DNA of 38,078 nucleotides from Smithellaceae bacterium (lineage in GTDB: Bacteria > Desulfobacterota > Syntrophia > Syntrophales > Smithellaceae): contig JAWOJC010000067.1 in NCBI GenBank assembly GCA_046484315.1, forward strand, positions 1 to 38,078. The letters are read 5' to 3'. Below, piece by piece: positions 1-38,078 of the stretch (positions within the stretch are counted from its first letter, which is position 1; each line of letters opens with the position of its first letter). The position numbers and the translations under genes are program-made. The notes below the pieces were generated by a model. The model made no database searches and was not told the origin of the DNA. It saw nothing but the letters and a program-made list of their open reading frames with translations.

Positions 1-1026
1 TTTGGGCACGACGTATTTGCAGACGGTTGCCTTGGGTTCAAATTCAATCTTCAGACTCTCGAGTGTGCCGTCGATGATATGCCTGCAGATATCCACAAAA
101 TCCGTTTTTAAAAGCGGCAGAATGTTCATGGCCTCGGGGTCGCCGAAACGCGCGTTGTATTCCAGCAGTTTGGCACCGCTTTTCGTGGCGATGAAGCCGC
201 CGTACATCACGCCCTTATAAGGCGTGCCGGTTTCCGCAAGCAGCGCCGCTGCGACCCGGCGGGTAATTTCGAGGCCTTCTTCAATATCCGACGGTCTCAA
301 AAACGGCATGGTATGATCGGGCAGCGAATAAGAGCCCATGCCGCCGGTGTTGGGGCCGCGGTCGCCGACAAATCTTCTTTTATGATCCTGTACCAGAGGC
401 GTTCCGACAACTGTTTTGCCGTCGCAGAGGCATTGCAGCGAAAATTCTTCGCCGTCGAATTTTTCCTCGACGATCAGGGAGCCGCTCTCTTTCAGAATCT
501 GCGCGCACAGTTTCAGCGCTTCATCCCGGGTGGCGAAATGATCCCCCTGCACCAGCACGCCTTTGCCGCCGGTCAGGCCGTCGGGCTTGATCACGATGTC
601 GTCGAGTTCGTTGATGAAATCTTCCACACCGGCCATCGTCTCAAAAACCTTAAACTGCGGATTGCCGGGGATGTTGTATTTGCTTACCAGATTGCGGGTG
701 AAGGATTTGGAGGTTTCCAGGCGTGCCAGGCTCTGGTTTGGGCCGACCGAGGGGATGGCGCAGGCGGCCAACGCGTCGACGACGCCATGGTTGAGCGGGT
801 CTTCCGGGCCGATCACGGCAAAGTCGATTTGATTTTTCTTTGCAAAATCCGTTATGGCTGAAAGATCGGCATAGCTTCCCAGTTGAATGGCTTCCGACAA
901 CGAGGCGATTCCCGGATTGTTGGCTTTCATGAATGAAAACAGGCGCGGTTTGTGTTTGGAACGGGATATGGCTTCGGCCATGGCATGTTCCCGCGCGCCG
1001 TTTCCGACCAGCAGTATGTTGGGCAT
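1..1026 (-). CDS. purD: Phosphoribosylamine--glycine ligase (GAR synthetase), N-terminal 342 codons; the 3' end runs off the window
   Basis: Not in the ORF track. My own minus-strand translation from the ATG at 1026 gives MPNILLVGNGAREHAMAEAISRS...IVIKPDGLTGGKGV...LEYNARFGDPEAMNILPLL, which is typical PurD ATP-grasp sequence. A GGAG lies about 9 nt upstream. The frame stays open to position 1. Confidence 0.9.
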   Translation of the reverse strand, partial: MPNILLVGNGAREHAMAEAISRSKHKPRLFSFMKANNPGIASLSEAIQLGSYADLSAITDFAKKNQIDFAVIGPEDPLNHGVVDALAACAIPSVGPNQSLARLETSKSFTRNLVSKYNIPGNPQFKVFETMAGVEDFINELDDIVIKPDGLTGGKGVLVQGDHFATRDEALKLCAQILKESGSLIVEEKFDGEEFSLQCLCDGKTVVGTPLVQDHKRRFVGDRGPNTGGMGSYSLPDHTMPFLRPSDIEEGLEITRRVAAALLAETGTPYKGVMYGGFIATKSGAKLLEYNARFGDPEAMNILPLLKTDFVDICRHIIDGTLESLKIEFEPKATVCKYVVPK

Positions 1027-1066
1027 GATCTAAGTCTCCTGAAAAAAAATTATAATGACCGTTTGG

Positions 1067-1783
1067 TTATTTAAACACGTCTTTGAGCAAGTCCGTCACC
1101 CTTGCCCGGGGATTTGTCCGGATGTTCGTTTCTTCCTGCGCCAGGACATGAAACAGTCCGTCGAGCGCTTTGGCGGAGACGTAGCGGTTCACGTCGAGGT
1201 CGATCATCTTGCCGACCACGGGCAGTTTCTGCACGTTGCCGGCAATCCGGTCGTATTGCTGGGTTACCTGATACTCGTTCATGGCCCCGCGGACCGCCGG
1301 TTCAAAAAGCGTCAGCAGAGTGTTGTAGGTCTTGCTTTTGAGGTAATCGGTCGCGGCGGTGTTGCCGCCCCGCAGAATCCTGTTGGCGTCGTCAAACGAC
1401 ATGTCCGCAATCGCGTCCGCGAAAATGCCAGAGGCGATCGGCGCGGCCTTTTCCGCGGCGCGGTTCATGCTGAGCGAAAATTCGTCGAGCTGTGGTCCGA
1501 AACCCACACCGCGCAGGAGGCCTTCCGTTTTCCGGATTTCTTCCGGCAGTAGAATTTTGACGGCAGCGTTGGCGAAATAGCCGTCTTTTTTGCCGAGGTA
1601 GGCAATGGTGTTCTCAATGCCTATCTGCAACGCCTCCTTGAGTCCCATGTCGATTTTTGTGTTTTGAGACGGGCGCGCGGTTTGCGCCTTGAGCGCGTCC
1701 TGGATCAGGTCTAGAAAGGAGGCGTGACTGTGCTGGCATAAACACAGAACAAAAAGAAGGCTCATGACGATCTTTTTTCGCAT
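1067..1783 (-). CDS. Secreted DUF4197-family protein
   Basis: ORF 1067..1900. The likely start is the ATG at 1783 (MRKKIVMSLLFVLCLCQHSHA, a signal peptide), preceded by AAAGGAGAAAC. The remainder (GLKEALQIGIENTIAYLGKKDGYF...) resembles DUF4197. Confidence 0.7.
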   Translation of the reverse strand: MRKKIVMSLLFVLCLCQHSHASFLDLIQDALKAQTARPSQNTKIDMGLKEALQIGIENTIAYLGKKDGYFANAAVKILLPEEIRKTEGLLRGVGFGPQLDEFSLSMNRAAEKAAPIASGIFADAIADMSFDDANRILRGGNTAATDYLKSKTYNTLLTLFEPAVRGAMNEYQVTQQYDRIAGNVQKLPVVGKMIDLDVNRYVSAKALDGLFHVLAQEETNIRTNPRARVTDLLKDVFK

Positions 1784-2058
1784 AACGCGGTTTCTCCTTT
1801 GGTATGGATGTCCGGGTCCGGCACGCAGGTGACGGATGAGGCCGGTGTTTCTTGTGGCGCGAGTATAAGAAAGAAGAGTTTTGATGTCAATGGAATTCAT
1901 GGAATTTATGGCGGGGAGAGCGTATCGGGCGGTGTAAAGGGCAAGGCGCTTTTGTTTTTTTCCCGGTCTTTGCTCTTTGTCCTTAAAGTGCGGTTTCTTT
2001 TTTCCGCGTTATCTGATAAATTGACCGCCATCAACAAAAGTCGCGGGGTAATCCATCA

Positions 2059-3330
2059 TTGGGTTTGAGTTCTGATGTTATTATATTGCTGGTCCTTTTT
2101 CTCTTCTCCGGTTTTTTTTCGTCGGCGGAAGCCGCGCTTCTATCTCTGACCGATCTGCATTTGCACAAAATGAAACAGGACCGCTATCCCTTTTTTGATT
2201 ATGTGGTCAAGCTTTTGGACAATCCGCAGCGCCTGCTCATTACGATTGTCACCAGCAATGAAGTCGTCAATATCAGTATTTCCATTCTGGCCGCATCCTT
2301 TTTTATCGGTCTTTTAGGGGTGAACGGTCAATGGGTGTCCATCCTTTTTACCACGGTGGTGCTGCTCATCGCCGGAGAGGCCATTCCCAAAACCTTCGGG
2401 GTGACCTATCCCATGCAATTGTCCACGTTCGTGTCTCCGCTGCTTTCGGTCGTTTCCAAAATAGAGTATCCGGTGGTGGCCGGCCTGGAAAAAGCATCCA
2501 GCTTCATTCTGAAGCGCTACGGGCCTCACAGGGGGATGGATGCGGAAACGCTGATGGAAGACGAATTTAAAACGATCATCGACGCGTGCAGCCGCGAAGG
2601 CGTGGTAGATGAATCGCAACGGGAGCTCATTACCACCATTTTTGAACTGGGCGACCGGCCGGTGACGGATATCATGATTCCCCGCGTGGACATGTTCTGC
2701 CTTCCGCTGGATATGCCGGTAGAAGACATTTTGCAGTCCATCGCGCAGGCGAAGCAGGAGCGGGTGCCCGTCTATACCCAGGACCGCGACGACATCATCG
2801 GCATTTTATTTGCCCGTGATCTGCTCAACCACGTCTGGCGCGGCCAGCGGCCGCAAAGCCTGCGCAAGCTGCTGGTGCGGCCGTTCTTCGTGCCGGAGGA
2901 AAAAACAATTCACGGCCTGCTGCACGACTTTCAGGTAAACTTTTCGCAAATTGCCATTGTGGTGGATGAGTACGGAGGCGTTTCCGGCATGGTGACGCTT
3001 GAACATATCCTGGAACATCTATTTGAAGAGACGTACGGCGACGATGACGCGGTGTTTGACGGCTTCGAGCAGGTAGACGCCCGGACGGTGATCGTTCCGG
3101 GTCACATGCCGGTTGCGCAGTGCAACAGCCTGCTCGAAGCGGATTTGCCGGAAGACGAGTTCGACACGATTGGCGGTTTTGTGCTGCATCTGTTCGGCAA
3201 AATGCCGGAACGGGGTGAAGAAGTGTCTTTTGACGGCTATACCTTCCGCGTTGAGGGTGTAGGCCAGACCCGCATCCTGAAAGTCAGGATCGTCCGAAAT
3301 ATTTCCGGGGAGGCGGGTGAAGAGTCATGA
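2059..3330 (+). CDS. CNNM/CorC/HlyC-family transporter (DUF21 membrane domain + CBS pair + CorC_HlyC C-terminal domain)
   Basis: 423-aa ORF with a TTG start. It has N-terminal TM helices, CBS-pair sequence (IMIPRVDMFCL...VPVYTQDRDDIIGILFARDLL), IAIVVDEYGGVSGMVTLEHILE, and a C-terminal transporter-associated domain. Confidence 0.85.
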   Translation: MGLSSDVIILLVLFLFSGFFSSAEAALLSLTDLHLHKMKQDRYPFFDYVVKLLDNPQRLLITIVTSNEVVNISISILAASFFIGLLGVNGQWVSILFTTVVLLIAGEAIPKTFGVTYPMQLSTFVSPLLSVVSKIEYPVVAGLEKASSFILKRYGPHRGMDAETLMEDEFKTIIDACSREGVVDESQRELITTIFELGDRPVTDIMIPRVDMFCLPLDMPVEDILQSIAQAKQERVPVYTQDRDDIIGILFARDLLNHVWRGQRPQSLRKLLVRPFFVPEEKTIHGLLHDFQVNFSQIAIVVDEYGGVSGMVTLEHILEHLFEETYGDDDAVFDGFEQVDARTVIVPGHMPVAQCNSLLEADLPEDEFDTIGGFVLHLFGKMPERGEEVSFDGYTFRVEGVGQTRILKVRIVRNISGEAGEES

Positions 3331-4607
3331 CCCTTTATCTGATCATCGCGGCCATTATCATCTGTCTTCTGCTGGAAGTGTTGTATTCCGGCGGCGAGGT
3401 GGCCCTGTTTGCCTCCGACATCAACAAAATCAAAAATCGCGCGCGATGCGGCTCTTCTTCCGCTTCGCAGGCGGTGAGGCTCAAGGAAAAACCGGAATGG
3501 TTTATCTCGACTTCGCTGGTCGGCACGAACCTCGCGATTATCACCGCCTCCACGTTGACAACCGGTCTGCTGATTCATCATTACGGGCTTGAAAAGGGCG
3601 AGCAGATCGCTTTTCTTATCATGCTGCCGACGCTGTTTGTGATGATCATCATGCGCAGCATCTTTCTGCATTACGCGGAAGCAATGGCGATCCGCGTGGC
3701 CTGGTTTATCCGGATTTCATCGGTGATTCTCTATCCGGTGTCCTTTGTCATCGCGGCCGTGTCCCGGGGGACAGTGCATCTGTCCGCCGACCGCAACGCC
3801 ATCCAGACCTCTCATATCACGAAGGAGGGCCTGAAGTATATTCTGGGAGAAAAAACGACGGGCGGCGATATTCTGACCACGGAGAAAGAAATGATCAGCC
3901 GGGTATTTGATTTCACCGCGCTGACGGCGGATGATATCATGGTGCCCATTTCCGCCCTGACCGCCTTGCCGCAGGACATGACCATCGCAGAGGCGGCGGG
4001 CGTGGTGGCCGATAAAAAATATATGCGCATTCCCGTGTATGCGGATACGGCCTATAACATTGTCGGCATCCTTAATTATTTTGATTTGCTGGCGGTGCTG
4101 CTCAAAAGGAAGGACGAGGGTCCGGACGCGGCCACCGTCGCGTCGTGCATGCAGACGGATGTTTTTTACGTGCCGGAAACCAAGAAGGCCAGTGACCTGC
4201 TGATGGCGATGCAAAAAAAGCATGAGCAGATGGCGGTGGTGGTGGACGAGTACGGCGGCGCGGTCGGTATTGTCACCATGGAAGATATCGGCGAGGAGAT
4301 CGTCGGCAGCATTGATGAATATGTCGCGGGAGAAAAACTGTATAAAAAGGTGGCTCCCGGCCGGTATCTGATGTCCGGACGGATGGAAATCGACGCACTG
4401 CAGCAGTTGCTGGACGTGAAAATTCCTGAGGGAAATTACGAAACCGTGGGCGGTTTTCTGATGCAGCAGATGGGGCGGATTCCCCAGCGCAATGAAAAAT
4501 TTGAGTATGGCGGCGTGACGTTTGCGGTGGACAACGCCGATCCGAAATCCATCAAGGATGTCTGGGTCGTTTTCCCGCCGCATTTGGAAAAATCTAAACA
4601 TCGTTAA
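3327..4607 (+). CDS. Second CNNM/CorC/HlyC-family transporter, a tandem paralog
   Basis: 426-aa ORF with the same DUF21-CBS-CorC architecture (MAVVVDEYGGAVGIVTMEDIGEEIVG). Its ATG overlaps the upstream stop codon (ATGA at 3327..3330). Confidence 0.85.
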   Translation: MTLYLIIAAIIICLLLEVLYSGGEVALFASDINKIKNRARCGSSSASQAVRLKEKPEWFISTSLVGTNLAIITASTLTTGLLIHHYGLEKGEQIAFLIMLPTLFVMIIMRSIFLHYAEAMAIRVAWFIRISSVILYPVSFVIAAVSRGTVHLSADRNAIQTSHITKEGLKYILGEKTTGGDILTTEKEMISRVFDFTALTADDIMVPISALTALPQDMTIAEAAGVVADKKYMRIPVYADTAYNIVGILNYFDLLAVLLKRKDEGPDAATVASCMQTDVFYVPETKKASDLLMAMQKKHEQMAVVVDEYGGAVGIVTMEDIGEEIVGSIDEYVAGEKLYKKVAPGRYLMSGRMEIDALQQLLDVKIPEGNYETVGGFLMQQMGRIPQRNEKFEYGGVTFAVDNADPKSIKDVWVVFPPHLEKSKHR

Positions 4608-4627
4608 GGGAGAGGAAAAATATCAAC

Positions 4628-5383
4628 GTGAAAGACAGGAAGCTGCGTTCTCTTATACTGGCGGCGGGGAAGGGCACCCGCATGAAATCGGATCTGGCCA
4701 AAGTGCTGCACCCGCTTTTGGGTCGCCCACTCATCAGCTATGTGGTTGGCGCCGCCCGCGCCGTGGGCTCCGAAAAACTGATTGTGATTGTCGGCCACCA
4801 GGCAGACGCGGTTTGTGAGGCCGTTGCCGGGGATGATTTGATGTATGTCGACCAGAAGGACCTGCTGGGGACCGGGCATGCGGTTTTGCAGGCTGCGGGA
4901 GCCTTTGACGGCTTTGCCGGCACGGTCTTGATCCTTTGCGGAGATGTTCCGCTTTTGAGCGAAATGACAATTCAGGCGCTGCTGCAGCGTCACCGCGAGA
5001 GTCTTGCGGAGGTGACGGTGATGACGATTGTTCTGGATGATCCCGGCAGTTACGGACGGGTGATCAAAGACGAAAACGGCGATGTGATTAAAATCGTGGA
5101 GGCCAGAGACGCCACACCGGAAGAAAAGAAGGTTTGCGAGATCAACACGGGCATTTACTGTGTGGAAAGTCCGTACCTGTTTGCGGCTGTGGCGCAAATC
5201 GGCAATCAAAACGCGCAAAAAGAATATTATTTGACCGATATTATTGATATCAGCCGTCGCGGCGGACGCAAGGTGGCGTCTTTTGTTGCGTCCGATCCGA
5301 TAGAGGTGATGGGGATCAATACGCCCGAAGAACTGACCCGTGCGGCGCGGTATCTTGAAAACCGGCAGGAAAAACAGGTTTAG
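4628..5383 (+). CDS. UDP-N-acetylglucosamine pyrophosphorylase-like nucleotidyltransferase; GlmU N-terminal domain only, no left-handed beta-helix acetyltransferase domain
   Basis: 251 aa with a GTG start. LILAAGKGTRMKSDLAKVLHPL, LGTGHAV, LILCGDVPLL, EINTGIYC and EYYLTDII are colinear with about the first 230 residues of E. coli GlmU. The ORF stops at the linker helix. Confidence 0.8.
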   Translation: MKDRKLRSLILAAGKGTRMKSDLAKVLHPLLGRPLISYVVGAARAVGSEKLIVIVGHQADAVCEAVAGDDLMYVDQKDLLGTGHAVLQAAGAFDGFAGTVLILCGDVPLLSEMTIQALLQRHRESLAEVTVMTIVLDDPGSYGRVIKDENGDVIKIVEARDATPEEKKVCEINTGIYCVESPYLFAAVAQIGNQNAQKEYYLTDIIDISRRGGRKVASFVASDPIEVMGINTPEELTRAARYLENRQEKQV

Positions 5384-5386
5384 CCC

Positions 5387-6376
5387 ATGTCCGGTTTGAT
5401 CAACGCCATGGGGTCAAAGGTGCTGTTCGCGCCGCTGGCCGGCATTACCAACCTGCCTTACCGCCTGATCGCGCGTCAGTTCGGCTGCGGTTTGTGCTTT
5501 ACCGAAATGGTCAGCGCCAACGGCCTGATCCGTGAATCCGATAAAACCCTTCATTATCTGACCACCTGCCCTGACGACCGCCCGCTGGGGGTGCAGCTGT
5601 TCGGAGCCGATCCGGCCATTGTGGCCGAAGCGGCTCAGGTGGTCGCGCGCCGTAAGCCGGATTGCATCGATATCAACATGGGGTGTCCGGTGAGAAAGGT
5701 GGTCAAAACCGGTTCCGGCGCTGCATTGATGAAAAGCCCGCTGCTCGCGGGCCGGATCATTGCCGCGGTGGTAAAAGCCGTATCGGTGCCGGTGACGGTG
5801 AAAATTCGCGCGGGGTGGACCCGCGCATCGGTCAACGCTCTGGAACTGGCCCGTATTGCCGAAGACGAAGGGGCCCGGGCGGTCACGGTGCATGGCCGCA
5901 CGGCTGATCAGGGATTTTCCGGTCATGCCGATTGGGAGATTATTGCCCGCGTCAAACAGGCCGTCCGCATTTCGGTCATCGGCAACGGGGATATCTGGCA
6001 GGCCAAAGACGCAGTCAGAATGCTTGCTGAAACAGGGTGCGACGCGGTTATGGTGGGGCGCGGCGCACTGGGTAATCCATGGTTATTCGAAGGTATTGGC
6101 CAATTGCTGGCCTGTGGGGAAACGCCCGCCGGACCCACGCTGGCACAACGCCATGAAATCATAAAGAAACACTGGGAAATGGAAACGGATTTCTACGGTA
6201 GAAGGCTTGCGGATAAGACCTTTCGAAAACATTTGCTCTGGTATACCAAGGGGTTGGCCGGTTCGGGCCGGTTTCGGGAAACGGTGGGGAAAATGAAGGA
6301 TCAACAGGCGATGTTAACGGAATTGGACAGATATTTCAGCTCGCTGCATGACCTGTCCGCTGAAATAATGACTTGA
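5387..6376 (+). CDS. dusB: tRNA-dihydrouridine synthase
   Basis: 329 aa. APLAGITNLPYRLIARQFG...FTEMVSANGL...IDINMGCPVRKVVK...VTVKIRAGW...VTVHGRT is characteristic of the Dus family. Confidence 0.9.
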   Translation: MSGLINAMGSKVLFAPLAGITNLPYRLIARQFGCGLCFTEMVSANGLIRESDKTLHYLTTCPDDRPLGVQLFGADPAIVAEAAQVVARRKPDCIDINMGCPVRKVVKTGSGAALMKSPLLAGRIIAAVVKAVSVPVTVKIRAGWTRASVNALELARIAEDEGARAVTVHGRTADQGFSGHADWEIIARVKQAVRISVIGNGDIWQAKDAVRMLAETGCDAVMVGRGALGNPWLFEGIGQLLACGETPAGPTLAQRHEIIKKHWEMETDFYGRRLADKTFRKHLLWYTKGLAGSGRFRETVGKMKDQQAMLTELDRYFSSLHDLSAEIMT

Positions 6377-6454
6377 CATCTCCCGGGTGAATTGGCATAA
6401 ATGGGGCCGAAAAAAACAGATTAAGGCAATTCAACCATAAGGACTGAATCGAAC

Positions 6455-6685
6455 GTGGAAATAGTTAAATTTACAGAGCTTGAAGATAAAATCAAACAGA
6501 TTGTCAGTGAGCAGGTTTTTCTAAAAAAACAGATTACAATTTTGGAGGATGCGCTAAAAAATAAAGAGTCAGAGGTAGAGGAGTGCAACAGTAAGCTTAG
6601 GGTACTGGATGAGGAGAGGAACAGCGTACGCGCGAGGGTGGATTCACTGCTAGATTTACTTGCAGACATAGAAGTGGCAAAATAA
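6455..6685 (+). CDS. zapB: ZapB-like coiled-coil cell-division protein
   Basis: 76-aa all-coiled-coil ORF (FTELEDKIKQIVSEQVFLKKQITILEDALKNKESEVEE...) lying directly upstream of zapA. GTG start. Confidence 0.6.
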   Translation: MEIVKFTELEDKIKQIVSEQVFLKKQITILEDALKNKESEVEECNSKLRVLDEERNSVRARVDSLLDLLADIEVAK

Positions 6686-6703
6686 GCTTCCAGGGCGTGG
6701 GTA

Positions 6704-6982
6704 TTGAAAAAGCGTTACGATATTAAAATATTAGGGCAGGAGCTTGCGGTTTTAAGTGATGCGGAAGATGAACAAGTGGCCAACGTTGTCCGGTTTGTGA
6801 ATGAAAAGATGGAAGAGGTTGTGCGGTCCAGGGAAGGACTCAGGGCATTGGACGTTGCCATCCTGGCAGCTTTGAACATTTCGGAAGATTTAATAAAGTT
6901 AGAGGGAGTGAACAAGGATCTGTGCGCGCAGCTTGAGCGACGGTCCGAGAAATTGATTCAACTGATTGAAAGTGCAAGTTAA
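6704..6982 (+). CDS. zapA: Cell division protein ZapA
   Basis: 92 aa with a TTG start. YDIKILGQELAVLSDAEDEQVANVVRFVNEKMEEV...LRALDVAILAALNISEDL matches the ZapA fold pattern. Confidence 0.8.
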   Translation: MKKRYDIKILGQELAVLSDAEDEQVANVVRFVNEKMEEVVRSREGLRALDVAILAALNISEDLIKLEGVNKDLCAQLERRSEKLIQLIESAS

Positions 6983-6992
6983 TTAAAAGATT

Positions 6993-7192
6993 GGTCTACC
7001 CCCTGCGATGTGCGTGATTGTCATTTGTTTTTGAGCCAACACTTTGAACCTGGGGCCTATTTCTTGTTTGTGGTGAGCATGTCTGCCTTTTCCGCTGGTC
7101 GGGTGGCAGAAAGCCTGAAGCAGGCAACACCGGGCGCCCACTTATAAAAAGGTTCAAAATCGTGATTAACACGGCATAGGCGGGGGTTTTTT
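6993..7192 (+). ncRNA. ssrS: Candidate 6S RNA (ends approximate)
   Basis: About 200 nt with no ORF, directly downstream of zapA, which is the classic ssrS position. A long imperfect closing helix is visible: CCCCC 6999-7003 pairs with GGGGG 7182-7186, TGATTGTCATT about 7015-7026 pairs with AATCGTGATTAA 7158-7169 (several G-U pairs), TTGAACCT 7044-7051 pairs with AGGTTCAA 7150-7157, and TGGGGCC 7051-7057 pairs with GGCGCCCA 7133-7140. Unpaired internal segments lie between these helices. The element ends in a T6 run (7187-7192). Confidence 0.55.
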
Positions 7193-7373
7193 ATACCCTG
7201 TTTTTCCTCTTTTTTCCCATCCCGATCCCTTACCACATCAAAAAAGCAATGAATCCTTCGGTATCGCTTTTTTTGCGTCCATCGAAAGGTTTAAATATAG
7301 CCTGACAAGACAGCGGCGGATCTTTTTTTAAGCCTGGTCGATGATCGAGGAAGGCAACGAGGAGGGTAATACC

Positions 7374-8939
7374 ATGTTAAACGGAAGTTTATTTGTCCTG
7401 ATGATAGTCGTTGCAGTGCTGTTCGGTGCGATTTTCGGTTTCGTACTCAACAAGATCTTTACAACGAAGAAAGTGAAGGCCTCCGAGAGTCTGGCGGCGC
7501 GGATTGTCGAAGAATCCAAAAAAGAAGCAGAAAACATTAAAAAAGAGTCGATGCTGCAGGCCAAGGAAAATCTGCTGAAAATGAAAGCGGATTTTGACCG
7601 GGAAACCAAAGAGGTTAAAAGTGATCTGGAGGGGTTGGAAAAACGCATCCGGACCAAAGAGGAAAATCTTGAAAAACGGATGGATTCTCTCTCGCAGAAA
7701 GAATCCGGCATTGAGGGACGCGAAAAGAACTTAAGCCAGAAAGAGAGCGCGATTGAAGAGAAACACCGCAAGCTCGACACCCTGGTGGCGGAACAAAAGG
7801 AGAAGCTCGAGAGTATCGCGGGCATCACGCCCGAAGAGGCCAAAAATATCCTGATCCAGTCGATGGAATCCGAAGCCAAACATGATGCGGCGGTGCTGGT
7901 GAGGAAAATCGAAGAGGAAGCCAAGCTGACCGGGGACCGCAAGGCCCGGGAAATCATTGCCTACTCCATTCAACGCTACGCGGGGGATTATGTGGCGGAA
8001 CACACGGTTTCTGTCGTCAACCTGCCCAGCGAGGAGATGAAGGGACGCATTATCGGCCGTGAGGGCCGCAACATTCGTGCGATTGAAGCGGCCACCGGCA
8101 TCGATCTGATTGTCGATGACACGCCCGAAGCAGTGGTGCTCTCCAGTTTTGATCCGGTCCGCAGAGAGGTGGCCCGGATATCGCTTGAGCGCCTGATTCA
8201 GGACGGCCGCATTCATCCCGGCCGCATTGAAGAAATCGTGAAAAAGGTTCGCACCGAAGTGGATCAGATCATCCGGGAAACCGGCGAGAAAGCCTCCTTT
8301 GACTGCGGCGTCCACGATATTCATCCCGAAATCATCACGATGCTCGGATCGCTCAAATACCGCACGAGTTACTCGCAAAATGTCCTTCAGCATTCCGTCG
8401 ATGTCGCGTATCTGACGGGGCTGATGGCCGCGGAACTGAAAATGAACATCAAGGAAGCCAAAAGGGCCGGTCTTTTGCACGATATCGGCAAGGCGGTGGA
8501 TCACAAGATTGAGGGGACGCACGCGGCCATCGGCGCCGATTTTGCCAAGCGTTTCGGCGAGAATCCGCGCATCGTTCAGGCGATTGCCACCCATCACGAT
8601 GACGGGCGCAACAACACGCTTTTAGGCGTGTTGGTGCAGGCGGCGGATACGCTTTCGGCAGCCCGCCCCGGCGCGCGCCGCGAAATGCTGGAAACCTACG
8701 TGCAGCGGCTTGAAGAACTCGAAAAGATCGCCCATTCCTTCAACGGCGTTGATAAGTGCTTTGCGATTCAGGCGGGGCGAGAAATCCGCATTATGGTCGA
8801 AAATGAAAAGATTTCCGACAACGACACGGTGATGCTGTGCAACGACATCATCAAGAAAATTGAAAACGAGATGTCGTATCCGGGGCAGATCAAGGTGACG
8901 GTCATCCGCGAAACGCGTGTTTCCAATTTTGCCAAATAG
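7374..8939 (+). CDS. rny: Ribonuclease Y (N-terminal TM anchor, coiled coil, KH domain, HD domain)
   Basis: The ORF spans 7341..8939. I prefer the ATG at 7374 ([18 protein letters not shown]) because GGAGG lies 7-8 nt upstream. Supporting motifs are KH ([15 protein letters not shown]) and HD ([11 protein letters not shown]...ATHHDD). Confidence 0.95.
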
Positions 8940-8960
8940 CGGATGAGGATTGAGTAAAAA

Positions 8961-9746
8961 ATGAAAATATTATTTATCGGCGATATCATCGGCAAGCCCG
9001 GCCGGGTGGCCGTCAAAGAGCTGTTGCCGTCTCTGATTGCCTTGCAATCCATTGATCTGGTGATTGCCAACTGCGAGAATGCCGCCGCCGGTTTCGGCAT
9101 CACCCGCGACATTGTCGAAGAGCTGTTCGCGGCGCACATCGATATCCTGACGTCCGGCAATCATGTCTGGGATAAAAAAGACGTTGTGGAATACATCGAC
9201 GATTACGAAACCCTGTTACGGCCCGCCAATTATCCGTCTTGTGTTCCGGGGGCGGGGTCCGTCCTGTTTCCGACGCCCGCGGGCGATTATGTCGGCGTGC
9301 TCAATCTGGCCGGACGCATCTTCATGCAGCCGATCGACTGTCCGTTTGTTTGCGCCAAAAACGAAGTCGCCCGGCTCAAAGCCAGAACCAATGTGATCAT
9401 CGTCGATGTTCACGCGGAGGCGACCTCCGAGAAAAAAGCCCTGGGCTGGTATCTCGACGGCGACGTGTCCGCGGTGCTGGGCACGCACACGCATGTGCAG
9501 ACGGCGGACAACGAGGTCTTGCCGAAAGGCACGGCCTACATCAGCGATGTGGGCATGACCGGGCCTTTCGATTCGGTGATCGGCATCAAAAAAGAAGCGA
9601 TTATCGAACGATTTTTAACACAGATTCCCAATCGATTTGAGGTGGCGAAAAACGATGTCCGTCTGCAGGGCGTTGTGATGGACATCGATGCGCAGAGCGG
9701 CAGGGCGCAGGCCATCGAAAGAGTCAGCGTCAGGCTTGATCAATAA
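8961..9746 (+). CDS. ymdB: YmdB-type (TIGR00282) metallophosphoesterase
   Basis: 261 aa. MKILFIGDIIGKPGR...IANCENAAAGFGIT...TSGNHVWDKK...DVHAEATSEK...GTHTHVQTAD. rny-ymdB is a conserved gene pairing. Confidence 0.85.
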   Translation: MKILFIGDIIGKPGRVAVKELLPSLIALQSIDLVIANCENAAAGFGITRDIVEELFAAHIDILTSGNHVWDKKDVVEYIDDYETLLRPANYPSCVPGAGSVLFPTPAGDYVGVLNLAGRIFMQPIDCPFVCAKNEVARLKARTNVIIVDVHAEATSEKKALGWYLDGDVSAVLGTHTHVQTADNEVLPKGTAYISDVGMTGPFDSVIGIKKEAIIERFLTQIPNRFEVAKNDVRLQGVVMDIDAQSGRAQAIERVSVRLDQ

Positions 9747-9761
9747 ATGGAGGCCGTCAGC

Positions 9762-11051
9762 ATGAAAAGCGGTTTTGAAATCTTAAAGGAGCGGGGGTTC
9801 ATTGAACAGTTTACGGATGACTCCCTGATTACGGACCTTTTTTCCAAAGGCCCCGTCACCTGCTACATCGGATTTGATCCCACGGCCACCAGTCTGCATA
9901 TCGGCAGTCTCGTGCCGATCATGGCGCTGGCGCACATGCAGCAAAGCGGCAACCGGCCCCTCGCGCTTGTTGGCGGCGGCACCGGACTCATCGGCGACCC
10001 CAGCGGCAAAACCGAAATGCGCCAGGTGCTGACCCGCGAAAAGATCGATTACAACGCCCAATGCCTGGGCAGACAGCTTTCAAAGTACATCGATTTTGCC
10101 GATGGGAAAGCGCTGCTTCTCAACAACGCCGATTGGCTTACCCGAATTAATTATATTGAATTTCTGCGCGATATCGGCAGGCATTTCAGCGTCAACCGAA
10201 TGCTCGCGGCGGAAAGCTATAAAATTCGCCTGGAGAAGGGATTGAACTTCATTGAGTTCAACTACATGCTCCTGCAGGGCTATGACTTTCTGTATCTGTT
10301 CCAGAACCACGGCTGCGCCCTGCAGATGGGTGGCAACGACCAGTGGGGCAACATGCTGGCCGGCACCGAACTGATTCGCAAAGTCGAAGCCAAAGACGCG
10401 CATGCCCTGACCTTTCCGCTCATCACCACATCGCTGGGCCAGAAGATGGGTAAAACCGAAAAGGGCACCGTCTGGCTGGATGCCGAACTGACCTCGCCTT
10501 ATGAATATTACCAGTACTGGGTCAACTGCGATGACGCGGATGTGGAGCGGTTTTTAAAGCTCTTCACGTTTTTACCGCTCGAAGATATCGGCTCGGTCCG
10601 GTCACTTACAGACGCCCGGCTCAACATGGCCAAAGCCGTTTTGGCCTACGAGGCGACGAAAGTCACGCACGGCGAAGAGGCGGCCAGGGCCGCCTGGCGC
10701 GCCTCAATGGAGGCGTTCCATTCGCGGCCGGTGGATGCCGACCTGTTTGTGTCGAGCAGCATTCCGCGCTACGCCCCTGAGGCCGACACCTCGGGCATTC
10801 CCCGCTACGCCGTTTCCCGTCAGGATATTGATTCCGGATTGCTCATCACGTCCATTTGCGCCAAGTCGGGTCTTACACAGTCCATGTCGGAGGCCAAGCG
10901 CCTCATTGAACAGGGTGGCATCACCATCAACGAGCGTCAGGTGAAAACCATGGATGAAAAACTCTCCATCGATGATTTTGCCGGGAATTCCGAACTGCGC
11001 ATCCGCAAGGGGAAAAAGAAATATCTGATGGTGGAGATAGCCCCGGGCTGA
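9762..11051 (+). CDS. tyrS: Tyrosine--tRNA ligase
   Basis: The ORF spans 9747..11051. The ATG at 9762 is preceded by GGAGG (9749-9753). It has a HIGH-type motif (SLHIGSLV), a KMSKS-type motif (KMGKT), and a C-terminal S4-like domain. Confidence 0.95.
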   Translation: MKSGFEILKERGFIEQFTDDSLITDLFSKGPVTCYIGFDPTATSLHIGSLVPIMALAHMQQSGNRPLALVGGGTGLIGDPSGKTEMRQVLTREKIDYNAQCLGRQLSKYIDFADGKALLLNNADWLTRINYIEFLRDIGRHFSVNRMLAAESYKIRLEKGLNFIEFNYMLLQGYDFLYLFQNHGCALQMGGNDQWGNMLAGTELIRKVEAKDAHALTFPLITTSLGQKMGKTEKGTVWLDAELTSPYEYYQYWVNCDDADVERFLKLFTFLPLEDIGSVRSLTDARLNMAKAVLAYEATKVTHGEEAARAAWRASMEAFHSRPVDADLFVSSSIPRYAPEADTSGIPRYAVSRQDIDSGLLITSICAKSGLTQSMSEAKRLIEQGGITINERQVKTMDEKLSIDDFAGNSELRIRKGKKKYLMVEIAPG

Positions 11052-11073
11052 AGATGGATCTTGCGAGGGTCAG

Positions 11074-12057
11074 GTGTCGGGGGCGAGGCGCAAAACTATG
11101 ATCCAGAAACGGAAATCAGCCGTCCGCGATAAAGCGCGCAAAATACGCCTGCCCTGGCTGTTGAATCTGGCGGGGTTTTTCTGGCAGCGAAAAATTCTCA
11201 AAAGAAAAATGCCTCTCCTGGCGAGCTTTAAGGTCACCTACCACTGTAACCTGACATGCCGGGCCTGCCCGTATCACTTGCGAGGGGCCAAAGAAAACAC
11301 GCGTATATCCTGGACCCGGGCCGTCAGTGCCCTGGATTTACTGGCCCGCTTGGGAACCCGCATCGTCGTTTTTGAAGGCGGCGAGCCTATGTTGTGGCGC
11401 GACGCATCCTACCGGCTGGACGATCTGATCGTGTATGCCCGCAGGCGCTTTTTGCGCGTTGCGGTGACAACCAACGGAACGCTGCCTCTGGATATCCCCG
11501 CCGATATTGTCTGGGTCAGCCTCGACGGTCTCAAAGACGCGCACGACGGCCTGCGCAGCAATTCTTTCGATCGCGTCGCCTCGCATCTCAGGGATACGAA
11601 TCATCCGCGCGTCTTCACCCACACGACGATTAATCGCCGCAACCGGACCGAACTGGAATCTATCGCCAAGTGGGTGAAAAACATGCCCGCTGTGAAGGGA
11701 ATGACCTTTCAGTTTTTTTATCCCTATAACCAGGGCGAGGATGATCTGGCCCTGACGAAGGAAGAAAGGCGCGCCGCCGTTGAACAACTTATCGAACTTA
11801 AAAAAAAGGGTTTTCCTGTGCTGAATTCCGCAGGCCGTCTGCGCGCGATGATCGAGAACACATGGCGTTGTCATGACGACATCCTGATCAACGTTGATCC
11901 GGACGGCACTGTCACGAGAGGGTGCTATGTGAAGAGCCGCGGCGAAATCCACTGCGATGCCTGCGGTTTCACGCCGGTTGCCGAAGCGTCCGGCGCGCTC
12001 GACTTGATTCCGGGATCGCTTTGGGCGGGTTGGAAATTGTTTTTGAAAAAAGCCTGA
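11074..12057 (+). CDS. Radical SAM protein of unknown function, with an HpnH-like N-terminus and a Cys-rich C-terminal tail
   Basis: It carries a CxxxCxxC cluster motif (YHCNLTCRACPY), a GGEP motif (VFEGGEPML) and a TTNG motif. The C-terminal cysteines are CHDD...GC...HCDAC. The start is uncertain: GTG at 11074, or ATG at 11098 which has GAGG 9 nt upstream. Confidence 0.85.
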   Translation: MSGARRKTMIQKRKSAVRDKARKIRLPWLLNLAGFFWQRKILKRKMPLLASFKVTYHCNLTCRACPYHLRGAKENTRISWTRAVSALDLLARLGTRIVVFEGGEPMLWRDASYRLDDLIVYARRRFLRVAVTTNGTLPLDIPADIVWVSLDGLKDAHDGLRSNSFDRVASHLRDTNHPRVFTHTTINRRNRTELESIAKWVKNMPAVKGMTFQFFYPYNQGEDDLALTKEERRAAVEQLIELKKKGFPVLNSAGRLRAMIENTWRCHDDILINVDPDGTVTRGCYVKSRGEIHCDACGFTPVAEASGALDLIPGSLWAGWKLFLKKA

Positions 12058-12094
12058 GGGTAAAGGGTGTGAGGCATGAAGGAGCTGATTGCAT

Positions 12095-12418
12095 ATGAAA
12101 AGAGTCTATCTGGCACGCAACCCCGCGGATGCGCATTTGCTCAGGGGCATTTTAGAAAGTCATCACATCCAGGCCGTCGTTCATGGCGATTTTTTGTGGA
12201 GCGCGCGCGGCGAGGTGCCGCTGACGGTGGATACCAGCCCGTCGGTCTGGGTTCAACATGACATAGATTTCGAACGAGCTTCGGAGGTGGTGCGGCAGTT
12301 TCAGTCTCAGATCTCTGCCGACGCTTTTTCGGGAGCGGATTGGACCTGCGGCCACTGCGGCGAAACCAATGAAGGACAGTTTTCCGAATGCTGGCAGTGC
12401 GGCACCGGTCGGGATTAG
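12095..12418 (+). CDS. DUF2007-like (putative signal-transducing) domain fused to a C-terminal zinc ribbon
   Basis: The ORF spans 12089..12418. The ATG at 12095 has a GGAG 10 nt upstream. The N-terminus (VYLARNPADAHLLRGILESHHIQAVVHGD) is DUF2007-like. The C-terminus has CGHCGETNEGQFSECWQCG, a CxxC...CxxC pattern. Confidence 0.6.
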   Translation: MKRVYLARNPADAHLLRGILESHHIQAVVHGDFLWSARGEVPLTVDTSPSVWVQHDIDFERASEVVRQFQSQISADAFSGADWTCGHCGETNEGQFSECWQCGTGRD

Positions 12419-12470
12419 TCCGGCTTGCGCCTTCTTTGCGGCACAAAAGACACATCAGAAAGGACAGGCA

Positions 12471-12890
12471 ATGAATAAAAAGGAAATCGTCATCCTGGTG
12501 GCGGGCGTGCTGGCCATTCTGGCCGTCAGTTCGCATTTCAACGAACAGTCCAAAAAAAAAGCGGATTGGTACAAAGCCATCGTACAGGTCTCCGAGTCCA
12601 TAAACAGCCGCTGTCCGGCGATGCTCAGTGATGACATCCGGCTCGATGCGGTCGAGGCCGGAACGGACAGGCGTTTGACCTACCACTGCACCCTGATGCA
12701 TGTCCGCGCCCATGAGATTGATGTTTCATCATTTAAGGACCGCTTAAGACCGGGCATCGTAGGGCATGCCGGAAGCAACCCGGAGATGCAGGTTGTTCGC
12801 GATCATCAGGTGGAGCTGTTGTACGTCTACAAAGATAAAGACGGCACGGAGGCCTTCCGCATCTTCGTTTCTCCCAAGGACTATCTTTAA
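12471..12890 (+). CDS. Hypothetical membrane-anchored or secreted protein (139 aa)
   Basis: The internal ATG at 12471 of ORF 12369..12890 gives MNKKEIVILVAGVLAILAVSS, a single N-terminal hydrophobic helix. I do not recognise the family. Confidence 0.5.
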   Translation: MNKKEIVILVAGVLAILAVSSHFNEQSKKKADWYKAIVQVSESINSRCPAMLSDDIRLDAVEAGTDRRLTYHCTLMHVRAHEIDVSSFKDRLRPGIVGHAGSNPEMQVVRDHQVELLYVYKDKDGTEAFRIFVSPKDYL

Positions 12891-12937
12891 ACCGTTTCAC
12901 GTTTAAAGTTTCATGTCTCCTCAGTGTTGCCGCGATT

Positions 12938-14293
12938 TTATTCCTTGGGGATTCCGAATTTTTCCATCAGGTCGTAGAGCGTCGGACGGCTGATGCCGAG
13001 TTCCGCGGAGGCTTTGGTGAGATTGCCCTCATTGCGGGCGATGGATTTGACGACCATTTCCTTTTCCAGAAGGTCGCGTGCCTCCCGGAGGCCGAGCCGT
13101 TCGCGTGGCACGCCGTCTGCGCTGATTTCCAAATCCGCCGGTGTGATTTTTTTCTCATCGGTCATGATGACGGCCCTTTTGATGCGGTTTTCCAGCTCAC
13201 GAACATTGCCGGGCCAGTTGTACTGTTCAATGGCGTCGAGCGCCTGCTGCGTGAAACCTTTGATCTTCTTTTTGTTGGCCTGTACGTAGCGTTCGAGAAA
13301 GACCCTGGCTAGAAGCAGAACGTCCTCGTTTCTATCCCGCAGCGGCGGCAGCGCCACGGAGATGACACCCAGCCGGAAATATAAGTCTTCCCGGAATCCA
13401 CCGGTTTTCATGGCTTCTTTCAAGTCGCGGTTGGTCGCGGCGATGACGCGCGCGTCCACAGAAAAAGGCTCGCGGCCGCCGACACGCTCCACGACACCGT
13501 CCTGGAGAAACCGCAGCAGCTTGACTTGGAGCGAAAGCGGCAGCTCACCGATTTCGTCGAGAAACAGGGTGCCGCCGTGTGCCATTTCGAACTTTCCTTT
13601 GCGTTGAATGTGCGCGCCGGTGAAGGCGCCTTTCTCATGACCGAACAGTTCGCTTTCTATTAGATTTTCGGGAATCGCCCCGCAGTTGATCGGGATGAAT
13701 CTGTTGGATTGGCGAAGACTGAGCCGGTGCAGAGCGTGGGCGACCAGCTCCTTGCCCGTGCCGCTTTCGCCGGTGATCAGTACCGGTTCATCGGTGGTAG
13801 CCATTTTGCGGATGTCGGAAAAGACGTCCTGCATTTTCCGGCTGATGCCGATCATTTCTTCGAAATGGTCGGCGCCCAGTTTCCGGCGCAGAGATTTTTG
13901 CTCCTGTTCCAGTTCGGAGACATGGAAAGCACGTCGCAGGACGACTTTGAGTTCATCGGTTTGGATGGGTTTGTAGAAATAATCATACGCGCCTTTTTCA
14001 ATTGCGCGCAACGCGTATTCCTTTTCTCCCCGGCCGGTGATGATGATGACTTTCGTATCGGGGTAGTCCGTCAGAATTTCATCGAGAACGGCAAAGCCTT
14101 CTTCCGCGCCTGCGGGTTCCGGCGGCAGTCCCAGATCCAGAGTGACCACGGCGGGCTGTTCCTTGTGCATTGTCGCAACGGCGCTCGGGCGGTCCTCGGC
14201 CAGAAGAATTTCGTAATCACCGATCAGCGCCCATTTCATCTGGGTGCGCAGATCCTCGTCGTCGTCTACCAGTAAAAGTTTTTGTTTTTTCAA
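12938..14293 (-). CDS. prsR: Sigma-54-dependent response regulator, PEP-CTERM-box type (PrsR-like): REC + AAA+ + Fis-type HTH
   Basis: 451 aa with a TTG start. It has REC (LLLVDDDEDL...TLDLGLPP), GAFTGA, ESELFGHEKGAFTGA, and a C-terminal HTH (LTKASAELGISRPTLYDLMEKFGI). The start lies 1 nt after the prsK stop. Confidence 0.85.
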   Translation of the reverse strand: MKKQKLLLVDDDEDLRTQMKWALIGDYEILLAEDRPSAVATMHKEQPAVVTLDLGLPPEPAGAEEGFAVLDEILTDYPDTKVIIITGRGEKEYALRAIEKGAYDYFYKPIQTDELKVVLRRAFHVSELEQEQKSLRRKLGADHFEEMIGISRKMQDVFSDIRKMATTDEPVLITGESGTGKELVAHALHRLSLRQSNRFIPINCGAIPENLIESELFGHEKGAFTGAHIQRKGKFEMAHGGTLFLDEIGELPLSLQVKLLRFLQDGVVERVGGREPFSVDARVIAATNRDLKEAMKTGGFREDLYFRLGVISVALPPLRDRNEDVLLLARVFLERYVQANKKKIKGFTQQALDAIEQYNWPGNVRELENRIKRAVIMTDEKKITPADLEISADGVPRERLGLREARDLLEKEMVVKSIARNEGNLTKASAELGISRPTLYDLMEKFGIPKE

Positions 14294-14294
14294 T

Positions 14295-16418
14295 TCAGTC
14301 CTCTTTCGATTTTAAGCTGACCGGCAGAAGCACCCTGAAGGTGGTGCCTTGGCCCTGCTCGCTTTCAACCTGAAGCTTTCCGCCGTGCGCATCCACAATT
14401 GTTTTGCAGTGATACAGGCCGATGCCCATACCCTTTTTCTTGGTGGTCTGAAAGGGGCGAAACAGGCTCTTTTCAATATATTCTTTCGACATGCCGCAAC
14501 CGTCATCGGCAACGGCAATAGAGATCCAGTTATCCGCAAGGCCGGTGGAAACAGTGATCCGGCCGCCGGGGCCGGCCGCATCATACGCATTCATCAGGAG
14601 ATTTTCAAAGACTTTGTACAACTGATCCGAGTCCACGGACATTTTGGGAAGTGCTGCGTCGGGCTCTTGCGCGATGGGGGTCTGTCCGGGCCGGTGCGCG
14701 TCGGCCACGGCGCCGGAAAGCAGCTCGTTGATGTCCGTCTCTTTGTAGACCAGATCGATTTTCCGGTTCAGCAGCGACAGGCGGCTGCTCATGGTGTTGA
14801 TCTTGTCCACGCTTTGCGAGATCGTTTTCAGCGCGTCGGCGCGAAACTCGGGATTGTCCATGTGCAGCGGCAGGTTTTGCGTGACCAGTGAAAGTTTGGA
14901 GGCCAGGTTTTTGAGGTCATGCATGAAAAACGCGGACATGGTCTGGAAAGCCTCGAGTTCCTTGGTCTGGCGGAGTCGTTCGGAAAGTCGCAGATGCAGC
15001 AGGGTGGATGCGGCCTGATCGGAAATCGTTTTGATCAATTCCGTTTCCTCAAACGTCAAGGGCTCATAGAAAACTTTTTCGCTCAGCGTCATGATGCCGA
15101 TGAGCTGGCCTGCGGCGTTGAGGGGAACGCAATAGCGGATGCGCGATTCCTTGGTTTCGAGTTCATAGGTGTTGATCAAATCCTCGGCCCAGTCGTCCTC
15201 GCGCCCCTTTAAATCCACCGGCGTGTTCTGAGACGTCATGGCATGGATCAGATCCGTGCCGCCTTCTCGAAACAGATGCAGTTCTTCCACCTGTGCCGGC
15301 GTAAAGACGGTGGAACCGCCGAAGGTCAGTCTCTCTTGCTTTTCGTCGGTCAGCCAGATGCTGACGGAGAGAATTTCCAGGGTCTCGGAAACCATCTTGA
15401 CGATGATACGGCACAGCTCACTGATGCTGTCAACCGAGGTGGTCCGTTCCGTGAAGTTTTCCCAGATCTTCTGATAATCGTAGTAGGGGCGCTTCAGGTG
15501 GCGGCTGATGAAACGCTTGCGTTTCATGCGCAGGCGGTCGGAAAGCAGGACGACGGCCAGGCCGATGACGGTGACGAAGATCAGAAAGATGATCAGGTTG
15601 ATATTGCGAAGCCATTCGAAATGAACGGAGATCCAGGCGATGACGCCCAACGCGATGAAGTAGGTTCCGACGATGAGGATGGTGAAGGATGTGTAGAGAA
15701 ACTGGTGCGACAGATGTACGCTGATGTTCATCGGGCGGCCGCGGAAAAGCGCGCGCAGGAAAAAAACATCCGCGATCAGCAGCGCGCCGAGATTGACGGC
15801 AAACAGGTCCGTGTCCACGCCCTGAAAAAGAACCGCCTGACTCTGTGTGAACAGGCGGATGCCGAAAATGCCGGCCGCGGCGATGAAGATGAATTTGGTC
15901 TGCCAGCGGGCATGCCCCGTTGAATGACGGAAGGTTCTTTCCAGGTTCATCAGGATGACGACCGTGATCATCATCCAGGCCAGATGCCAAACGTAACCTG
16001 GCCAGCCGATGCGGATAAACAGGGTTGTTGTGTCCTGCGGCGATAAGACCAGCGTGATGAAGCTCGTGTAAAAGACGGTGGTCATCAGAAGGGGGATAAC
16101 CACGGCCAGGCCCAATATCCATTTCCAGCGGGCAATCTGCTCTGTGTAATTGGCGCGGGCGAAACTGACGCTGAACAGCAGCCAGACGCCGGGCGCCACA
16201 GACGAAACGATCAGGCGGATTTTCTGCCAGCGCAGAAAATCTTCGAGGGTTGCCGCGTAAAACACCATGCCCGTGAGCGCCGCCTCCGCGGCAAATACCA
16301 GCATGCCCGCCGCGAAGATCCCCTGCACCCCGGAGCGCCGGCCGCGGTAAACGGCAATGGCCGCAACCAGCAGGGTGACCACTGCTGTTCCAATAGCCAG
16401 AGCGCCATAGTAATTCAT
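14295..16418 (-). CDS. prsK: Multi-TM sensor histidine kinase, PEP-CTERM system type (PrsK-like): polytopic N-domain + GAF + HisKA + HATPase
   Basis: 707 aa with about 10 predicted TM helices, a GAF-like middle region, an H-box (FFMHDLKNL), and N/G boxes (NLLMNAYDA, DDGCGM, GMGIGLY). It sits between the exosortase and prsR with gaps of 1-3 nt. Confidence 0.8.
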   Translation of the reverse strand: MNYYGALAIGTAVVTLLVAAIAVYRGRRSGVQGIFAAGMLVFAAEAALTGMVFYAATLEDFLRWQKIRLIVSSVAPGVWLLFSVSFARANYTEQIARWKWILGLAVVIPLLMTTVFYTSFITLVLSPQDTTTLFIRIGWPGYVWHLAWMMITVVILMNLERTFRHSTGHARWQTKFIFIAAAGIFGIRLFTQSQAVLFQGVDTDLFAVNLGALLIADVFFLRALFRGRPMNISVHLSHQFLYTSFTILIVGTYFIALGVIAWISVHFEWLRNINLIIFLIFVTVIGLAVVLLSDRLRMKRKRFISRHLKRPYYDYQKIWENFTERTTSVDSISELCRIIVKMVSETLEILSVSIWLTDEKQERLTFGGSTVFTPAQVEELHLFREGGTDLIHAMTSQNTPVDLKGREDDWAEDLINTYELETKESRIRYCVPLNAAGQLIGIMTLSEKVFYEPLTFEETELIKTISDQAASTLLHLRLSERLRQTKELEAFQTMSAFFMHDLKNLASKLSLVTQNLPLHMDNPEFRADALKTISQSVDKINTMSSRLSLLNRKIDLVYKETDINELLSGAVADAHRPGQTPIAQEPDAALPKMSVDSDQLYKVFENLLMNAYDAAGPGGRITVSTGLADNWISIAVADDGCGMSKEYIEKSLFRPFQTTKKKGMGIGLYHCKTIVDAHGGKLQVESEQGQGTTFRVLLPVSLKSKED

Positions 16419-16421
16419 AAA

Positions 16422-17345
16422 TTACCCGTTGCCTTCGGACGGTTCGTCAGGGGCTTTACGCACAGGGTTTTCCCGGCGCCTTAAAAAGAAAAGGATCGGC
16501 GCCATCAGCAAAAGCGCCAAAATGAAAAAGGGGATGCCGCCTTCCCGGTGCAGAGAGCTCTCCAGGATGCGGACATCCACGTAGTTGCCCAGAAGCGACA
16601 GGGTGAGAATCCGGATGCCGTTTTTGAACATGGCGATGACGATCGCGCAGACGGCCAGAATAACAATCTTCCATGGGGAGCGCAAAAAAAGGTAGCCGGC
16701 CAGGATTGCCGTGATGAAAAGCGCCAGTCCGGAGCGGATGCCGCTGCACTGTTTGGCGACCTCCACGCTGACCTGGGGCAGATGAAAGACAAAGCCGTCT
16801 CTCATAAACGGCACGCCGGAGATCCAAAATAAAAGGTTGGTGAATTCCGTCGAGCCTGCCTGCAGCAGGAAGATGATGCCGTCCATCATGGTGGTGGGGA
16901 CTGGCACGATAAAAATCAGAAAACAAAGGGGAAAGAGCGCGATGCGGTAGGCTTTTGTTCCGTAGAGCAGAACAAACGCTCCCTGGATGAAAATGACCAC
17001 CGATAGGGCGATCAGCGAGGCAAAATTGTTTCTGTCGAGCGATACCCCCCAGATTTGTCCGAAGGCGAAAAGCGCCAGGGCGGCCACGAGCACCGGGATT
17101 CCCCGGGTCAAATCATAGCGCTGCGCGCCGAAAATCTCTTTTCGTTTCAGAAACAGCAGATACAGTGTGATGAGCGGGATCAGGGCGATGTGCGTGTAGT
17201 ATTCGCTTTTGCCGGAGGAGCGCAGCGCCTGGATCGGCGTGTACGTCATGACGAAGGCGACAAGGGCGAACGCGCAAAACAACAGGTTGCGGCGGTTGAC
17301 ATAATCCCTGACGTTGATTTTCAACATGCTTTTATCGAATTTCAC
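16422..17345 (-). CDS. Exosortase-family transpeptidase
   Basis: 307 aa and polytopic. It has the exosortase signature Cys motif (VAKQCSGIRSG), a conserved Asn/Arg motif (FKNGIRI), and a late His (LHREGG). Confidence 0.85.
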   Translation of the reverse strand: MKFDKSMLKINVRDYVNRRNLLFCAFALVAFVMTYTPIQALRSSGKSEYYTHIALIPLITLYLLFLKRKEIFGAQRYDLTRGIPVLVAALALFAFGQIWGVSLDRNNFASLIALSVVIFIQGAFVLLYGTKAYRIALFPLCFLIFIVPVPTTMMDGIIFLLQAGSTEFTNLLFWISGVPFMRDGFVFHLPQVSVEVAKQCSGIRSGLALFITAILAGYLFLRSPWKIVILAVCAIVIAMFKNGIRILTLSLLGNYVDVRILESSLHREGGIPFFILALLLMAPILFFLRRRENPVRKAPDEPSEGNG

Positions 17346-17494
17346 CTGGTGGCCCCTTTTCTGATGTTTTGCGTGAGTGTGGCTTTCGTAGCATATTTTG
17401 AAATGCCTTACAATTATTTAGATAAAGCATTTTCTGATTGATTTTAAGCCATGATTGCTTTACCGTGCGCCAAAATTTTTATTGAGGGGACAAC

Positions 17495-19681
17495 ATGCAC
17501 TATACGCGATCACCGCTTTGTCACGGGTATGCCAATCAGACCCTGACGATCGATTTACATACAGGCCATGCGGAAGTCTGTCCGCTTGACACACGGATGC
17601 GGGATTTTTTCATCGGCGGCCGGGGCCTGGGGCTTTATCTGCTGCATCAGCGCGTCACCTCTCGAACAGATGCCTGCGATCCGGAAAATCCCCTGATCTT
17701 TTCACCGGGACCGCTGGGGGGGATTCCGCAATTCCCCGGGTCGAGCAAATGCATGGCGGTTTCGCTGTCGCCTTTGACCCGCATTCCGGGCGTGTCCAAT
17801 TTCGGCGGTTATTTCGGTGCTTACCTGAAATATGCCGGGTTTGACGCGCTGACCGTGACGGGCATAGCGGATGCCGGCACGATGATTGTGATTGATGGTT
17901 TTGCCTCAACGGTCACGGTCACCCGCGCGCCCGGGGCGGCTTCTGTTTTTGATCTGGAGAAAATCCTTGTGGATCGGTTTGTCCGGGCGGGGCGTGATCG
18001 CAAGGAGATCGCTTTTCTTACCACCGGCGTCGGGGCGGCCAACACCGTGTTCGGCTGCATCAACAGCCACTATTACGATGCCACCAAGCCGGTGGCGGGC
18101 GGCAAAGGCCTTTTCCGCACCAAGCAGGCGGGCCGCACGGGGCTGGGGTCCGTCATGCGTCACAAAAACATTACCGCGATTGTCGTTTTGGCGTCCTTTC
18201 CCCATGGCGATAATCCCTACGGCGCCGAAGACTGGGGCACGGCGAAGGCTGCGGGACTGAGACTGCACAAAATCATCAAAGAGGTCGATCCGCAGGCGCT
18301 TCAGATGTATCTGCGGGGATCAGCCGGCGTGGTTTCCTTTATGAACAAGCAGGAATATCAATCCCTGCCTGTGAATAATTTTCAGTACGGTTCGCATCCG
18401 GAAGCAGGCCGGATCTGCGGCAAAGCTTATGCCGAAGGCCTTTTTGAACACCGGGGGATGGACGGGTGTTTTCCCGGCTGCAATCTGCGCTGCACCAAAG
18501 GCGGCTGGGTGACGCTGACCACCGGTGAACAAGCGGAAAAGAAGGTCTGGGTGGACGGTCCCGAGTATGAAACCGCCGCCGGTTTCGGATCCAATCTCGG
18601 CGTGTGGCATCCCGAATTCATCATGGAGGCCAACTGGCATTGCGATAACTACGGGATCGATACGATCAGCACCGCTGTCATCATGGCCTTCATCATGGAG
18701 TGCTATCAGCGCGGATATTTGATCGCTGAAGATACGGACGGGTTTGTGCTGACCTGGGGGGATGAGAAAACCGCGCTGCAATTCATTCATGATCTCGCGA
18801 ACCGTAAAACGGCACTTGCGGGTGTGGCCGCTTCCGGCATGATAAAACTGGCCCGGTGGGTGGCTGAAAGATACGCAGCCCGCACCGGAAACCCCGCTCC
18901 GGCTGAAGCGCTGCAAACCTTTGCCATGCAGACCAAGGGGCTGCCGTTTTCTTTGTACCGGACGCACCGGTCCTTGTCCATGCAGGCATCCTATGCAGCG
19001 GCCAGCGATATCGGCGCGCATCACGCGGCCGCCTGGCTCGTCAAAGTGGATCTGCTGGGTGCGTTTCCGACCTTTGCGGATAAAGCCAGAGCGTTGATCA
19101 TGTACCCGCGCGTACGCCTGGGCAACGACAATCTGGGGCTGTGCAAACTGCCCTGGGTGGATGTTTTCAACCCCGAATCGCTCAACCGGGGCGACACGGA
19201 CATTTATATCAATCCCGCCTCACAGGAACTCTACGCGGATTTTTACAATGCCATGCTGGGTACGGCGCTGACCTGGGAGCAGATTTTCGAGCGGACGGAT
19301 CGTGACATCAATCTGCAGCGTGTGATGAATGTGATGGCCTTCGGCGAGGCGACTCTTTCGCACGACTGGATACCCGACCGGGCCATCGGCCCCACGGAGG
19401 ATGCGCTCTACGAACTGGAAAGGGATTATAACGACGCACAACTCGCCCTGGCGCTCCGGTTGCCTGCGGATGAAATCGCGAAAATGGAAACCGCCGAAAA
19501 AAGACGCGCCCTGATGAAGCACCGGAAAGAAGAACTAAGCAAATTGATCCATGTCTATTATCAAGAGCGGGGCTGGACGGGCCAGGGTGTGCCGAAAGTT
19601 CAAACCCTCCGGCAAATCGGTCTTTGGGCGTATTTGAGTGATGAAGCCAGAGAAATAATAACCCGGCTCAACAGTCTATAG
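17495..19681 (+). CDS. Aldehyde:ferredoxin oxidoreductase (AOR) family tungsto/molybdopterin enzyme, long form (728 aa)
   Basis: It has an AOR N-domain (GYANQTLTIDL...FIGGRGLGLYLL), EYETAAGFGSNLG, a Cys cluster (GCFPGCNLRC), and a C-terminal YYQERGWTGQGVP motif. A good RBS (GAGGGG) precedes the start. Confidence 0.9.
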   Translation: MHYTRSPLCHGYANQTLTIDLHTGHAEVCPLDTRMRDFFIGGRGLGLYLLHQRVTSRTDACDPENPLIFSPGPLGGIPQFPGSSKCMAVSLSPLTRIPGVSNFGGYFGAYLKYAGFDALTVTGIADAGTMIVIDGFASTVTVTRAPGAASVFDLEKILVDRFVRAGRDRKEIAFLTTGVGAANTVFGCINSHYYDATKPVAGGKGLFRTKQAGRTGLGSVMRHKNITAIVVLASFPHGDNPYGAEDWGTAKAAGLRLHKIIKEVDPQALQMYLRGSAGVVSFMNKQEYQSLPVNNFQYGSHPEAGRICGKAYAEGLFEHRGMDGCFPGCNLRCTKGGWVTLTTGEQAEKKVWVDGPEYETAAGFGSNLGVWHPEFIMEANWHCDNYGIDTISTAVIMAFIMECYQRGYLIAEDTDGFVLTWGDEKTALQFIHDLANRKTALAGVAASGMIKLARWVAERYAARTGNPAPAEALQTFAMQTKGLPFSLYRTHRSLSMQASYAAASDIGAHHAAAWLVKVDLLGAFPTFADKARALIMYPRVRLGNDNLGLCKLPWVDVFNPESLNRGDTDIYINPASQELYADFYNAMLGTALTWEQIFERTDRDINLQRVMNVMAFGEATLSHDWIPDRAIGPTEDALYELERDYNDAQLALALRLPADEIAKMETAEKRRALMKHRKEELSKLIHVYYQERGWTGQGVPKVQTLRQIGLWAYLSDEAREIITRLNSL

Positions 19682-20630
19682 GGCCGGGTCTGCCTTCGGG
19701 CTGTGATTTTTCCTTTGAAAAGAGACGTCCGGCAAACCGGGCGATTTTCCGGGATACGGGAAGGCAGGCGTGAATCCTCGTCAGTGCTTCGCGGGCCGCC
19801 GCCTCGCCGATTTTGACCAGATCTTTGGATCGGCTGAAATCCGACCAGTGCGTTGTTCCGAGCGCCGGTTGGATGACCACGTCCGCGTCTTTGAGCTCTT
19901 CGGCCTGAAGGGCGTTGGCGGTGATTTCGCCCGCCCGGTACAAGACATCTGTCGCCGTTTCAATTCTGGCGTCCGGCGGCAGATCTCTGTCTACCATCAC
20001 CGCGATGACCGTGTCCGCGCCGGCATTGCGCGCCGCGTGAACCGGCACGAGGCTGACCACGCCGCCGTCGGCCAGCAGCCACTGGCCTATGCGGACCGGT
20101 TCGGCCGCGCCCGGCACGGAACTGCTGGCCAGCACCGCCTGACGCAGTGAGCCTTCGGAAAAAACGACTTGACTGCCGGTGATCAGGTCCGTGGAAACGG
20201 CGAAAAAGGGGATCTGAGTCTGGCGGATGTCGATGTCGGGAAGCAGCGACTCGATCAGCGATTGAAAATCGCCGGTCGGGACGATGCCGGGGCTGAGGAA
20301 TGCCCGGGTGAGCCAGTAGCGGTTTTGAATATAGGCCTGAGTCTTTTGCAGAAAATTTTTAGGCCGTGGCGAAAATGATTCGCCCAGAGATTTCAGGGTG
20401 GAGTCCGCAAACGCGGCGCTGGCCAGGTAGGCATCGACTCTGGCGGAGATTTCTTTGGGGGTCAGGCCGCAGGCGTAGGCCGCGCCGATCAACGCGCCCG
20501 CGCTGGTGCCGGCGATCAAATCGATGTCAATACCCTCCTGCTCAAGCACCTTTATGACACCGATATGGGCCAGGCCGCGAACCCCGCCGCCGCCGAGTGC
20601 CAACCCTACTTTTTTTCCATACCAAGTCAT
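19668..20630 (-). CDS. Patatin-like phospholipase
   Basis: 320 aa with GGGGVRG (oxyanion), GTSAG (GxSxG nucleophile) and a DGG motif (LADGGVV). It overlaps the AOR 3' end by 14 nt in convergent orientation. Confidence 0.9.
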   Translation of the reverse strand: MTWYGKKVGLALGGGGVRGLAHIGVIKVLEQEGIDIDLIAGTSAGALIGAAYACGLTPKEISARVDAYLASAAFADSTLKSLGESFSPRPKNFLQKTQAYIQNRYWLTRAFLSPGIVPTGDFQSLIESLLPDIDIRQTQIPFFAVSTDLITGSQVVFSEGSLRQAVLASSSVPGAAEPVRIGQWLLADGGVVSLVPVHAARNAGADTVIAVMVDRDLPPDARIETATDVLYRAGEITANALQAEELKDADVVIQPALGTTHWSDFSRSKDLVKIGEAAAREALTRIHACLPVSRKIARFAGRLFSKEKSQPEGRPGPIDC

Positions 20631-20963
20631 GCTGTGTGGCTATCCTGTCCGTCATTCAAATCGTGTTTCTTGTATCAATACGGGATGGGTCTGTCAACTG
20701 CCTGTTCGCAGGTGAACCCGTCGCCTTGTTGGCGTTGATTGCGTTGTGCGGTTTAAAAAATCAGACTTCTTGACTTTGTTGGCGATCCCGACTATAGGTT
20801 ACCCCGTGAAAAGACGTGGTGCTCCAAAAGGTGCCGTTTCCCTTCACCGCAGCAGGCAGATCGTCGAATGATGAGATAAATTAAACGGATAAGGCAAAGC
20901 AAGTCCTGTCGGGTCAAAAATGAGGCAAAGCGGTCTTTATTTCCTTGCTTTTGAATATTTTAC

Positions 20964-20992
20964 TTGACAAACGGGCGGTTATTACGTAGCTT
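20964..20992 (+). promoter_or_regulatory. Putative sigma-70 promoter for rplM-rpsI
   Basis: TTGACA (20964-20969), a 17-nt spacer, then TAGCTT (20987-20992), about 40 nt upstream of the rplM ATG. This is a sequence match only. Confidence 0.3.
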
Positions 20993-21031
20993 GCGCCTTT
21001 AAATTTTTATGAGAAGTGGTGATTGAAAAAT

Positions 21032-21460
21032 ATGAAAACATTTTCCGCAAAGGCCCATGAAACAAAACAAGACTGGTATGTCGTCGACGCGTCCGGCAAG
21101 GTGCTGGGGAGGCTGGCCAGTGAAATCGCTTCGCGCCTGCGGGGCAAACACAAGGCGATCTACACCCCCCATGTCGATACGGGTGATTTCATCATCGTTG
21201 TGAACGCTGAAAAAATCCAGATGACCGGCAAAAAGCTGACGGATAAGATTTATTATTCCTACTCCGGATACCCGGGCGGGCTGCGCGAAACGGCCGCCGG
21301 AAAAATGCTGGCTGAAAAACCGGAAAACCTGATCCGTATCGCTGTCGCCGGGATGATGCCTAAAAACAATTTGGGCAGAAAGATGCTCAAAAAACTGAAG
21401 GTTTACAGTGGCAACGCGCATCCCCATGAGGCTCAGTGCCCGCAGACCCTGGCGGTTTAA
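21032..21460 (+). CDS. rplM: 50S ribosomal protein L13
   Basis: [20 protein letters not shown]... matches the L13 N-terminus. I chose the ATG at 21032 over the upstream TTG at 21023. Confidence 0.95.
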
Positions 21461-21506
21461 TTGACCCCGCATCGTGAAGAATGGATAATTATTATAGGGA
21501 GAAGTC

Positions 21507-21899
21507 ATGACTGAACAACGTTATTATGCAACAGGTAAGAGAAAAAGCGCGATTGCCCGCGTGTACATGAAGTCCGGCAGCGGCAATATTGTCGTTAATA
21601 AAAGAAACATCGAAGAGTATTTCCCCCGTCCTTCGCTGAAGATGATTATCCGCCAGCCCCTGGAGATCACAGGCAAGAAAGACCAGTTCGATCTGTTCGT
21701 CAATGTCGCAGGAGGCGGTGTTGCAGGTCAGGCCGGCGCCGTTAAGCACGGCATTTCCAAGGCCCTTCTGGCATACGACGCGGAACTTCGGCCGATTTTG
21801 AAAAAAGCCGGTTTTCTCACCCGTGATGCCCGCATCAAGGAAAGAAAGAAATACGGACAACCGGGCGCCCGTAAAAGATTCCAATTCTCCAAACGTTAA
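21507..21899 (+). CDS. rpsI: 30S ribosomal protein S9
   Basis: 130 aa: [14 protein letters not shown]...[19 protein letters not shown]. Confidence 0.95.
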
Positions 21900-21908
21900 C
21901 GCATTCAA

Positions 21909-21935
21909 GGGGGGCTTCAGGCCTCCCTTTTTTTT
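21909..21935 (+). terminator. Rho-independent terminator after rpsI
   Basis: GGGGGGC / GCCTCCC forms a 7-bp stem with a 5-nt loop, followed by a T8 run. Confidence 0.75.
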
Positions 21936-21949
21936 AAGGATACACACCT

Positions 21950-22990
21950 ATGTCGATTAAAGCAGCCATCTATGGCGCAAGCGGTTATACCGGACAGGAG
22001 CTGACGCGGATTTTATCCGGTCACCCGCAGGTGGAACTCACGGCCGTCACCTCACGGCGATTTGCCGGACAGTCTGTTTCGGACGTTTTTCCTTCCCTGT
22101 ACGGTTTAACCCCTCTGAAATACGAAGACGCGACCCCCGAGCAGATTGCCGGTCTGTGCGATGTGGTTTTTCTGGCCCTGCCGCACGGCGTGTCGATGGA
22201 CATCGCTCCGGTTTTTGTTCAGGCAGGGAAAAAAGTCATAGATCTGAGCGCGGATTACCGACTGCATGACCTCATGATTTATGAAAAATGGTACGCGAAG
22301 CACAAAAGCGCGAATCTTCTGTCGCGCGCCGTCTACGGCCTTCCTGAACTTTACCGGAGCGCCATTGAAACAAGCTCGTTTGTCGCCAACCCCGGCTGTT
22401 ATCCGACCAGCATTATCTTAGGTCTGGCACCCGCTTTGAAAAACGGTCTGATCGATCCGTCAACCATTATTGCCGATTCCGCATCCGGTGTGAGCGGTGC
22501 GGGCAGAGATCCTCTGATCGGTTCGCTTTTCTGCGAGGTGGCCGGCGGCTTCAAGGCTTATAAAGTCGGCAAACACCGGCACACGCCGGAGATCGAGCAG
22601 GAGCTGGGCGCGCTGGCGGGCGAAGCATTCGCGGTGACTTTTACACCGCATCTGTTGCCGGTCAAAAGGGGCATTTTGAGCACGCTCTACGCCACGCTGA
22701 AAAAAGAGATATCGCAGGCGGAATTACACGCCCTGTATACGTCTTTTTATGAGGCAGAGGCTTTCGTGCGGGTTTGTCCCGAGGGCGTTTATCCGAATGT
22801 TTCTGCGGTGGCCGGATCCAATTATTGCGATATCGGTCTGGCGGTGGATACTCGGACCCGGCGGGTGATCGTTCTTTCCGCCATTGACAATCTGATCAAG
22901 GGCGCCGCCGGTCAGGCCGTGCAGAACATGAACCTCATGTGTTCCCTGCCGGAAGACTGCGGTCTTCGGATTGCGCCGCTTTTTCCCTGA
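21950..22990 (+). CDS. argC: N-acetyl-gamma-glutamyl-phosphate reductase
   Basis: 346 aa with [12 protein letters not shown], the active-site NPGCYPTS, and [17 protein letters not shown]. Confidence 0.95.
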
Positions 22991-23005
22991 AGAAAGAAAG
23001 ACCTC

Positions 23006-24478
23006 ATGTCTCAGAAAATATTTAATACCCGGACGCGAAAAAAGGAAGTTTTCCAGCCGATCACTAAAGGCGCGGTAGGCATGTATGTTTGCGGCATTAC
23101 CGCCTATGATGTCTGCCATGTCGGTCACGCTCGGGCGGCTGTGGTGTTTGATGTCGTCTCTCGTCACCTCAGGGCCCGCGGTTACAAGGTGACGTATGTC
23201 AAAAATTTCACCGACATTGACGATAAAATTATTGACCGGGCCAACGCCGAAGGCGTCGATTTTTCCGAAATCGCCGAACGCTACATCCGTTTGCATGACG
23301 AAGATATGGCCGCGCTCAATGTGTTGCCCCCGACCGTGACCCCGAAGGCCACCGGCCACATGGCGGACATGATCTCGCTCATTTCCGCGCTGGAGGAAAA
23401 AGGCATCGCCTACCCGGTGGACGGCGACGTGTTTTTTTCAGTGAATAACTTTCCCGCTTACGGCGGATTGTCGGGACGACTGCTCGATGACATGCAGGCA
23501 GGCGCCCGCGTTGATGTCAACGACAAAAAGAAAAACCCCCTTGATTTTGTGTTGTGGAAAAAAAGCAAGGAAGGCGAGCCGTCCTGGGACAGCCCGTGGG
23601 GCAAAGGCAGGCCCGGCTGGCACATTGAGTGTTCGGCCATGAGCCGTCGGTATCTCGGTGATACGTTTGATATTCACGGCGGCGGCGAAGACCTGGTTTT
23701 TCCGCATCACGAAAATGAAATTGCCCAGTCGCAGGCTGTGACGGGGAAACCGCCTGCCCATTACTGGATGCACAACGGCTTTGTAAAAATCAACGCCGAA
23801 AAGATGTCCAAGTCTCTGGGCAATATCTTTCCGGTCCGGGAGATTATCCGTCAGTACCATCCCGAAGTGCTTAGGCTGTTTATGCTTCAGAGTCATTACC
23901 GCAGCCCCGTGGATTATTCGGACACGTCTTTAAAAGAAGCCAGAGCCGCGCTGACGCGCTGCTATGCGGCTTTGAAACTGATGAAGGACGCCCGTGCAGG
24001 CGCGTCTGCGCAGAGCGAAACAACCCCTCTGCCCGCACGGCTGGTGTATATCGGCAAACTCAATGAGCTCAAAGACAGGTTTGACGAAGCGCTTGATGAC
24101 GATTTCAACACGGCCCAGGCGCTGGGCTGCGTATTCGAGGCGGCAAGGCTGATCAACAACCTGCTGACGGCGGAAAAAAAGATGCCGGCCGGTGAAAAGC
24201 AAAGTGTTGTGGATGTTGCTTTTCCTGTCTTTGACCATTTTCGTGATGTGCTGGGTGTTTTTCAGTCCGATCCCGACCTGTTTTTCGATATCGATCGTGA
24301 GTTTGAGGTGCGGAAACGCGGCTTGGACGTTGGTAGAATTGTCGATTTAATCTCGAAAAGACAGGCAGCCCGAAGCGATAAAGACTGGGGGCTGGCTGAC
24401 GATATTCGCAAGGAACTCGACGCGATGGGGGTTGTGCTGAAGGATTCCCCGATCGGAACCACCTGGTCGGTTGCATAA
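23006..24478 (+). CDS. cysS: Cysteine--tRNA ligase
   Basis: 490 aa with a HIGH-type motif (HVGHA), KMSKSLGN, and WHIECSAM. Confidence 0.95.
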   Translation: MSQKIFNTRTRKKEVFQPITKGAVGMYVCGITAYDVCHVGHARAAVVFDVVSRHLRARGYKVTYVKNFTDIDDKIIDRANAEGVDFSEIAERYIRLHDEDMAALNVLPPTVTPKATGHMADMISLISALEEKGIAYPVDGDVFFSVNNFPAYGGLSGRLLDDMQAGARVDVNDKKKNPLDFVLWKKSKEGEPSWDSPWGKGRPGWHIECSAMSRRYLGDTFDIHGGGEDLVFPHHENEIAQSQAVTGKPPAHYWMHNGFVKINAEKMSKSLGNIFPVREIIRQYHPEVLRLFMLQSHYRSPVDYSDTSLKEARAALTRCYAALKLMKDARAGASAQSETTPLPARLVYIGKLNELKDRFDEALDDDFNTAQALGCVFEAARLINNLLTAEKKMPAGEKQSVVDVAFPVFDHFRDVLGVFQSDPDLFFDIDREFEVRKRGLDVGRIVDLISKRQAARSDKDWGLADDIRKELDAMGVVLKDSPIGTTWSVA

Positions 24479-24641
24479 CTTCTCTGGCGGTCTTTTTTTC
24501 TGTTTTCTGAATAAAAACCTGAATATTTATTCCAACAGTGCCGAAATATATGGTAAACGTTTTCGACGGGATATAGACTTTTCCGCCGTGAAGGGCTGCG
24601 TTGAAACGAAATAAAAAACGATGCGACAAGTGAGGCAGGCG

Positions 24642-25958
24642 ATGAAAAAGATAGCAGGTAAGTGGCCGGTGCTGGTCCTGGTTCTCCTCGGGGTCTTTGT
24701 GCTTTTAGGCCCCTACTATGACGGCAGGGTTTCTGCCCGGGACAAAAGTATCTACAAAGAGATCAAAACCTTCAACGAAGTCCTCGATATGGTACAGAAA
24801 AACTACGTTGAAGAAGTGGATGCCGCAGCCCTGATCCAGGGAGCGATCAACGGCATGATCAAATCGCTCGATCCCCACAGCGCATTTATGACACCGGAAA
24901 TGTACAAGGAACTGTCTGTGGAAACGCAGGGTCATTTTGGCGGGATCGGCATTGAAATCACCATTTTGAAAGATGTGCTCACCGTGGTTTCCCCCATTGA
25001 AGATACCCCGGCATTCAACGCGGGTGTGAAATCCGGCGATCAGATCATACGGATTGACGGACAGTCGACAAAAGATATTACCATTATGGAAGCCGTTAAA
25101 AAACTGCGCGGCCCGAAAAACACAAAAGTGACCATTACGATCCTGCGTGAGGACAGTCCCCTGTCCAAAGATTTCGTTTTGACCCGTGATGTCATTCAGA
25201 TCCGTAGCGTGCGTTCCCGGGTTTACGGGGATATCGGTTACATCCGGATCGCTTCTTTCCATGAACGGACATCCGCAGATCTGAAAAAGGCGCTGGCCGA
25301 GGTGAGTTCAAAAGCGTCGCCCATGAAGGGACTCGTGCTGGATTTGCGAAATGATCCGGGCGGTCTTTTGAACCAGGCCATTGAAGTTTCCGACATGTTT
25401 TTGAAATCCGGTGTGATCGTTTCCACACGCGGACGCAGCAGCGCTATGGACATCAAGTCTGTGGCGAAGGATTCGGGCCGCAGTGAGGTGACTGTGCCCA
25501 TGGTCGTGCTCGTGAATGAAGGCACGGCCAGCGCGGCAGAAATCGTTGCCGGCGCTCTGCAGGACAATGGCCGGGCGCTGATTGTCGGAACCCAGACCTT
25601 TGGCAAGGCTTCCGTCCAGACGGTCATCCCTCTGGAAGACGGATCCGCGCTCAAACTGACCACCGCGCGCTACTACACGCCCAGCGGAAAGTCCATTCAG
25701 GCGGAAGGCATCCGGCCCGATATCGTGGTGAAAGCACTGCGTCTGAGCGAAGAGGCGGACTTCGCTTCGGAGGATCGCCTGCGTGAAAAAGATCTGAAAA
25801 ACCACATTACGCAGGGCAAAGACGACAAAGGACTTCCTGAGGAAAAAAAGCCGGACACGGACGCATCTGATCTGGACAAAGACAACCAGCTCAAAACGGC
25901 GATCGACATAATTAAAAGCTGGCAGATCATGAAGCCGCAACTGTCGGCGCAACCCTGA
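24642..25958 (+). CDS. ctpA: Carboxy-terminal processing (S41) peptidase with a PDZ domain
   Basis: The ORF spans 24621..25958. The ATG at 24642 has GAGG 6 nt upstream and gives a signal/anchor sequence (MKKIAGKWPVLVLVLLGVF). It has PDZ (GGIGIEI...GDQIIRIDG) and S41 core motifs (DLRNDPGGLL, NEGTASAAEIVAGALQD, TFGKASVQT). Confidence 0.9.
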   Translation: MKKIAGKWPVLVLVLLGVFVLLGPYYDGRVSARDKSIYKEIKTFNEVLDMVQKNYVEEVDAAALIQGAINGMIKSLDPHSAFMTPEMYKELSVETQGHFGGIGIEITILKDVLTVVSPIEDTPAFNAGVKSGDQIIRIDGQSTKDITIMEAVKKLRGPKNTKVTITILREDSPLSKDFVLTRDVIQIRSVRSRVYGDIGYIRIASFHERTSADLKKALAEVSSKASPMKGLVLDLRNDPGGLLNQAIEVSDMFLKSGVIVSTRGRSSAMDIKSVAKDSGRSEVTVPMVVLVNEGTASAAEIVAGALQDNGRALIVGTQTFGKASVQTVIPLEDGSALKLTTARYYTPSGKSIQAEGIRPDIVVKALRLSEEADFASEDRLREKDLKNHITQGKDDKGLPEEKKPDTDASDLDKDNQLKTAIDIIKSWQIMKPQLSAQP

Positions 25959-25995
25959 CAAACGGTTTCAGGGATCGGGAAAACGGTTGGATCTT

Positions 25996-26937
25996 ATGAA
26001 AAAGAAAAAAAAGAATCAGATCGTAAAGGCGGCGCTGATCGCACTGATTGTCCTTTCGGTGGCCGCGATTGTTTACGTATTGCAGTTCAAAGAAGAGCCA
26101 ATGCCGCAGGCCAAACCGCCCGTGACCCAACCTTCTGTGGACAGGCCTGTTTTGGAAAAAGAAAAACCTGCGGTGCCGGTTGAGAAGGAAAAGCCTGAAA
26201 AAGAAAAGGTGGTTGTTTCCAAAATTGAAAAAAAGCCGCTGCCGAAACCGACCCGGCGGGTCGCTATCATCATTGATGACATCGGCTATGATATGACGGC
26301 AGTTAAAAATCTGATCGCGATTGATGCGGACATTACCTTTGCTATTTTACCCCACATTACCTACTCGCGCCGGGCTGCCGACATGCTGCACCAGGCCGGT
26401 CGGGAAACGCTTTTGCATCTGCCGATGGAGCCTGCCTCCTATCCGAAGGCAAAGCCGGGTGAAGGCGCTTTGTTCACGGATATGAATGAAGCGGAACTGA
26501 TACACCAGATGGAGAAAAACTTTGCCTCCGTTCCCCATGTTTCAGGCGTGAACAACCACATGGGATCCAAATTCATGTCGGATGAAGAAAAGCTGACGCT
26601 GGTCTTCCGTGAGTTAAAGAAGAGAAATATGTTTTTTATCGATTCCCGCACCACGCCCCAGTCAAAAACCGCCGCCGCGTTGCGCACCGTTGATGTGCCT
26701 ATCGGATCCCGCACGGTTTTTCTGGATAATGAACGTGACTACAACCGGATCTATCGCATTCTGATGGAAGTTGCCAATGCCGGGGATCGCGGCGTCCCGG
26801 CCATTATGATCGGTCACCCCTACCCGGAAACCATCCGGGCGATCAGGGATGCCAACAGGGTGTTTCGGGAAAAGGGCGTGGTGGTTGTGCCCGTATCCAG
26901 GCTGATACAGAAGAAAGCGCCCCAGGGGGCTTCCTAA
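25996..26937 (+). CDS. Divergent polysaccharide deacetylase family protein (YibQ-like)
   Basis: It has an N-terminal anchor, a Pro/Lys/Glu-rich linker, then VAIIIDDIGYD...FAILP...LLHLPMEP...GVNNHMGSKF...FIDSRTT. S41 peptidase followed by yibQ is a common pairing. Confidence 0.75.
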   Translation: MKKKKKNQIVKAALIALIVLSVAAIVYVLQFKEEPMPQAKPPVTQPSVDRPVLEKEKPAVPVEKEKPEKEKVVVSKIEKKPLPKPTRRVAIIIDDIGYDMTAVKNLIAIDADITFAILPHITYSRRAADMLHQAGRETLLHLPMEPASYPKAKPGEGALFTDMNEAELIHQMEKNFASVPHVSGVNNHMGSKFMSDEEKLTLVFRELKKRNMFFIDSRTTPQSKTAAALRTVDVPIGSRTVFLDNERDYNRIYRILMEVANAGDRGVPAIMIGHPYPETIRAIRDANRVFREKGVVVVPVSRLIQKKAPQGAS

Positions 26938-26987
26938 AGTCACGACAGAAATCCTTGAAACAGCACAGACATGACGGGTCTTGTTCT

Positions 26988-28697
26988 ATGCGAAAAAAAA
27001 TAAACACGTTCCTTTTTTCCTCGATGCTGATCGTCTTTTGCATGGGCGGCTGCGCGTCTGTCCCCGCTCCCCGGCTTGCCCCTCAAGCGCCGCAAGACGG
27101 CGAATCCTTTTCCGGCAAGGCTGCCTATCACTTTTCAATGGCTATTTTGCTCAAGCAAGACGGTGACCTGACCGGCGCTGTGCTGGAGATGCAAAAGGCC
27201 CTGGGCGCCGATCCGGACTCTCCCTACCTGATAGCCGAGATGATTGCGCTCTACATCGAAAACAGTGAAGCGGACCGTGCCCGAAAGCTCGGTGAGGAAG
27301 CGCTGGAAAAATATCCCGAAGCTACACGCATCCGTTCCATCATGGGCGGGTTGTATTTTCATTTGCGCGAGTATGACAGAGCGATTGCCGAATATAAAAC
27401 AGTGATCAGGCATGATCCCAAAAACCTGGTTGCTTATTTTTACCTGGCGACGATTTACGCCATGCAGAAGAAATACGAAGACTCCGAAAAGGCTTTCCAG
27501 GATTTTTTGGTCCAGGATCCGGACAATCTGATGGGAAATTATTATTATGCCAGAGTTTTATCCGACATGAATCGTACGGCAGACTCGGAAGCCCTGTTCA
27601 AAAAAGTAATCATGGACCGGCCGGATTTTGAAGCGGCCGTAGTCGATCTGGCCGCGCTTTATGAAAGGACGGGGCAACTCGATCAGGCTATCAGTGTTTA
27701 TCGTGATATGCTCGTGTCCAATCCCGCGCGGTCGAACCTGCGCTTGAAAATCGGTGATTTGCTCATCAGGCAGAAAAAACCCGATGCGGCGGAAAAAGAG
27801 TTTTTAGAGGTGCTGCTCTATGAACCCGATCATCGGGAAGCGCGCACGGCTTTGGGCCTTTTGTACTATGATATGGAAAAACTGGATCTGGCGATTGCCG
27901 AATTCACGACGCTTCTGAGCCGGAATGTTTCCGACGACCGGATACGCTATCTGCTGGCCAACACATTGGACAAGTCCGGCGACGATAACGGAGCGGTTGG
28001 GCACTACCTGCGGGTATCTCCGTCCTTTGAACTTTACGCCAACGCCCGGATTCAGGCCGCGATGATTTTGAAAGCGCACAAGAAAAACAAAGAGGCTGTT
28101 GCCTTGCTGCAACAGGCGATCACCATAAAGCAGGATCAGGTGATTCTCTATCTCTATCTTTCTTCGCTTCAGGAAGATCAAAAAGATATGGATGGCGCAT
28201 TACAGACTCTGCTTGCCGCCGGTCGGCTCTTTCCCCGCGATGTCGACGTGCATTATGCTCTGGGCATGGTGTATGAAAAGACGGACCGTCTTGATGAGAG
28301 CATCTCCGCGATGGAAGCCGTTTTGAAAATTGATCCCGAACATGCCGATGCGCTCAACTTTATCGGTTACAGTTGGGCGGATCGCGACATGAACCTCGAT
28401 GAAGCCGAAGATCTGATTGTTCGCGCTCTCAAGCTCAAACCGGACAGCGCTTATATCCTGGATTCGCTCGGTTGGGTTCATTTTAAGAAAAAAAAATATG
28501 ACAGCGCGCTTTTGCATCTTAAAAAAGCGCATGATCTGCTACCGGACGATCCGACGATTCTGGAGCATCTCGGGGATGTGTATCTGAAAATCGGCCGCAA
28601 CCGGGAAGCGCAGGCGGCTTACCAAAAAGCGCTGCAGATGGATCCGGATAGCAGCGGTCTGAAAAAGAAACTCGACCATTTCAACCCCAACCCCTAA
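26988..28697 (+). CDS. TPR-repeat lipoprotein
   Basis: The ATG at 26988 gives MRKKINTFLFSSMLIVFCMGGC, a lipobox. The rest is made of repeated TPR units (e.g. AIAEYKTVIRHDPKNLVAYFYLATIY, AQAAYQKALQMDPDS). Confidence 0.8.
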   Translation: MRKKINTFLFSSMLIVFCMGGCASVPAPRLAPQAPQDGESFSGKAAYHFSMAILLKQDGDLTGAVLEMQKALGADPDSPYLIAEMIALYIENSEADRARKLGEEALEKYPEATRIRSIMGGLYFHLREYDRAIAEYKTVIRHDPKNLVAYFYLATIYAMQKKYEDSEKAFQDFLVQDPDNLMGNYYYARVLSDMNRTADSEALFKKVIMDRPDFEAAVVDLAALYERTGQLDQAISVYRDMLVSNPARSNLRLKIGDLLIRQKKPDAAEKEFLEVLLYEPDHREARTALGLLYYDMEKLDLAIAEFTTLLSRNVSDDRIRYLLANTLDKSGDDNGAVGHYLRVSPSFELYANARIQAAMILKAHKKNKEAVALLQQAITIKQDQVILYLYLSSLQEDQKDMDGALQTLLAAGRLFPRDVDVHYALGMVYEKTDRLDESISAMEAVLKIDPEHADALNFIGYSWADRDMNLDEAEDLIVRALKLKPDSAYILDSLGWVHFKKKKYDSALLHLKKAHDLLPDDPTILEHLGDVYLKIGRNREAQAAYQKALQMDPDSSGLKKKLDHFNPNP

Positions 28698-28735
28698 AAA
28701 CCGGCAGAAAACGGTTTTTGTCAGGATTCATTTCC

Positions 28736-29512
28736 ATGATACGTGATCTGAAGCTTATCGCCAGTCTCTTACTTTTCCTGATGCTCATCTGCGGATGTGT
28801 CAGACAAGTTGTGGTGCCGGATGCCCGTCCGGAGAATGTATTGGCCGGTATCGTCCAGCCGGTTTCCGGGACGGATCGCATGGTCGGCATAGCCCGCATT
28901 GATGTGATGACGGCTGAAGGGCATTATCCGGTTCGGGCCGCTCTCGTTTTTCGCAAGCCCGCCTACCTGCGCCTGGAATTGCTGCCGGTGATCGGCACGC
29001 CGGATTTTTTTCTGGCTGCGACACCTGAGGCCATGAACATCTTCATCCCTTCCCGGGCGGTTTTTTATACGGGAAAGCCCACCGCTGATCATCTGGCGCG
29101 CTTCCTGCCCTGGTCGCTCGACATCGCGGACCTGGTCACGATTCTGTGCGGAAGCTATCCCGCGCTTTCCGGGCAGATTGTATCGTACGCGTATGAGCAA
29201 GGCGCAAAGGAAGGTGTTTTCGGAATCAAAATGCGGGCGTCATCAGGCGCTTCTCAGCTGATATGGGTGGATGCGCAAGGAAAGCTCGCCGGTCTGCTAC
29301 GCTTTGATGAAGCGGGAAAAGAAATTTATCAGGTTCTCTACGAAGACTATTCGTCGCAGATGGCCTTGCCCGGACGGATCACGATCAAAACAGCCGACAA
29401 TCAGGCCTCCGTATCCATCAAATATGCCGATATGAAAATTGAAACCACAGATGATTTTTCAGTCTTTGACTTGATGCCGCCCCCGGGAGTCAAAATAATT
29501 TTTTTAGAATAA
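28736..29512 (+). CDS. LolB-like / DUF4292-like outer-membrane lipoprotein
   Basis: The ATG at 28736 gives MIRDLKLIASLLLFLMLICGC, a lipobox. Size, beta-rich composition and the position after a TPR lipoprotein fit the LolB/DUF4292 family. The family assignment is from memory of the architecture, not from a motif match. Confidence 0.55.
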   Translation: MIRDLKLIASLLLFLMLICGCVRQVVVPDARPENVLAGIVQPVSGTDRMVGIARIDVMTAEGHYPVRAALVFRKPAYLRLELLPVIGTPDFFLAATPEAMNIFIPSRAVFYTGKPTADHLARFLPWSLDIADLVTILCGSYPALSGQIVSYAYEQGAKEGVFGIKMRASSGASQLIWVDAQGKLAGLLRFDEAGKEIYQVLYEDYSSQMALPGRITIKTADNQASVSIKYADMKIETTDDFSVFDLMPPPGVKIIFLE

Positions 29513-29516
29513 CGCG

Positions 29517-29556
29517 TAACGCGCAGGAGGCCTGCAAGCCTTCTGCGCGTTATTTT
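29517..29556 (+). terminator. Strong rho-independent terminator after the LolB-like gene
   Basis: A 15-bp stem (TAACGCGCAGGAGGC / GCCTTCTGCGCGTTA) with a 6-nt loop, followed by TTTT. Confidence 0.8.
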
Positions 29557-29571
29557 AACGGGTGGCCTGTG

Positions 29572-29612
29572 AAAAAATGCCGGCGGCGTGTTCGTGTGCC
29601 GCCGGCATTTTT
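29572..29612. terminator. Bidirectional terminator between convergent genes
   Basis: A6-TGCCGGCGGC, a 10-nt loop, then GCCGCCGGCA-T5. It has a U-tract on both strands and lies just 3' of the minus-strand SDR gene. Confidence 0.75.
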
Positions 29613-29624
29613 AAATCGTTTGCA

Positions 29625-30392
29625 TCACACGTGGAGGCACTGTCCCCCGGCCACGACAAGGCTTTTCGCGCTGATATAGGAGGCGGCGTCCGAACACATG
29701 AATAAAACGGTGCCGGCAATTTCCTCCGGTTTGCCGAAGCGTCCCAGCGGCATCGTGCTTTGCATCGCCTCCCGGAGTCCTTCGCCTTCCGCCATTTGTT
29801 TTTCGAACATCGGCGTTTCAATGATGCCGGGGCACACCGCGTTAATACGGATATTTTTGCGACCGAATTCAATGGCTGCGGCCCGGGTCAGGCCGATGAC
29901 CGCGTGCTTGCTGGCAGCGTAGAGGGACATCCCCTCCTGGCTGAGCCAGCCCGCCACGGAAGAACAGTTCACAATCGACCCGCCACCCGATTGGATCATC
30001 AGCGGGATTTCCTGTTTCATGCAGCGCCAGACGGCCTTGACATTGATGTTCATCACCGTGTCGAACTCCTCGACCGTGTAGTTGCCGGTGCGTTTCATGG
30101 TCGGCCAGATGCCCGCATTGTTGAACGCGCAATCCAGGCGGCCGAATTTTTCCTCAATGGTCTTAAACAGACAGTCGATCTGATCGGCTTCCATCAGATC
30201 GGTTTTAACAAACAGACCTTCTCCGCCCTGGGTTTGAATTAGGTCTACCACCTCTGCGCCGAGATTATCGCGACGGGCGGCGATGATGACTTTAGCGCCT
30301 TCACGGCCGAAAGCAAGGGCCGTGGCCCGGCCGATGCCGGAATTGCCGCCGGTCACCAGTACGACTTTATCTTGAAATCTCTTTGTATTCAA
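29625..30392 (-). CDS. SDR-family oxidoreductase (classical short-chain dehydrogenase)
   Basis: The ORF spans 29625..30443. I prefer the TTG at 30392 because AAGGAG lies 7 nt upstream, and it gives (M)NTKRFQDKVVLVTGGNSGIGRA. It has a TGxxxGIG Rossmann motif, NNAG and YxxxK (YAASKHAV). Confidence 0.9.
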   Translation of the reverse strand: MNTKRFQDKVVLVTGGNSGIGRATALAFGREGAKVIIAARRDNLGAEVVDLIQTQGGEGLFVKTDLMEADQIDCLFKTIEEKFGRLDCAFNNAGIWPTMKRTGNYTVEEFDTVMNINVKAVWRCMKQEIPLMIQSGGGSIVNCSSVAGWLSQEGMSLYAASKHAVIGLTRAAAIEFGRKNIRINAVCPGIIETPMFEKQMAEGEGLREAMQSTMPLGRFGKPEEIAGTVLFMCSDAASYISAKSLVVAGGQCLHV

Positions 30393-30411
30393 TGTGTGTC
30401 TCCTTTGTGTC

Positions 30412-31179
30412 TTAGTATGAGATGTATCCGCCGTCGATGGCAATTTCCCTGCCGATCATAAAAGCCGCTTCGTCGGTGCAAAGCCACAGGGCGGCGCCGG
30501 CGATTTCTTCAGGCTGACCGATACGGCGCAGACAGGTTTTGCCGGCCATGACCTCGAGCATTTTGGGCATGAAGGGCAGTGCCATTTCGAGCATCTCCGT
30601 CATGATCGGACCCGGGCAGATTGTGTTGATCCGGATATTGTCTTTGGCGTATTCGAGAGCGGCGGTTTTGGCCAGACCCAAAGAGCCGTGTTTGGAGGCA
30701 CAGTAATGCGAAAGCCCAAACTCTCCGATGACGCCCAGGATGGAGGCTGTATTGATAATGACGCCGCCGCCCTGCTTCTTCATGATATCGATCTCATGTT
30801 TCATGCACAGCCAGACGCCGCGCAGATTGGTTTCCATGAGGCGGTCCCATTCTTCCTCTGTGGTTTTGATCAGGGTGGGGACATGTCCCAGCGACACACC
30901 GGCGTTGTTGAACGCGAAGTCCAGACGGCCGTATTTGTCCAGAATGACTTTAAAAAGGTTGTCGATATCGGCAGGATTACGGACGTCGGTTTTTACAAAG
31001 ATGGATTCCCCGCCTTCTGCGGCGATCTGTTCGACCACTTCACGGCCGCGTTCCTCGCGGCGCGCCGCCATGACAACTTTCGCACCTTCTCTGGCAAACG
31101 CAATCGCAGTGGCCCGTCCCATTCCGGCTGTGGTTCCTGTCACCAGCGCGATCTTTCCTTCAAACATTTTAATTTCCAA
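30412..31179 (-). CDS. SDR-family oxidoreductase, tandem paralog
   Basis: The ORF spans 30412..31200, with KIALVTGTTAGMGRA, NNAG and YCASKHGS. The start is ambiguous among ATG 31200, TTG 31179 (GGAGG 8 nt upstream) and ATG 31167. Confidence 0.9.
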   Translation of the reverse strand: MEIKMFEGKIALVTGTTAGMGRATAIAFAREGAKVVMAARREERGREVVEQIAAEGGESIFVKTDVRNPADIDNLFKVILDKYGRLDFAFNNAGVSLGHVPTLIKTTEEEWDRLMETNLRGVWLCMKHEIDIMKKQGGGVIINTASILGVIGEFGLSHYCASKHGSLGLAKTAALEYAKDNIRINTICPGPIMTEMLEMALPFMPKMLEVMAGKTCLRRIGQPEEIAGAALWLCTDEAAFMIGREIAIDGGYISY

Positions 31180-31332
31180 AATAGCTTCCTCCCTTACCAT
31201 TATCTTGGCATGTCCTTATGATTTCCAGCCTGGCCATACCAATTTGTGCGAAACTTTAAATGTAAAGGATTACCCTTGTCAAGAAATATAGCATTTTTCA
31301 TGACAGGCGCTGTTTCACAAAAGAAAACAGAC

Positions 31333-31368
31333 AAAAAAAAGGGGGCTGTTTCAGCCCTCCCTTTTTTT
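31333..31368. terminator. Bidirectional rho-independent terminator at the end of the tol-pal operon
   Basis: A8-GGGGGCTG-TTTC-AGCCCTCCC-T7, located 23 nt past the cpoB stop on the minus strand. Confidence 0.75.
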
Positions 31369-31390
31369 GTTTATATGTTCTTCGAATCGG

Positions 31391-32209
31391 TTACTTGATT
31401 TCCTGGAGTTTGGCTCTGGCGATGCGCGCCTGATTGGTGTTGGGAAAATCCCTGATCACCTGCTGCAGAAGCAATCGCGCGCTGGTTTTGTCTCCCAGGT
31501 TGAGGAATGAAAGCCCCTGTTTTAAAAGCGCGTAAGGCACGCGGTTTCCATCGGGGTAATTTTTGGTGACCTTTTCGTATTCCAGAATCGCTTTTTCGTA
31601 ATTCTTTTCAAAGAAAAAGCACTCTCCTATCCAGAACTGCGCGTTGTCCGAATACTCGCTTTTCGGATGGGCGGACAGAAAATTCTGAAATGCCGTTCTG
31701 GCTTTGGTGTACTGACCGTCCTTAAAGAGCTGATAGGCGGAAGAGTACATGGCTGCTTTATCCGGCTTGGCCGGCACGTCACCCGTGGATACGGTGATGT
31801 CGTAACCGTCACTTAAGGAATGCTTCTTTCCGATTTCCAGAAAATTTTCTATGAAATTGATTTTTAGAAGAAGATTGTCGAGTTGTTCATTGTAATCATC
31901 TTCTTTTCTGGTATCGCGTACGACGCTCTTTTGCAGGGTCTCGATCTGTCCGCGCAACTGCTGGATCTGATCCCGAAGTTCGGAAAAATCCGCAGTGGTA
32001 TTGGCCTGCCCCTTACGCATTGAGCTCAAGGCCTGGGTGTTTTTTTCCTGTTCTTTTTTAACCTCACCGATCTGCCCGTCGAGTGTGGCGATCTTTTCCT
32101 CCATCTGCTGATTCAACTCGGAGCGTACGGTCCTTAAGTCCGAAGACGTCACGCAGGCAGAGACGGACAATGAGAAAAGCGCAAGAATAATATAAAGAGA
32201 CTTTTTCAA
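31391..32209 (-). CDS. cpoB: Tol-Pal system protein YbgF/CpoB (signal peptide, coiled coil, C-terminal TPR)
   Basis: 272 aa. It has a signal/lipobox-like N-terminus, a coiled-coil region, and a C-terminal TPR region (YSSAYQLFKDGQYTKARTAFQNFLSAHPKSEYSDNAQFWIGECFF). It is the last gene after pal. Confidence 0.8.
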   Translation of the reverse strand: MKKSLYIILALFSLSVSACVTSSDLRTVRSELNQQMEEKIATLDGQIGEVKKEQEKNTQALSSMRKGQANTTADFSELRDQIQQLRGQIETLQKSVVRDTRKEDDYNEQLDNLLLKINFIENFLEIGKKHSLSDGYDITVSTGDVPAKPDKAAMYSSAYQLFKDGQYTKARTAFQNFLSAHPKSEYSDNAQFWIGECFFFEKNYEKAILEYEKVTKNYPDGNRVPYALLKQGLSFLNLGDKTSARLLLQQVIRDFPNTNQARIARAKLQEIK

Positions 32210-32234
32210 TGCTTATACCTCGGAGGCTTAGCGG

Positions 32235-32822
32235 CTATTCCAACACAAACTGCGCGCGCCGGTTTTGCGCCCAGGCATCTTCCGTGCTGCGGTCGTCCGC
32301 CGGTCGCTCTTCACCGTAGCTGATGGTGACAATGCGAGAAGCATCCATGCCCAGATTGACAAGGTACTGCTTGGTTTCCTGTGCGCGTCTTTCTCCAAGC
32401 GCCATGTTGTATTCAGTTGTGCCGCGTTCATCGCAATGGCCTTCGACGATGACTTTGGCATTCGGGTTTTGACGGAAAATATCGACGTTGGCCTTCAGAA
32501 TTTCGCGCGCGTCGGGACGGATGCTTGAGCGGTCGAAATCAAAATAGATGTTCTGGATGTTCAGCGCGTTGAGCGCGGCAGCATTTCTCTTTGCCGCAGC
32601 ATCTCTGGCGGCCTGCGCTTTGAGCGCCGCTTCACGGTCTGCCTGTTCCTTGGCGCGGCGAGCGGCTTCGTCGTCTGTGGCTGTCTGGGAAGGAGCAACT
32701 TTCTGTTCTTGCACAGCGGTTTCCTCTTTGACGATGGCTTTCTTTTCGGCACACCCGCTGAAAATAGTCAGGCCAAAGGCCAAAATCATCAACAATCCTA
32801 TCAGGGTTAAATGCTTTCTCAT
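32235..32822 (-). CDS. pal: Peptidoglycan-associated lipoprotein Pal (OmpA_C domain)
   Basis: It has a lipobox (LTIFSGC), an Ala/Glu-rich linker, and an OmpA-like domain (IYFDFDRSSIRPDA...VIVEGHCDERGTTEYNMALGERRA). Confidence 0.9.
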   Translation of the reverse strand: MRKHLTLIGLLMILAFGLTIFSGCAEKKAIVKEETAVQEQKVAPSQTATDDEAARRAKEQADREAALKAQAARDAAAKRNAAALNALNIQNIYFDFDRSSIRPDAREILKANVDIFRQNPNAKVIVEGHCDERGTTEYNMALGERRAQETKQYLVNLGMDASRIVTISYGEERPADDRSTEDAWAQNRRAQFVLE

Positions 32823-32886
32823 GTTGGATCTCCTTTCTTGGATCGGCTTAAGGGTTTACAGATAATTGTAGTCACTTGTTAGAGAA

Positions 32887-32915
32887 ACTAAACATATTTA
32901 ATATCTTGCTGTCAA
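32887..32915 (-). promoter_or_regulatory. Putative internal sigma-70 promoter for pal-cpoB in the tolB-pal gap
   Basis: On the minus strand: TTGACA (32915-32910), 17 nt, TTTAGT (32892-32887). It lies about 60 nt upstream of the pal ATG. This is a sequence match only. Confidence 0.3.
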
Positions 32916-32934
32916 CCAAAAACACGCCGGCCCG

Positions 32935-34257
32935 TCATGGTGTCATTCGGGGCGACCACGATGGCATGACGGAAACGCCGTTGCCTTCTTGGAGCACCCG
33001 CGTATGCAGGCCATTGGAATTGATGATGCATAGCCGGGTTTTCGCGCCGGTGCGGGAGCCGTAGACAATTTGCCTGCCGGAAGGTGACCAGGAGGGATAT
33101 TCGTTATTGGCGTCGTCAAACGTCAACTGAGTCAGATTTTCGCCTTCGGTATCCACCGTAAAGATTTGAAACCGGCGATTGATCAATCCTTCGAAGGCAA
33201 TTTTCCCGCCGCGCGGTGACCAGGCGGGAGATGTATTATAGTTGCCCTCGTAAGTGATTCTTCTGACGTTATTGCCGTCGGCGTCCATGACAAATATCTG
33301 AGGTGTTCCCGACCGGTTGGAAACAAAGGCGATCTTCTCACCTGCGGGCGACCAGGCGGGAGACACATCGATGGCGTAATTGTAAGTAAGGCGTTTGAGA
33401 CGCATCGTGTCGAGATCAAGGACGTATATTTCTTCGTTGGAATCCCTGCTCAGTGTCATCAGGAGCTTCCGGCTGTCGGGAGAAAAACCGCCGGATAAGT
33501 TCAGACCCTGGGATGACGAGACGATTCTTTCCTGTCCGGTTTTCAGGTTTCGCAAATAGACGGCGGGACGGCCGCTTTGATAGGAGGTAAAGGCCAGATA
33601 ACGACCGTCGGGCGACCAGCGTGGCGCGGCGATAATACTTTGATGACGTGTCAGTCGGGCGGTATCTTCACCGTCATAGCTGATGGTGTGAATATCCGCT
33701 TCGGATCCGTTTTTGGACACGAAAGCGATGCGGGTATTGAAGTCGCCTGCGTCGCCTGTCAATGTCAGGAGAATATCCGTGGTGGTCGCTCGCGCCAGCG
33801 CGCGCAGGTCGGGCGTTTTCGAGATGTACCGCTTGTAAAGGAGGGTGCTGCCCCGCACAACATCATACAACCGGATTTCGCAGGCCGTCTCCTGAGGACT
33901 GACCGTCGTGATGAGACCGGTCAAAAGATAGTCCGCGCCGATGGCCGTCCAGTCTGAAAAGCGGATACTCTCCGGAAGGGAAACGCCGCTTTCGTCGAGG
34001 AAACTATTTTTGTCCAGAGGATTGAACAAGCCGGTGATCCCCAGGAGCTTTCTGATCTGTTCCGGCAGGGCGACGCTGAGATCCGCGGTTTTTGCCTGCC
34101 TGTCCGCCTTTTGTGTAAAATCGCTTACGGCGATGGGAAACTGACGGAAACCGGGCGAATCGATATCAATGTAAATTTTGGATGCGCGCGCCAGATCTGC
34201 CGTTGCCAACAGGGCCGGCAGAATGATGAAGAGCGTCCAGATTGATAGATGCTTCAT
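32935..34257 (-). CDS. tolB: Tol-Pal system beta-propeller protein TolB
   Basis: 440 aa with a signal peptide, a TolB N-domain, and repeated propeller blades (P.WSPDG / PAWSP.G motifs repeated about 5 times). Confidence 0.95.
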   Translation of the reverse strand: MKHLSIWTLFIILPALLATADLARASKIYIDIDSPGFRQFPIAVSDFTQKADRQAKTADLSVALPEQIRKLLGITGLFNPLDKNSFLDESGVSLPESIRFSDWTAIGADYLLTGLITTVSPQETACEIRLYDVVRGSTLLYKRYISKTPDLRALARATTTDILLTLTGDAGDFNTRIAFVSKNGSEADIHTISYDGEDTARLTRHQSIIAAPRWSPDGRYLAFTSYQSGRPAVYLRNLKTGQERIVSSSQGLNLSGGFSPDSRKLLMTLSRDSNEEIYVLDLDTMRLKRLTYNYAIDVSPAWSPAGEKIAFVSNRSGTPQIFVMDADGNNVRRITYEGNYNTSPAWSPRGGKIAFEGLINRRFQIFTVDTEGENLTQLTFDDANNEYPSWSPSGRQIVYGSRTGAKTRLCIINSNGLHTRVLQEGNGVSVMPSWSPRMTP

Positions 34258-34276
34258 AAAGCAGGGCCTTTCTTGT

Positions 34277-35017
34277 TTACTTCAGCTCCGACGAAGGAAA
34301 TCGGATGCCGATTTCGATGCTGTTGCGTTTGTACGCTTCCGGCAGCGGCGGGAAGGGGGCGGATTTTTTAACAGCCCTGAGCGCAGATTCGTCATAGTAG
34401 CTGTTGCCGGAGCGTTTCTCAAAGCCGATATATTCCGGGTTTCCGTCGCGCGCGATGCGGATTTCAATGATGGTCAGCGTGTTTGTCGCGGGGCGCAGCG
34501 CATCCGGCAGCGACCAGTTGCTTTTAATCCTGGCTTGGACAAATGCGCTGTATTCGGCCAGGTGGGACGCGTCTGCCGCGCCGGGACCGGTCTGGCCGCC
34601 ATACGCAGACGCCGGTTGCGAATCCTGTTTTTCAGGCGCGGGATGCGCAGCCGTGATCTGTTTTTGACGGATGGCGCTGATGGCCTTTGCAATGTCCGGC
34701 GCAGGTCCGTCTTGCGCTTTTTTGATGGTTGTCTGCCGCGACGTGTCGATCTCGCGCTTCACGATAACCCCACCGGCGGCAGGCGACGGCCGCATAATAT
34801 CCTGAAGCCCCGGGAGTTGGCGCGACGTCATGACCGCCTCAGCGCTGACCAGCGATACGGAATATGTGCCGCTAAACGTCAACGGACGCGATGGTGTGGA
34901 TATGGAGATCATCGCCAGGGCAATCACGATCAGGTGGAGAAGCAGGGAAAGAAAAAACATGTTTCGGGTGGTGACGGGATTGCCGCGAAAGCTCCTTTGG
35001 GGCTTCGGGTGGATCAT
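34277..35017 (-). CDS. tolA: TolA-position protein with a TonB-type C-terminal domain
   Basis: 246 aa with an N-terminal TM helix (MFFLSLLLHLIVIALAMISI), a Pro/Ala-rich linker, and a TonB_C-like end (YSAFVQARIKSNWSLP...IRIARDGNPEYIGFEKRSGNSYYDESALRAVKKSAPFPPLP). Its ATG overlaps the tolR stop (ATGA). Confidence 0.7.
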   Translation of the reverse strand: MIHPKPQRSFRGNPVTTRNMFFLSLLLHLIVIALAMISISTPSRPLTFSGTYSVSLVSAEAVMTSRQLPGLQDIMRPSPAAGGVIVKREIDTSRQTTIKKAQDGPAPDIAKAISAIRQKQITAAHPAPEKQDSQPASAYGGQTGPGAADASHLAEYSAFVQARIKSNWSLPDALRPATNTLTIIEIRIARDGNPEYIGFEKRSGNSYYDESALRAVKKSAPFPPLPEAYKRNSIEIGIRFPSSELK

Positions 35018-35439
35018 TTCCTGCCCTCGGGTGGCGGTTCGGTAATCATACCGAGTTTATCGACGCCGGCCCTGCGGATTTCCGCCATGACTTCCACCAC
35101 AAAGCCGTAAGGAACATTTTTATCGGCGCGCAGGAAAACCTCACGGTCGATGCGGTTGGCGAAAATTGCGATGAGTTTCGGTTGAATTTCGCCCAGAGGC
35201 ATGCGGGTTTTGTTGAGATAAATTTCCTTATTTTCATTAATGCTCAGGATCAGTTTTTCTTCCGTGACGTCCATACTTTTGGATTTCACGCGCGGCAGAT
35301 TGACATCGATGCCCATCGACAGCATCGGCGCCGTAATGACGAAAATGACCAGTAGCACCAGCATCACATCCACGAAAGGGGTGACGTTGATTTCGGACAT
35401 CGTCTTATTCGGGTGATGCCTCCTTCTTAGTATCCGCAT
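35014..35439 (-). CDS. tolR: TolR / ExbD-family biopolymer transport protein
   Basis: 141 aa: SEINVTPFVDVMLVLLVIFVITAP...LRADKNVPYGFVVEVMAEIRRAGV. Confidence 0.85.
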   Translation of the reverse strand: MRILRRRHHPNKTMSEINVTPFVDVMLVLLVIFVITAPMLSMGIDVNLPRVKSKSMDVTEEKLILSINENKEIYLNKTRMPLGEIQPKLIAIFANRIDREVFLRADKNVPYGFVVEVMAEIRRAGVDKLGMITEPPPEGRK

Positions 35440-35463
35440 GGTCGATGGTCCTTTAAGTTCTGA

Positions 35464-36183
35464 TTATTTGCGCACCAGGTAGCGTTCGACAATGTTGAGA
35501 AATTCGTCGGCGAAGTTGTCCATGTCCTGAACCATGGCTTTGGACCGGTTGAGAAAGTAGTTGTAGAAAATAACCGCGGGAATCGCGGCGGCAAGACCGG
35601 CCGCCGTGGCAATGAGTGCCTCGGAAATGCCGGGGGCCACGACTGCCAGCGTAGCGGATCCGCGCGCGCCGATGGCTTTGAAGGTTTCCATAATGCCCCA
35701 GACCGTGCCGAAAAGTCCGATGAAGGGAGAGGCGGACCCGGTCGTGGCCAGAAAGCCCAGTGCGCTTTCCAATTTCGTCATTTCGGTATTGGAGGCCCGG
35801 TTGAGCGCGCGCTGGACATTATCGATCGACGACAGCGGGATGTCGTCGCTCTGAGACGATTCCTTAAAAGGTTTGTTCATTTTGGTCAGCTCCGAGTATC
35901 CGACACGGAAAACTTCGGCGGTGGTCGAGAAGGTGTATTTTTTGGCCGCGGGCAGAACTTCGGAAAGCTTGCTGCTGCGCTGGTAGTCGGCATCGAAGGC
36001 ATCATTCTCTTTCTGGATCTTCCGGTAGTAACGAAACTTCAAAAAGATGATCGTCCAGGAGACAATTGAAAAAATCAGTAGAATCAGCAAAATAAATTGA
36101 ACGACCCATCCGGCATCCCAGACCATCCCGAGCAGGGAACCGTGAAAACCGCCGCCTATATCTAATGATCCAATATCTTTCAC
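35464..36183 (-). CDS. tolQ: TolQ / MotA/ExbB-family proton channel
   Basis: 239 aa with a GTG start and GGAG upstream. LATTGSASPFIGLFGTVWGIMETF...VAPGISEALIATAAGLAAAIPAV. Confidence 0.9.
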   Translation of the reverse strand: MKDIGSLDIGGGFHGSLLGMVWDAGWVVQFILLILLIFSIVSWTIIFLKFRYYRKIQKENDAFDADYQRSSKLSEVLPAAKKYTFSTTAEVFRVGYSELTKMNKPFKESSQSDDIPLSSIDNVQRALNRASNTEMTKLESALGFLATTGSASPFIGLFGTVWGIMETFKAIGARGSATLAVVAPGISEALIATAAGLAAAIPAVIFYNYFLNRSKAMVQDMDNFADEFLNIVERYLVRK

Positions 36184-36307
36184 TATTTTATCTCCAAAAG
36201 TGGTTTTGAAATTTGCGTTACGGTAAAGTAAAAACCAAGCCTTGTCAATCCTTTTTGCTTTGCGTCTGTGTTGGATGATTGGCGAGCATCAAGGTTGCAT
36301 CGCCTGC

Positions 36308-36958
36308 TTACAGATGTTCCGGCTCGAAGGTGACAACGTCGTCGATGCAGTCGGTATCCGCCACAAGCATTGCCAGGCGGTCGATGCCGAGCGCGATGCC
36401 GGCGGCCGGCGGCATGCTCGCAAGGGCCGTCAGAAACTTCTCGGGCATGTCGTAGCGTGACCAGTTCTTTTTCGAGCGGGCCGTTTGCGCCTCTTCAAAA
36501 CGACGGCGCTGCTCATCCACGCCAGTGAGTTCCGAAAAACCGTTGGCGATCTCCATCCCGCCGATGTAGAGCTCGAATCGTTCCGCCACGGCGGGGTCAC
36601 TTTTTTTGATTTTAGACAGGGCGGCCAGTTTTGCCGGATAATCATAGAGAAAGGCAGGGCGGTTGACTCCGAGATGAGGCTCAACCTGCTGTGTCAGTAT
36701 TTCATCGAAGCGGTCTGTTTCCATGGCTTGTGTCAACGAAACGGATGCGTATTGAGAAAAGGCTTCGGCAACGGTGATTCTTTCCCAAGGGGCTGGTAGA
36801 TGAATGGCGGGCTTTGTTTGCCAGACGAGATCCCGGCCGCACTCCATCTCTTGAAAAACAGCGATAAGTAATGCCTCGCACTGATCCATCAGGCGATGAT
36901 AGTCAAAGCCCGCCACATACCACTCAAGCAGCGTGAATTCCGGCAGATGCCGGTCTCC
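36308..36958 (-). pseudogene. epmA: 5'-truncated EF-P lysine aminoacylase (EpmA/GenX/PoxA); only the C-terminal ~216 codons are present
   Basis: From GDRHLPEFTLLEWY onward, the ORF is colinear with E. coli EpmA from about GRYHNPEFTMLEWY to its end (ERFELYIGGMEIANGFSEL, GIALGIDRLAML). The 49 codons upstream within ORF 36308..37105 are Arg/Gly-rich nonsense. They are simply the -1 frame of the Hint ORF. Confidence 0.8.
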
Positions 36959-37551
36959 ACTACCTGGTAGCGCTCGATGACCGGACGGCTCACCAGGGCC
37001 TCGCAACCGATATCGTAAGTGAGAACGCGGTCGCCGGGAACGACCTCCAGAATAGGCTTTAAGGACCCGTTTTCCATTTTGACACGCATCTCCGCGGGGA
37101 AGCATCCCGTTGACTGGGAAAGGATCTGCTGTTTTTCCTTTTCGATTTTGGCCAGCTGATTTTCGAGCTGTTGGATTTCCTTCTCGGCGGCCGCGGCCTG
37201 GGCATACCCCAGGTCGGACTCCTCCTCGGCAGTGGGATGGCCGTCCAGCTTGACGGCCCCGAAGGTGTTGACGTGTTGCACCTGTTTGATCACGCCGATT
37301 TGACGCTGCTCTATCTCATATTTCTTGAGGCCCTGGATGCGCGATTTAAGGTTGGCGCTATCCCGCTCCAGTTCGTCGATGGATCGCGCGGGCGGCTGTG
37401 GGATGGCGGCTTTGGGTGCCGGGGGCGCTTGATTTCCGGCACTCGACGGGCCGTCAACCGAAAAAAAAACGCATCCCTGTTGGGGAAGAACGAGCGCCGA
37501 AAGGAGCGCCAGCGCAGATACCATGGGTGACAGCAATCGCATGCGTTTCAT
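36889..37551 (-). CDS. Secreted coiled-coil protein ending in a truncated N-terminal Hint (intein/pretoxin-HINT-like) segment
   Basis: 220 aa with GAGG 6 nt upstream of the ATG at 37551. It has a signal peptide (MKRMRLLSPMVSALALLSALVLPQQGC; the lipobox is non-canonical), a Pro-rich linker and a coiled coil. This is followed by GCFPAEMRVKMENGSLKPILEVVPGDRVLTYD...SRPVIERY, the classic start of a Hint fold. About 50 aa later the sequence becomes out-of-frame epmA and stops. Confidence 0.7.
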   Translation of the reverse strand: MKRMRLLSPMVSALALLSALVLPQQGCVFFSVDGPSSAGNQAPPAPKAAIPQPPARSIDELERDSANLKSRIQGLKKYEIEQRQIGVIKQVQHVNTFGAVKLDGHPTAEEESDLGYAQAAAAEKEIQQLENQLAKIEKEKQQILSQSTGCFPAEMRVKMENGSLKPILEVVPGDRVLTYDIGCEALVSRPVIERYQVVETGICRNSRCLSGMWRALTIIA

Positions 37552-37895
37552 GAGTGACCTCGACTGGGGTAGCGGAATTGAATCCTGGCCGATGGCTTTC
37601 CCGGCGCAACGGCGCGGCCTCCTTCATATGGCGACGAGCCTTTTACTACAACCGTCTCATCCTTGTCAAAGTAAAATCAGGTAATGATGATGGGGTGCCC
37701 CATTCCTTGCTGTAGAAATCAATTATGGTGAATCCTCTCATCAATGCAGATGCCATGATATACCGCCGTGTTCGTGCGACGGCGGGGACGGGCTTTGGTT
37801 TTGTGATTATGCGCCACTCCATTTAAGAAATGCCGTCTTGTCGGGCCGGTTCTGCGGATACCTCCCTCGACCTGCGTTTGACCCATGCCGTCACG

Positions 37896-38078
37896 CTACC
37901 GCTTCCGGATCGCCGTCTGCTCCGGAAGACCGGCCGGGTTTACCATTCCCGTCGTTCCAGCCTGCTGGTGCTGCTCGATCAGGGCACAGACTCTGGTGTG
38001 TTTGCGCTGGCTTTTTATCCGGTACATGTCACGGTCGGCAACCTTGACAAGGTCCTCCGCGGCCTGGGCATCCCGGGG
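37896..38078 (-). CDS. C-terminal end of a probable GGDEF-domain (diguanylate cyclase-like) protein; the 5' part is outside the window
   Basis: Not in the ORF track. Minus-strand translation from the window edge gives PRDAQAAEDLVKVADRDMYRIKSQRKH...IRKR, with a stop (TAG) at 37898-37896. AD.(D/A)MYR.K is the typical last helix of GGDEF domains. Only 60 codons are visible. Confidence 0.5.
   Translation of the reverse strand, partial: PRDAQAAEDLVKVADRDMYRIKSQRKHTRVCALIEQHQQAGTTGMVNPAGLPEQTAIRKR

Follow-up and report, generated by a model that had tools for sequence, protein, structure and literature searches.

A same-strand junction of two truncated genes near a Smithellaceae contig end is probably an artefact that links two separate loci

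Near one end of a Smithellaceae contig, the 5′ two thirds of a gene for a Hint-domain lipoprotein abut, on the same strand, the 3′ two thirds of epmA. The window analysed here is the whole contig, 38078 nt in length, and the junction lies ~1.1 kb (1,117 nt) from its end. From the position of the junction, the synteny of the two partners and an apparent shift in composition and relatedness, we infer that it is probably a chimeric contig end that arose in library preparation or assembly, and not a new biological element. In what follows, the sequence from the junction to the contig end is called the tail, and the remainder of the window the body.

Two truncated genes meet at a sharp junction

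The features at and around the junction are as follows.

37896–38078, minus strand: last 60 codons and stop codon TAG (37898–37896) of a gene for a GGDEF diguanylate cyclase, which runs off the contig end (tblastn, blastn)
37701–37886, minus strand: intergenic stretch (~180 nt) that separates the GGDEF stop from the promoter region of the Hint-lipoprotein gene (pairwise alignment A1)
37552–37700, minus strand: upstream region and 5′ leader of the Hint-lipoprotein gene, non-coding, ~88% identical to locus L081
36962–37551, minus strand: 5′ two thirds of the Hint-lipoprotein gene, residues 1–197 (Pfam Hint; identity to P0002, the protein of L081)
36956–36963, minus strand: junction zone (blastn end points; side-by-side DNA of the window, L081 and L001–L004)
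36940–36953, no strand assigned: palindrome CCGGCATCTGCCGG, perfect, 6+2+6, inside the EpmA codons D-R-H-L-P
36308–36958, minus strand: 3′ two thirds of epmA, ~residues 98–312 of a 312-aa EpmA, stop included (TIGR00462; identity to L003)
35464–36183, minus strand: tolQ, first gene of a tolQ-tolR-tolA-like-tolB-pal-TPR (ybgF-like) cluster (Pfam; synteny with L003)

An earlier note on this DNA had described two truncated genes meeting on the same strand in the −1 frame, each ORF carrying a nonsense tail or head. Open reading frames, profile searches and DNA alignments all agree with that description, and that two truncated genes meet here is confirmed. The two minus-strand ORFs span 36889–37551 (220 aa) and 36308–37105 (265 aa), and their coordinates give the overlap of 217 nt that had been noted. 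By blastn, L081, the locus with the closest Hint-lipoprotein gene, aligns with the window from 37700 to 36962, and the epmA genes of relatives align from 36961 or 36952 to 36317. The last Hint-homologous base is thus ~36962, and the first EpmA codon, GGA, occupies 36958–36956, with a frame shift of −1. The final Hint-homologous codons, TAC CAG GTA (Y-Q-V), and the initial EpmA codons, GGA GAC CGG CAT (G-D-R-H), lie one frame apart. Profile searches and the DNA comparison also bear out the proposed start of the Hint similarity at the Cys codon 37104–37102 and of EpmA at 36958.

When the DNA of the window was set beside that of L081 and L001–L004, any microhomology of both parents at the junction came to at most ~6 nt, and no repeat of k-mer size was found there. 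A comparison of the window with itself revealed no repeats between tail and body beyond chance, all matches being 19 nt or shorter. Both remnants are open reading frames without signs of decay, their conserved residues reaching as far as the junction. The missing parts, namely the EpmA N-terminus and the Hint C-terminus, were found nowhere in the window, and neither were efp, epmB or a Sel1 gene.

The palindrome (arms CCGGCA and TGCCGG around a TC spacer) had been described as an imperfect inverted repeat exactly at the junction. Its arms are in fact perfect, and it lies 5 nt away, wholly in the EpmA-coding part. The window contains 92 such repeats (spacers of 0–6 nt), and 5.9% of positions have one equally close. 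Relatives encode the same D-R-H-L-P residues without the palindrome. We therefore rejected it as a mechanistic element and regard it as a chance coding palindrome.

The tail carries the 5′ part of a Hint-lipoprotein gene

The lipoprotein remnant comprises, in order, a signal peptide with a lipobox (Gly26-Cys27), a coiled coil and the first 48 residues of a Hint domain. Residues 145–192 of the 220-aa ORF match positions 8–54 of 213 of the Pfam Hint profile (PF01079) with an E-value of 7e-8, above the gathering score, and the Hint similarity proposed for this ORF thus stands. The Hint part runs from Cys150, in the motif GCFP, to Val197; the fragment had been put at ~50 aa, and its actual length is 48 aa. 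Over the remnant, identity to P0002 and L081 is 79% at the amino-acid level and 84% at the nucleotide level. In the family alignment (A2), the window copy is homologous through Val197 (‘YQV’) and then fully diverged.

Block A of the Hint fold, with its N-terminal Cys nucleophile, is present (Cys150, in the invariant GCF motif). The fold is otherwise incomplete: blocks B, F and G and the terminal His-Asn are missing, and with them ~90 aa bearing the blocks ANHLYTING, TTGGERLLT, DTHNFYV and YLVHN[ST]. Measured against the Hint superfamily as a whole (PF01079, PF07591 and the BIL domains), the window copy retains block A only, in 48 aa. The PT-HINT profile (PF07591) had no match in the window ORF, and in the intact P0002 it matches over residues 159–280. 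Of the traits of its family, the window shows the lipobox, the coiled coil, the start of the Hint domain and an upstream GGDEF gene, and lacks the C-terminal ~90 aa and the Sel1/PG_binding neighbour.

Further towards the contig end, the GGDEF fragment is 87% identical at the amino-acid level (tblastn) to residues 606–665 of the CHASE4-HAMP-PAS-GGDEF protein of L081, and 90% identical to L081 at the nucleotide level (blastn). The ~180-nt intergenic stretch that follows is missing from L081 (alignment A1) and from L082; the window and the fetched loci contain no second copy of it, and it had no Rfam match. Rfam likewise gave no match, to a riboswitch or any other known RNA, for the junction or for the leader of the Hint-lipoprotein gene. 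The leader (37552–37700) and the distant locus L083 have the short blocks TTCAATTC and CGAGG in common.

The body ends in the 3′ part of epmA

Residues 49–260 of the 265-aa ORF match positions 88–304 of 304 of the EpmA profile TIGR00462 (E 6.9e-69), so that the ORF does not align with EpmA over its full length. Its score of 232.6 bits lies under the cutoff of 286.9 because the protein is truncated. The ORF also matches positions 109–304 of 308 of tRNA-synt_2 (PF00152; E 3.5e-34). The window EpmA is 70% identical in amino acids to residues 101–312 of the EpmA of L003, in which His101 corresponds to window position 36949. Full-length relatives have 312 aa, and ~97 N-terminal residues are gone from the window copy. 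The N-terminal truncation proposed earlier is therefore real, and the figure then given, ~105 residues, is replaced by ~97 on the L003 alignment.

In common with Smithellaceae EpmA (GenX/PoxA, the EF-P-(R)-β-lysine ligase), the stretch 36311–36958 has the motif 3 region, RHLPEFTLLEWY from motif 2 and homology over the catalytic core; it lacks motif 1 and the opening half of motif 2. It differs from EpmA in its length and sub-cutoff score, and in having neither efp nor epmB beside it. Judged from its sequence, the fragment as written cannot be an active enzyme.

Downstream, window TolQ is 91% identical in amino acids to TolQ of L003, and synteny with L003 extends over 34013–36952. The genes of the tol cluster match the Pfam families MotA_ExbB, ExbD, TonB_2, TolB_N/PD40, OmpA and TPR_6/YfiO. 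The gene tolQ is the usual downstream neighbour of epmA, and the gap between the two is ~0.1 kb in the window, L003, L008 and L012. In L004, L005, L006, L015, L016 and L021, tolQ instead lies 1.3–2.6 kb 3′ of epmA (~10650–13200 in locus coordinates); the longer gap in several Smithellaceae relatives suggests that something is inserted between epmA and tolQ there.

The two partners belong to separate conserved loci

The earlier note had suggested comparing synteny with relatives, and that comparison resolves the GGDEF/Hint side and the epmA/tolQ side into two separate conserved loci. The order epmB-efp-epmA occurs in 23 of 23 Syntrophales relatives (L001–L023), and tolQ follows epmA at 0.1–2.6 kb in 13 of the 23. 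None of them (0/23) has a Hint-lipoprotein gene within 10 kb of epmA.

The Hint-lipoprotein gene belongs to a cluster of a different make-up: GGDEF, Hint-lipoprotein, Sel1+PG_binding_1, Guanylate_cyc-AAA_16(-TPR), an unknown protein of ~328 aa and a radical SAM protein. This order is conserved in L081, L082, L083, L087 and L088/L089, for the distal genes where the contig reaches that far. The GGDEF gene stands upstream of the Hint-lipoprotein gene, directly or past one intervening gene, in L081, L082, L083 and L088/L089, wherever upstream sequence is available. Downstream, the Sel1+PG_binding_1 gene follows in L081, L082, L083, L087 and L089, at identities down to 46%; these five are every relative with enough downstream sequence. 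A C25 peptidase gene lies near the cluster in L083 and L087.

The window thus holds the upstream half of the Hint cluster and the downstream half of the epmB-efp-epmA-tolQ locus. Since these are two separate conserved loci, the junction joins what lies apart in every relative and does not represent a small local deletion.

Composition and relatedness appear to shift at the junction

The tail offers 255 codons (1.1 kb) for composition tests, and the reference for its possible origin was a single locus, L081 (13.9 kb). On that basis, the log-likelihood ratio of codon usage in the tail, for the body model versus the L081 model, was −0.008 per codon. This is lower than in all 42 equal-sized chunks of the body (mean +0.021, sd 0.015), ~2 sd off the body mean, and it is central in the L081 distribution (mean −0.012). 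Tetranucleotide frequencies of the 1.1-kb tail correlated at 0.77 with the body and at 0.80–0.82 with L081, and 1 of 33 body chunks leaned to L081 by this measure.

Relatedness appears to change as well. The tail has a relative, L081, at 84–90% nucleotide and 79–87% amino-acid identity, with the non-coding leader included. The best relative of the body's EpmA stands at 71% amino-acid identity among 5.8 billion proteins, the same Logan assemblies included. Identities among relatives are 55–71% for EpmA versus 43–51% in the lipoprotein family outside P0002, so that EpmA is the slower-evolving of the two. The top Logan matches to EpmA, P0027 and P0028, come from samples other than that of L081, and the identity gap may alternatively be due to the absence of L081's own epmA from the database. 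Codon, tetranucleotide and identity shifts all point one way, for a short tail and one reference locus; a similar composition signal could also come from bias specific to the tail genes, or from their recent acquisition by horizontal transfer.

The junction in other assemblies

Neither chimeric ORF had an exact record in public assemblies, the NCBI copy being the single one found. An exact 33-mer from the Hint side of the junction and a 36-mer from the epmA side gave 0 matches each in JGI metagenome contigs, so that these scans yielded no sibling contig, whether intact or with the junction. When the Hint domain of P0002 was used in a word-indexed search, none of the 10 proteins returned was a C-terminal Hint fragment with the locus tag R6W75_. 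Little weight attaches to the absence of the junction from other data, as the collections searched contain no close relative of the strain. A literature search with the sample accessions of L081 and L082 found no paper.

Origin of the join

In the artefactual join that we favour, a Smithellaceae segment of 37 kb, broken off inside epmA, would have been linked to a 1.1-kb fragment of another locus, possibly from another, L081-like genome of the same sample; this fragment carries the 3′ end of the GGDEF gene, the leader and the first part of the Hint-lipoprotein gene. The link would stem either from a library fragment or read that was itself chimeric, or from the assembler, in end extension or gap closing. 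Neither gene would then be truncated in the organism, and the 220-aa and 265-aa ORFs would be by-products of reading across a false join. The placing of the junction 1,117 nt from the end argues for this, since a real breakpoint would fall that close in ~6% of cases on a 38-kb contig. Short chimeric tails are typical of misjoins. The same reading draws on the membership of the partners in different conserved loci, with their missing halves absent from the window, on the apparent change in codon usage, tetranucleotides and nearest-relative identity at the junction, on the undecayed state of both remnants, and on the lack of any other assembly that carries the chimeric ORFs or the junction flanks.

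In these respects the window resembles chimeric MAG contigs, in which non-adjacent loci are joined, the missing parts lie off the contig and genes are cut mid-domain; here, the short arm is the 1.1-kb contig end, and composition and identity appear to shift across the join. It is unlike typical cases in the sequence at the join itself. De Bruijn misjoins typically occur at a shared repeat of at least k−1 bases, and with at most ~6 nt shared, the usual misjoin of this type is excluded, so that a chimeric molecule or a joining step outside the graph must be assumed. A contig of 38 kb also points to fair sequencing depth, against which a chimeric path would not normally prevail. An assembly chimera had been the second choice of the earlier note; it fits the indirect evidence of contig end, composition and nearest-relative identity better than the deletion preferred there, and what it lacks is the shared k-mer repeat.

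We consider it possible, if rather unlikely, that the junction is instead a genuine recent rearrangement in the sampled Smithellaceae population, produced by illegitimate recombination between breaks in the Hint-lipoprotein gene and in epmA. Such an event could have been a large deletion, an inversion of a segment with opposite-oriented ends or a translocation. The sharp junction is what illegitimate recombination predicts and is unlike a k-mer-driven misjoin, and partners on the same strand are topologically compatible with a deletion. The gene family of the tail occurs in Desulfobacterota, including a Desulfobacteraceae MAG, and tail composition is not wildly off that of the body (GC 0.577 versus 0.538; tetranucleotide r 0.77 versus a chunk mean of 0.82). 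If genuine, the junction would resemble pseudogenes left by illegitimate recombination or deletion in its abrupt truncation, little or no microhomology and frame shift. It would differ from them in showing no further decay, in striking the EF-P modification module and in lying, unexpectedly, at a contig end. With a deletion, efp and epmB would be gone too, as they lie directly upstream of epmA in 23/23 relatives; EF-P is nearly universal in bacteria. Moreover, the undecayed remnants demand a very recent event, yet one that is dominant in the population. The stop of the contig 1.1 kb further on, the apparent shift in codon usage and nearest-relative identity, and the failure to find the same junction in any other assembly likewise count against a genuine event. 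Were it genuine, both genes would be pseudogenes and the cell would lack a functional EF-P β-lysyl ligase, a natural loss of an EF-P modification enzyme in a syntroph, with no β-lysylated EF-P, which would be of modest interest.

Deletion or illegitimate recombination had been put forward as the simplest reading of the truncations. The truncations are real, as shown above; a simple local deletion does not fit, as the genes belong to separate conserved loci, and a deletion would have to be very large or give way to another kind of rearrangement. In its simplest literal form, the proposal amounts to a small deletion between a neighbouring Hint-lipoprotein gene and epmA, taking ~0.3 kb of each gene and the spacer. 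The shared strand and direction agree with it, but no relative has the Hint-lipoprotein gene beside epmA: Sel1/PG_binding follows the Hint gene wherever enough downstream sequence exists, and efp precedes epmA (23/23). We regard such a deletion as very improbable. Still less credible is a functional fusion or a programmed −1 frameshift that would yield a lipoprotein-Hint-EpmA hybrid, for which only the −1 frame relation speaks. Such a hybrid would lack blocks B, F and G on the Hint side and, on the EpmA side, motif 1 together with half of motif 2. The junction sequence shows neither an evident slippery heptamer nor an evident conserved structure, and no homologue with such an architecture was found among the matches. 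We rejected the hybrid on the grounds that both domains are incomplete and that no homologue has that architecture. Together, local deletion and functional fusion account for a very small share of the probability. Whether a chimeric contig end or a pseudogenising rearrangement, the feature would be an ordinary one.

Consequences for annotation

The main consequence concerns annotation quality. In GenBank the two products appear as R6W75_02695 (hypothetical protein, 220 aa) and as an ‘amino acid--tRNA ligase-related protein’ of 202 aa, neither marked as a pseudogene or as partial; both result when a broken or false join is read through. The length of 202 aa implies an internal start, at codon 64 (GTG) of the 265-aa ORF. 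The terminal 1.1 kb of the contig may be foreign to this genome.

An intact Hint-lipoprotein family

The more promising biology is that of the intact Hint-lipoprotein gene cluster, which we met during the synteny check. Intact relatives of the window copy (P0002–P0023) have 276–293 aa and consist of a signal peptide, an invariant lipobox Gly-Cys, a coiled coil, a Hint domain of ~133 aa and a poly-Gly-Lys tail. The Hint domain has an invariant G-C-F(-P) at its start and YLVHN-[ST] at its end. The intact genes were located at L081 3016–3879, L083 10001–10855, L087 174–1031 and L089 1645–2475.

The family resembles Hedgehog in that its GCF(P) start is the Hedgehog cleavage motif, and among PDB sequences it matches Sonic hedgehog best, at the GCFP cleavage site. 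Its C-terminal HN-Ser/Thr is like that of class 1 inteins. The BIL domains of PMC7664689 have no +1 nucleophile and mainly cleave, and the intact family, with Ser/Thr after YLVHN, is unlike these. It is also unlike the PT-HINT proteins of polymorphic toxins, being a small coiled-coil lipoprotein with only poly-Gly-Lys, and no toxin, after the Hint domain. Independently of the junction, the family may thus represent an uncharacterised module of the cell envelope, predicted to be autoprocessing.

Elsewhere in the window, a full-length 6S (SsrS) RNA gene lies at 6997–7190 on the plus strand (Rfam RF00013, 93.5 bits), the only Rfam match in the window.
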